Shown here piece after piece: positions 1 to 44,262 of a stretch of 44,262 nucleotides of DNA; position 1 is the first letter of the stretch; each line of letters begins with the position of its first letter. The stretch is taken from positions 1 to 44,262 of the IMG/VR virus record IMGVR_UViG_3300044709_000069; one strand, 5' to 3'. This DNA comes from a virus (lineage: Duplodnaviria; Caudoviricetes). A model generated the notes under the pieces. It did no database searches, was not told the DNA's origin, and saw nothing but the letters and a program-made list of their open reading frames with translations. The translations under genes and the position numbers were made by a program.

Positions 1-470
1 TAAGGCCGCATGGTCATCGATGGCGGCTTCGATTTCGGCAACGAGCTGGGCGGCGAGGTCGTCAGCAGGTTCGGTCATGTCGTTCCTACCGTAATCGGTG
101 GCGGCGTCGGAATCTCGCGGTCGGTCGGTTTCCAAAGGTGCAAAGTGAACGGATGTTGATTGATGTATTCCGATTTCTTCGGATGGAGTTGCATCACCAC
201 ATCTTCCTCATCCCAGCAGATATCTTTCACGAAGGCCATTTCCTTCCATGTCGGTGTCCGCTGCTGGCCGAGTCGCCCTTTGCCGCGATAGGCATGAACA
301 CTGACGTGCTCCCATTGAATGTCGCCATCGGCATCCGAGCAAATCAGCGTCAAGCGCCAGCCCGGCTCTGGCGAGTTGAGATGGAACGTGCCGTTGTTGC
401 CATCGGCACTCGTCGTGCCGAGGATCGGGTGCGTGATGTCGCGTGCGTGCTCGGGAACATGGAAGGCCAT
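1..470 (-). repeat. Inverted, diverged copy of 4309-4778
   Basis: 1-104 is identical to the reverse complement of 4675-4778; 105-470 differs from 4309-4674 at about 37 of 366 positions by hand count, mostly third codon positions. Confidence 0.95.
75..470 (-). CDS. Conserved phage hypothetical protein, variant allele of 4309-4704
   Basis: 131 aa with 6 substitutions versus the 4309 copy; WEHVSV...PTWKEM...QLHP...HLW motif. Confidence 0.85.
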   Translation of the reverse strand: MAFHVPEHARDITHPILGTTSADGNNGTFHLNSPEPGWRLTLICSDADGDIQWEHVSVHAYRGKGRLGQQRTPTWKEMAFVKDICWDEEDVVMQLHPKKSEYINQHPFTLHLWKPTDREIPTPPPITVGTT

Positions 471-475
471 AATAA

Positions 476-497
476 GGGAATTATATACTTGACTCCC
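476..497 (+). repeat. Left inverted repeat of the IS (GGGAATTATATACTTGACTCCC)
   Basis: Exact reverse complement of 2470-2491; recurs at 44171-44192. Confidence 0.97.
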
Positions 498-517
498 TTA
501 CCGATTTGAGCTATTCT
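489..517 (+). promoter_or_regulatory. Sigma70-type promoter at the IS left end, probably giving a leaderless mRNA
   Basis: TTGACT-17 bp-TATTCT, then 6 nt to the ATG at 524. Confidence 0.75.
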
Positions 518-523
518 TAGGTC

Positions 524-724
524 ATGGAAACAACAGCTCGCGAGCAACTGGTAGCCGGAATCGCCGCCCTGACGACTGACCAAATCCGTAATGCGGTGGC
601 GGCCATCGGTGGCGGCCACGTCGATACCGAGAACCGAATGGTGCGCGCTTACCTCATCGAAGAACTCATCACCCGCGAAGGCGTCGAAGCTGGCGACGCC
701 CTCATGGATTCGCTGGGGCTGTAG
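524..724 (+). CDS. IS-borne hypothetical protein (66 aa)
   Basis: Directly after the promoter; stop abuts the transposase ATG. Confidence 0.75.
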   Translation: METTAREQLVAGIAALTTDQIRNAVAAIGGGHVDTENRMVRAYLIEELITREGVEAGDALMDSLGL

Positions 725-1645
725 ATGTCGAAAAGCACCATCTCCACGTTCCAACTGTTCGAGCGGTTTCCCGACAAGGAAGCCGCTCGCGTCTACCTGG
801 AAGGCCGTCTGTGGCCTAACGGCGTCATCTGCCCGGTCTGCAAGGCCGGTGAACGGATCACCGTCAGGAAGGCCGGCTACTACCGCTGTAACGCCTGCCA
901 GGAGGACTTCACCGTCCGAACGGGCACCGTCATGGAGCGCAGCCATATCCCCCTGCACAAGTGGCTGTACGCCATGTATCTGCTCGTCACGGCTCGCAAG
1001 GGGATCTCCAGCCTTCAACTGGCGAAGGAGATCGGCGTCACCCAGAAGACGGCATGGTTCCTGTTGCACCGTCTCCGCGAAGCGTGCGGCGGGCGGAACC
1101 TGCGGAAGCTGCGCGGCATCATCGAAATCGACGAAACATTCGTCGGCGGCCTGGAGGGCAACAAGCACGAAAACAAAAAGCTGCACGCGGGACGCGGGCC
1201 AGTCGGCAAAACGGCCGTGCTCGGCATGAAGGAACGCGGCGGCCGGATGCAGGTGCGGCCGTCCGGTCAAATGACGTTCGATGAAATCCACGGCGAGATT
1301 CACAACAACATCGAACCGGGCTCGCAGCTCTACACCGACGACAGCGCCATCTTCGAAGGGCTCGACGGCCTGTTCTTTCGGCACGACACCATCAACCACA
1401 GCATCGGGGAATACGCACGCGGCGCGGCGCACACGAACAGCATCGAAAGCGTGTGGGCGGTTCTGAAGCGCGGCCTGATGGGTGTCTACCATCAGGTGAG
1501 CCCGAAGCATCTGCCGCGCTACGTGGACGAGTTCACGTTCCGCCTGAACGAAGGTAACGTCAAGATCCACACACTCGACCGGCTCGACTCGTTCGTAGAC
1601 GGCATGGCCGACAAGCGCCTGACCTACAAGGGGCTGATTCAATGA
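725..1645 (+). CDS. IS1595-family DDE transposase
   Basis: N-terminal Zn ribbon (CPVC...CNAC), HTH (ISSLQLAKEIGVTQKTAW), catalytic motifs EIDETFVGG / LYTDD / HTNSIESVW, C-terminal YVDEFTFRLN. Confidence 0.96.
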   Translation: MSKSTISTFQLFERFPDKEAARVYLEGRLWPNGVICPVCKAGERITVRKAGYYRCNACQEDFTVRTGTVMERSHIPLHKWLYAMYLLVTARKGISSLQLAKEIGVTQKTAWFLLHRLREACGGRNLRKLRGIIEIDETFVGGLEGNKHENKKLHAGRGPVGKTAVLGMKERGGRMQVRPSGQMTFDEIHGEIHNNIEPGSQLYTDDSAIFEGLDGLFFRHDTINHSIGEYARGAAHTNSIESVWAVLKRGLMGVYHQVSPKHLPRYVDEFTFRLNEGNVKIHTLDRLDSFVDGMADKRLTYKGLIQ

Positions 1646-2037
1646 GCACCTACACCAAGTTGGAGCACTGGAACTACAGCGGCTTGCCGCCAGTCGAGCG
1701 GTACAACGCCGTTGTAGATCGCGCGAACGACTGTCTTCGTATTCTTCAGGACATCGCGAACCAGTGGGAGGGCGCGGAGTGGTGCGACGAGGCAGTCCGC
1801 TTTTTGGCCGCTGACGCTGGTCCACGGTGTACGGGCTGTGGAACACCGAAGCGCATATGCGATGACTGGAAGAGACAAGGCACTACAGCCTGCTGTCCGG
1901 ACTGCAAGCATACGGCTGACAGATGCGATGGACGTTACCCGGTGCCACAAACAGCGCCGCCACGCGATGAGCCGTTCGATGTGACCTATCGGTGCGCTCT
2001 GCCCAAGGGCCACGACGGGCCACACGGCGCGACGTAA
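1642..2037 (+). CDS. IS passenger, Cys-rich hypothetical protein
   Basis: ATGA overlap with the transposase; CTGC, CCPDC and CALPKGHDGPH motifs. Confidence 0.75.
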   Translation: MSTYTKLEHWNYSGLPPVERYNAVVDRANDCLRILQDIANQWEGAEWCDEAVRFLAADAGPRCTGCGTPKRICDDWKRQGTTACCPDCKHTADRCDGRYPVPQTAPPRDEPFDVTYRCALPKGHDGPHGAT

Positions 2038-2264
2038 TGACGCCGTGGCAGTGTGCCTGCGAGCGGTGGAACGCCGCTCACCACAGGAAATGTCGTAACT
2101 GCTGGAGATGGAAACGAACGCACATGACGACCAAGACGAAAGTACCGAAGCAACTCGACGCCATCGCTGATGTTGTTCTGGCCTACAAGCCGAAGGCGAA
2201 ATCCAAGCCAGCGATACAGCGGAAGCGACGGGCCGCGAAGATTGCGAGAAAAGCCAATGAGTGA
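2037..2264 (+). CDS. IS passenger, small basic protein (alternative start 2124)
   Basis: TAATG coupling; CAC...CRNC followed by PKQLDAIADVVLAYKPK and a basic tail. Confidence 0.6.
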   Translation: MTPWQCACERWNAAHHRKCRNCWRWKRTHMTTKTKVPKQLDAIADVVLAYKPKAKSKPAIQRKRRAAKIARKANE

Positions 2265-2457
2265 GCACCCTTACGTGCGCGCGGTGGCCGGCCATACGGC
2301 TGTCCATTACGGCAACGAGCGGGCGGTAGAGTGCGGGGCAGAACCGCCGTTCCGCTACTCGCATCGGCCGGAGGATGTGACGTGTCGGACGTGTCGCGGC
2401 TGGCTGCCCATCGTCGCTGGTGACGCGTGGGCTCCGAAGCCGGAGCCGGAATCGTAA
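2257..2457 (+). CDS. IS passenger, putative Zn-binding protein (66 aa)
   Basis: Overlaps the previous stop; H...CG...VTCRTC; ends 12 bp before the right IR. Confidence 0.65.
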   Translation: MSEHPYVRAVAGHTAVHYGNERAVECGAEPPFRYSHRPEDVTCRTCRGWLPIVAGDAWAPKPEPES

Positions 2458-2469
2458 TTTACCATGCAC

Positions 2470-2491
2470 GGGAGTCAAGTATATAATTCCC
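2470..2491 (-). repeat. Right inverted repeat of the IS
   Basis: GGGAGTCAAGTATATAATTCCC. Confidence 0.97.
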
Positions 2492-2762
2492 CATCTTTGC
2501 CGTTGGTGCCGCCCGTCATCCCACCCGTGTTGGCATATGAGTCGCCAAGGTTCAGCCATACGGTGCCGGTCGCTTTCAGCACCCGCCAGACGTCGCGAAA
2601 GACGGCCACGAGAGTCGTCACATAGTCGAGCGGCGACGCTTCCAGTCCGATTTGCTGAGGATGGCCGTAATCGCGCAATGCGAAGTACGGCGGCGAGGTG
2701 ACGCAGCAATCAACGGTCTGCTGGCGCAAGGGCAGGAACCGCGCATCAGCGCGCAGCAGCAT
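2475..2762 (-). pseudogene. N4C/N6A DNA methyltransferase, 5' part, interrupted by the IS
   Basis: DCCVTSPPY catalytic motif, VFRDVWRVLK.TGTVWLNLGDSY; frame runs into the right IR and stops. Confidence 0.92.
2492..2499 (+). repeat. Target-site duplication CATCTTTG (partner at 44163-44170)
   Basis: The same 8-mer abuts the right IR here and the left IR at 44171; 8-bp duplications are typical of IS1595. Confidence 0.93.
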
Positions 2763-2982
2763 CGGTGCCCAGCGGTTTGACCAGCTCCCAAGCCGCACAG
2801 ACCGCCCGATAGAAGGCTTCTGCGTTCACTTCGGCTGTGAATGTGCCATGCCCATCTGACAGTAAAAATGTCGGCGTCTGCGTGTACATGTCGTACCGCA
2901 ATGCCTCAATCCGAAAGTCGTCACGGACCGGCACGTCCCCAGCTTGTTGGTGCCGAATCTCCACGGTTAACCGACTGCTCAT
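2746..2982 (-). CDS. Hypothetical protein (78 aa)
   Basis: ATGA overlap with the HTH gene; overlaps the methyltransferase start. Confidence 0.65.
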   Translation of the reverse strand: MSSRLTVEIRHQQAGDVPVRDDFRIEALRYDMYTQTPTFLLSDGHGTFTAEVNAEAFYRAVCAAWELVKPLGTDAAAR

Positions 2983-3173
2983 GCGGCGTCAATCTCAGTG
3001 GGCCGCTTTTTCAGGCCGAGAGCGGTGAGTAGGCGCGGACTAGCCTTCCGTTTTCCTCGAAGCACTTGCGAGAGATACGCTTGCGTGATGCCGAGTTGAT
3101 CGGCGAGTTCCCGTTGACTGCCCGCCAGTTTCACCTGTCGCGCCAGATACGCCAGGAATTGAATTTCCGTCAT
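2979..3173 (-). CDS. Cro/XRE-like helix-turn-helix regulator (64 aa)
   Basis: GSQRELADQLGITQAYLSQVLRG; ATG is 6 nt after TGCTATACT. Confidence 0.88.
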   Translation of the reverse strand: MTEIQFLAYLARQVKLAGSQRELADQLGITQAYLSQVLRGKRKASPRLLTALGLKKRPTEIDAA

Positions 3174-3231
3174 GGTCCGAGTATAGCAGATTGCTATTGA
3201 CACGTTACAAGCACTTTGCTATTCTCTGTTC
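3174..3231. promoter_or_regulatory. Divergent promoter pair with two palindromic operator-like sites
   Basis: Plus strand TTGACA(3197)-17 bp-TATTCT(3220); minus strand extended -10 TGCTATACT; TAGCAgatTGCTA at 3184-3196 and AAGCActtTGCTA at 3209-3221. Confidence 0.8.
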
Positions 3232-3471
3232 ATGAGCATTCGAGAACGGGATCTGAGAGCGCACTTCCCGCCGCGTGTCAACGCCTTCGGGCGCCCCATC
3301 AAATCGCGCACATTCGGCACGCCGACGACGACCGACCCCGACGCCCGCTGCCACTGCGGCGAGCTCGTCATCGACCACTACTACATCCCGGCCGATGACC
3401 CGCACCGCGCCATTCACCGTCGGAGCTGCGCGCACACGAAGGCGTTTCGCTTACCGAAAGAAGGGCTGTGA
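3232..3471 (+). CDS. Hypothetical early protein (79 aa)
   Basis: ATG 6 nt after the -10 box; CHCG...H...C motif. Confidence 0.7.
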   Translation: MSIRERDLRAHFPPRVNAFGRPIKSRTFGTPTTTDPDARCHCGELVIDHYYIPADDPHRAIHRRSCAHTKAFRLPKEGL

Positions 3472-3854
3472 TGGAACGCGGCGCCGCTATCCGAAAACTC
3501 ATGAAGGTGCTCGGCCCAAAAGCCTACTGGCGCATCAACAAAGGCATCTCGTCGCCTGAGCGTCGTCACACACAACAGTTGTCGTATCTCGATGCGCAAT
3601 GGCAAGCCGCCATGTATGCGCGCGACCGCGATCTGATTCGTGAACGTCTGCTGAATGTGCCCGAGTATCTTGAGGTCAAGGCGGCATACGTCGCCGCCAC
3701 GCAACGAAAGGAATCAGTCGGTTGCCAACCGTATTACCGCTTTGAAGTGGGCACCGCCGACAATCTCGGCGTGTTCAACGCGCTCCATCCCAAGGCCAGC
3801 GGCGATACATGGGAAGAGGTATTCGCGCAACTCGCAGCGAAGGAGGAGCGATGA
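3468..3854 (+). CDS. Hypothetical protein
   Basis: Coupled start/stop overlaps on both sides. Confidence 0.7.
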   Translation: MMERGAAIRKLMKVLGPKAYWRINKGISSPERRHTQQLSYLDAQWQAAMYARDRDLIRERLLNVPEYLEVKAAYVAATQRKESVGCQPYYRFEVGTADNLGVFNALHPKASGDTWEEVFAQLAAKEER

Positions 3855-4306
3855 GCCCGATGCTGTTCGATCCACATGACCTCCCGTCCGCCGATGATCC
3901 GAGCGAGAGCCTGGAAGAGACGGTCGAAAAACTCATGGCCGCGGTCGACCGCCACGTCATCCGCATGGACCGCATCCGCGAGGTGCTGAGCGATTTTTAC
4001 AAAGCGCAACTCTCGGCGAGCAGCGTGCAAGCGGTCCTCGATCTCGCCGTTGAACTCGATCCGACGCTGATCAAGCACCTGACGCGGCACGATCCGCCCA
4101 GCACCATCGTCCGGCGCCATCTGGTGTGCGATGCGTGTCAGAACGGGTATCACGACGACCGGGGCATCGCCGATCCGTGGGAGCTGCCCGTTTGCGTGCA
4201 TGGCTCCGACCACGGGGCGGTCCATTTGATGCGCGTCGCGTCGCTTGAACTGTTGCCGACGCCACCGGTCGCCGACGTCATCACGCCGGAATCGGCCTCT
4301 TTCTGA
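3851..4306 (+). CDS. Hypothetical protein with Cys/His cluster
   Basis: AGGAGG before ATG 3851; CDAC...H...CVH. Confidence 0.7.
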   Translation: MSPMLFDPHDLPSADDPSESLEETVEKLMAAVDRHVIRMDRIREVLSDFYKAQLSASSVQAVLDLAVELDPTLIKHLTRHDPPSTIVRRHLVCDACQNGYHDDRGIADPWELPVCVHGSDHGAVHLMRVASLELLPTPPVADVITPESASF

Positions 4307-4308
4307 TC

Positions 4309-4704
4309 ATGGCCTTTCATGTGCCTGAGCACACGCGCGACGTCACGCATCCGATTCTCGGCACGACGAGCGCCGATGGCAACAACGGCGCGTTCCATCT
4401 CAATTCGCCTGAGCCGGGCTGGCGCTTGACGCTGATTTGCTCGGATGCCGATGGCGAGATTCGCTGGGAGCATGTCAGTGTCCATGCCTACCGCGGTAAA
4501 GGCCGACTCGGTCAGCAACGGACGCCGACGTGGAAGGAAATGGCCTTCGTGAAAGATATCTGCTGGGACGAGGAAGATGTCGTGATGCAGCTCCATCCAA
4601 AGAAGTCGGAATACATCAATCAGCATCCGTTCACTTTGCATCTTTGGCGTCCAACCGACCGCGAGATTCCCACCCCGCCACCGATTACGGTAGGAACGAC
4701 ATGA
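4309..4704 (+). CDS. Conserved phage hypothetical protein (WEHVS...PTW.EM...HLW family)
   Basis: Mostly synonymous divergence from the 75-470 allele indicates a real gene under purifying selection. Confidence 0.88.
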   Translation: MAFHVPEHTRDVTHPILGTTSADGNNGAFHLNSPEPGWRLTLICSDADGEIRWEHVSVHAYRGKGRLGQQRTPTWKEMAFVKDICWDEEDVVMQLHPKKSEYINQHPFTLHLWRPTDREIPTPPPITVGTT

Positions 4705-4916
4705 CCGAACCTGCTGACGACCTCGCCGCCCAGCTCGTTGCCGAAATCGAAGCCGCCATCGATGACCATGCGGCCTTAGTCAAACATTGCCTCAAAGCGT
4801 TGGAGGTTGCTGGCGTTCCTTTGTCGTGCCAAACCGCAGGCGCGCTGCACGAACTCGCCGACGCCATGCAGGCCATCATCCATCAGCACATCGCCGACGA
4901 AGGGCTCGAGCCGTGA
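4701..4916 (+). CDS. Hypothetical protein (71 aa)
   Basis: ATGA coupling; ends DEGLEP. Confidence 0.65.
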   Translation: MTEPADDLAAQLVAEIEAAIDDHAALVKHCLKALEVAGVPLSCQTAGALHELADAMQAIIHQHIADEGLEP

Positions 4917-5107
4917 AGGCACCTTCCGATCCGTTTCTGATCGATGCTCTCGGCTGTAGTCGATTCGTGCGGGATGTGCTGCGCCGCTACACGAAGAAGG
5001 GCAAAGATTTGGATGATGCCGTGTATTGGGCGGCGCGCTGGGCGTTTCATTGGGCGCAACGGAGTCTGGCGTGGCAGGCACTCCACGAGGAAGGGATCGA
5101 GCCGTGA
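4913..5107 (+). CDS. Hypothetical protein (64 aa) bracketed by 22-bp imperfect direct repeats
   Basis: GTGA coupling; ends EEGIEP; repeats at 4895-4916 and 5086-5107. Confidence 0.6.
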   Translation: MKAPSDPFLIDALGCSRFVRDVLRRYTKKGKDLDDAVYWAARWAFHWAQRSLAWQALHEEGIEP

Positions 5108-5268
5108 GACACAGCAAAATCGACAAAGCCATCGCGCAGCTCGAGGACGAAATCAAAGTATTGCAGTTGGCGATTCTGAAACTGCGTGCACAGCAGCCAC
5201 CCGCGAAACCGTCGAAACCCCAGAAAGCCATCGCGCTTCTGAAAACGAAGCCGGAGCAATCCGCATGA
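5104..5268 (+). CDS. Small coiled-coil protein (54 aa)
   Basis: GTGA/ATGA coupling; IDKAIAQLEDEIKVLQLAILKL. Confidence 0.6.
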   Translation: MRHSKIDKAIAQLEDEIKVLQLAILKLRAQQPPAKPSKPQKAIALLKTKPEQSA

Positions 5269-6287
5269 GCACCGATGCCATCATCGACCTGTCGCCCTCC
5301 ACGGCACTCACCGTGCCGACGCGCGGCTCCGTCCTGCTCATGCCCGTCATGGACGTGCCAACCGCGCTCGCCCGTCTGAAGGAATTCCAATCCTTCTGCG
5401 CTGAATACCTGCAAGAGTCGAAGGATGGCGGTCAAGACGGCGGGGATTACGGCGTCATTCCCGGCACGAAGAAGAAAACGCTGTTGAAGTCCGGCGCGGA
5501 AAAGCTCTGCGAGATTTACGGGCTGGCCGATGAATACGTCATGCTTCGCGAAGTCGAGAACTGGGACACTGGGCTTTTTGCCTACACACTGAAATGCGTG
5601 CTCAAGAGTCGGCGTGATGATTCCGTCGTCGGCGAGGGACTGGGGTCCTGTTCGTCATTCGAGAGCAAATACCGCTGGCGCGAACAGCAAAAAACCTGCC
5701 CGCAGTGTGGAGCCGCAGCCATCATCAAGGGTAAGGAGCAATACGGCGGCGGCTGGCTCTGTTGGAACAAGAAGGGCGGCTGCGGCGCGAAGTTTCCTGA
5801 TGGTGACAAGGGCATCGAGCGGCAGCCGGTGGGACGCATCGAGAATCCCGACATCATCGACACGAAGAACACCATCATCAAGATGGCGAAGAAGCGCGCG
5901 AAGATTGATGCCGTCATCGGTGTGACGCGCTCGAGCGGCATCTTCGCGCAAGACTTGGACGAGATTCAGCCGACGCCGACACGGCCCGTCGTTGCCGAGG
6001 AACCGGCGAAGCCAGCCAAGCAGCCGCAGAATTCCACCGCGCCGAGCGCGCAGACGCCCGCGCCGTCGAACGGCGACACCATCACCGAAGCGCAGAAGAA
6101 ACTGCTGTTTGCCACGTCTCGGCGCGCCGGCTGGAAGGATGCCGAACTCAAGCAATGGCTGCTCGACCTCTGGAATTATGAGAGTACCACAGCGATCACG
6201 CGCAAGCACTTCGACGCGATCCTTGAACAGTTGAAAATCGGACGCACCGCAGACAGCGACATGCGGCTGGACGGTCAGGATGTCTAA
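5265..6287 (+). CDS. Putative single-strand annealing/recombination protein with inserted Zn finger
   Basis: DYGVIPGTKKKTLLKSGAEKL and NTIIKMAKKRA motifs; CPQCG...CWNKKGGCG; adjacent to a nuclease; function inferred from context. Confidence 0.6.
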   Translation: MSTDAIIDLSPSTALTVPTRGSVLLMPVMDVPTALARLKEFQSFCAEYLQESKDGGQDGGDYGVIPGTKKKTLLKSGAEKLCEIYGLADEYVMLREVENWDTGLFAYTLKCVLKSRRDDSVVGEGLGSCSSFESKYRWREQQKTCPQCGAAAIIKGKEQYGGGWLCWNKKGGCGAKFPDGDKGIERQPVGRIENPDIIDTKNTIIKMAKKRAKIDAVIGVTRSSGIFAQDLDEIQPTPTRPVVAEEPAKPAKQPQNSTAPSAQTPAPSNGDTITEAQKKLLFATSRRAGWKDAELKQWLLDLWNYESTTAITRKHFDAILEQLKIGRTADSDMRLDGQDV

Positions 6288-7101
6288 GTTCAAGTGGTCG
6301 CCGTCCGCGCTGAATCTCCTGGCAACCTGCGGAGAAGCCTTCCGGCGTCGGTATGTGGAAGGCGAACGGTTCCCGTCGTCGCCGCGTCAACTCCGCGGGC
6401 GCGCGGTCCATCATGTCGCGCAGACCGCGTACACGCGCGTGTTGCACGCTGAAGCCTTGCCGACTGCGGAAGAAGCGCATGATCTTGCCGCCACCCGCTT
6501 TGAGTCCGATTGGTCCGAAGGTGTCCAGCTCGAGCCGGATGAACAAGTCGCTGGCGAACAATTCACCAAAGGGGAGTCGCTGGACTTCGCCGTTGACTTG
6601 GCGGGTTTTCATGTGACGCGCGTTGCTCCAACGGTGCAGCCCGTTGCCGTTGAAGAAGCGATGACTGCACAACTGCCGGAATCCGATGTCTTGGTGCACG
6701 GCATCATCGACTTGATTGCGCTGACACCCAGCGGTGAAGTGATCAGGGATGTCAAAACGAGCGAGAAAAGCCCGAACGTGAACGCGGCCGACAACTCATT
6801 GCAGTTGACGGTCTATAGTGCGTTGTATCAAGCTGAGATGGGCCATCTTCCGCTCTCGTTGCAGCTTGACTACCTCACGCGCTCGCCGGTGCGGAAAACG
6901 AAAGGCTTTATCCCGCTGGTAACGCGCCGAGACAATGAGGATCTGAAAGTGTTAGGTGCTCGCGTGCAAGCGGCCGTGAGTGTCGCGGATGCTGGCCGAT
7001 ATCTCCCCGCGGCACCTGATTCATGGGCCTGTAGTGCAAAGTTTTGCAGTTTCCACTCGACTTGCAAGTATGTCCGCCGTGGCGCACGGCCGACTAGCTA
7101 A
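6280..7101 (+). CDS. PD-(D/E)XK RecB-like exonuclease
   Basis: WSPSAL...C, GIIDLI...IRDVKT, QLTVY, C-terminal C...C...C cluster. Confidence 0.88.
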   Translation: MSKFKWSPSALNLLATCGEAFRRRYVEGERFPSSPRQLRGRAVHHVAQTAYTRVLHAEALPTAEEAHDLAATRFESDWSEGVQLEPDEQVAGEQFTKGESLDFAVDLAGFHVTRVAPTVQPVAVEEAMTAQLPESDVLVHGIIDLIALTPSGEVIRDVKTSEKSPNVNAADNSLQLTVYSALYQAEMGHLPLSLQLDYLTRSPVRKTKGFIPLVTRRDNEDLKVLGARVQAAVSVADAGRYLPAAPDSWACSAKFCSFHSTCKYVRRGARPTS

Positions 7102-7111
7102 GAGGTGAGAT

Positions 7112-7378
7112 ATGGCGCGAGGACCGTTGAGCGCGGAGCAGAAGAAACGGATTGCGAAGGCGCAGAAGAAACGCTGGAAAGCTTGGCGTAAAGAGCACGC
7201 AGTCCGCATTGCCCTGCCGCCGGTCGATGACGTGCCGACGAATGGCCCGCCGAGCAACGGCAGCGTGCAGGTCGATCATCGCCTGCTGCTGTCGATCAGC
7301 GGCCACGAGCTGCAACTCACGCTGGACGAGGCTCGCCATTTGCGCGATGCGTTATCGAATGCGCTGCCCGCGTCATGA
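7112..7378 (+). CDS. Small basic, putative DNA-binding protein
   Basis: GAGGTG RBS; LSAEQKKRIAKAQKKRW. Confidence 0.7.
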   Translation: MARGPLSAEQKKRIAKAQKKRWKAWRKEHAVRIALPPVDDVPTNGPPSNGSVQVDHRLLLSISGHELQLTLDEARHLRDALSNALPAS

Positions 7379-7494
7379 GACGCTATCCGCGCGAGTGGAA
7401 GACGAACGGCAATCAGCAACTCCGGCACTGGATCGCTTTCCTGCTCCGGTCGTGGCGCGCAGAACGCCGACGCCGAAGGCTGGTGACGTCATGA
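7375..7494 (+). CDS. Small basic protein (39 aa)
   Basis: ATGA overlaps at both ends; flanked by CGTCATGA twice. Confidence 0.5.
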   Translation: MRRYPREWKTNGNQQLRHWIAFLLRSWRAERRRRRLVTS

Positions 7495-7721
7495 TTACCA
7501 GGCGCGATGCGTTGATTGTTGTCGGCGGGTTGTTGACCGCCGGCCAGCCACAACGACAGGAAGCCTCGGGCACCTGCCGCCGCCCCACGACTTTAGTGCT
7601 CGACCTCGGTGACGGGGCGTGCAGCGTCCAGCAGATCACAGTCGTGCAAGGCGCGATCAGCGCGACGATTCCGACGGCGGAGCTGCTCGCCGCGCTGGGC
7701 GCGAGGTTGAATGGCGACTGA
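7491..7721 (+). CDS. Small protein with a twin-arginine-like signal (76 aa)
   Basis: MITRRDALIVVGGLLTAG. Confidence 0.6.
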   Translation: MITRRDALIVVGGLLTAGQPQRQEASGTCRRPTTLVLDLGDGACSVQQITVVQGAISATIPTAELLAALGARLNGD

Positions 7722-7944
7722 ACTTCGACCGTTCATCGTCGCCGAAATCTCGAAGAACTGGATCGATGGGAATGGTGTCGTGGACGATACACCCATTGCC
7801 GTGCTGTTTGAGCGCGTGATCGAAACCAATACGCGCCGCGGGTATCGGTTGCAGTCATTTCACCTGCATCGGCTGATGGTGAAGCCAAGCGAAATGAATG
7901 AAACGATCATCGCGGTATTTGCTCGCGCGAAACGCCAGCCATGA
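7711..7944 (+). CDS. Hypothetical protein (77 aa)
   Basis: GAGG RBS; coupled to its neighbours. Confidence 0.7.
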   Translation: MATELRPFIVAEISKNWIDGNGVVDDTPIAVLFERVIETNTRRGYRLQSFHLHRLMVKPSEMNETIIAVFARAKRQP

Positions 7945-8174
7945 CACCGACGATTCAGGTCTTCTACTCCTGCCCGCTCTGCGCACTCCGAAAGGTCGCC
8001 ATCAGTGTTCCAGCGCGAGAGGGTGAGGACGTGTTGCAGTGGATGGAGGCGACGCTCCGGTTACTTGCAGCCGACCATGCACAACGCAGTCCGACGTGCC
8101 ATCCAGACCAGTTGCACGACCTCATGATTCCAATGACCGGAACGGCTCGTGTCGGTGGCCCTGTTGAGCACTGA
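7941..8174 (+). CDS. Hypothetical Zn-binding protein (77 aa)
   Basis: CPLC...H...C; ATGA coupling. Confidence 0.65.
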   Translation: MTPTIQVFYSCPLCALRKVAISVPAREGEDVLQWMEATLRLLAADHAQRSPTCHPDQLHDLMIPMTGTARVGGPVEH

Positions 8175-8392
8175 GGAAATGACCTTCATGCCAAAGACGC
8201 CGATGACCCGCAGGTTTCGGACTGGTTTGGACGATGGTCCGCTGTTGCCGGGGCCTCGACCTTCGTCTTGGCGTATCCTGCGGCGTTCGCCGCGCTGGTG
8301 CTCCGTGCCGAGGCGGCCGGCTTCCGCCATGCGAGCATGGACGGCTATCGGCGACTCCGGCGTGATGTGCGGGCACTCTTAGCGGAGGGGCT

Positions 8393-8599
8393 GTGATGAC
8401 CGCTGAGCAAGAACGTGGGTCGTGGCTCTGGGAACGCTGTTATGTCTGCGGCCATCGCCTGCGCTTTGCGTCCACCGCGTGTCCGCAGTGTGGGCATGAA
8501 TTCGATGGACGAGACGCGCCCGATCGATTTCCAGAACTCTGTGAATGTGAACGATGTGCCGATGCGCGTCATTCTGGTTCAGTGAAGCAGAATTCATGA
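8393..8599 (+). CDS. Cys-rich Zn-ribbon protein (68 aa)
   Basis: GGAGG RBS; CYVCG, CPQCG, CECERC. Confidence 0.7.
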   Translation: MMTAEQERGSWLWERCYVCGHRLRFASTACPQCGHEFDGRDAPDRFPELCECERCADARHSGSVKQNS

Positions 8600-8760
8600 G
8601 CATGTTAGGCGGCGAGTTCGACGGTGCGATGAAGCAACTCAAAGCGACGTTAGCGCAAGGTGAGCGGACCCTCGCCGTCGCCGAAGTGACGATCATGGAA
8701 CTGCGCGCGGCCATCGCCACATTGCACGCACTGATCGAGCGTGTGCAGATCAAGCCATGA
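8596..8760 (+). CDS. Small coiled-coil protein (54 aa)
   Basis: ATGA coupling on both sides. Confidence 0.6.
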   Translation: MSMLGGEFDGAMKQLKATLAQGERTLAVAEVTIMELRAAIATLHALIERVQIKP

Positions 8761-9134
8761 GCGACACCAAAGACTTTTCACTCGGCGCGGTGCTCAGTGC
8801 CACGACCGGTACACTGCTGTGCGAGATCGCTGACCTCTATGAGATTCTGAACTTCCTCACCGGTGAATCGCTCTACACGCATCAACTGCCGCGAGCGTTC
8901 AAGGTGTGCGCGCCATATGTGCTCCAGCAGCATCCTGACCTTGTGGCAGTTGACACGGCATCTATCACGCGGGAGAACTGGCGGCGCTGGCTGGCGACGG
9001 CTACCAAGCAGTATGGCAAAACGCGCACGTTGACGCCTATTCCAGCCGGGGCGTATCAGGCGCAAGACCCGATACGGGAGTTGATCGACATGCGCGAGGG
9101 ACGCACGGACGGCATTCTCGTGGTCAAGCCATGA
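8757..9134 (+). CDS. Conserved phage hypothetical protein bracketed by 13-bp direct repeats
   Basis: LGAVLSATTG.LL...LYEILNFLTGESLYTHQLPR; TCAAGCCATGAGC at 8750 and 9124. Confidence 0.8.
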   Translation: MSDTKDFSLGAVLSATTGTLLCEIADLYEILNFLTGESLYTHQLPRAFKVCAPYVLQQHPDLVAVDTASITRENWRRWLATATKQYGKTRTLTPIPAGAYQAQDPIRELIDMREGRTDGILVVKP

Positions 9135-9595
9135 GCTTCGATCGCGCGGCGCTGAAGCGCGACATCCGCACGGCGGAAGCGCTTCGTCGCTGCGCCTACG
9201 ACGATGCGACGAGCCATGACATCGTGCCCGGCTACACCGTGCAAGGTCACATCACGATCGGTTATGGCCGAAGAATTGATCTGCCGTTGTCGAACGCGGC
9301 CATCGACTTCCTCATGGAGGAGGACATCCAGAATTGCTGCGATGCGCTGGACATTGCCCTGCCGTGGTGGCGGAACCTCGCCGAGCCGCAACAAAGAGCG
9401 GTCGTAGAATTAGCATTCACGGCCGGCGTGCAAGGTGTCTTACGCTTCCATCGCCTGTTAGCCGCGCTGAAGAACGGCGACGGCGAGCAAGCGGCGCGCG
9501 AGTTGGCCGATAGTCGTTGGACGAAGCAAGTGCATCAACGGCGCTCCGTGCGCGTGCAGAACCTGCTCAGAAATACGACCGTCAACGCCGATTAA
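9131..9595 (+). CDS. T4-type (GH24) phage lysozyme/endolysin
   Basis: E.LR..AY.D...TIGYG, AVVELAF..G..G...F, AARELADSRW.KQV..R. Confidence 0.85.
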   Translation: MSFDRAALKRDIRTAEALRRCAYDDATSHDIVPGYTVQGHITIGYGRRIDLPLSNAAIDFLMEEDIQNCCDALDIALPWWRNLAEPQQRAVVELAFTAGVQGVLRFHRLLAALKNGDGEQAARELADSRWTKQVHQRRSVRVQNLLRNTTVNAD

Positions 9596-9612
9596 GTCGT
9601 CGTCGTGTTCAC

Positions 9613-9700
9613 GATGCCAGCAGGCGGCGCAACGTCTGCTGGCATCTCACCACAACCCACGCGGACAGGAGCCGCGCAGACATGGCTACCACACATCTTA
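9613..9700 (+). promoter_or_regulatory. Two-hairpin leader with Shine-Dalgarno in the loop
   Basis: 14-bp stem 9613-9646; CGCGG-ACAGGAG-CCGCG at 9660-9676; antisense TAAGAT at 9695-9700. Confidence 0.6.
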
Positions 9701-10080
9701 CGGCACTCACGCTCGTCCTCTCGCTCGCTTTCGCGTCATTCGCCACAGCGCAATCAGCCGAACGCGCGGACGCCGAGCGCGAGGCCCGTCAACTGCGCTG
9801 GATCGGTGCCAGCTTCATGCTGACCGGCGGCGTGGTCGAAACGCTGTCGTACACCGCGTGGGCGAACAAGCAGACGTGGTGTTCCGGCAACAGTTTTCTC
9901 GTCACCTGTTCAGAAGTGAAACGCACGAATTGGGGCGTGATGATTGCGGGGCTGGGCACCAGCGTCAGCGGGATCATGTTCTGGATGGCAGGGGACCGGA
10001 TGGCGAAGCGGGCGAAGTTGTTGCCATCGATTGCGGTCGGGCCGTCCCGCTGGAGCGTGCAGCAACGCGTCGCGTGGTGA
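9682..10080 (+). CDS. Membrane protein with signal peptide (132 aa), moron-like
   Basis: AGGAG RBS; hydrophobic N-terminus ending ATA-Q; two further hydrophobic segments. Confidence 0.75.
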   Translation: MATTHLTALTLVLSLAFASFATAQSAERADAEREARQLRWIGASFMLTGGVVETLSYTAWANKQTWCSGNSFLVTCSEVKRTNWGVMIAGLGTSVSGIMFWMAGDRMAKRAKLLPSIAVGPSRWSVQQRVAW

Positions 10081-11043
10081 TTACTTCGTGCCGCCTTTGG
10101 CGCGAGTCGTCCTCGCATTCTTCGCGGCGACGACTTGCGCCACCTCCGCATCCGTCGGCGTGCCGAGTCCTTGCGCCAGCGCGGCGGCTGGATTCGCAGG
10201 CTGGGCCGGGCGCATCGCCACGACTTTGCTCACGGCGGCTTCCGGCGTCGCCCCTTGCTGGATGTAATACGTCACCCACGACACCTCAGCCGGTTGCGGC
10301 ATGACCTTGGCGGCTTTGAACGCCTCAACGGCGGCTTTCATCGCCACGCCTTGCGGGATGGGCACGGCGGGCGGTGTTCCACCGGCTAAGGCTCCGCTGC
10401 GGACTTCGGCTTCGCGACGCTGAATCAGGCCTGCAATCGACGGCGGCTGCGTCGGCGTGTTCATGCCGCTCGGCGGTTCGACCGCTGCCGCTGGCGCAGC
10501 GACTGGCGGTTCCTGGACTTGGATGGGCGGGCGCGCGGGGCCGGGCTGCACCGGCATCGGTTCGACGGGTGCAGATGGCACCGATGGAGCGGCAGGGGCC
10601 GGTGCGGCCGTCGCATCCGGCTTCAGGTGAAACCCAAACGTCGGTTTCAGAGTCAGCCCGGACGCCCCGGCTTTCATCGACACGCCTGGACTCATGCGAA
10701 CACGACTCGCCGTGTGCACCGCATTCAGGACCGGGCGACTCGTGAGCACTTTCGGCCCAAAGTACGCGACAGCCGCCGATACCCATAGCTTCGGGTCGGT
10801 CACGTCCCGCTTGAGAATGGCCCCGATCCGGCCAATCGCCTCTTGCGGGTTGTCGATCACTTCGCCGAGCGTCACTGGATCGGCCGTCGTTGGCGCTCGC
10901 ATCACGGCTTCAGGATGAGCACCCACGGCTGGCGAGTCATTCGACAACGACGCCATGACGTCGGCTTCGGACGGTGGCCCGCCCTCCGTCGTGACGTTGA
11001 ACGTGCGCCCATCGGTCAGCGTGACGCGATACGTCTCAGGCAT
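10081..11043 (-). CDS. Putative ejection/internal virion protein, Pro/Ala-rich
   Basis: Last gene of the late operon; N-terminal YRVTLTDGRTFNV. Confidence 0.6.
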   Translation of the reverse strand: MPETYRVTLTDGRTFNVTTEGGPPSEADVMASLSNDSPAVGAHPEAVMRAPTTADPVTLGEVIDNPQEAIGRIGAILKRDVTDPKLWVSAAVAYFGPKVLTSRPVLNAVHTASRVRMSPGVSMKAGASGLTLKPTFGFHLKPDATAAPAPAAPSVPSAPVEPMPVQPGPARPPIQVQEPPVAAPAAAVEPPSGMNTPTQPPSIAGLIQRREAEVRSGALAGGTPPAVPIPQGVAMKAAVEAFKAAKVMPQPAEVSWVTYYIQQGATPEAAVSKVVAMRPAQPANPAAALAQGLGTPTDAEVAQVVAAKNARTTRAKGGTK

Positions 11044-12377
11044 CAGGGCACTTTTTCAATCTTCAGAATCTTCACGCCGCCCTCTGGCGCGCCCAGTGTT
11101 TTGATGCGCTTCCGAATCGCATTGATCTGATCGTCCAGCGCGTCGGTACGGTTCTGCATATCGCGCTTGAGCAAGCGCATGACGGCGACACTTTGTTTCA
11201 ACGTCGCTCCGGCCGGATTGAAGGCTTCGACTTCCTTGCGAGCGGCATCGGAGAGTTGTCCGCTCAGATTCGGATTCGTGATGATCTTGGCGACTTCATT
11301 CACGACGACTTGCCGTGCCGCGTCATATTGTGTCTGATTCGGACTGCCCAGCAGCTTGCCCGTCGCCATGCGGAGATACGTATTCGCCAGCGGCGAACCA
11401 CTATCCACGACCTTGCCCGCCGTCTCGAGGAAGATATCGATGTTCTTACTCGCCGTCTGTTCGAAGGCACCGATAGCCGCGCGCTGTTTCTCGAGTTGCG
11501 TGAGCGTGGCACTATTGGCCGCTAATTCCGCTTTGTTGCTCGCAATGTCGGCGTCAGGATGTCGCGCCGCCGCGCGATTGATAATCGCCTTGCGCGTGGT
11601 TTTGTCGCCCATGCCGAGCGCGGGCAACTGGCCGGTTTTCCAAAACAGATCCGCCGCGATGTCGATGCCTTCGGGCGTCAGATCGGTTTTGTCGCCTGCT
11701 GCCGCGGCGGCTTTGTCCGCTTCAAACTTCAGCCGCGCTTTCTGATACGGCGACATCGGCGGCTCATCGGGTAGGATATCGACGCCTTCCGTGATCGGCT
11801 GGCTTCGGATGTCGTACAGCTTGTTATCCGACCCGGTGCGGACCATCTGCCGCTTGCCGCCGATCATCATCGGCTTCGGTTCGCCGAGCGTGAGCGGCTT
11901 CGGCGGTTCCGGCACTTGCGACTCAGGGACCGGAATACCCCCTTCACCAATCGCCATTGAACCAGGTGCCCCGCGTGGCAGCGGCTTCGGCTTCAGCTTC
12001 TCGCCTTGCTCTGTCGCCCATGCCGCCAAATCTGGTCGGCCAATCTCTTGCGCCTTCTGCACAGCGGCGGCCGTGTCCCATGTCTGGCCATCCGTCGAGA
12101 ACGCCGCAAGCGCAATCTGTTGCTGCTTCGCATAGGCGTCCTGTGATTGCTGGAACAGCAGATCGGCGCGTTTCGCATCGCCAGCGGCGCGGGCTTCCTT
12201 CGCCTGCTCGAGCAGCAGCAACGCATCCTGGCGCTTCTGAACGGTGCGCTGCTGCATGATCTGCGACGGGATCGCGCTCAGATTCGCGATGGTGTCGCCC
12301 CACAGCCGCGCCTTCGCTTCCATCGCACGAGCGGCAAAGTCGCCGGACGCAATTCGGAGATTGCTGTAGCTGCTCAT
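11043..12377 (-). CDS. Putative DNA ejection/transfer protein (444 aa)
   Basis: Helical Ala/Gln-rich; position equivalent to P22 gp7/gp20/gp16; start moved to ATG 12377. Confidence 0.65.
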   Translation of the reverse strand: MSSYSNLRIASGDFAARAMEAKARLWGDTIANLSAIPSQIMQQRTVQKRQDALLLLEQAKEARAAGDAKRADLLFQQSQDAYAKQQQIALAAFSTDGQTWDTAAAVQKAQEIGRPDLAAWATEQGEKLKPKPLPRGAPGSMAIGEGGIPVPESQVPEPPKPLTLGEPKPMMIGGKRQMVRTGSDNKLYDIRSQPITEGVDILPDEPPMSPYQKARLKFEADKAAAAAGDKTDLTPEGIDIAADLFWKTGQLPALGMGDKTTRKAIINRAAARHPDADIASNKAELAANSATLTQLEKQRAAIGAFEQTASKNIDIFLETAGKVVDSGSPLANTYLRMATGKLLGSPNQTQYDAARQVVVNEVAKIITNPNLSGQLSDAARKEVEAFNPAGATLKQSVAVMRLLKRDMQNRTDALDDQINAIRKRIKTLGAPEGGVKILKIEKVP

Positions 12378-12385
12378 CGGTTCTC

Positions 12386-13435
12386 TCAGCCGGTCAGCGG
12401 CGGGACGGATGTTTTCGAGCCGAGCGCCGCCTGTAACCCGTAGCCGGCGAGTTGCGCGTACCGCGACCACGGATCGGCGCTCTGCGTGGTGTAATTCAGA
12501 CCGTAGTCCGCACGTTTCCGCGCTTCGTCATCGAGGTAGCGAGCGTACTGGTTCTGATTGGCCGTGAGTCCTAACCCGGCTTGGCCTTGATACTCGCCGT
12601 AATTCTGTTGCCGTCCTTGCAAGCCGAGTTGCGCGGCGTCTGTGAACTGACCGTAACGACTTCGATACTCATCGAAGGCTCGCTGATACGTTCCGGCATA
12701 TGTCGTATCGGCTAAGCCTTGGCTGTATCTATCGAGGGCTTTGAGCGTGCCGGGATTCAGGATGCTACCCTTCGCAGCCGCCGAGCGTTGGATCGCGTTC
12801 TGCCCTTCACCGAGGGTGAACTGGTAGCCGGGCGTTTGACGAGCCTGCTCCGCTGTCGGTGCGGTGAACTGCTCTGACCATGTTGGCGGTACGTAGGATT
12901 GTTGCAGGTTCGCCGGAAGTACAGGCGGTGTCCAGTTCGGTCCCCCATATGCAGCGGATGCATACGGCGGCGGGATCGCGCCCGGTCCTTGCGCAAACTC
13001 GCCGTACGGATTCGTGACAGGTGCCCCGCTGCCGCTCGCCGCTAGCTGTGCGTTGCCGGTGGGTTGCACGACCCAGACGGGATGGCCTTCGCCGAAGCCG
13101 ACGCGGACCCAGCTCCCATCGGGGAGTTGAATCTTCGTGCGCTCGCCGCTGGCGTTGGGCGGCGTCAGCTTCACGCCATACTGAGCCAGGATCGGCTCGA
13201 GCTCCAGCAACGTCTGCTGGTTGTACGGCTTCCCAGCGATGAGACTTTGAAACCACGCCTGGTAGTTGCCGCCGAAGGCGTCTGGGCCTTGTGTCGCTGT
13301 GGCCCGGTCAGCAGGCGCGGCGGCGGGTGCGCCGGTATCGTCGTAGATGGTCGGGCCGGGAATGTCGTATTGGTCCCACCACGACCCGCCGCCACCTTCC
13401 GCGCCAGTGGGATCGTCTTCCCTACGGTTAGCCAT
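12386..13435 (-). CDS. Putative DNA transfer (ejection) protein
   Basis: TPGYQFTLGEGQNAIQRSAAAKG...GTLKALDRYSQGLA motif of podoviral DNA-transfer proteins. Confidence 0.78.
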   Translation of the reverse strand: MANRREDDPTGAEGGGGSWWDQYDIPGPTIYDDTGAPAAAPADRATATQGPDAFGGNYQAWFQSLIAGKPYNQQTLLELEPILAQYGVKLTPPNASGERTKIQLPDGSWVRVGFGEGHPVWVVQPTGNAQLAASGSGAPVTNPYGEFAQGPGAIPPPYASAAYGGPNWTPPVLPANLQQSYVPPTWSEQFTAPTAEQARQTPGYQFTLGEGQNAIQRSAAAKGSILNPGTLKALDRYSQGLADTTYAGTYQRAFDEYRSRYGQFTDAAQLGLQGRQQNYGEYQGQAGLGLTANQNQYARYLDDEARKRADYGLNYTTQSADPWSRYAQLAGYGLQAALGSKTSVPPLTG

Positions 13436-14381
13436 TGACTACCTCAGCGCCTAAGCTCTGAAATCGAGCAACCTGGTTCACCGGAATGTTTCTCGTGGAA
13501 CCATCGGGCGCGCGCATCGTGACCATCTGCGGTGTCGGCGCGGGCGGCTGCAACGTTGTCGGCGTCTCCGCCGGCATCGTGCGCCGATCGGGCAGCGTCG
13601 GCGTCCGCATGATCGGCGCCCCGCCGGGCTGCGTCGTCGGCAGGACGCCCGCATTCTGCACCTGCGCCGGCTGGGGCGGGGTGTAGCCGTGGCCGGACGG
13701 ATTCAGGCCCAGCAGGGACGCCATGCGGTCAGAGGCGGTCTGGCCGGTGGCGATATACGGCTGGAGCCGGGCGTTGAGCTCGCCGTAGCGCTGTGACTCT
13801 AAGCCCTTCAGATACTCGTCGCGCTGCTTCTCATACTCAAGCGCGTCCTTGAAGCTCTGCGCCTGAATCTCGGCTGCTCGTTCGAGGCCGCTCGACGTGA
13901 TGCCCGCGCCGATGAGACTCCCGGCGATCGGCAAGCCGTATTGCAGCGCGGGCGTGAGGTATTTCGCGACGGTAGACGTCGCCGCCGCACCGCCAGCCGC
14001 GCCGGCCGCCGTAGTACCTGCGGCGGTGCCTCCGGTCACGCCAGCCCCGACGGCGCCGGTCGCGCCCGTGGCTCCACCAGCCGTCCCAGCGGCGGCAGGA
14101 ACCGCCAACGCGGCCCCGGCAAGGCCGAGGCTGGCTCCGAGGACCGGCCAGAACCAGGGGTTTCTGAGCAGCCAGCCGGGCTGCGTCTCGACAACGTGGC
14201 CGTTCTCGATCTTGAAGCGGTCGCTCGTCGGCGGCTGCCCAGTTTTCTGGTAGCGGTCATCCAGATATTTCAGGATGCCGGCTTCGGGATGCTCAGCCGT
14301 CGCCAGATTCGCGTAAGCGGGCGGCAGCGGGATCGCCGTCTGGCCGGTGGGCGTCGCGCGACTGGTTGGGGTGGTCGGCAT
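13428..14381 (-). CDS. Putative ejection/pilot protein
   Basis: Gly/Ala-rich hydrophobic region, then LQPYIATGQTA. Confidence 0.68.
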   Translation of the reverse strand: MPTTPTSRATPTGQTAIPLPPAYANLATAEHPEAGILKYLDDRYQKTGQPPTSDRFKIENGHVVETQPGWLLRNPWFWPVLGASLGLAGAALAVPAAAGTAGGATGATGAVGAGVTGGTAAGTTAAGAAGGAAATSTVAKYLTPALQYGLPIAGSLIGAGITSSGLERAAEIQAQSFKDALEYEKQRDEYLKGLESQRYGELNARLQPYIATGQTASDRMASLLGLNPSGHGYTPPQPAQVQNAGVLPTTQPGGAPIMRTPTLPDRRTMPAETPTTLQPPAPTPQMVTMRAPDGSTRNIPVNQVARFQSLGAEVVNG

Positions 14382-14403
14382 CGTAAAATTCTCAGCCTAT
14401 TTC

Positions 14404-14428
14404 TTTAACAGCGACCCGCGCTGTTAAA
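14404..14428. promoter_or_regulatory. Perfect 10-bp inverted repeat upstream of the ejection genes
   Basis: TTTAACAGCG-acccg-CGCTGTTAAA; no U-tract follows the stem; GAGAAT lies 6 nt before ATG 14381. Confidence 0.55.
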
Positions 14429-14433
14429 AAACC

Positions 14434-15201
14434 TTACAGATAGCCCGCTAGGATCTGCCAATTCGACCCGTCGGCCTGGATGACTCGGCTTTGAAACTGC
14501 GTCCCGAGCGTGGGATTCACGACGGTATCCACCGTTCCGGTTAGCGTTACAAGGTTTGCCGAAACATCCGTTTTTTTCACGGTGAGGATACGCCCGCTGG
14601 TCGCCGCAGGCAGGGTCAGTGTGACCGCGCCGCCCGTGGCATTCACCAGCAGCACGTTGTCGCTCGCCAGGACGACGTAGGGGCTCATCGCGAACGTCAC
14701 GACGACGACGGCATAGGTCAGCGCCGTGGCCTTCAGGGCGGTCAGGTTAACGCCCGACGCGGCCGGAAGAGTCGCCGGGAATCGAGCGTCCGGCACGGTG
14801 CCGCTACTCAGGTTGCTGGCATTGAGCGTAGTCAAGGCTGAAGCGTTGAGGGCTGGCAATGTGCCAGTCAACACGGCAGCATTCAGCGCAGTGAGGGCCG
14901 ATCCGTTGAGGGCTGGCAATGTGCCGGTCAGGTCCGCCGCTGGAATTGTTGTGCTAGTTGTCGGCGTGGCAATGCCGAGGGCGACTGTTATCGACAGATG
15001 CCCCGCGGCCAGGGACGCAAGATTGAACTCATTCGTCAGATCGCCATTGCTTTGACCGACCCAATACCGGGCATCGGCTGGAGCCGTTCCTGACACCAGC
15101 GAAGTCTGTGTCTTGAGAAAAAAACGCGACCACAACTCAGACACGTTGCCGTCTGACCTCAACAGACCAACGTTCAGCGGCGGCGGGAACACGCTCGGCA
15201 C
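14434..15201 (-). CDS. Tail needle/fibre-like protein with internal repeats
   Basis: Follows the gp10-like gene; LTGTLPALN repeats with 60-bp DNA period (14844 and 14904); GTG start overlaps the upstream TAG. Confidence 0.65.
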   Translation of the reverse strand: MPSVFPPPLNVGLLRSDGNVSELWSRFFLKTQTSLVSGTAPADARYWVGQSNGDLTNEFNLASLAAGHLSITVALGIATPTTSTTIPAADLTGTLPALNGSALTALNAAVLTGTLPALNASALTTLNASNLSSGTVPDARFPATLPAASGVNLTALKATALTYAVVVVTFAMSPYVVLASDNVLLVNATGGAVTLTLPAATSGRILTVKKTDVSANLVTLTGTVDTVVNPTLGTQFQSRVIQADGSNWQILAGYL

Positions 15202-16658
15202 TACAGTTGCCCGTTTCCTTGCGTGATTCGCAGATTGAGGCCCGGTCCCCACACCGTGCGAACGGCATCCGTCACCGCAATTTCTAGGACGAATCGATCC
15301 ATGCGCGTTCGCCCGATGCGACGCCAGATCACCCGGTTATCCCATCGTCCAATCGCGCCGAGCGGCGCGTGAACGGCTCCGCTCCACGTGTGAGCAGAAT
15401 CCTTTGAACACCTCATCATGGCTTGAGGTGCAGAGCCTTGTCCTGTCGTCAGGCCCACACCGACTTCCGCCTGAAGCTCGATCTGATCGATGAATCCGTA
15501 GGTTGCCTCAGCCGAGATGTACGGCGCACGTCTGACGCGTCGGATCATTTCACCGTTGTCGGTGAACGTGTCGAGGTCAAGCGTAAAGACGTTGCCAGTC
15601 GCGTAGTCGCCGACAACTATTTCGCCATTCACGGCACAGCACCCACGCGCTCGCCACCGATGGAAGACGGCCAGCGGCACGTCCCACTGGCCTCTCTGGT
15701 GCCATTGCCGCTCAACGAGATCGATCACCCACGTCACATCCGCCGATGGAAACGTGAACGCGGCAAACTGATGCCCCTCTTGCTCATACACAAGAACTTC
15801 TGCATCAGCAACGGTGGCATACGACGCGAGCGCGAAGGCGATTGCAGGCGTCGAGAGCGTTTGCGGCGGATCGGACGCCGCCATGATGCTCAGATTCCCT
15901 GTGGCCGATTGCGCCAGCCAGACGAGCGTGCCGCCGATAGTCGCAATCGCATAGGGACTCACCGCGCCAACAGTCACGCTCGAACCTGGATACGGCACGA
16001 ACGGGTTGTCAGAATCGCCCGAATCATAGTACACGTCGGTGCTCTGACTGCCGAAGCACCAGATCCGATCTCGCAGGACAGCGATTCCAATCAGATTGTC
16101 CGAAGTCGTGGAACGAGCAAAGAAATCAGACCCTGACCATGAACTGCCATCTTCGAGCGCAGAGAACCAGACCTTGACGGTATTCGCTTCTAACAGCAAA
16201 AAGTACCCGTCGAGGAAAGCGATTTGTGTGGGCGCATTGGTCAGCGGCAGACTGACCGGGCCGGTGAACACGTTCGTCGTATACCGGAGGATGTAGAGAT
16301 TCCCCGCACTCAGGACCGCGAGCTGTTCGCCGCCGCGCCCGTTACTGGCAAATTGCACCGGCTTGCCGTCGTTGGCAATCGTGCCGCGGGTGATCGCGGT
16401 GCCTGCCGTGACGTCGAGTTCGTACAGCGTCGAGCCGGTCGCGCAAAACGTTCTGCCATCTTCGGACCAGAGCCCTCTGCACGAGACGTCACCCAACGTC
16501 TGATTGGGTTTCAGCCCCGGCGTCCCCACTAAGGCTGTTTTTTTCGCGTTGCCTGCGGACTGAATGGTGGAAACGAAGAGGTTAATCGCCGCCTCTGCGT
16601 CGAGCGTTGCACTGCGGTCGCGGTAAGCTCCTCCGGTAAACGCCTGCCATAAAGCCAA
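15201..16658 (-). CDS. P22 gp10-like packaged-DNA stabilisation/tail hub protein
   Basis: LVGTPGL, IAFLDGYF, WCFGSQST.VYY.SG, YEQEGHQF, EVGVGL..GQGS.PQ.M. Confidence 0.88.
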   Translation of the reverse strand: MALWQAFTGGAYRDRSATLDAEAAINLFVSTIQSAGNAKKTALVGTPGLKPNQTLGDVSCRGLWSEDGRTFCATGSTLYELDVTAGTAITRGTIANDGKPVQFASNGRGGEQLAVLSAGNLYILRYTTNVFTGPVSLPLTNAPTQIAFLDGYFLLLEANTVKVWFSALEDGSSWSGSDFFARSTTSDNLIGIAVLRDRIWCFGSQSTDVYYDSGDSDNPFVPYPGSSVTVGAVSPYAIATIGGTLVWLAQSATGNLSIMAASDPPQTLSTPAIAFALASYATVADAEVLVYEQEGHQFAAFTFPSADVTWVIDLVERQWHQRGQWDVPLAVFHRWRARGCCAVNGEIVVGDYATGNVFTLDLDTFTDNGEMIRRVRRAPYISAEATYGFIDQIELQAEVGVGLTTGQGSAPQAMMRCSKDSAHTWSGAVHAPLGAIGRWDNRVIWRRIGRTRMDRFVLEIAVTDAVRTVWGPGLNLRITQGNGQL

Positions 16659-16661
16659 GGC

Positions 16662-17051
16662 TCATCGCTCCGGGAGTACGCTCACACCGGGCATCGGCTC
16701 GGCGGGCACATCACGGCGCGTGCCCTTCAGGCCGTCCATGAGCTCGGCCTGCACTTCGTCGACGCCGATCTTGAAGTGCGCGGCGAGAAAATTCACCAGC
16801 GCCCGCGCAAACGGATCGCTGAGCCGATCCTTCGCGGTGACGTCGGCGACAGCCGGTTCGCTGATGTCCACCTCCGCGATCAACTGCGCGGCCAGCGACT
16901 CGTGTTCTTTCGTCGCGGTGTCCAACAGATGCACGTTCCACGTGGAACGATCCTTGGGATCACCAATCGACACGCCAGAAATCGGCACACCCGCTTCCTT
17001 CAGCTTCACGTCCAGCAAATAGGCCGCGTTGAGGCTCGAGGCTTCATTCAT
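16662..17051 (-). CDS. Hypothetical tail-associated protein, possible fibre chaperone
   Basis: Coupled downstream of a tail fibre gene; PISGVSIG...W. Confidence 0.6.
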   Translation of the reverse strand: MNEASSLNAAYLLDVKLKEAGVPISGVSIGDPKDRSTWNVHLLDTATKEHESLAAQLIAEVDISEPAVADVTAKDRLSDPFARALVNFLAAHFKIGVDEVQAELMDGLKGTRRDVPAEPMPGVSVLPER

Positions 17052-18199
17052 GCGAGTACATACCCTGACAGACCCGTCCAGAAATCAAGGCCGCCGCCCG
17101 CCCCGCCCCACGTCGTCGTCCCCGTCGCCCCTGAATACTCTTCCCACGTGTAGTAGTGATACCCGATGGCGGGCACCTTCTGGAGACTGGCATGAAGCGG
17201 CAACGTCACACCCGCGCCCGCGCCCAACTGCACCGCATCGAAAATGCTTTCCGTCGCCCATGTCGCCGTCGCATCTTCCCCAATGGTGACTTGCGCGCCG
17301 ACGCCGCCCGTCGAGTTCGCCGCGATCCCCGTGAGCAGCACCGAGACAAACGAATCCGGCAGGCCAATGATGGTCGCCACTTGGTTCGCGGTATTGGCGT
17401 TGGCTTGTCGGATCACGGCCAGCGTGTACGTCCAGCTTCCCGCCGTTTCCTTCCGATAGAACCGTCGCGGGACACGCTGCGTCAGATCGGCATTGAACAC
17501 GAACCGCTTGACGGCCGAATCTTCGGTCTGGCCGGCAGCGACGGTGCGAATGGAGCCGAGCAGTCGCCGCGTCGTCGCCCCGCTTTTCACCCAGAAGCCA
17601 CGCAACCGCGTGACAGCCGTTGCGCGGGTGCTGGCATCGGTCCACGCCGTCGATTCCATGACGGGTGTGCCGCTGTTATAGTTCAGCCAGATGTCATAGT
17701 TCGTATTCGCGGCGAGCGCGGCGAGCGAGTAGGAGAGTTCGGTAAACGTCAGCACTTCGACGGCGCTGCCCGTGGAGAGCGCCACCTGATCGCCGCCGTT
17801 CGGCGTGTAGTACAGCGTCGTCGCGGCGGTGACATCGGTCACGGTGACAGGCGTGCCGGAGGTCAGCGTCAGCCGCCCATCGCAGACGTCGGTGCGGACC
17901 ACCGTCGTCGCATTGCCGCCAACGCCGATCTGTGTGCGCGGGACGATGATCGTGCCGACGCTGTTCTGAATCTCGACGTCGTAGGCGACGCCGTAGGCGA
18001 GATAGATGGGACCGAAGGCACCGCCCGAGCTCGCGATCACTGGATTCGCATTGGCCGTGACCAGCGTCGGCTCGCTGTACGTCGTCGCAGGCGTGTCGGT
18101 GCCAGCCGCGTAGAAATATGCCTTCGCGCCCGGCGATGTGACGCCCAGATCGGTGAACTGGCGCTGACGAGCGACCGGCGAAATCAGACCGCTAGGCAT
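17048..18199 (-). CDS. Tail fibre/spike with head-binding-type N-terminus
   Basis: GAKAYFYAAGT.TPATTYS....ANANPV; CDGRLTLTSGTPV. Confidence 0.75.
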   Translation of the reverse strand: MPSGLISPVARQRQFTDLGVTSPGAKAYFYAAGTDTPATTYSEPTLVTANANPVIASSGGAFGPIYLAYGVAYDVEIQNSVGTIIVPRTQIGVGGNATTVVRTDVCDGRLTLTSGTPVTVTDVTAATTLYYTPNGGDQVALSTGSAVEVLTFTELSYSLAALAANTNYDIWLNYNSGTPVMESTAWTDASTRATAVTRLRGFWVKSGATTRRLLGSIRTVAAGQTEDSAVKRFVFNADLTQRVPRRFYRKETAGSWTYTLAVIRQANANTANQVATIIGLPDSFVSVLLTGIAANSTGGVGAQVTIGEDATATWATESIFDAVQLGAGAGVTLPLHASLQKVPAIGYHYYTWEEYSGATGTTTWGGAGGGLDFWTGLSGYVLA

Positions 18200-18293
18200 T
18201 GAGCACCGTCATGATAAGTACCATGACACCTATCAGCAAGATGCCGACGAATGTCCACCACGCGACAATCGCTGCGCATTCATCAATCGTCAC
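18192..18293 (-). CDS. Single-TM micropeptide (33 aa)
   Basis: MTIDECAAIVAWWTFVGILLIGVMVLIMTVLNA; fills the intergenic gap. Confidence 0.45.
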   Translation of the reverse strand: MTIDECAAIVAWWTFVGILLIGVMVLIMTVLNA

Positions 18294-18296
18294 GCA

Positions 18297-18389
18297 TCAA
18301 CACCATTTCGCGCTCAACATCAGGATGGCTCCGAAGATCACAAGCATCAGCCACACATAAGCGACTTGCTGCGACACCCGCCGAATCAC
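18297..18389 (-). CDS. Single-TM micropeptide (30 aa)
   Basis: MIRRVSQQVAYVWLMLVIFGAILMLSAKWC; GTGA coupling. Confidence 0.45.
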   Translation of the reverse strand: MIRRVSQQVAYVWLMLVIFGAILMLSAKWC

Positions 18390-18727
18390 CACACACCGGA
18401 GCCCATCGACACCGATGCAGCGCCTGACGTGAAGGCCGTGCAGCGCGCCCGCACGGCCGCGAGGCCGGTATTCGTGAAGGCGAACAGCCCGACGGCGGTT
18501 GTCGTCGCCACGACAGTATCGTCACTGAGCTGGCGAGCGCCGATGGCGAACCAGGTCTGCTGATCAATCGTGGCCTCGAAGGCCAGAGTCGCAGTGAACG
18601 TGCCGGTGACGGCCATCGTAACGCTCGGTGATGCTCCCAGCGGGAACACAGCGGTGTTGCCGACGCCCGCGCTGGCGGTGCTGACGGACTGAACCTGCAA
18701 CCCGGCGGGCGTGGTCAAAACAGTCAT
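18386..18727 (-). CDS. Small beta-rich virion protein (113 aa)
   Basis: VTGTFTATLAFEATID..TW...VRARCTAFTSG. Confidence 0.7.
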   Translation of the reverse strand: MTVLTTPAGLQVQSVSTASAGVGNTAVFPLGASPSVTMAVTGTFTATLAFEATIDQQTWFAIGARQLSDDTVVATTTAVGLFAFTNTGLAAVRARCTAFTSGAASVSMGSGVW

Positions 18728-18921
18728 CGCGTCCTCTGCTGGCGTGACGGCAATTCGTCGCGATCCGTCAGCGCGTTGTGCCCGTTGGCGTGTGCGCGGC
18801 GTTCGTAGTCGGCCCGCAGGCGCGCTTCCTCAGTCGCGCTGTACACAACCCTCGCCACGTCGCCGGGCAAGGTCACGAAGCGCGGGTACGTCGAAGATTC
18901 TGGCGGTTTCTGGTTGCTCAT
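18724..18921 (-). CDS. Hypothetical protein
   Basis: ATGA coupling at both ends; YPRFV. Confidence 0.55.
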   Translation of the reverse strand: MSNQKPPESSTYPRFVTLPGDVARVVYSATEEARLRADYERRAHANGHNALTDRDELPSRQQRTR

Positions 18922-19949
18922 CGGACCCAAATTCTATCGCTGTTGATGTCGTACATCCCGACACCGCTAAAATAGTTGCTCATCGCGCTCAGCTTCATGT
19001 TGCTGCGCTTGATCACGGCGAGTGCCGCATCCGCCTTGTCTTTCAAATCCTGGTCGAATGGCCGTCCAAACGGCTTCGCAACCCGTCGCGCCAACTGGTA
19101 GACAAGACATTCCTCATAGCCATCAGGAAAGGCGTAGGTCGTGGTCAGATCCGCGAACCGCGAGAGCGGTTGCTCGACGTACAGCGCGAGGTCATAGAGC
19201 GCGTTGTCGGGGATCGGCAGCAAATACAGCGTGCCGAATGTGGCCGTGATGGTCGGGTTGTAGTAGGCCACGCTCGGCAAGGTGGCCGTCTGCGCTTTCA
19301 ACGGCCAGAGGCGATAGCCGTCATCGGTCAGCAGGCCAAGCGGCGATTCCACGACCGGCGACGTCGGATAGAGCAGTGCCGCGCCGGTGATGCTGTTCTG
19401 GTTCGGCGGTCGCGCCATGTTGAAGTCGCCACCGGTCCCAACGGTATACGACGCCTGCGATCCAACGATATCGAACGTGTGCCGGATGACGGCAGGAATG
19501 GTGAGGTTCTGTTGCGCCCACGATCCAATCATCCGATTCAGATAGCCAAGGCACGTCTGTGCGTCGGTGTCGCTGATCGGTTCGCCGGGCTGGTACACCT
19601 CAAGTTCTTCCAATGCCGCAGTCAACAGTGTTAAGGCTGTGGTAACGGTCGATCCCGTGATGGCCGATGACGGCGACGGCACCGGCGCAATCGCCGTCGT
19701 CACCACTTGCACGGTGGCCGGGATCGCCGATGATCCGGTGAACGTCACCGCCACCAGCTCGTAGTCCGTCTCTGGCCCAGTCAAGACGACGGTGTAGTAG
19801 CCGTTGCCCTCCGCGACACAGCTATTCGTCGCCGCCGCTTGCGTCCCGCCGTCGCCGGTGACGAACGCGCTCACGGTGCCCGCGAAGGCTGCGCCCGTCG
19901 TGGCGTTGACCATTTGCGCGCCGATCACGCCGCCCTGCGATCGGATCAC
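18918..19949 (-). CDS. P22 gp4-like head-to-tail adaptor with an extra N-terminal beta domain
   Basis: TALTLLTAALEEL.V...GE......CLGYLNRMIGSW and PDGYEECLVYQLARR. Confidence 0.75.
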   Translation of the reverse strand: MIRSQGGVIGAQMVNATTGAAFAGTVSAFVTGDGGTQAAATNSCVAEGNGYYTVVLTGPETDYELVAVTFTGSSAIPATVQVVTTAIAPVPSPSSAITGSTVTTALTLLTAALEELEVYQPGEPISDTDAQTCLGYLNRMIGSWAQQNLTIPAVIRHTFDIVGSQASYTVGTGGDFNMARPPNQNSITGAALLYPTSPVVESPLGLLTDDGYRLWPLKAQTATLPSVAYYNPTITATFGTLYLLPIPDNALYDLALYVEQPLSRFADLTTTYAFPDGYEECLVYQLARRVAKPFGRPFDQDLKDKADAALAVIKRSNMKLSAMSNYFSGVGMYDINSDRIWVR

Positions 19950-20083
19950 GAGTCAATCCTCCGCACTTGCACCACGGCGTTGATGTTGACACACCAGGCC
20001 GGGTTGAACACCGCCGCGACTTGGTTGACGCCGCCGAGGACGAAGCTGCCGAGCGGCGTGCTGCCGAGGATCGCACCGGTCAT
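19946..20083 (-). CDS. Small protein (45 aa)
   Basis: ATGA/GTGA coupling; MTGAILGSTPLGSF. Confidence 0.5.
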   Translation of the reverse strand: MTGAILGSTPLGSFVLGGVNQVAAVFNPAWCVNINAVVQVRRIDS

Positions 20084-20250
20084 TCCTTCGCCTTCGCCTG
20101 GTCCGCGGCGTGCTGGGCGAGTTCCGCTTCCAGTTCCGCAATCCGCGCTTCGGCTTGCTGCAACGCCGCCTGATAGCGGATCAACTGCAACGCGTTCGCG
20201 CCGAGATGCGCGCTGACGATTTCATCGAGGGACTTCGCTGGTTCAGCCAT
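20080..20250 (-). CDS. Small coiled-coil protein (56 aa) after the tail fibre
   Basis: MAEPAKSLDEIV...LQQAEARIAELEAEL. Confidence 0.6.
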   Translation of the reverse strand: MAEPAKSLDEIVSAHLGANALQLIRYQAALQQAEARIAELEAELAQHAADQAKAKE

Positions 20251-20265
20251 GCGTCTCTTTTCCGA

Positions 20266-22740
20266 TCAATCATGTACGGCTACGACGTGCAAGGTTCCGG
20301 TCAAACTGCCTGCGGCATTATTCAGCACGCGCACGGTCACGGCTGATGCGCTGATCGTTTCGATATGCACGACACTCAATGCCAGTGACGTGGTAGTCGA
20401 GTCGAGCACTTGCGCCACCACTGTATAGTTCGCATCGGCAAAGGTCGTGCCCCAGGTGACGGTCACCAAGGCCGTTGACGCCGCCGAGACTGAACCGGTG
20501 GTGACGCGGGCGTGCTTGACGCCACTGCCGTCGTTCTTCACCCCGCCGAGGATGCCCGCGGTGGTCAGGTTGACGCCGCCGGTCAACGTGGCGATGCCGG
20601 TCACGCCGAGGGTAGTGGAGAGCGTCGCCGCGCCGGTCACGGTCACGGCTCCGCTGAAGGTCGCCATTGCTTCCGTCAGCGTGAGACGAGTCACCAGTGA
20701 TTGCGCGGTCGTTCCTGTCGAAAGGACGGCTGGCGTCTGGAAGATCAGCGAACTGACCGCCCCGGCGCCGGTGCCCTTCCCGGAGGCGATGGTGAGATTG
20801 CCGCCGGTCTTGTCGGTGCCCGTGATGCCATTGCAGGCTTGCAGGGTTTGCGCGACGGCCGCGCCGTTCAAATCCTCCCCAAGTTGGACAATCGCTGCCC
20901 CACCACGATAGATGTACGTATCCTGCGTGCCATTCGCGTTGGAGGACGCGCTGAACGTAAACCCACCCGCTGCGCGCGCACGGATAAATCCAGACGCAAG
21001 CGCCACACTGGGCGTCGTGCCCAGATAAAAGCTGCCACCACTGACGGTTTGGTCCCCCGTAAGTGTCTGCGCCGCATCCGTCCGCGCCAGCGTCGCGGAG
21101 GTTGTCGGGAACGTCATCGTCGTGCTGTCGGTCCCGGCCAGCGTCAGCGTGTTGTTAAACGTCAAGACTTTCGAGGCCGCGCCGGTCAGCGTGTAGGTGC
21201 CAGCCGTAAAGGTGTTCCCGTTCAGGCTCGTCGCGGTCGCCACACCGAGCACGGGCGTGACCAGCGTGGGCGACGTGGAAAACACGAGATTTGTGCTCGT
21301 CGTGCCCGTTGTGCCCGCCGCACTCAAGCCGGTGATGTTGTTGAAAGCCGTGATGGAGGCCGATGACGCATTCGTGCCGCCATTGGCGACGGGGAGCACG
21401 CCCGTGACCCCGCTGGTGAGCACCAAGCCGGTGCAATTCGTCAAGACGCCGCTGGTCGGTGTCCCGAGGAGTGGCGTCACCAGCGTCGGACTCGTCGCAA
21501 ACACCAGCGCGCCGCTCCCGGTTTCGTCCGTCAGCGCCGCCGCGAGATTCGCGCTCGACGGCGTCGCCAGCCACGTCGCCACGTTGCTACCCAAACCGGT
21601 CACGCCGCCCACTGGCAGCGTGCAATTGGTCAGCGTGCCCGACGTCGGCGTCCCCAGAATCGGCGTGACGAATGTCGGACTGGCCCCGAACGACGTCAAC
21701 GACGAGGCCGTGACCCCAGCCGCCAGCGTCGCGCCGCTCAGCGTGCCCGCCGCCGCCGTGACGGTAATCGGGATGGTCCCGTCGAAATCGACGCCGTTGA
21801 TCGCCCGCGCCGTTTGCAGCGCGGTCGCCGTCGTCGCATTGCCGAGAAAGCCGCTCGCCGTGATGGTGCTGATGCAGGTCGTGGTGCCGCCGTTGGCGAC
21901 CACGAACGCCCGCGTCGTGTTGTCAAACAGCGTCAGCAGATCATCCGTGTTGCTGCCGTTCGACGCGACGATGCATGACCCGCTGACGCCGCCCGCCAGC
22001 GAGAGCGTCGTCGGATCGGTGAAACTGCTGCTGAAGTAGCCACCGAACTTCTTCGTGCCTGTCGATGTCTGGCCGCTCACGCCGATGTTGAACGCGCCCG
22101 CCCCGATGGCATTGCCGAGCAGCCCGAACGCCGCCGCCGCTGATCCCGCATGGACGCTCGCGTTATCCGCGCGCACGCCATACGACGCCACATCGCCGGT
22201 ATTCGGCGAGATCATCTCGACGCCGAAGCCGGTCAGCAGCGGATTGATCGTGCCGGTGGCGGTGCCGCTGACCAGGAGCAGATTGCGCGTGATGGGCGAT
22301 GGCAAGTCGGCCGCGAGAATCGCGCTGGCCGTCGGCAGGGACGAGACGTAGCGGATGAACGTCCCATCCGCGCCCGCCGCGAGCCGTGCCGGGGCACCGG
22401 TAGACGCTAAGTACGGCACGTCACCGGTCGACGTGAGTGCGCCGGGACTGCGGAGCAAGCTCGCGGCGGTCAGCACATGGAACACGCCGGTGCCAGACGC
22501 ATGAGTGGCATCCGTCGTGCTTTCAACGCCTCTGGTGATGGTAAACACAGCGCCAGCAACAGCAGTGACGAGCACCAGCTCGTTTTCAATCGCAAGGCAA
22601 AACTGCGGAACGGTCGGGAATGGCGTGGCACTCGCCACCGTCATCGACGTGGCGCCCGCTGCGAGCGAACCGGACAATGTGGACCACGCGGTGGAAGGTG
22701 AGGAGATGATCGGCGCGTTCGCGAACTGTTGCAGCGACAT
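20266..22740 (-). CDS. Long tail fibre (824 aa)
   Basis: Thr/Gly/Ala-rich; three SPT(L/F)VTP.LG repeats; ATALQTARAINGVDFDGT. Confidence 0.8.
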   Translation of the reverse strand: MSLQQFANAPIISSPSTAWSTLSGSLAAGATSMTVASATPFPTVPQFCLAIENELVLVTAVAGAVFTITRGVESTTDATHASGTGVFHVLTAASLLRSPGALTSTGDVPYLASTGAPARLAAGADGTFIRYVSSLPTASAILAADLPSPITRNLLLVSGTATGTINPLLTGFGVEMISPNTGDVASYGVRADNASVHAGSAAAAFGLLGNAIGAGAFNIGVSGQTSTGTKKFGGYFSSSFTDPTTLSLAGGVSGSCIVASNGSNTDDLLTLFDNTTRAFVVANGGTTTCISTITASGFLGNATTATALQTARAINGVDFDGTIPITVTAAAGTLSGATLAAGVTASSLTSFGASPTFVTPILGTPTSGTLTNCTLPVGGVTGLGSNVATWLATPSSANLAAALTDETGSGALVFATSPTLVTPLLGTPTSGVLTNCTGLVLTSGVTGVLPVANGGTNASSASITAFNNITGLSAAGTTGTTSTNLVFSTSPTLVTPVLGVATATSLNGNTFTAGTYTLTGAASKVLTFNNTLTLAGTDSTTMTFPTTSATLARTDAAQTLTGDQTVSGGSFYLGTTPSVALASGFIRARAAGGFTFSASSNANGTQDTYIYRGGAAIVQLGEDLNGAAVAQTLQACNGITGTDKTGGNLTIASGKGTGAGAVSSLIFQTPAVLSTGTTAQSLVTRLTLTEAMATFSGAVTVTGAATLSTTLGVTGIATLTGGVNLTTAGILGGVKNDGSGVKHARVTTGSVSAASTALVTVTWGTTFADANYTVVAQVLDSTTTSLALSVVHIETISASAVTVRVLNNAAGSLTGTLHVVAVHD

Positions 22741-23712
22741 CTAGAACCGCCGTCCGCGCCGCTGGCGACTCGGCTTCTGCGCGCCAAATCCTGAATGTCG
22801 ATTCACCGTGCGATACACGCTCACGCCCGCCCCCGTCGCCACCCCGAGCGCGGTCCCGACACTCGTAATCGCCGTCACCGCCGCATACGTGCGGGATTCA
22901 CCCGCCGACCACGCGGCCACTCCCGTGCGCGTGTCGGCCGCCACCCACACCGACCCGTCGTAATAGTCGAGCGTGAAATCCTTCGGCGCCCCTTCTGGAA
23001 AACCCGCCGACGCTTGGATCACATACTCGACCACCGTCGTCTGGGCGGCAAACGTATAGATCCACTCGTGCGGCAGTGCTGACGCCCCGGAATACCAATC
23101 AGTTGCCGGATTCCCATCATTCGCCAGCAACGCCACCGAGCTCGAGGTGCCGATGTGGTCCGCTCGGCACCGCGTGGCATTCGTCGCCTGATTGGCCCCG
23201 CTCGCCACGATGCGGAATTGCATTTCCGCGATATAGATGCCGTTAGTCCCCGCTTCACAACTCGTCGCGCGGAGGCGCCAGCTGCGTTTCGTCGCCAGCC
23301 CATAGAAGTGTGTCTCTGGCGTACTGCCGCCATGCCACGTGTATTCCGTCTGCGCGTCCGCGATCTGCCACGTCACCCCATCCCAGTATTGGAGTTGCCA
23401 TGTCAGGGGCACCGCGATGTCAGACACGCCCTGACCGACTGTGACGGCGTACTCGGTGGGTGTAATCGCGGAGGCGAACTCGTAGGCAAACCACCACGGT
23501 GTCCCGCTGTTCGTCGTTTGACAATACGTGGCATCGTTGCCGTCAAACGCACTTGCCGCCTCATGGCCGCCGATTTCACTGGACGCTGACGCGGTGCCGC
23601 CCGTACAGAGGTCCACGGCGGTATCGTCGTACAGCCGCAACTCGTTCAACAGGACGGCGGTCGCCCCGCCGGTCGTGAGCACGTAGAGGCGCCACTTCGC
23701 GCTCGTGGGCAC
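22741..23712 (-). CDS. Virion protein with two discoidin/galactose-binding-like domains
   Basis: Duplicated WRL...A.DGN..T.W...PW..Y.F...EY...P....L.Y.DG..W pattern. Confidence 0.72.
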   Translation of the reverse strand: MPTSAKWRLYVLTTGGATAVLLNELRLYDDTAVDLCTGGTASASSEIGGHEAASAFDGNDATYCQTTNSGTPWWFAYEFASAITPTEYAVTVGQGVSDIAVPLTWQLQYWDGVTWQIADAQTEYTWHGGSTPETHFYGLATKRSWRLRATSCEAGTNGIYIAEMQFRIVASGANQATNATRCRADHIGTSSSVALLANDGNPATDWYSGASALPHEWIYTFAAQTTVVEYVIQASAGFPEGAPKDFTLDYYDGSVWVAADTRTGVAAWSAGESRTYAAVTAITSVGTALGVATGAGVSVYRTVNRHSGFGAQKPSRQRRGRRF

Positions 23713-24140
23713 TAGGTTTCCGTCACCGTGCTCGCCGTGGTGAGGATTGGCTGCACGCCCGTCACGACGGTAATCGTTGGACTGATCGCCCCCGAGTACA
23801 GCAGCTTGCCGGTCCCGCTGATCGCGGTGCCGATCCCAAAATACGTTTCGATTTCGCTGCCGCCGGTTGCCGCCGGAAATGTGACATTCGCGGCGGGACT
23901 GACCGCGTTCGCGGTGACGGTGAAGCCTCCGCCGCTGCGCGTGACGGCTTGCCGCGCATAGCTGGTATACGCCGCTTCGGAGGTCGTTTGCGGCGCATTG
24001 GTGCCGGGATTCGCGGTATGCAGCGAGACGTAGAGACTCGTTAAGGGGCTGCTCGTCGCGTTGATCGCAATGTTCGCGATCGTCGTCGCATTGAAAATCA
24101 GCAGCAGCAGATCATTGTCGAAGGTGGCACTTTTACCCAT
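23712..24140 (-). CDS. Tail/virion structural protein (142 aa)
   Basis: LYVSLHTANPG...EAAYTSYARQAV...FPAATGG. Confidence 0.75.
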   Translation of the reverse strand: MGKSATFDNDLLLLIFNATTIANIAINATSSPLTSLYVSLHTANPGTNAPQTTSEAAYTSYARQAVTRSGGGFTVTANAVSPAANVTFPAATGGSEIETYFGIGTAISGTGKLLYSGAISPTITVVTGVQPILTTASTVTET

Positions 24141-24146
24141 GTCACC

Positions 24147-24341
24147 TCACGAGGGCCGCGGCGGCTTGGGCGCGTCCGGCGGTTCCTCGTCGTCAAACGC
24201 GTCCAGCGACTCGTCCTCCGTCGGATGCACGTAGGACTTGCATTTTTCACAGAACAGCATCGGTTCAATGCCGCTCTGCACGAGACGCATCGGCCATCCG
24301 CACTTTTCGCACGATTCCGAGCCAGACCAATCGCCGCTCAT
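24147..24341 (-). CDS. Small Zn-ribbon protein
   Basis: CEKCG...CEKC. Confidence 0.55.
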   Translation of the reverse strand: MSGDWSGSESCEKCGWPMRLVQSGIEPMLFCEKCKSYVHPTEDESLDAFDDEEPPDAPKPPRPS

Positions 24342-24983
24342 CTAGGCCACGCGCGAAAACGTCGCTGAGCTGCCGACGTAGATCGAGCTCGCTGTGCCGT
24401 CGCTGGCGTTCTGCGCCATCTGCACGGCCATCGTGCCCGCCGCGTTCACGGTAATGCGCCCAAAGATTCGCACCCCAATGACCGCCGCCGTCTGCGCGAA
24501 CAAGCTGGCTTGATCGGTCGCCGTCGTGGTGTGCTGGCACGCGACCGCCGACGCCGTGAAGCCCGTCGCGCAAGCTTCCAAATCCGTCAAGGTCGTCGTG
24601 GTCAACTTGAAGGCGATTTTCAGTCCGCCGCTCCCGCCCGATGTCCCCGACAGATTGATGTCGAACTTGTAGACGCCCGCCGCCACGACCGCGAAACTGG
24701 TCAGGCCGGTGATATTCGCCAGCGTCGTGCTACTGGTCGCATCGGTCTGCGTCGTGCAAAACTTGGTGTTGCCGGTGCCGAGCGCCAGCGTCAGATCCGG
24801 CACGCCGGCGACGATGCCGGTGATGGTAGGCGCCGTCAAAGATTTAGCAGTTAAAGTTTGCGTGGCGCCGGTCGTGACATACGCGCCGCTGCCGATCGTT
24901 GGCGTTTGCGTGAAGGTCCACGCGCCGGTAATCGTCTGGTCCGAATTCGGCAGAAAGCTGCCGCCGAGTGAAGGCGAGCTCAT
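24342..24983 (-). CDS. Virion structural protein (213 aa)
   Basis: Thr-rich; QTITGAWTF; beta-sandwich-like C-terminus. Confidence 0.7.
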   Translation of the reverse strand: MSSPSLGGSFLPNSDQTITGAWTFTQTPTIGSGAYVTTGATQTLTAKSLTAPTITGIVAGVPDLTLALGTGNTKFCTTQTDATSSTTLANITGLTSFAVVAAGVYKFDINLSGTSGGSGGLKIAFKLTTTTLTDLEACATGFTASAVACQHTTTATDQASLFAQTAAVIGVRIFGRITVNAAGTMAVQMAQNASDGTASSIYVGSSATFSRVA

Positions 24984-25420
24984 AACGTGTCATCCTTGCG
25001 AGGCCGTCCAGGGCCACGCCTGATGGGAGTTTCGGGGATCACCGGGAGATGTTCGATGGTCTGATCTTCGGTGCGCTCGACTTCCGCGACGGCCCGCTGA
25101 CTGAGATGTTTCTTCTCGTGCTCGCGCTCGGCCGCCAGCGTCGCGAATTCCAGTTCTTGCGCTTCAAGCGCTTTAATCGCGTTATCGGGGCCGCGCACGA
25201 AGCCGCGCGTGCGCGCCTGCCGTTCTTGCTGTTCATCGTCCACGATGGTGTGTTCGATGATCGGATCGCCGCCGGTGGGCTTCCGCGTCGCACGGTAGAC
25301 CATGAGAGGCCACTCCGTAAAAACAGCGGCTCTCCCAGGTGGGCCAAATACCGTGTGCGTCGTTTCCCATTTCACGCGCTCTTTCGCGTACTCGCTCTCG
25401 GGACTCCACATGATCGACAT
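24980..25420 (-). CDS. Hypothetical head-region protein with C-terminal AT-hook-like motif
   Basis: EWPLMVYR; ends RRGPGRPRK; start placed at ATG 25420. Confidence 0.7.
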   Translation of the reverse strand: MSIMWSPESEYAKERVKWETTHTVFGPPGRAAVFTEWPLMVYRATRKPTGGDPIIEHTIVDDEQQERQARTRGFVRGPDNAIKALEAQELEFATLAAEREHEKKHLSQRAVAEVERTEDQTIEHLPVIPETPIRRGPGRPRKDDTL

Positions 25421-25442
25421 TTCATTCACCTGACATTCTGAG

Positions 25443-25532
25443 TAGAATGTTCGGAGCACAGCAGCGTTCTAGCGCCACTGTGCCCCTTCACCAGTTCGAC
25501 AGAGGAGGTCGAAATTGGCGCATGACATTCTG
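25443..25532 (+). promoter_or_regulatory. -10 box plus two-hairpin leader with Shine-Dalgarno in the loop
   Basis: TAGAAT at 25443; stem 25456-25483; TTCGAC-AGAGGAG-GTCGAA at 25495-25513; TTG at 25515. Confidence 0.6.
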
Positions 25533-25913
25533 CCTGATATCTTCCCACCCGATCCCAAACTGTTCGCCACGATCTACGAAGTCTGGGAGTGGTTCGTCCA
25601 CATTTGCGAACGTCAAGGCATCGAAGTGGGCCTGCGCTGCGAGGTCGTCACGTACGCCATGTGGTGTGGCGAACTGCGCATCACCAAAGAACCCTGTCGC
25701 CGCGATCAACGCCCCGACGTGAGCACGGTGTTGTTCACGACGGGATGTCATCATGCGGAACATTGCATTGTGCGACTGCTCAACAGCCCAGAGATCCAGC
25801 CACTCCTGCAAGATCTGCGACCCACGAAAGTGAATACGCGGATGCAGGAGAAGCTTCGACGCATCCTGCCCTCACGCGACGACCACATCGACGCCGGTCA
25901 GGGTGCCGGATAG
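25515..25913 (+). CDS. Counter-oriented moron-like hypothetical protein (132 aa)
   Basis: Own -10 and GAGGAGG; inserted against the late operon. Confidence 0.62.
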   Translation: MAHDILPDIFPPDPKLFATIYEVWEWFVHICERQGIEVGLRCEVVTYAMWCGELRITKEPCRRDQRPDVSTVLFTTGCHHAEHCIVRLLNSPEIQPLLQDLRPTKVNTRMQEKLRRILPSRDDHIDAGQGAG

Positions 25914-26507
25914 CGGGCTCGGCAACAGCGTCCACGAGGCGTTGAGAGCCATCACCATGATCGAGCACGCCGCGTTTGTATCGAAAGTCCCGACAGTGTA
26001 CCCGGTGCTGCCGAGACCGAAGCCGCCTGCTGCTGTGACCGTGTGGGCAGCCTTGCCGTCCCCGATGATGTACAGGATCGTCCCGTCGAGGTCTTTCGTC
26101 GGTGCCGCCAGCGTCATCGCCAGCGCACTGGTCCCGTTGATCACGGCCACTTCGTCGGTGCCTGGTGTCGGCAACGTGATCGCGCCCGCTGCGCCGTACG
26201 TCGTAATGCGACGGGCTTTGCCCGCCAATGGATACGGATTCACCGTCGTCGCGCCGATGCTTGTCGGCCAATCGCTGGCGACCCCGCACACGACGCCCGT
26301 CGTGACGGCATGGGCGCAGACGGTCGTCCCGTCCTGCCCGCGTAACACGGGGATGCTCGTTCCAGACGCGTAGCCGCCGCCGACACGCATCATCTCGTCC
26401 CCGACGCGCACCAGATACCCAGCGGCGAAGCCCGTTGCACTGGCGACGACGATGCTCGTGTCTCCGGCGCCGATCGCCGCGCTGTTCGTTGTTCTGACAA
26501 GAGCCAT
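25872..26507 (-). CDS. Putative capsid decoration/accessory protein
   Basis: AGGAG RBS; first late gene after the coat; small-residue beta-rich. Confidence 0.65.
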   Translation of the reverse strand: MALVRTTNSAAIGAGDTSIVVASATGFAAGYLVRVGDEMMRVGGGYASGTSIPVLRGQDGTTVCAHAVTTGVVCGVASDWPTSIGATTVNPYPLAGKARRITTYGAAGAITLPTPGTDEVAVINGTSALAMTLAAPTKDLDGTILYIIGDGKAAHTVTAAGGFGLGSTGYTVGTFDTNAACSIMVMALNASWTLLPSPLSGTLTGVDVVVA

Positions 26508-26536
26508 ATTTGCTCCTAATCTGCTAGAATGTGCCC

Positions 26537-27220
26537 ATGTTGGAACGCGCTATCCGTGGGCAATACCAAACGTCTCACCCGAAACACGATTTGACGGGCC
26601 AAGTGTTCGGGTACCTCACCGTGCTCTCGTATGTTCGCGGAGGACACGGCCCAGCACGGCGACCCGCTGGCTGGTTATGTCGGTGCATTTGCGGCAACGA
26701 GAAAACCATCCAGACGAAGTTGCTTCGCAATGGCACGAGCACCTCGTGTGGCTGTCGGCGAGTCGAAGTTACCCGCGAACGAAGCACCACGCATGGTCTG
26801 TCGCACACGGTTGAACACAATGCCTGGACTCGCATGATCGGTCGCTGCGAAAATCCGAACAATGCGAAATATCATCGGTACGGTGCGCGCGGTATTCGGG
26901 TCTGTGCGCGCTGGCGCAACGACTTCATGGCGTTTTACATCGACATGGGACCGCGACCATCGCCACGGCATTCGATTGAACGTCTCGACAACGACGGCGA
27001 TTACACGCCAGAGAATTGCGTCTGGGCGTTGCCGCGTGTTCAATCGAACAATCGGTCGACCAACATTCTCATCGAATGGCACGGACAACGACTTACCGCC
27101 ACCGAATGGAGTCGGCTGACCGGCATCTCGGCGACGACGATCAAAAATCGTTTCCGTGCTCATTGGCCGCTTGATCGTATCTTCACGCAACCCACGCGAA
27201 TCACATCACGCCACACCTGA
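26537..27220 (+). CDS. Free-standing HNH-type homing endonuclease-like protein
   Basis: DLTGQVFGYLTV, WLCRCICG, SCGC, YGARGIRVCARW, SIERLDNDGDYTPENC.WA; TGCTAGAAT 6 nt before the ATG. Confidence 0.85.
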   Translation: MLERAIRGQYQTSHPKHDLTGQVFGYLTVLSYVRGGHGPARRPAGWLCRCICGNEKTIQTKLLRNGTSTSCGCRRVEVTRERSTTHGLSHTVEHNAWTRMIGRCENPNNAKYHRYGARGIRVCARWRNDFMAFYIDMGPRPSPRHSIERLDNDGDYTPENCVWALPRVQSNNRSTNILIEWHGQRLTATEWSRLTGISATTIKNRFRAHWPLDRIFTQPTRITSRHT

Positions 27221-27221
27221 T

Positions 27222-28451
27222 CTAACTGAAGGCGCGAAACGCGAAGCTCGGAATGATGCTCGCGACACCGCAGAGCAAATCGATGCGCGACGGATTCTGA
27301 TCCGTAGCCAACGAATACTGTTCAACGTATCTCATCGAGATCTTTGCATCGGCGTCGTTGATGCGTTTCGCGTTGGCGCCGGGCAGATTCGCGGCGAGAT
27401 CGACAGCGACCCAGCCGAACGCGCCCGGATTGAAGACGAGCGATTGCTTGCTCGCGGTCGCGGCCATCGTCGCGCTCACCGTGCCGGTCGCGCCGAGGAA
27501 CGTCACCGCCGTGTCGTTGGCCGGTGACGCGGTCACGGTCTGCAACTGGCCGCTGGTGATGATGGGCGGGCTGATCGGCAGCGCGCACGTGCTCGAGCCG
27601 GCAATATCGGCCGTGATGACGAACTGCTGGAGCTCGCCCGTGTCGGTGTAGCCCACCGGGTTGACGCTGTTCACCCCGACCAGCGTGAAGATGTCGCCCT
27701 TTTTGAAGGCGTACGTCCCGAGGCCGTCGATGTTGAGCGTCGAGCCGGTCTGCGAGCCGAGATTGACGAGCGGCGTGGAGCTGGTGAAGGTGCCGGTCGT
27801 GTGCGTCGGCATGAGCGGGTCCCAGTACCACTCATCGACGCCGAGCGCGGCACCACTGAACTGGCCGCTGCGAAACGTCTTGCTGATGAAGTTCTGCGGA
27901 TTGAAGAGCGCGAAGTTCGCGGCCATGAGCTTCGATTGCGACTTCGGATCGAGCACGGCCACGAGTTCTTCCGGCACGCCGAGGTTGCGGAGCTTCGCCA
28001 CGCCGTCGGTGTAGGTCACGTCATCGGTGATGGCCGTGCCTGGCGTGCCCACCGCGTTGTAGACCGTGTAATACACTTCGGCGCCCGCCTGGACGTCGGC
28101 TTTCGACGCCATCGCCCGGCCCGCCGGCATCGTGTAGCGCTCGCGGACTTCCTCGACACGGAGCGCCGAGTCGGCCGAGCTCCAGCCCATGCCCACCTGG
28201 TATTGATGGTTGACGGAGATGGGCACCGTCTGGTTGAGAATCGCCTGCTGCACGAAGGCTTGCCCTTCGGAGACCACGAAGCGCTGCGGAATCCGCACTT
28301 GCGCGGTGTCGCCAATCTTCGCGCCCTGCGGAAGGTTCTCCCAGGCGCGATCCCATTGGCGATCGAAGTTGCCGATCAGTTTGATGTTGTTCTTCCAGCT
28401 CAGAGCGACGTCACGCGTCACCCACCCGACACTGATAAACGTATTGGCCAA
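27222..28451 (-). CDS. Major capsid protein, P22 coat (gp5) family
   Basis: ANTFI...W, AKIGDT..VRIP, insertion domain FKKGDIFTLVGVNSVNP..Y..TG.LQQFV, C-terminal RIDLLCG; TTG start. Confidence 0.93.
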   Translation of the reverse strand: MANTFISVGWVTRDVALSWKNNIKLIGNFDRQWDRAWENLPQGAKIGDTAQVRIPQRFVVSEGQAFVQQAILNQTVPISVNHQYQVGMGWSSADSALRVEEVRERYTMPAGRAMASKADVQAGAEVYYTVYNAVGTPGTAITDDVTYTDGVAKLRNLGVPEELVAVLDPKSQSKLMAANFALFNPQNFISKTFRSGQFSGAALGVDEWYWDPLMPTHTTGTFTSSTPLVNLGSQTGSTLNIDGLGTYAFKKGDIFTLVGVNSVNPVGYTDTGELQQFVITADIAGSSTCALPISPPIITSGQLQTVTASPANDTAVTFLGATGTVSATMAATASKQSLVFNPGAFGWVAVDLAANLPGANAKRINDADAKISMRYVEQYSLATDQNPSRIDLLCGVASIIPSFAFRAFS

Positions 28452-28474
28452 GGACGGCCCTCATGGCGACGGCG

Positions 28475-29491
28475 TTACACACGGCGACTCCGCATCGGCC
28501 AAAAGCGCTCGTGATCGGCGAGCGTGGCTTTGGCGTCGTCGGGCGGTTCGTCCGGCGCGCGAACAGGGCCCGTCCGCACCGGATTAGGAGGACGAGGCTG
28601 AAGTGTTTGTGGGACCGACGCGGACGATCCGGTCGAAACGTCCTGACGACGGGTGGAATGACCATTAAGCCGTTGCGCGAGCAACGCGAGGGATTCAGCC
28701 TGCTCAAACAACGGTTGGGCGAGCATGGCTTGGAGTTCGTCGGGGTGCTTTTGAAGGTGATACAGAATCTTCGCGCCGGCTTTGTGCTCGAGAATCCAGC
28801 CGTCGATGAGCGAGCCTTGCGGAATCGCCGTGTCGCTCAGTAAGGCGACTTCTTCAAAGTCGGGCAGCTCGGCTTTCGCGGCTTTCACGCGCTCCGACCA
28901 CGACGATTGCAGCCGTTGCTGCTCAGTCTGGATGGACCGCTGGCGCTCGGCTTCAGCGCGTTTCGCTTCAGCCGCTGCCAGCTTCTGATCGACTTTCCAA
29001 TCGGTGAGCGCTTCGTTGTATTCGGTCCAGTCGCTAAACTGTTCGGGCGTGGGCTTCGGTGTCGCAGCAACCGGAGAAGGCGGAGAGGTTGCCAGCGCGG
29101 CAGCCGAACTGGCCGGAGCCGGTCCACTCACGCGCGTTTTTAAGGCATCACGCTCCGCCTCCGCCGCTCGGAGTCGAGCGGTTAACTCCCTGATCCGTGG
29201 AACATCTTCGGGAGTGGCCTGTTGACTCGCCGCCCGGTGCCGCTTCGGCTTAAAGCGCCCGTTCTCGTCACGTTCCGGCGTTTCCGCATCCGGGTCCGCC
29301 GGCGGCTCCGCTGGCTGGTCCGCTGGGTCGCGGCGTTCCTCACGCCGCCCTGAGTCGTCGCCGTCGGCGGGCGGTTGGCTGCCGTATTTGCGCTCGTGTT
29401 CGGCTAAGGACAGCTCAGCGTCAGCGTCCGGGGGGGGTGGCGCGGGGGGGTCAGGTTGATCTGCGGCGAATAAACTTGGTTCGTCGGCCAA
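28475..29491 (-). CDS. Capsid scaffolding protein
   Basis: Immediately upstream of the coat; RDENGRF, coiled coil, F.DW.EY.EAL.DW, PDFEEV, ILYHL.KHP. Confidence 0.85.
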   Translation of the reverse strand: MADEPSLFAADQPDPPAPPPPDADAELSLAEHERKYGSQPPADGDDSGRREERRDPADQPAEPPADPDAETPERDENGRFKPKRHRAASQQATPEDVPRIRELTARLRAAEAERDALKTRVSGPAPASSAAALATSPPSPVAATPKPTPEQFSDWTEYNEALTDWKVDQKLAAAEAKRAEAERQRSIQTEQQRLQSSWSERVKAAKAELPDFEEVALLSDTAIPQGSLIDGWILEHKAGAKILYHLQKHPDELQAMLAQPLFEQAESLALLAQRLNGHSTRRQDVSTGSSASVPQTLQPRPPNPVRTGPVRAPDEPPDDAKATLADHERFWPMRSRRV

Positions 29492-29501
29492 TCAGCCACT
29501 A

Positions 29502-29530
29502 AGTGTCAGGCCGATATCGCGGTTTGTCAA
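29502..29530 (-). promoter_or_regulatory. Putative promoter for scaffold and coat
   Basis: TTGACA-17 bp-GACACT on the minus strand. Confidence 0.55.
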
Positions 29531-29767
29531 TTATTTGGACGGCTGAGCTTCCGATGTGTCCGGCTTAAGCCGGACGCTACTTTCACGCTGATCCTCAACA
29601 AACTCTGCGTCAATCATGCGCCGTGGCGCGACACGAAATCGACCGTTGGCATAGCCCTCGATGAAGGTCAAAAAGAGCCGCCGCAACGGTTCTCCCTCAC
29701 GTTCCGCCCGTTGCCGAAACCGTTGCCATGTCTCAGGCGGCAGATTCCGCAGAATGTAGTTTGGCAT
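29531..29767 (-). CDS. Ribbon-helix-helix (Arc/FitA-like) regulator
   Basis: YILRNLPPETWQRFRQRAEREG.PLR.L. Confidence 0.72.
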   Translation of the reverse strand: MPNYILRNLPPETWQRFRQRAEREGEPLRRLFLTFIEGYANGRFRVAPRRMIDAEFVEDQRESSVRLKPDTSEAQPSK

Positions 29768-29780
29768 TCACGGCCGCCGT

Positions 29781-29981
29781 TCACTCTGATACAGGTGGCC
29801 AGTTGACCACCAACGGAATGTGGCGCAGACCCGCATACCGTCGCGCCATTTCGACATGGCGACACAGTTCACAGTACGGGCCTTGCTTGTTCACGCGACG
29901 CGCCGTCTCGACGCCGCATTTCGCTTGGTCACAGTCCCATGCATAGCCGCAGGTCTCACAAAGATGCTGATGAATCATCAT
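29781..29981 (-). CDS. Small Cys-rich protein
   Basis: HLCETCG..W.C...C, YCELC. Confidence 0.6.
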   Translation of the reverse strand: MMIHQHLCETCGYAWDCDQAKCGVETARRVNKQGPYCELCRHVEMARRYAGLRHIPLVVNWPPVSE

Positions 29982-29991
29982 GCTGTCTCGG

Positions 29992-30933
29992 TCATTGCGG
30001 TTGTCTTGCAGGTGTCGATTCAGTTTGACTTGCTGCTACCACTGGCAGAAATCCGTACAAGATATTGCCGCTCTCCGTTTTGCGCGGGTCGAATGCGGCC
30101 TTCGTGGAGCGAATCTGCTGCGGGTCGAACACCGCGAGCGTATCGCCTTGAAAGGACATCTCACGCATGCGCACGCCATCGTAGCCTGCATCACGTAAAG
30201 CCTGAATAACGTGCGGCTCGTCCAACGCTTGCTGAACGTGGTTCCAATCTTCAAACGAATAGCCCGTCAGGTTCTCTAATTCGCGTTGCGTATAGGGATT
30301 CAGCGCATCAGGGTTGTACGCCGGGTTATACCCGTCCTTGATCATCCGTTGTCGCACTTCTGGGGTAATCGTGAGGTCGAGCGGATTTTCAATGCGCAGA
30401 TAGAACTTGCGAACTGACGGCGTGCCGCCGGGTTGCCCACGCAATTCTTCGTTCATCCGCACGCGCTGCTTCGCAAAGTAGCGCGATGTCTCAGGGTCCG
30501 TCGAGAAGTAATGCGCTTGCGGAGTGACAGGCGCAAGTCCTTGGTCCGTGTTGCGAATCGTGCCTTGCGGTTCAAACGTGCTGAATCGCTTGTTGCTGCC
30601 GTGATAGACCGTTTCGGCCGTATCGAAGCCGAGGGCATTCGCTCGTTGGAGTCGGCTCGCTTCATCCATTGGCAACGCGCCGCTCCGTGTCTGCTGTAAG
30701 GCTTTCAGCAGGCGCGGAAACCGCTTCGCCACCTCGCCCATCGCGCCACCGAGTGGACCGCCCGGCAACTCAATCGGCATCCCGACCATCATCGCTTGCT
30801 GCGGATCATCCAAACCGAGCCACGAAATCAGCGCCCGAATCGGCGCGCGATACGCCGGGTCGAACACACTCGCATTCTCCGGCTTCGTCCACTCGGGGAA
30901 CAGGCTGGTCCGCGTGATGACCGGGCCGGGCAT
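29992..30933 (-). CDS. ADP-ribosyltransferase-like protein (ART-PolyVal type)
   Basis: VYHGS...F..F, HYFSTDP...YFA, YLRIENPLD, LRDAGYDGV, AVFDPQQIRS..AAFDP. Confidence 0.75.
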   Translation of the reverse strand: MPGPVITRTSLFPEWTKPENASVFDPAYRAPIRALISWLGLDDPQQAMMVGMPIELPGGPLGGAMGEVAKRFPRLLKALQQTRSGALPMDEASRLQRANALGFDTAETVYHGSNKRFSTFEPQGTIRNTDQGLAPVTPQAHYFSTDPETSRYFAKQRVRMNEELRGQPGGTPSVRKFYLRIENPLDLTITPEVRQRMIKDGYNPAYNPDALNPYTQRELENLTGYSFEDWNHVQQALDEPHVIQALRDAGYDGVRMREMSFQGDTLAVFDPQQIRSTKAAFDPRKTESGNILYGFLPVVAASQTESTPARQPQ

Positions 30934-33236
30934 TACTCGCCCTCAGTCACCGGCTCCGGGGCGAGCTCGGCGGCTTGCTGCGCCTGCTCAAGCGCCTGCT
31001 CATGCTCGCGGTCCATCGTTGCCGCGGCATGACTGCGATCGACCTGCCCCTGCACCGCCGCATAGGCGTGCTCGCGCGCTTGCATCTCGGCTTCGTGGCC
31101 GAGCGCCATCGCTTCCTCTTGCGCGTGGGCATCAAGCGCTGCGCCCTTCGCATTCGCCGCAATGTGCGCTTTCGCGATTTCCGTCGCGTTCTTCATCACC
31201 TGCAACGCGAGTTCTTTGTCGGCGTCCATCTCCGCGATTTGGATCTTGGTGGCGTTCTCTTGCTGCTTGCCTTGCAGCTCTTGATGCATCTGCGCCATCA
31301 CCTTCTCGGCATCCTGAAGGCGCTGCGTGAGCTGCATCATCTGCATCTGCATCTGCGGATCGGCCTGACCGTTGCCCTGTTCTTTCGCTGCAATTGCTTG
31401 CTGAATGCGCGGGTCCAGCATCATCTTGGCGCGTTCAGCCATCTCGGCGTGCTGAGGCCAGTCAACCGACTTTAAGAATAAATCTCCGAACCACGTCATC
31501 AGGACCGGATTCTTTCCGATCAGATCACCGAGCATCGCGGCTTCTTCGGCCCGGCGCGTATCGAAGCCTTGGCTAACGCGCACGACGACATTGAAACTCG
31601 CATCGGGCGTCAGCCTGTACTGCTTCTGTGGTCGGGCAGACTGGCCCATCGGCCCAGCAGCCGGCGCGGCCGCACCGTCACTACTCGACGGACCAATCTG
31701 CACCGTTTGCGGCTCGCCTTCCTTGTTCAGGATGCGAGCAATGCGACCAGGCTTCCCGTAAATCGGCGCGAGCAACGAATTAATAACTTGGCCCTCGTAG
31801 CGAATGCTCCGCTTCAAATTGTCGAGAAAGTTCGACGTCCCGTGCGCGCTCTGCTGCTGCAACGCCTGAATGGCGCGACCGCTTTTCAGACTCGGATCAA
31901 CTTTCCCGAGCTGCGGGTCATGCACGCCCGTGGTACTCTGCACGGCGTCGCGAAACATTTGCACGCTGGCCGCGAGCGCGGCGATGTCCGTCCCAACGGG
32001 CGTCCGCGTCGGTGGGCCTAATGGCTTGCCCGCATCGGACACCGCGTTGTAATAGAGCACAGGCGCCGCATAAATGGCCGCATACTGATACCATTTTTCA
32101 AAGTTCTGAATCTGTTCGGGCGTGGCCTGGAATGGCGGAATGGGCGAAAGGCCGATCGTCTCGACCCACTTCGACACCATCGCATTAAAACCGGTCTGCG
32201 AATCACGCGACGGACGGACCATGCCTTCAGCGCGACGTTCCTGATCGAACGGATGCAGTTCTTCGCCCAGCACCTTGATGATCGGCAAATACTTCGACGG
32301 CCAATCGGTGCGCTCAAGCACTTGCTCACCGTCTAACTTGCACCACTTCACTTCTTTCTGAATCTCGTCGTCCCGCTCATCGACAATCCGGGCGTCCGGT
32401 GGAAGTTCATCCTTCCACGCCGATGATCCATCGGCCAGCAACGCGATGGTGCGCGCCTTGCGTTTTACGTACCAGTAGTCCGCGATGCGCACATACCGTT
32501 CGTCGCCCTCTTGCCGGAACCACTCCGGGTCGCCTGTCATATACGACTGGAATTCATCATTCGTCGCCGTCGCGAGTTGATTGGTGGACCCGTCGGCGCG
32601 TTTCTTCCACGTCGCTTTGTACTCGTCCCAACTGATGTAATCGTTCGTGATGAAGCCCCACTCCGCATCCGAACCATCCGGCTCGGTGTGCGCGGGATCG
32701 AGCAGCACGGACGACTGATCGTAAATGCGTTGGATGTAAATCTCTTGCTCGCGGTGGAACGTGCGACCGGGCAGATACCGCGTCATCACGCAGTAATAGC
32801 CAACGCCAGCGATGGCCGCCCGCGATCCGGCCCACGTCCGCGCGTCCTCCGCTTCGCTCTCGCGCTGAATCCGTCGCGTCAAGCCTTCGCGGAGTTCGAT
32901 CTCGTTGTCGTTGAGCGGTTCGGCAATCTGCGCGAAATCATCCGCCGGGACGAGCTCAATGGCATAGTCAGCATTGAGCTCGACGTTGAGCACTTGCCGG
33001 ACGGATTCGCGCACGAGATTGATGACAAGTGACGGCCGAGCCGGCGCGGGAAAAGGCACGTCACTGCCCGCGCTTGGTTGTTGGGCGGCGCGAGCCTTCA
33101 AGGCATCAGGTGCCCACTGAAAGCCGTTATAGAAGGCGATATCTTCTTTTTCGCGCTCGCGCTGTTTCTGCGAGGCCTCCATCGCGAGGTCGAAGCGTTT
33201 TTTCGCGCGCGTGATGAAGTCGCTCTCCCGGGCCAT
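30933..33236 (-). CDS. Portal protein, P22-like
   Basis: DIAFYNG.QW, RPSLVIN, GMVRPSRDSQ..FN, SGRAIQALQQQ, C-terminal Q/M-rich barrel. Confidence 0.93.
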   Translation of the reverse strand: MARESDFITRAKKRFDLAMEASQKQREREKEDIAFYNGFQWAPDALKARAAQQPSAGSDVPFPAPARPSLVINLVRESVRQVLNVELNADYAIELVPADDFAQIAEPLNDNEIELREGLTRRIQRESEAEDARTWAGSRAAIAGVGYYCVMTRYLPGRTFHREQEIYIQRIYDQSSVLLDPAHTEPDGSDAEWGFITNDYISWDEYKATWKKRADGSTNQLATATNDEFQSYMTGDPEWFRQEGDERYVRIADYWYVKRKARTIALLADGSSAWKDELPPDARIVDERDDEIQKEVKWCKLDGEQVLERTDWPSKYLPIIKVLGEELHPFDQERRAEGMVRPSRDSQTGFNAMVSKWVETIGLSPIPPFQATPEQIQNFEKWYQYAAIYAAPVLYYNAVSDAGKPLGPPTRTPVGTDIAALAASVQMFRDAVQSTTGVHDPQLGKVDPSLKSGRAIQALQQQSAHGTSNFLDNLKRSIRYEGQVINSLLAPIYGKPGRIARILNKEGEPQTVQIGPSSSDGAAAPAAGPMGQSARPQKQYRLTPDASFNVVVRVSQGFDTRRAEEAAMLGDLIGKNPVLMTWFGDLFLKSVDWPQHAEMAERAKMMLDPRIQQAIAAKEQGNGQADPQMQMQMMQLTQRLQDAEKVMAQMHQELQGKQQENATKIQIAEMDADKELALQVMKNATEIAKAHIAANAKGAALDAHAQEEAMALGHEAEMQAREHAYAAVQGQVDRSHAAATMDREHEQALEQAQQAAELAPEPVTEGE

Positions 33237-33238
33237 GA

Positions 33239-33571
33239 CTAGAAGCGCTCTTTCGTGACTTTCAACGGCATCATCTGCGTCTGCCCACGATACCGCATCG
33301 GCACGATATGAGGCGTGCCGTCATACTCCGCATCGAAATACGCCGCGAGAGAAATGTTCTTCTTCCAGAGTGCGGCGGTTTCTCGCGTCACCCATTCAGG
33401 CGTGATGAACGTGTTGCCGCCACCCCGGACAAATCGCTCAATGGGCGGGATGACGATCGTTTTCTCGCCGGGCACCCACAGCAGTTTCTCGATGTCGAAC
33501 GTGCAGACCGCCGCCGCCGCACTCACGGTGCCGAAGCCGAGCCGCCGCAGGAACGTCCGTCGATCCAGCAT
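33239..33571 (-). CDS. Twin-arginine-signal protein containing a coat N-terminus-like segment (110 aa)
   Basis: MLDRRTFLRRLGFGTVSAAAAV; NTFITPEWVTRETAALWKKNISLAAYFDAEYD aligns to coat residues 3-34. Confidence 0.8.
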   Translation of the reverse strand: MLDRRTFLRRLGFGTVSAAAAVCTFDIEKLLWVPGEKTIVIPPIERFVRGGGNTFITPEWVTRETAALWKKNISLAAYFDAEYDGTPHIVPMRYRGQTQMMPLKVTKERF

Positions 33572-33834
33572 CACAACCCGACCAACCAGCGAATTCTGGC
33601 CCACCAGCCGCCGTAGACGATGGTCTGCACCAGCCCCAGCGCTGTCTGCACCCGCCTCATGTCATCCGCGTGCAGCGATAACATCGCGGCCGTCTGCTGC
33701 TCGAGCGCGGTCACGCGCGGGACCAGCGTGTTGAGTTGCTGGACGTGGGCGCGCACTTGGTCGCCGATCTCGTGCAGCGCGGATTCAAGGGGCAGCAGCC
33801 GCATATCGGTGTTCGCGTGCGCGTCGTGACCCAT
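33571..33834 (-). CDS. Coiled-coil protein with amphipathic C-terminus
   Basis: TGATG coupling; ends GWWARIRWLVGL. Confidence 0.65.
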   Translation of the reverse strand: MGHDAHANTDMRLLPLESALHEIGDQVRAHVQQLNTLVPRVTALEQQTAAMLSLHADDMRRVQTALGLVQTIVYGGWWARIRWLVGL

Positions 33835-33842
33835 GCTAGTCG

Positions 33843-34241
33843 TCACCCACCCAAACCGACAATCGGTGCAGATGCGGCCAACTGCAACCAGCCTACGGCA
33901 TGATCGATACTTTCGCAGATCGTCACGGCATGGTGATGATGGAAGATATTCGACCGCGCACCGACCACGAGAATCTGTTTGTCGAGCGCCAAGGCATAAC
34001 CGAGTTCGACGTGTCGGCCACCGGACCCACTGCGAGCGAATTCAGGTGGATTCAGCGCCACAAGCACATCAGCCGCCTTGATGTCATCAAGGTCTACTTG
34101 CGCCCACTCATGACTCTCGATCGCGCTGTCATCTTGCACGATCCAGCGCGACGAACACACGATGTGTCGATCGGCCAACAATAACCGAACGGCATTCGCC
34201 TGCTCGCGCAGTTCATACGGCGCTGCGATGTACACGGTCAT
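33843..34241 (-). CDS. Nucleoside 2-deoxyribosyltransferase-like protein
   Basis: VYIAAP, DLDDIKAADVLV, GGRHVELGYALAL.K. Confidence 0.85.
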   Translation of the reverse strand: MTVYIAAPYELREQANAVRLLLADRHIVCSSRWIVQDDSAIESHEWAQVDLDDIKAADVLVALNPPEFARSGSGGRHVELGYALALDKQILVVGARSNIFHHHHAVTICESIDHAVGWLQLAASAPIVGLGG

Positions 34242-34242
34242 G

Positions 34243-34458
34243 CTAGTCGTCGTCACCGACGATCCCCGGTCTGGTGGGGTCGCCAGGCTCCGGCCTATGG
34301 CGAAAACGGAGACCGAACTGGTCCGGCTCCATGCCAGTCGGCACCCGGACAAGTTTCACTTTGTTCGCCAACGCGTCTAAGACGAGATAGCGGGTACCGT
34401 CAGCGCTCGTCAGAACGGCGCCCAGCTCGAGCCGTGAGTCCGCGCTCAGAGGCATCAC
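34243..34458 (-). CDS. Hypothetical protein (71 aa)
   Basis: Fills the operon gap; GAGG upstream. Confidence 0.55.
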   Translation of the reverse strand: MMPLSADSRLELGAVLTSADGTRYLVLDALANKVKLVRVPTGMEPDQFGLRFRHRPEPGDPTRPGIVGDDD

Positions 34459-34459
34459 C

Positions 34460-34567
34460 TCACCGCCGTTTCATCCACTCCAACCGAACCAACGCCCAGA
34501 CCACGGTCGCCATCGCGCCAACGCCAACACCGAGGCAAAACGCGACGAAGGGATGCAGGTCAATCAT
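34460..34567 (-). CDS. Single-TM micropeptide (35 aa)
   Basis: MIDLHPFVAFCLGVGVGAMATVVWALVRLEWMKRR. Confidence 0.5.
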   Translation of the reverse strand: MIDLHPFVAFCLGVGVGAMATVVWALVRLEWMKRR

Positions 34568-34658
34568 CGTCCCAGCCGCCCCACAGCCGGTCGGCCCACT
34601 GCACGCCAAAAGCCCAAACGCACACCAGAATCACGATGATCAACCCGATCAGTTTCAT
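34560..34658 (-). CDS. Single-TM micropeptide (32 aa)
   Basis: MKLIGLIIVILVCVWAFGVQWADRLWGGWDDD; ATGA overlap with the HNH stop. Confidence 0.5.
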   Translation of the reverse strand: MKLIGLIIVILVCVWAFGVQWADRLWGGWDDD

Positions 34659-35329
34659 GCAGCCCTATTTTCTCGACGTTGACGCATCAGTAAAGCTCCA
34701 CAGGCGCGGCATTGATGCGATGTTCCGATACCGGAGCGACGACTCGGAGCAAATGCAGTCATCGGCTTCACAAGATGACAGTGAGAACAAATGCGTTCGG
34801 TATTCGGATTCCCACCGGCTCGTATAATCCGCGCGCGAACGTGAAGCAGTTTGTGATACGCCTGATCTTGACAGATGACCAGTCGAGCGTTCGGATTCCA
34901 CGGATCTTCATCCGGGTGATGAACGTGAACACCGCGCGGCAATGGGCGCCCGAGCGCACGCTCGGCACGCCGGCGATGGACATGGAATCTCGTCTCTCCA
35001 AATCCTCGTTCAACATACCCGCGGCGCCGATAGGTCGGAGACATCCGTTGGGAATGGCCTTTGAGAAATCGTTGCGGTTGGCCTCTGACATAACCAAATT
35101 TCGGATCAGTCCGATCAGCCAGTAACGTGGGGCGACCACAACCACACTCGCACAGCTTCGATTCGTTCTGTGGCCCAACCGGCGCAGCAGTTCGTGTGGT
35201 ATGTCCTTCAATAAATCGATTCGGCTGCCCTTTGATGATGCCGCGTGCTCGGCGCGTTCGAGTCGCAATCGTTGTTTGACGCCCACAGCCGCATTCGCAG
35301 AGCTTCGGACTAACATGCTCGTCAGCCAT
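34655..35329 (-). CDS. HNH endonuclease with two CECGCG repeats
   Basis: LCECGCG...RF..GH twice; HRRRAERALGRPL....VHH.D...N...L.IC..QAYH..LH; C-terminal CSHC/CRAC. Confidence 0.87.
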   Translation of the reverse strand: MADEHVSPKLCECGCGRQTTIATRTRRARGIIKGQPNRFIEGHTTRTAAPVGPQNESKLCECGCGRPTLLADRTDPKFGYVRGQPQRFLKGHSQRMSPTYRRRGYVERGFGETRFHVHRRRAERALGRPLPRGVHVHHPDEDPWNPNARLVICQDQAYHKLLHVRARIIRAGGNPNTERICSHCHLVKPMTAFAPSRRSGIGTSHQCRACGALLMRQRRENRAA

Positions 35330-35402
35330 CGTTGAACCTCACTTTCAACGGTCGGTTAGGGGCAACCGCGCTCTGCCAGGACGCGGTTGCGCCGTTATTC
35401 TA
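35311..35402 (-). promoter_or_regulatory. -10 box plus two-hairpin leader with Shine-Dalgarno in the loop
   Basis: TAGAAT (35397-35402); GCAACCGCG/CGCGGTTGC stem (35362-35390); CGTTGAA-AGTGAGG-TTCAACG directly before the ATG. Confidence 0.65.
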
Positions 35403-35448
35403 ACGAATTCTCACAGCACCACGACCACCAGGATCACGCCGATCGCTT

Positions 35449-35544
35449 TCATCGGCCCTCACCCATCATGAGCACCGCACCCGACACAAAGCCCAGCACC
35501 GCGCCCACGATCAGCATGATTCCCATCCAGTGCCCGCAGGCCAT
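35449..35544 (-). CDS. Single-TM micropeptide (31 aa)
   Basis: MACGHWMGIMLIVGAVLGFVSGAVLMMGEGR. Confidence 0.45.
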   Translation of the reverse strand: MACGHWMGIMLIVGAVLGFVSGAVLMMGEGR

Positions 35545-35594
35545 TCACCGACCCTTCGCTAACTGCTGGTAGCGATTGCCTTCCGCCGATCCCT

Positions 35595-35849
35595 TTACTG
35601 GACTGATGTGCGCTCCACGGCGCATTTGACCGAGAGATCCATCGTCGCCTCCATCGTGACATCCCCATTCGGGGCATGGGTCCAGCGCACCTCGGTCAAT
35701 CCGTTCGCGTGCCGCACATACGTCAACAGCGCGTGATACTCCGTGTGGAGCCGCTTGAACCGTCGATGGACCCGATACACGGTAAGGATCGAAAGTACCA
35801 TCGCCCCGAGATTCGCACCCACCGCAAACCAGTACCAAAAACCCGGCAT
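35595..35849 (-). CDS. Membrane-anchored hypothetical protein (84 aa)
   Basis: N-terminal TM FWYWFAVGANLGAMVLSILTVY. Confidence 0.55.
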   Translation of the reverse strand: MPGFWYWFAVGANLGAMVLSILTVYRVHRRFKRLHTEYHALLTYVRHANGLTEVRWTHAPNGDVTMEATMDLSVKCAVERTSVQ

Positions 35850-35850
35850 C

Positions 35851-36018
35851 TCAGCGCCCTCTCGCCATTTTCGCGTACCGATTGCCGCCCCCGGTACGCC
35901 TGGCTTGACTCAACGCGATGGCCACGATTTGCGCGTTCGGGCGCTTCGTCGCGGAATGGTGCAGCTCCCGAATGTTCGCGGCAATCACGCGCTGGCTGCT
36001 CCCGCGTTTGAGGGGCAT
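35851..36018 (-). CDS. Small basic phage protein (55 aa)
   Basis: MPLKRGSSQRVIAANIREL...QIVAIALSQARR; TAATG coupling. Confidence 0.7.
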   Translation of the reverse strand: MPLKRGSSQRVIAANIRELHHSATKRPNAQIVAIALSQARRTGGGNRYAKMARGR

Positions 36019-36158
36019 TAGCGAATCACCGTCCCGATAAGTTCAGCTATACACAGCAAAAGTACTGCAATCCAGATCGGGCATTTGCCCGTGATGCCCG
36101 ATACGAGCGTGAGCGCAAATGCCAGCAAGACGAGCAGCGAGATCACGGTGATATGCAT
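36018..36158 (-). CDS. Two-TM micro-protein (46 aa), holin candidate
   Basis: MHITVISLLVLLAFALTLVSGITGKCPIWIAVLLLCIAELIGTVIR; coupled at both ends. Confidence 0.6.
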   Translation of the reverse strand: MHITVISLLVLLAFALTLVSGITGKCPIWIAVLLLCIAELIGTVIR

Positions 36159-36241
36159 CAGCCCTCCGGTGGCGGTTCGGGTGGCGGTTCGGTGGGCGGC
36201 GGCTCCGGATCCGGCGTCGGTGTCGGCGTTTCGGTCAGCAT
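36158..36241 (-). CDS. Proline-rich micropeptide (27 aa)
   Basis: MLTETPTPTPDPEPPPTEPPPEPPPEG; TGCTACACT upstream; TGATG coupling. Confidence 0.4.
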   Translation of the reverse strand: MLTETPTPTPDPEPPPTEPPPEPPPEG

Positions 36242-36277
36242 AATCCGGGCAGTGTAGCAGAACGGCCCGCTGAGCCT

Positions 36278-36490
36278 CTACGATGACTCAGGATCGGCGA
36301 TTGGCGGCTCGAGCACCTTCGGCACGCGATGGCGGACGAGCCGTTCTGTGCGTTTTGTAAGGCGAATCCAACGGTGACAAATTGGGCACGCGCCGCTGAA
36401 GCCATAGGTCGAATGGCTGACTGCGGTCGGGGTTTGCCCGCTACCGGGGCATGGCTCCCACGGCACCCGTAGCCGACTCGACAGGCTCAT
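36278..36490 (-). CDS. Small Zn-finger protein
   Basis: CPGSG...CPICH...H; TGATG coupling to terL. Confidence 0.6.
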   Translation of the reverse strand: MSLSSRLRVPWEPCPGSGQTPTAVSHSTYGFSGACPICHRWIRLTKRTERLVRHRVPKVLEPPIADPESS

Positions 36491-37965
36491 CAGGCCCACG
36501 GGCTGGCAGCTACCGCGCCCCATCTGGCCTGCCGTTTATTCGGCACCCGCACCGGCATCGCAAACGTCAACGCCAACGCATCCGCCCGATCCGGACTCGC
36601 CACGCCACGCCGCAACATCTCCGCCTTACTCTCAATCACCAACTTGTTCCGCTTGTTCAGATGAAAGCCTGGCCCCGCGAGCTCCATCGCCAGCCGATGG
36701 TCCTGGTGGTCAATCGCGCCCTTCGGCAGCCATTCCTTGACCGATTTCCACATTGCGGCCCGCGCGTTCTCGGCCAGCGCATCCGCGCTTGGCCCGCCAA
36801 AGTTCACTTCATGGACGTTATGGAACCCCATTTGCTTCAAGCGCACGGCGATCGGCGCCCCGAAGGCCACATCGATGAACATCGCCGTCACTGGATGTTC
36901 GTTCAGCGCATTCGCCAGCACATCGACCACGAGCTGCCGTTCATTCGCCACCGTCTGCTCGCCGGTCAACGTGATCGGGCGCAGACTGCGCGCATCAAAG
37001 CCTTTGCGGAACATGCAAACGGTCCACGCTGCGCCGCCGCCGCTGACGTCCACGCCCGCGATTAGCGGTTCATCAACGACGGCATACGGCATATTCGTTT
37101 GCGCTTGCGCAATCCGTGCGGCATCGACATACTGCAATTCATCGGCTGACGGCGGCAACCCGCGCACGCGCACTTTGAAGAAGTCCGACTCGAGCCCATA
37201 GTCCTCTTCCCACTGGGCGATGAGGGTTTTGTTACTGAACTTCGATGTGCGCGAATCAATCACCCGCACGATGTAGCGATCGCGCGCGCTCCCGAACGCC
37301 GCACGATAGAACGCGCCCGTATTCCGCGTGGGATTCGCCAGAAGGAATTGCATCGGCTCGCCGTCCGTCAACCCGCCCTCTTGCACTTCGTGAATCTTGT
37401 CGGGTACCGCCGAATCTTCGTCGTTGACGTAGAACGAGGTCGAGTTCTTCGCGTGTTGGCCGGCAAACGCTTCGCTGTTTTCTTCGGCGCACGATTGCGG
37501 CGCGCAGAACCACTCCGCGCGGTAGCCCTTGCGAAACATGATCGCGCTGTTGATGTCGAACCAATGGGCATTGATGAGACGAGCCGTCCACTCGCGAATC
37601 GCTGACCACGTTTTGAGCTGAATCTGGTCGTTCGTGTTCGCGGTAATCGTGCCTTTACAGAACGGCCGTGTGGACATGATCCAATCGACAATCCAGGCGA
37701 CGAGCGTCGAGCCGCCGACGCCGTGCCCTTTCGAGATGGCCATGCGCAGCGGCAACACCGGGTCGACGCCATTAAAGCGACGGGCAATGACCTGTCGTCT
37801 GATTTCTTCGAGGAGTTCACGTTGCCAGAGGTCGGGGCCTGGTTCGCCGTTGATCGGCCACGGATAAAACGCTTCGACAAACGCGAGCGGATTATTCAGG
37901 CACGCTGCCGCGAAGGTGTGCAGTTGCGCTTCGTCGTGGTCAGTGGTCTCGACGTTCGACAGCAT
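36490..37965 (-). CDS. terL: Terminase large subunit
   Basis: PDLWQ, GHGVG P-loop, TANT..Q, EAFAGQH, DE Walker B, NPTRNTG, IAGVDV, IDVAFG, SPDRADALALTFA. Confidence 0.95.
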   Translation of the reverse strand: MLSNVETTDHDEAQLHTFAAACLNNPLAFVEAFYPWPINGEPGPDLWQRELLEEIRRQVIARRFNGVDPVLPLRMAISKGHGVGGSTLVAWIVDWIMSTRPFCKGTITANTNDQIQLKTWSAIREWTARLINAHWFDINSAIMFRKGYRAEWFCAPQSCAEENSEAFAGQHAKNSTSFYVNDEDSAVPDKIHEVQEGGLTDGEPMQFLLANPTRNTGAFYRAAFGSARDRYIVRVIDSRTSKFSNKTLIAQWEEDYGLESDFFKVRVRGLPPSADELQYVDAARIAQAQTNMPYAVVDEPLIAGVDVSGGGAAWTVCMFRKGFDARSLRPITLTGEQTVANERQLVVDVLANALNEHPVTAMFIDVAFGAPIAVRLKQMGFHNVHEVNFGGPSADALAENARAAMWKSVKEWLPKGAIDHQDHRLAMELAGPGFHLNKRNKLVIESKAEMLRRGVASPDRADALALTFAMPVRVPNKRQARWGAVAASPWA

Positions 37966-38458
37966 CGACGGTGTTCAAGGCGGTCGGTTCATGTTGGTTG
38001 ATGATGGCCCGCGCCGCTTGCAAGCGATCCACATAGACCTGCACGTTCGTCGTCTGCTCTTTGTCGCTGATGATCTTGAAGTGGCGCGCCAGCATCTGCA
38101 CGTAGGGCGCTTTATCGAACCAGCGAATCTTGACGACCGTTTCCTGTTTGCCGTCGCCACCTTCGAGATTCTGTGTGACGACATCGTAGCCGGCGATCGC
38201 GTGTTGCACTTCGGTGGGCAAGTTCCGAATCTCTTCGAGCGTGAAGGTTGCGCGCTCGCCCATCTGCACACGCGCTAAGAGGTCGCCCGGCTTGAAAAAG
38301 GCGATGTCGCGAATGAGGCCTTCGACGTCGGCCTTCGTGACGAGATTGCGTGAACCTTTGCGCCGGCCGCCGCGGTTATAAGCGCCGCGCTCACCAGGCT
38401 TTGCCGCCACTAAATGTCGAGCGGCTTTGGGATTGCCGCCTCCTCGTTCTCGTCCCAT
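37940..38458 (-). CDS. terS: Terminase small subunit
   Basis: Directly upstream of terL; GGRRKGSRN, IRDIAF, KIRWFDK...MLARH. Confidence 0.8.
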   Translation of the reverse strand: MGRERGGGNPKAARHLVAAKPGERGAYNRGGRRKGSRNLVTKADVEGLIRDIAFFKPGDLLARVQMGERATFTLEEIRNLPTEVQHAIAGYDVVTQNLEGGDGKQETVVKIRWFDKAPYVQMLARHFKIISDKEQTTNVQVYVDRLQAARAIINQHEPTALNTVDAVERRDH

Positions 38459-38570
38459 CTTGCGGTTAAGTATGCACCTATGCGGTTACCTACGGCGCAT
38501 GAAGGGTCTCGCGGACGGCGATGCCGAGGACGGAGAAGGCGTCCTCGAGGCTTCCGTTAACGGCTGAGCT

Positions 38571-38750
38571 GCCACACCTGGCCACACTGAAATCGATGGT
38601 CTCTGCTTACGATCTAAATTCATGAATCCTATGCTCAATAAGTACATATAGGTGTGTCCAGTGTGTCCGGTATGGCAACCATTAGAGCGGCAATGACTTA
38701 CAGCGGCCACACCTGCGGCCACACCCAGCCCAGCATTGCGAGGTGTGTCC
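38571..38750. other. Putative replication origin (iterons around an AT-rich core)
   Basis: GCCACAC at 38571, 38581, 38706, 38718; opposed GTGTGTCC at 38652, 38661, 38743; AT-rich 38605-38650; directly downstream of VapE. Confidence 0.65.
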
Positions 38751-38751
38751 A

Positions 38752-39975
38752 TTATTCCCCGCTCGGCAACCAAAACACCGCACGGTCGGTAAAATTGCGT
38801 ATTCGTTGCTTTTCCCAGCCTAAGAGCCGCAGGATTTTCGCGACGCGCACCTCGGCCGCTTTGTCAATTTTGTCAGGCGAAAGTCGCAATGGTCCTGTTA
38901 GGATTTCCGAGAGTTTTAAGCCATCGCCAAAGCCAACGACCACGGACTTTCGCCTCCATTCCTCCAGCCACGGCACAATGAGGTCTGTCCACGGGTCCGA
39001 ATCCTGGCGTTGAGCTTGGACGGTCGCCGTGCAGTCTGGGACTTCCCACCACGGCTCGCCGGCGGCATAGCGGTGTACGGCTTCGGCGAATAATTGCTCA
39101 CGGCTCGCCGCGAGCGCGACCCGTTCCACGGGGCCGCAGCGAATCGGCCAGAACCGCCGCAAGCCGGTCTCGTCATGGCCCCAATCGTCTCGATTCGTCG
39201 TCCCGCAAAACACGCACTGGCGCGGATGGTCAGAGGATCGATGGTCATAGCTGCCGCGGAAATAATCGGTTGGCGTCGAAATGACGTGCTTGATGCGCTC
39301 GACCTGCGCGTGTGAGAACGCTGAGAGCTCTGAGATTTCAATAATCCATTTACCCTGCAAATCTTGAAAGAAATCCTTGCTCGTCACTTTTTCATGAGTG
39401 GCCGCGTACCACGGCCCGCCCAGAATCCGCAGTGCGGATGTTTTGAATGAGCCTTGCGCCGACTCAAACACGACCATTTCATCGAGCTGACAACCGGGCT
39501 TCATCACGCGCGCAATGAGCCCAATGAAGAAATTCCGACTCACCGCTTGAAGATATTCACGAGGTTGGTCTTGCGTCGGTTGAGCATCCCAATGGTCGAT
39601 AAAAGCATCGGCGATTCGCGCTTCCCCGTCCCATGTCAACGTTGAGAGCCAATCCCGCACGCAATGCTTCGGATGCTGCCGGCCGCAATAATTGACGACC
39701 TCTCGGATTTGCCGTGAGCCAATCCCATTGAATCCATGACGGCGTTGCAGATACGCGGCGATCCGCGTGTCGTCGTCATCGAGCCACGTTCGCGCTGGCG
39801 TAGCGGTTTGAAGCCGGTCGAGAAATTCGTCATACCAGACGGTATCTTTCAATTCAGGATCGTGCTCAAAAGCAATGACCACGTTCGCCACATGGCTGTA
39901 AGGCACCTGCTTCATATTGCGCAGGAACGGAATCACCTTGACTGGCTTGGGCGTCATCGTGATCGGTGGCTTCAT
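38752..39975 (-). CDS. VapE-family P-loop ATPase (replicative helicase-like)
   Basis: WDGEARI, KPGCQLD.MVVFES.QG.FKTS, WIIEISEL, FRGSYD, RQCVFCGTTN...DETGLRRFWPI. Confidence 0.92.
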   Translation of the reverse strand: MKPPITMTPKPVKVIPFLRNMKQVPYSHVANVVIAFEHDPELKDTVWYDEFLDRLQTATPARTWLDDDDTRIAAYLQRRHGFNGIGSRQIREVVNYCGRQHPKHCVRDWLSTLTWDGEARIADAFIDHWDAQPTQDQPREYLQAVSRNFFIGLIARVMKPGCQLDEMVVFESAQGSFKTSALRILGGPWYAATHEKVTSKDFFQDLQGKWIIEISELSAFSHAQVERIKHVISTPTDYFRGSYDHRSSDHPRQCVFCGTTNRDDWGHDETGLRRFWPIRCGPVERVALAASREQLFAEAVHRYAAGEPWWEVPDCTATVQAQRQDSDPWTDLIVPWLEEWRRKSVVVGFGDGLKLSEILTGPLRLSPDKIDKAAEVRVAKILRLLGWEKQRIRNFTDRAVFWLPSGE

Positions 39976-40331
39976 ACACGCTCCTTCAGCACCATCTCGA
40001 GGTCCGTCACCGACCGGGCGACGCACGCGATCGCACCGTGCTGACGCACGACGTTGAGAAATTGTTGTTGTTCAGGTGAGACTCGCCCAGTCGGTGTTTT
40101 GACTTCCACAGCAACGAATACAGCCACAGTCTGTCCGACCATCGCCGGCGTAATCGTTAACGGGAGGTATCCAATCAAGTCAGAACTGCCGCGACAGAGA
40201 CCACTCGCGACCATTCGTCCGTCGGGCAATGGATATTTGCCGACTTGATTGCGAAAGAGTCGCGCGCCGAGTTCTGACGCTCGAATCAAAAGCCGCCGAA
40301 GGAGCGCTGTTTCCGTTTCTTGAGTTGCCAT
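39972..40331 (-). CDS. VRR-NUC domain nuclease
   Basis: LFRNQVG, GLCRGSSDLIG, AVEVKTPTGRVSPEQQQF. Confidence 0.9.
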   Translation of the reverse strand: MATQETETALLRRLLIRASELGARLFRNQVGKYPLPDGRMVASGLCRGSSDLIGYLPLTITPAMVGQTVAVFVAVEVKTPTGRVSPEQQQFLNVVRQHGAIACVARSVTDLEMVLKERV

Positions 40332-41689
40332 TGATATTGATGCCACGCCCAACCTTTTTTGTATTGAAGCTGTTGCGCGAGGGCTTGCCAGTCAGTGAGC
40401 GAATGGCACGATCGCCCAAGTTGCGGCCATGATTTGCGCAATGCGCGTAGTGTGTCGAGGTCCGTTTCCGCAAGGCTGCCATTGAGTTGATCGATTTCAC
40501 GTGGACGCTTCTGCAGCGCAGCACCGCATACACTGCACGTCGAGCGGCCCGCTCGATTCACCGCGAGACACTGTGTGCAGAGCTTGACGGCTGGCACGCT
40601 TTCTGTCGCTGCACGCTCACGACCGCTGAGTGTCCATGTGCGGGCGTCATCGGGCAGCCCGTGACGTTGCCAATTCGCCGCATGGTCGAAAATCGATACG
40701 TGCGTTTTGCCAGGTGCTGGTCGTAAGCCGCGGCCAATCTGTTGAAGATAAATGCCGAGCGAACGTGTTGGACGGAGTAGAAAAATCGCATCGACGGCCG
40801 GCACGTCGAGTCCTTCACCGAATAAATCTACGTTGCAGATGACGCGTACCTCACCAGTGCGAAATGCCTCCATAACGCTGTCGCGTTCGCCTTTCGCTGA
40901 TTCGCCGTCGAGATGTCGAGCGCTGATGCCTGCTACTTGAAAGCGTTTAGCGAGACGTTCGGATGCGTCGATCGACCAAAGGAAAATGAGCGCTCGAGCC
41001 GTTGGGCAGTGCTGTTGATAGTGGTCGAGTGCGTCACCGATGACGGTGGACATATCCATCGCGGCGGCGAGTTGATGCTTGTTGTAGTCTCCAGCCGTTT
41101 TTTGCACATCATCGAGGTCAACACCCCGACCAGGCGCAAACAGGCGATACGGTGAGAGCCAACGCTGCTCGATCAGGTCAGCGACCGATGGCCCACAGAT
41201 CAATTCATCGAAGAAGGGCCACAAGCCGCGGCCGTCGAGCCGTTGCGGTGTGGCGGTCAGACCGATTTGCGTTGCGTCTGGATACGTTTGCGCGATCCGG
41301 GTCCATGACGCTGAGGGCACATGGTGACACTCGTCCCAGACGAGTAAATCAGGCGGTTGAAGCTGCGTGAGTCGTTTCGCCAGCGTCGGAACCGAACACA
41401 CCTGCACCGGAGCGGTCGGATTGCTCGGATAGCCGGCTGCGATGATGCCGGTATGGATGTCAGCCGCTTCGACGAAGGTTTGAACCGATTGGTCGACCAA
41501 CTCACGACGATGGACGCAGAAGAATGCTCGCTTCCCTTTCGCGGCCGTGACCTTGAGCATGTGCGCAATGAGCACGGTTTTGCCGCTGCCCGTAGCCGAT
41601 TGCAGACATAGGCGGCGCACACCATGCGCTCGTCGAGCGCGAGCCTGTTCGACTAGGGTCTGCTGGTACGGACGAAGTTCAAGACTCAC
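40286..41689 (-). CDS. SF2 DEAD/DEAH-type helicase with C-terminal Zn finger
   Basis: LRPYQ, ATGSGKT, DECHH, GLTATP.RLDG, EGLDVP, QQIGRGLR. Confidence 0.94.
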   Translation of the reverse strand: MSLELRPYQQTLVEQARARRAHGVRRLCLQSATGSGKTVLIAHMLKVTAAKGKRAFFCVHRRELVDQSVQTFVEAADIHTGIIAAGYPSNPTAPVQVCSVPTLAKRLTQLQPPDLLVWDECHHVPSASWTRIAQTYPDATQIGLTATPQRLDGRGLWPFFDELICGPSVADLIEQRWLSPYRLFAPGRGVDLDDVQKTAGDYNKHQLAAAMDMSTVIGDALDHYQQHCPTARALIFLWSIDASERLAKRFQVAGISARHLDGESAKGERDSVMEAFRTGEVRVICNVDLFGEGLDVPAVDAIFLLRPTRSLGIYLQQIGRGLRPAPGKTHVSIFDHAANWQRHGLPDDARTWTLSGRERAATESVPAVKLCTQCLAVNRAGRSTCSVCGAALQKRPREIDQLNGSLAETDLDTLRALRKSWPQLGRSCHSLTDWQALAQQLQYKKGWAWHQYQWQLKKRKQRSFGGF

Positions 41690-41951
41690 AAGCGGACCTC
41701 GTATAGCGGCGGATTTCTTCGCGGAGTTGTTGAGTGGAGACTCGAGCGCGGTCGCGTTCACGCGTTAACGTCGCAACGGCGGCCACGGCCGCAAGTGCGA
41801 GTTCGCGGTACCGAGCGGTTTCTTCGCGCCAAAATGCGGCATCGTCGGCGAGCGCTTGAATCGTGAGGAATTCGGTTGAACGGAGTTGTGCTGTTGTGCT
41901 AGCTTTTTTCACACGCAGTGCGCCTAGCCTCAGCATCCGGTTGACGTTCAC
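41679..41951 (-). CDS. Coiled-coil hypothetical protein
   Basis: Overlaps the helicase start; downstream of a putative promoter. Confidence 0.5.
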   Translation of the reverse strand: MNVNRMLRLGALRVKKASTTAQLRSTEFLTIQALADDAAFWREETARYRELALAAVAAVATLTRERDRARVSTQQLREEIRRYTRSACES

Positions 41952-41988
41952 TCCGTCAGCCGGATTTCTTCAACCAGGCGAACGGCGC

Positions 41989-42017
41989 ATCTTGCCACCG
42001 TTACCCAGTCGTTTCAA
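41989..42017 (-). promoter_or_regulatory. Putative promoter of the replication operon
   Basis: TTGAAA-17 bp-CAAGAT with extended TG. Confidence 0.45.
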
Positions 42018-42042
42018 CGGATTTATTCAGGAAAATCGCGAA

Positions 42043-42067
42043 GAATGGTGAAGGCCGACCACCATTC
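42043..42067 (-). terminator. Hairpin, possible terminator
   Basis: GAATGGTG-9 nt-CACCATTC; weak T-tract on the minus strand. Confidence 0.4.
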
Positions 42068-42117
42068 CTTGTGACGCTATCCGCGAACAGCGTATACCGC
42101 TGAGAAGATTGCTTGCC

Positions 42118-42258
42118 CTAAAACTCGGTGCCCGGTGACACGCCCTGACACGTCCAACACCGGAGCGCGTAGCGATCGCCGACACGCACCCACCGCACCA
42201 ACTGATGCCGACACGTCATCCGTCGCCACAGATCCCACAACTTCTCAAGACGACTCAT
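42118..42258 (-). CDS. Small Cys/His protein (46 aa)
   Basis: GAGG RBS; MSRLEKLWDLWRRMTCRH...LRCWTCQGVSPG. Confidence 0.55.
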   Translation of the reverse strand: MSRLEKLWDLWRRMTCRHQLVRWVRVGDRYALRCWTCQGVSPGTEF

Positions 42259-42403
42259 CGGAGCCTCGGACGTTCGACGCCATACAACTGAAACCACGCC
42301 GCGGAAAACATAGACCGTTCCATGCCGATTCCTTTATCGGCCGAGCTGATGAAACGGTATAGGCTGAACTGTGCACGACGCTGAGCCAATCTGGAGGACG
42401 GTT

Positions 42404-42565
42404 GTGAAACAATCCGGCTTCGCGCTCGGGGCGCTCATCCTCGGCGCGATCTGCCGCCGCGCGCACACGAGAGGCTGGGACGGCCGCGAGCGGCGCAAAT
42501 CGACACGTCGCCGCACGGATCAACCCGACCTGCACGAGCCGCCGCACCCCGACGATGTGCCATGA
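42404..42565 (+). CDS. Small membrane-anchored protein
   Basis: GGAGG before GTG; hydrophobic stretch, then WDGRERRK. Confidence 0.5.
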   Translation: MKQSGFALGALILGAICRRAHTRGWDGRERRKSTRRRTDQPDLHEPPHPDDVP

Positions 42566-42822
42566 ATGGGCATAGCAACAGCGATCTGTGGCTGGCGGTT
42601 TCACTTCTGGAGCACTGTCAGTCCGACGTGCGCACCCTGCTGGCGCATCCCGAAGAGTACGACGCACCGATCGAGCGCATGGCGCCGATCATGGCGCTGA
42701 TCACGGCACTGCGTGGACGGTTGTCACGCTGGATCGCCCCCACCGAAGACGAGCGCAGGCGGCATGAACGACGACAAAACGAGCGGCGCTCGCATCACCG
42801 CCGCTGGGAATGGGGCACCTGA
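42562..42822 (+). CDS. Hypothetical protein with ERR repeats
   Basis: ATGA coupling. Confidence 0.6.
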   Translation: MNGHSNSDLWLAVSLLEHCQSDVRTLLAHPEEYDAPIERMAPIMALITALRGRLSRWIAPTEDERRRHERRQNERRSHHRRWEWGT

Positions 42823-43449
42823 ATGAACGCACCTGACCGATCCGCCGAAGTCCGCGCACTCTGCTCGGCGCATCCTGAAGCCTTCGGCGATCCGCCCGAG
42901 ACGAACGACGCTCGACGCCTCGCGCTGTTACGCACGTGGATCATCCCTGCGCTGAATCGACTGGACGACGGCCAATGGGGTTTACTGCTGAAACCCGAGC
43001 AGAACAATCGCCTGATCTGTGATTGCATCGTCTGGCGCGACACGCGCGAGCATTTCGATGTGCTCACCGGCACAGGCGCGACGTGGATTCCCCACGGGCT
43101 GATGCATCCCGCATGGGTCTGGACGGCCGTGATTCCGCCCTTAGCCGCGCCCGCAGAGCCGCAAGCGCCCGCGATAGGGTCTGTCCCCTTGCCGGTGCCC
43201 GAAGTCGTCCCTACGGCCGTCCCAGCGCCTCAGACGGCCATCGTCGTGCCCGAGCCGCCTGTGCCGCCCGTCGTCCCCACCGGACTCGCTGGCATCGCCA
43301 GCGCCATCGGCGCCTGGCTGGGCACGCAAGCGATCGCCCTGCTGATGTCGTGGTGGTCGAAGCGGCAAGCGGCCCCGAAGCCAAGCAACCCGATCAGCGG
43401 TGCGATCCCCCGGCCGCCAGCCCCGACGCGCTCGAACCTGCCGAAGTGA
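42823..43449 (+). CDS. Hypothetical protein: globular domain, Pro linker, C-terminal TM
   Basis: WGLLLK...CDCIVW...FDVL; TM GLAGIASAIGAWLGTQAIALLM. Confidence 0.7.
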   Translation: MNAPDRSAEVRALCSAHPEAFGDPPETNDARRLALLRTWIIPALNRLDDGQWGLLLKPEQNNRLICDCIVWRDTREHFDVLTGTGATWIPHGLMHPAWVWTAVIPPLAAPAEPQAPAIGSVPLPVPEVVPTAVPAPQTAIVVPEPPVPPVVPTGLAGIASAIGAWLGTQAIALLMSWWSKRQAAPKPSNPISGAIPRPPAPTRSNLPK

Positions 43450-43544
43450 GTTTCTTCACCGAGCACGTCGCGACGGCGGGTTTCGTGCTCTTCGTCGTCC
43501 TGCTGTTCGCCATCGCGTGGATCATCGCGAAGTTGACTGAATAG
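43446..43544 (+). CDS. Single-TM micropeptide (32 aa)
   Basis: GTGA coupling; AGFVLFVVLLFAIAWIIA. Confidence 0.5.
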   Translation: MSFFTEHVATAGFVLFVVLLFAIAWIIAKLTE

Positions 43545-43545
43545 A

Positions 43546-44170
43546 TCACCACCGCAACCCGCGCTGCGCCGTGCGTTCCTTCGCTAAGTCGTGATACACC
43601 AAGTCGCAACCCACCCAACGGCGACCGAGCCGTTCCGCCACCGCGCCCACCGTACCGCTGCCGAGGAATGGATCGAGCACCAAGCCGCCGACCGGACAGC
43701 CAGCAAGGATGCACGGCTCAATCAAGGCTTCTGGCATCGTCGCGAAGTGGGCGCCTTCGTACGGCTCCGTCGCAATCGTCCAGACCGTTCGCTTGTTCCG
43801 CCCTACCGTAGTTTTCTCGCCGTTCTGCCAAGGCGCGCCCGAATCCAGTCGCGCGCTGATGTTCATGTCACCGAAATCGAGCCGTCCCGCGCCAACTTCC
43901 ATGATCGCCGCCGCGTCGTAGTAGTACCGCTCCTGCTTCGCCAGCAGAAACACATACTCATGGCTTTTCGTCGGGCGATCCGTGACACTCTCCGGCATCG
44001 GATTCGGTTTGTGCCAGATGATGTCGCTGCGCAGATACCAACCATCGGCTTGCAGCGCGAAGGCGACACGCCACGGAATGCCGAGCAAGTCTTTTTGCTT
44101 GTATCCATCCGTTAACGGTCGATACGCCGTCTCAAACATGCGGGCCACTCGAGCCGCACCGCCATCTTTG
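43546..44170 (-). pseudogene. N4C/N6A DNA methyltransferase, 3' part, interrupted by the IS
   Basis: KDLLGIPWRVAFALQADGWYLRSDIIWHKPNPMPES, HFATMP, VLDPFLGSGT; joins the 5' part in frame (GTNGKD-GGAAR) to give 295 aa. Confidence 0.93.
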
Positions 44171-44262
44171 GGGAATTATATACTTGACTCCCTTACCGAT
44201 TTGAGCTATTCTTAGGTCATGGAAACAACAGCTCGCGAGCAACTGGTAGCCGGAATCGCCGC
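44171..44262 (+). repeat. Second copy of the IS left end (circularisation overlap)
   Basis: 92 bp identical to 476-567. Confidence 0.97.

What the first reader, a model, noticed from the sequence alone, without database searches (positions are those of the whole stretch)
33239..33571. Twin-arginine signal peptide fused to a diverged copy of the phage's own coat N-terminus
Seen: the 110-aa gene 2 bp upstream of the portal starts DRRTFL plus a hydrophobic stretch. It contains NTFITPEWVTRETAALWKKNISLAAYFDAEYD, which aligns without gaps to the coat N-terminus NTFISVGWVTRDVALSWKNNIKLIGNFDRQWD (17 of 32 identical, many other positions conservative). Known: RRxFL is the Tat-targeting consensus, and the coat N-arm of P22/HK97-fold capsids takes part in assembly contacts. 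Inference: a membrane- or Tat-targeted coat mimic could tether or nucleate procapsid assembly at the membrane, act as a decoy for capsid-sensing defences, poison assembly of superinfecting relatives, or jam the Tat translocase. I know of no described system of this kind.
Basis: partly seen in the sequence, partly recalled or inferred. Interest (0 to 1): 0.82.

Follow-up and report, generated by a model that had tools for sequence, protein, structure and literature searches.

The report
Export-tagged copy of phage's capsid arm
This small optional phage gene joins a twin-arginine (Tat-type) export leader to a preserved copy of the first helix of the phage's own shell protein, and it belongs to a large family with swappable shell-protein pieces that likely serve as bait to pull shell-recognising proteins to the cell membrane, a function that is still untested.

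Summary
Observation confirmed. The 110-aa gene (33239-33571, minus strand) has an RRxFL leader, and residues 53-84 match coat residues 3-34 (17 of 32 identical). It belongs to a large family (353 clusters at 50% identity) with a conserved leader and a variable tail. 200 of 281 tails match one of two tested capsid families (shuffles 3 of 1,405): N-arm, I-domain, C-terminal strands, or an HK97-like mini-coat lacking the A- and I-domains. Tails follow the capsid family of their own genome and are under purifying selection (dN/dS 0.20). The gene is optional (2 of 20 relatives) and is not tied to the portal: in a second phage group it sits among replication genes. Best reading (0.40): a Tat-coupled capsid-mimic bait against host capsid sensing. 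Against it, known Avs sensors bind the A-domain that the tails avoid. Export, binding partner and host are untested. I found no paper on it; this scan noted the same design in other genomes.

The parts
33239..33571 (-). Gene for the 110-aa leader plus coat-fragment protein (P0001)
   Evidence: no Pfam family; only phrog_38722 at E=0.035
33548..33562 (-). Twin-arginine motif RRTFL (residues 4-8)
   Evidence: sequence; TIGR01409 hit at 15.4 bits, below its 16.7 cut-off; R4, R5 invariant in alignments A1 and A8
33497..33541 (-). Uncharged h-region, residues 11-25 (15 aa), ending in an Ala run
   Evidence: sequence; family median uncharged run 15
33446..33496 (-). Family linker D-x-E-K-L-L-W-x-P-G-E-K-T-I (residues 26-42)
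   Evidence: absent from 6 other RR-leader plus coat-fragment genes
33320..33415 (-). Copy of the coat N-arm helix (residues 53-84 = coat 3-34), keeping the acidic residue at coat position 14
28350..28445 (-). Source segment in the cognate coat gene (codons 3-34)
   Evidence: identity to the copy at codon positions 1/2/3 is 0.72/0.66/0.38
27222..28451 (-). P22-like major capsid protein, 409 aa
   Evidence: PF11651 E=3.5e-18; phrog_283 E=1.9e-48
30933..33236 (-). P22-like portal, 2 bp downstream of the gene (context)
   Evidence: PF16510 E=1.5e-111
28475..29491 (-). Scaffolding protein (context; candidate partner of an N-arm copy)
   Evidence: phrog_8865 E=1.9e-23
33571..33846 (-). Upstream 91-aa ORF whose stop overlaps the start codon (translational coupling is inferred)
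36490..37965 (-). Terminase large subunit (context; same strand, upstream)
   Evidence: phrog_2 E=6.8e-23

Best explanation
The gene encodes an optional phage protein that joins a twin-arginine leader to a maintained copy of the phage's own capsid N-arm, and it likely works as a bait: the copied piece would bind a protein that recognises the capsid protein, most likely a host anti-phage sensor, and the leader would carry the complex to the Tat translocon, where it would be held or exported. SHOWN: the fusion; the modular family; the origin of tails in the cognate capsid family; purifying selection in relatives; the accessory status; the variable genome position. INFERRED: that the leader engages TatC; that the tail binds anything; that the partner is a host sensor; that it is removed by hitch-hiker export (Tat co-export of a partner without a signal is established, Rodrigue 1999, title seen in the reference list of PMC13673990) or held at the membrane.
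For: (1) Any of several non-overlapping coat parts can fill the tail. Of 163 tails that match coat family A, up to 121 cover coat 1-60, about 17 cover 70-125, about 30 the I-domain and about 24 the C-terminal strands. One phage assembly partner would not bind all of these; a series of different sensors could. (2) Leaders 84-92% identical carry different coat regions, so tails are swapped or re-captured. (3) Tails track the genome's own capsid family. With family-A coats, 20 of 31 genomes have A-type tails, none B-type, 11 unmatched; with family-B coats, 16 of 16 have B-type tails, one also marginally A. After collapsing at 70% coat identity this is 16 of 25 A groups and 4 of 4 B groups, and the own coat ranks in the upper half in 15 of 16 A groups (p=0.0005). 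(4) Tail dN/dS 0.20 and leader 0.10 over 10 disjoint orthologue pairs; third codon positions of tail against own coat are near saturation. (5) Accessory: 2 of 20 distinct relatives found through the coat carry the leader near the head genes, one only as a 39-aa stub. (6) 28 of 37 B-type genes lie within 3 kb of replication genes, on the strand opposite the coat in the six complete-coat genomes where one search lists both. (7) Some genomes hold two or more different coat pieces. (8) Six unrelated RR leaders without the linker are also fused to coat pieces, so RR plus h-region is the recurring element. (9) Capsid proteins are known immune triggers: CapRel, Thoeris, Avs7/8/10 (passages of PMC13728456 and 10.64898/2026.01.04.697583).
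Against: [quoted passage not shown] The tails avoid this domain (at most 2 tails at any position of coat 131-240), so they cannot be baits for those sensors. A 32-residue helix is unlikely to present a folded surface. Binding a sensor normally activates it. No host is known, so neither a Tat system nor a sensor could be checked. In this window the gene is coupled into the packaging operon, so it would be made with the coat, not before it. Only 189 of 280 leaders pass a TatFind-like rule (recalled from memory), and P0001 scores below the TIGR01409 cut-off. 81 of 281 tails match neither coat family. The selection estimate does not include this gene itself.
Confidence: 0.4

Rival explanations
1. 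Assembly titrator or poison: the copied piece would bind scaffold or coat subunits and the leader would drag them to the membrane or out of the cytoplasm, tuning the phage's own head assembly or spoiling heads of co-infecting relatives.
For: In P22 the N-arm residues D14/E15/E18 bind the scaffold C-terminus (PMC9965877 passages). The acidic residue at coat position 14 is kept in 96% of 119 N-arm tails against 86% of coats; equating this column with P22 D14 is by position only. The long forms (coat 2-125 joined to 347-397) fold as an HK97-like domain without the capsomer-forming A-domain (pLDDT 79.5; top 34 VIA rows are HK97-fold shells, best Z 7.9), the shape of a chain terminator. Another phage's coat often scores above the own coat (own ranks first in 9 of 20 A and 2 of 16 B).
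Against: I-domain and C-terminal pieces would not bind scaffold. Own-coat ranks are better than chance, which implies self-harm. B-type genes lie away from the head genes.
Confidence: 0.25
2. Membrane nucleation of the procapsid: an uncleaved leader would anchor the N-arm copy at the inner membrane and seed portal-scaffold-coat assembly.
For: The gene ends 2 bp before the portal here and 4-7 bp before the portal frame in L005 and L006. The leader weakly resembles uncleaved Rieske anchors.
Against: Absent from 18 of 20 relatives in the head-gene region. The tail piece is not fixed. Tat topology would put the tail outside the cytoplasm. Replication-module position in group B.
Confidence: 0.08
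3. Envelope role: the protein would be exported and act in the periplasm or outside, for example as a decoy for an envelope-level sensor or in superinfection exclusion.
For: The motif fits Z-R-R-X-phi-phi and small unfolded substrates can pass Tat (PMC13673990 section 6 and passages). An A-x-A occurs in the last 12 leader residues in 207 of 280 (the region is Ala-rich, so this is weak).
Against: I know of no periplasmic capsid-binding factor (own knowledge). Capsids of incoming phages stay outside the cell.
Confidence: 0.12
4. Tat jammer or membrane peptide: the leader would be the active part and the coat piece only a cargo that stalls the translocon.
For: The leader is more constrained than the tail (dN/dS 0.10 against 0.20). 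81 of 281 tails match neither coat family. A leader-only stub exists. Poorly folded Tat cargo causes growth defects (passage).
Against: It does not explain why 200 of 281 tails come from capsid proteins, in frame, from the cognate family, with the A-domain left out.
Confidence: 0.1
5. Decaying relic of a capsid duplication with no present function.
For: Patchy presence, a stub allele, and many partial forms of the long mini-coat.
Against: dN/dS 0.20, saturated silent sites against the coat with 44% amino-acid identity kept over 1,402 codons, intact frames in hundreds of clusters, and recurrence with at least four capsid families.
Confidence: 0.05

Closest known systems
Twin-arginine (Tat) signal peptides, TIGR01409 / PF10518, including uncleaved Rieske-type anchors
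   Same: Z-R-R-X-phi-phi motif at the start of an uncharged Ala/Gly-rich stretch; 30 of 36 members of A1 hit TIGR01409 at E<=0.1.
   Different: Phage-encoded; very short n-region; a fixed D-x-E-x-L-L-W-x-P-G linker follows; RR-to-D spacing clusters at 13-14, 17-18 and 21-23; the cargo is a capsid piece.
P22-type coat protein (PF11651, phrog_283), N-arm/F-loop
   Same: 32-residue block, 53% identical to the cognate coat; long relatives cover N-arm, E-loop and P-domain and model as HK97-like.
   Different: A fragment behind a leader; the A-domain is almost never included, so it should not form capsomers (inferred).
Capsid paralogues that act on heads: T4 gp24 vertex protein, SaPIbov5 Ccm size-redirecting protein
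   Same: A second HK97-fold gene that tracks a major capsid protein; both entries appear among the fold matches of the long form.
   Different: Those are near-complete folds built into shells (recalled); no export leader, no swapping of pieces.
Phage anti-defence mimics and decoys (T7 Ocr DNA mimic, Acb2/Tad sponges, ICP1 Gp145 antitoxin mimic)
   Same: Small optional phage proteins that neutralise defence by imitation or sequestration (passages).
   Different: None in the passages read copies the phage's own structural trigger or carries a Tat-type leader.

Membership tests
Tat substrate | Z-R-R-X-phi-phi motif near the N-terminus | tested here: met
   D-R-R-T-F-L at residues 3-8; definition from PMC13673990 section 6; 280 of 283 family leaders
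Tat substrate | Hydrophobic h-region after the motif | tested here: met
   15 uncharged residues in P0001; 189 of 280 leaders pass a recalled TatFind-like rule, 81 have runs under 13
Tat substrate | Score above the curated TIGR01409 cut-off | tested here: not met
   15.4 bits against 16.7; no Pfam hit
Tat substrate | Signal peptidase cleavage site or lipobox | tested here: inconclusive
   Ala run at 18-21 and a Cys at 23 that is not among the conserved columns; SignalP/TatP not available
Tat substrate | TatABC-dependent translocation, lost on RR-to-KK | not testable with these tools
   needs a bench test; host unknown
P22-type coat protein (PF11651) | Sequence homology to the coat | tested here: met
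   residues 53-84 only
P22-type coat protein (PF11651) | Complete HK97 fold with N-arm, E-loop, P- and A-domains | tested here: not met
   110 aa with only coat 3-34; even the long relatives omit coat 126-346 (P22 domain limits)
Capsid paralogue built into the shell (gp24, Ccm) | Present in the virion or procapsid | not testable with these tools
   no isolate; 0 matches in 50,697 GenBank phage records
Phage anti-defence protein | Restores phage growth against a defined defence system | not testable with these tools
   bench test
Decoy for Avs7/8/10-type capsid sensors | Carries the A-domain surface these sensors bind | tested here: not met
   coverage of coat 131-240 at most 2 of 163 tails; sensor interface

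The most novel reading that the evidence does not exclude
Phages have a modular counter-immunity device: a Tat address label to which they attach pieces of their own virion proteins, so that host sensors that bind these pieces are caught before they fire and are shipped out of the cytoplasm by the host's own Tat machine. The captured pieces would then map which capsid surfaces unknown bacterial sensors read (N-arm, I-domain, P-domain strands), none of them the A-domain read by known Avs sensors.
Probability: 0.25. Interest if true: 0.95.

Novelty: categorically new. Interest (0 to 1): 0.78.

Why it matters
A conserved export-type leader carrying interchangeable, selected copies of a virus's own capsid parts is an architecture I found in no paper. 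If it is a bait, it is a new class of anti-defence (self-mimic plus host export), and the tails point to unknown capsid sensors that can be fished out with the tails themselves. If it acts on assembly, it gives natural minimal inhibitors of HK97 head assembly and a natural P-domain-only mini-coat. Either way the proteins are short and can be tested in laboratory E. coli with a Tat reporter and pull-downs.

Tried and rejected
No match in 50,697 GenBank phage records. The scan of GTDB genomes gave one hit, L070, a linker-like stretch in an unrelated ORF, rejected. A profile search of 401 genomes of L070's phylum gave 2 hits, a true coat gene and a coat-like stretch at a contig end, neither with a leader; the host stays unknown. 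Cluster look-up of 10 proteins gave no names. No RNA holder listed. Contigs of 3 of 4 other DNA runs carry parts of the gene without differences, but none bridges the leader-tail junction and they gave no variants. A scan with the portal found no close relatives, so there is no dN/dS for this gene itself. The model of coat B was poor (pLDDT 41.7) and profile comparison of coats A and B was blank; B is called a capsid from phrog_14242 E=1.5e-5 in 1 of 3 members scanned, SU10_MCP in 15% of a near Atlas cluster and gene order. The Atlas model of P0001 was uninformative (pTM 0.13). Complex prediction (coat with tail) was not available; Foldseek searches could not be run. Tail matches to an adaptor-like gene (L105, 55 against null 53) and to the gene after a coat (L133, 54 against 48) are marginal. 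The 'A' and '-' labels undercount A because duplicates were filed under protein ids, so only its B counts are used. Literature: 8 searches found no description; subscription papers and bioRxiv supplements were not searchable.

Full report
Observation. It lies on the minus strand between a terminase large subunit (36490-37965) and a P22-like portal, scaffold and coat. Its start overlaps the stop of the upstream ORF by one base and its stop is 2 bp before the portal. Residues 53-84 align without gaps to coat residues 3-34 (17 identities, E=2e-9). The score of 94 exceeds all 300 shuffles (maximum 44) and every other ORF of the genome. A database protein is 92% identical over the whole length, so the fusion is real.

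A modular family. The first search returned 35 relatives that share about 42 N-terminal residues (RRxFL, an Ala-rich stretch, then D-x-E-K-L-L-W-x-P-G) but differ behind it. In 21 of the 35 the tail matched this window's coat better than all 300 shuffles, at different places. The exhaustive search found 353 clusters at E<=0.001, of which I saw 150. Of 281 distinct tails from proteins and loci, 163 match a profile of P22-like coats (family A), 37 match a second capsid family (B), none match both and 81 match neither; shuffled tails gave 2 and 1 of 1,405. A PHROGs scan of 131 tails gave few hits, mostly to major head families: phrog_283, phrog_212 (E=3e-9) and, weakly, phrog_9953.

Which parts are copied. 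In family A up to 121 tails cover coat 1-60, about 17 the spine helix region, about 30 the I-domain and about 24 the C-terminal strands; coat 131-240 is covered by at most 2. The N-arm share is inflated because the query has an N-arm tail, but B tails, found through the leader alone, also favour the first 60 residues (31 of 37). Twenty-three tails join two or three pieces. The longest join about coat 2-125 to 347-397. By the P22 domain limits (PMC9965877, passages) this is N-arm, F-loop, E-loop and P-domain without A- and I-domains. One such protein (P0110, 21-row alignment) models at pLDDT 79.5, and the top 34 of its fold matches are HK97-fold shells, though the best Z is only 7.9 with rmsd 5-8. 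Leaders 84-92% identical carry different coat regions.

Co-variation with the cognate coat. In 47 virus records with both a leader gene and a coat, A-coat genomes had A-type tails in 20 of 31 (11 unmatched, none B) and B-coat genomes had B-type tails in 16 of 16. The records were not all searched with both coats: 50 with B, 34 with phrog_283, and other A coats came from flanks or fetched records. Collapsed at 70% coat identity, the counts are 16 of 25 and 4 of 4 groups, so B rests on few lineages; the own coat ranks in the upper half in 15 of 16 A groups. It is not always first (9 of 20 in A, 2 of 16 in B).

Selection. Over 32 tail-coat pairs (1,402 codons; pairs scoring 55 or more) identity at codon positions is 0.53, 0.65 and 0.37, and 97 of 267 four-fold sites are identical; for this gene 0.72, 0.66, 0.38. 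The copies are old and kept at protein level, with the caveat that these alignments were chosen on protein likeness. Ten disjoint orthologue pairs, aligned globally, give dN/dS 0.20 for tails and 0.10 for leaders. None includes this gene.

The leader. It fits the Z-R-R-X-phi-phi definition (PMC13673990 section 6). RR is present in 280 of 283; the other three are truncated or mis-anchored. This is partly circular, as members were found through the leader. Independent support: six genes found through their coat piece have unrelated RR leaders without the linker. Against: P0001 is below the TIGR01409 cut-off, and only 189 of 280 pass a recalled TatFind-like rule. Export is untested.

Context. Of 80 loci found through the coat alone, 33 held terminase and portal; these fall into 20 distinct groups, of which 2 carry the leader, one as a 39-aa stub (flanks were limited to 10 kb). 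The gene is therefore optional. In B phages 28 of 37 genes lie within 3 kb of DNA polymerase, primase, Sak4, exonuclease or helicase, 2 near terminase, 7 near none. Some records hold two or more different pieces. The host is unknown.

Mechanism. An optional, swappable, selected copy of the phage's own capsid parts, placed either late or early, fits a bait for proteins that recognise the capsid. Capsids trigger CapRel, Thoeris and Avs systems (passages). Tat can co-export a bound partner (title in a reference list), which would remove a sensor rather than fire it. I put this at 0.40. The strongest point against it is that Avs7, 8 and 10 bind the A-domain (10.64898/2026.01.04.697583 section 11), which the tails avoid; the target would have to be another sensor, or the omission avoids triggering and self-assembly. 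The main rival (0.25) is titration or poisoning of head assembly: the P22 N-arm binds scaffold through acidic residues, and the acidic column is kept in 96% of 119 N-arm tails. Periplasmic action (0.12), Tat jamming (0.10), membrane nucleation (0.08) and relic (0.05) follow.

Novelty. No Pfam or PHROG family covers the protein. Eight literature searches found no description; I read only passages or single sections of six papers (PMC13673990, PMC13728456, PMC9965877, PMC12409349, 10.64898/2026.01.04.697583, 10.64898/2026.10.24.761521). Earlier notes of this scan report the same design in other genomes, including T4-like phages and terminase or portal pieces. I read them after forming my view; they are unchecked and not counted as support. 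The architecture is new and well supported; the function is open.

Noticed in passing
window 29992-30933 (-): ART-PolyVal domain gene (PF18760, E=5e-14) inserted between portal and scaffold, a possible conflict effector in the head operon.
   Followed up: no
window about 3-506 (+) and 4153-4779 (-); 44135-44260 and 353-1882: Near-identical translated stretches on opposite strands near the left end (score 665), and a match between the right end and the left region: an inverted duplication or invertible segment, or an assembly feature.
   Followed up: no
L173:13969-14292, L152:11100-11426, L054:3-344: About 108-aa genes in group-B phages that carry the coat's C-terminal motif and, by eye, a second coat piece, with no RR leader: a second kind of coat mimic.
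   Followed up: partly
family-wide: The RR-to-D spacing clusters at 13-14, 17-18 and 21-23 residues, steps of about one helical turn; it may be a kept register or shared ancestry.
   Followed up: no
L274:1709-1891, L276:3483-3665: 39-aa stub with the leader but no coat piece in close relatives.
   Followed up: no
L105:9779-9979; L133:10106-10294: Tails whose best in-locus match is a head-tail adaptor-like gene (phrog_12985/637) or a 152-aa gene after the coat; both only just above the shuffle maximum.
   Followed up: partly
L078:13980-15314 (-) and L216-L231: A 420-aa capsid family (B) barely covered by PHROGs and Pfam, in 16 records with Sak4, DNA polymerase and primase modules.
   Followed up: partly
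window 33571-33846 (-); L001:6582-6881; L002:8393-8650: By eye, a similar 85-99-aa gene ending in an R-x-R-W-L motif flanks the leader gene in these phages (upstream here, downstream there).
   Followed up: no
window 33843-34352 and 34655-35329 (-): Nucleoside 2-deoxyribosyltransferase-like and HNH-like genes among the small inserts between terminase and portal.
   Followed up: no
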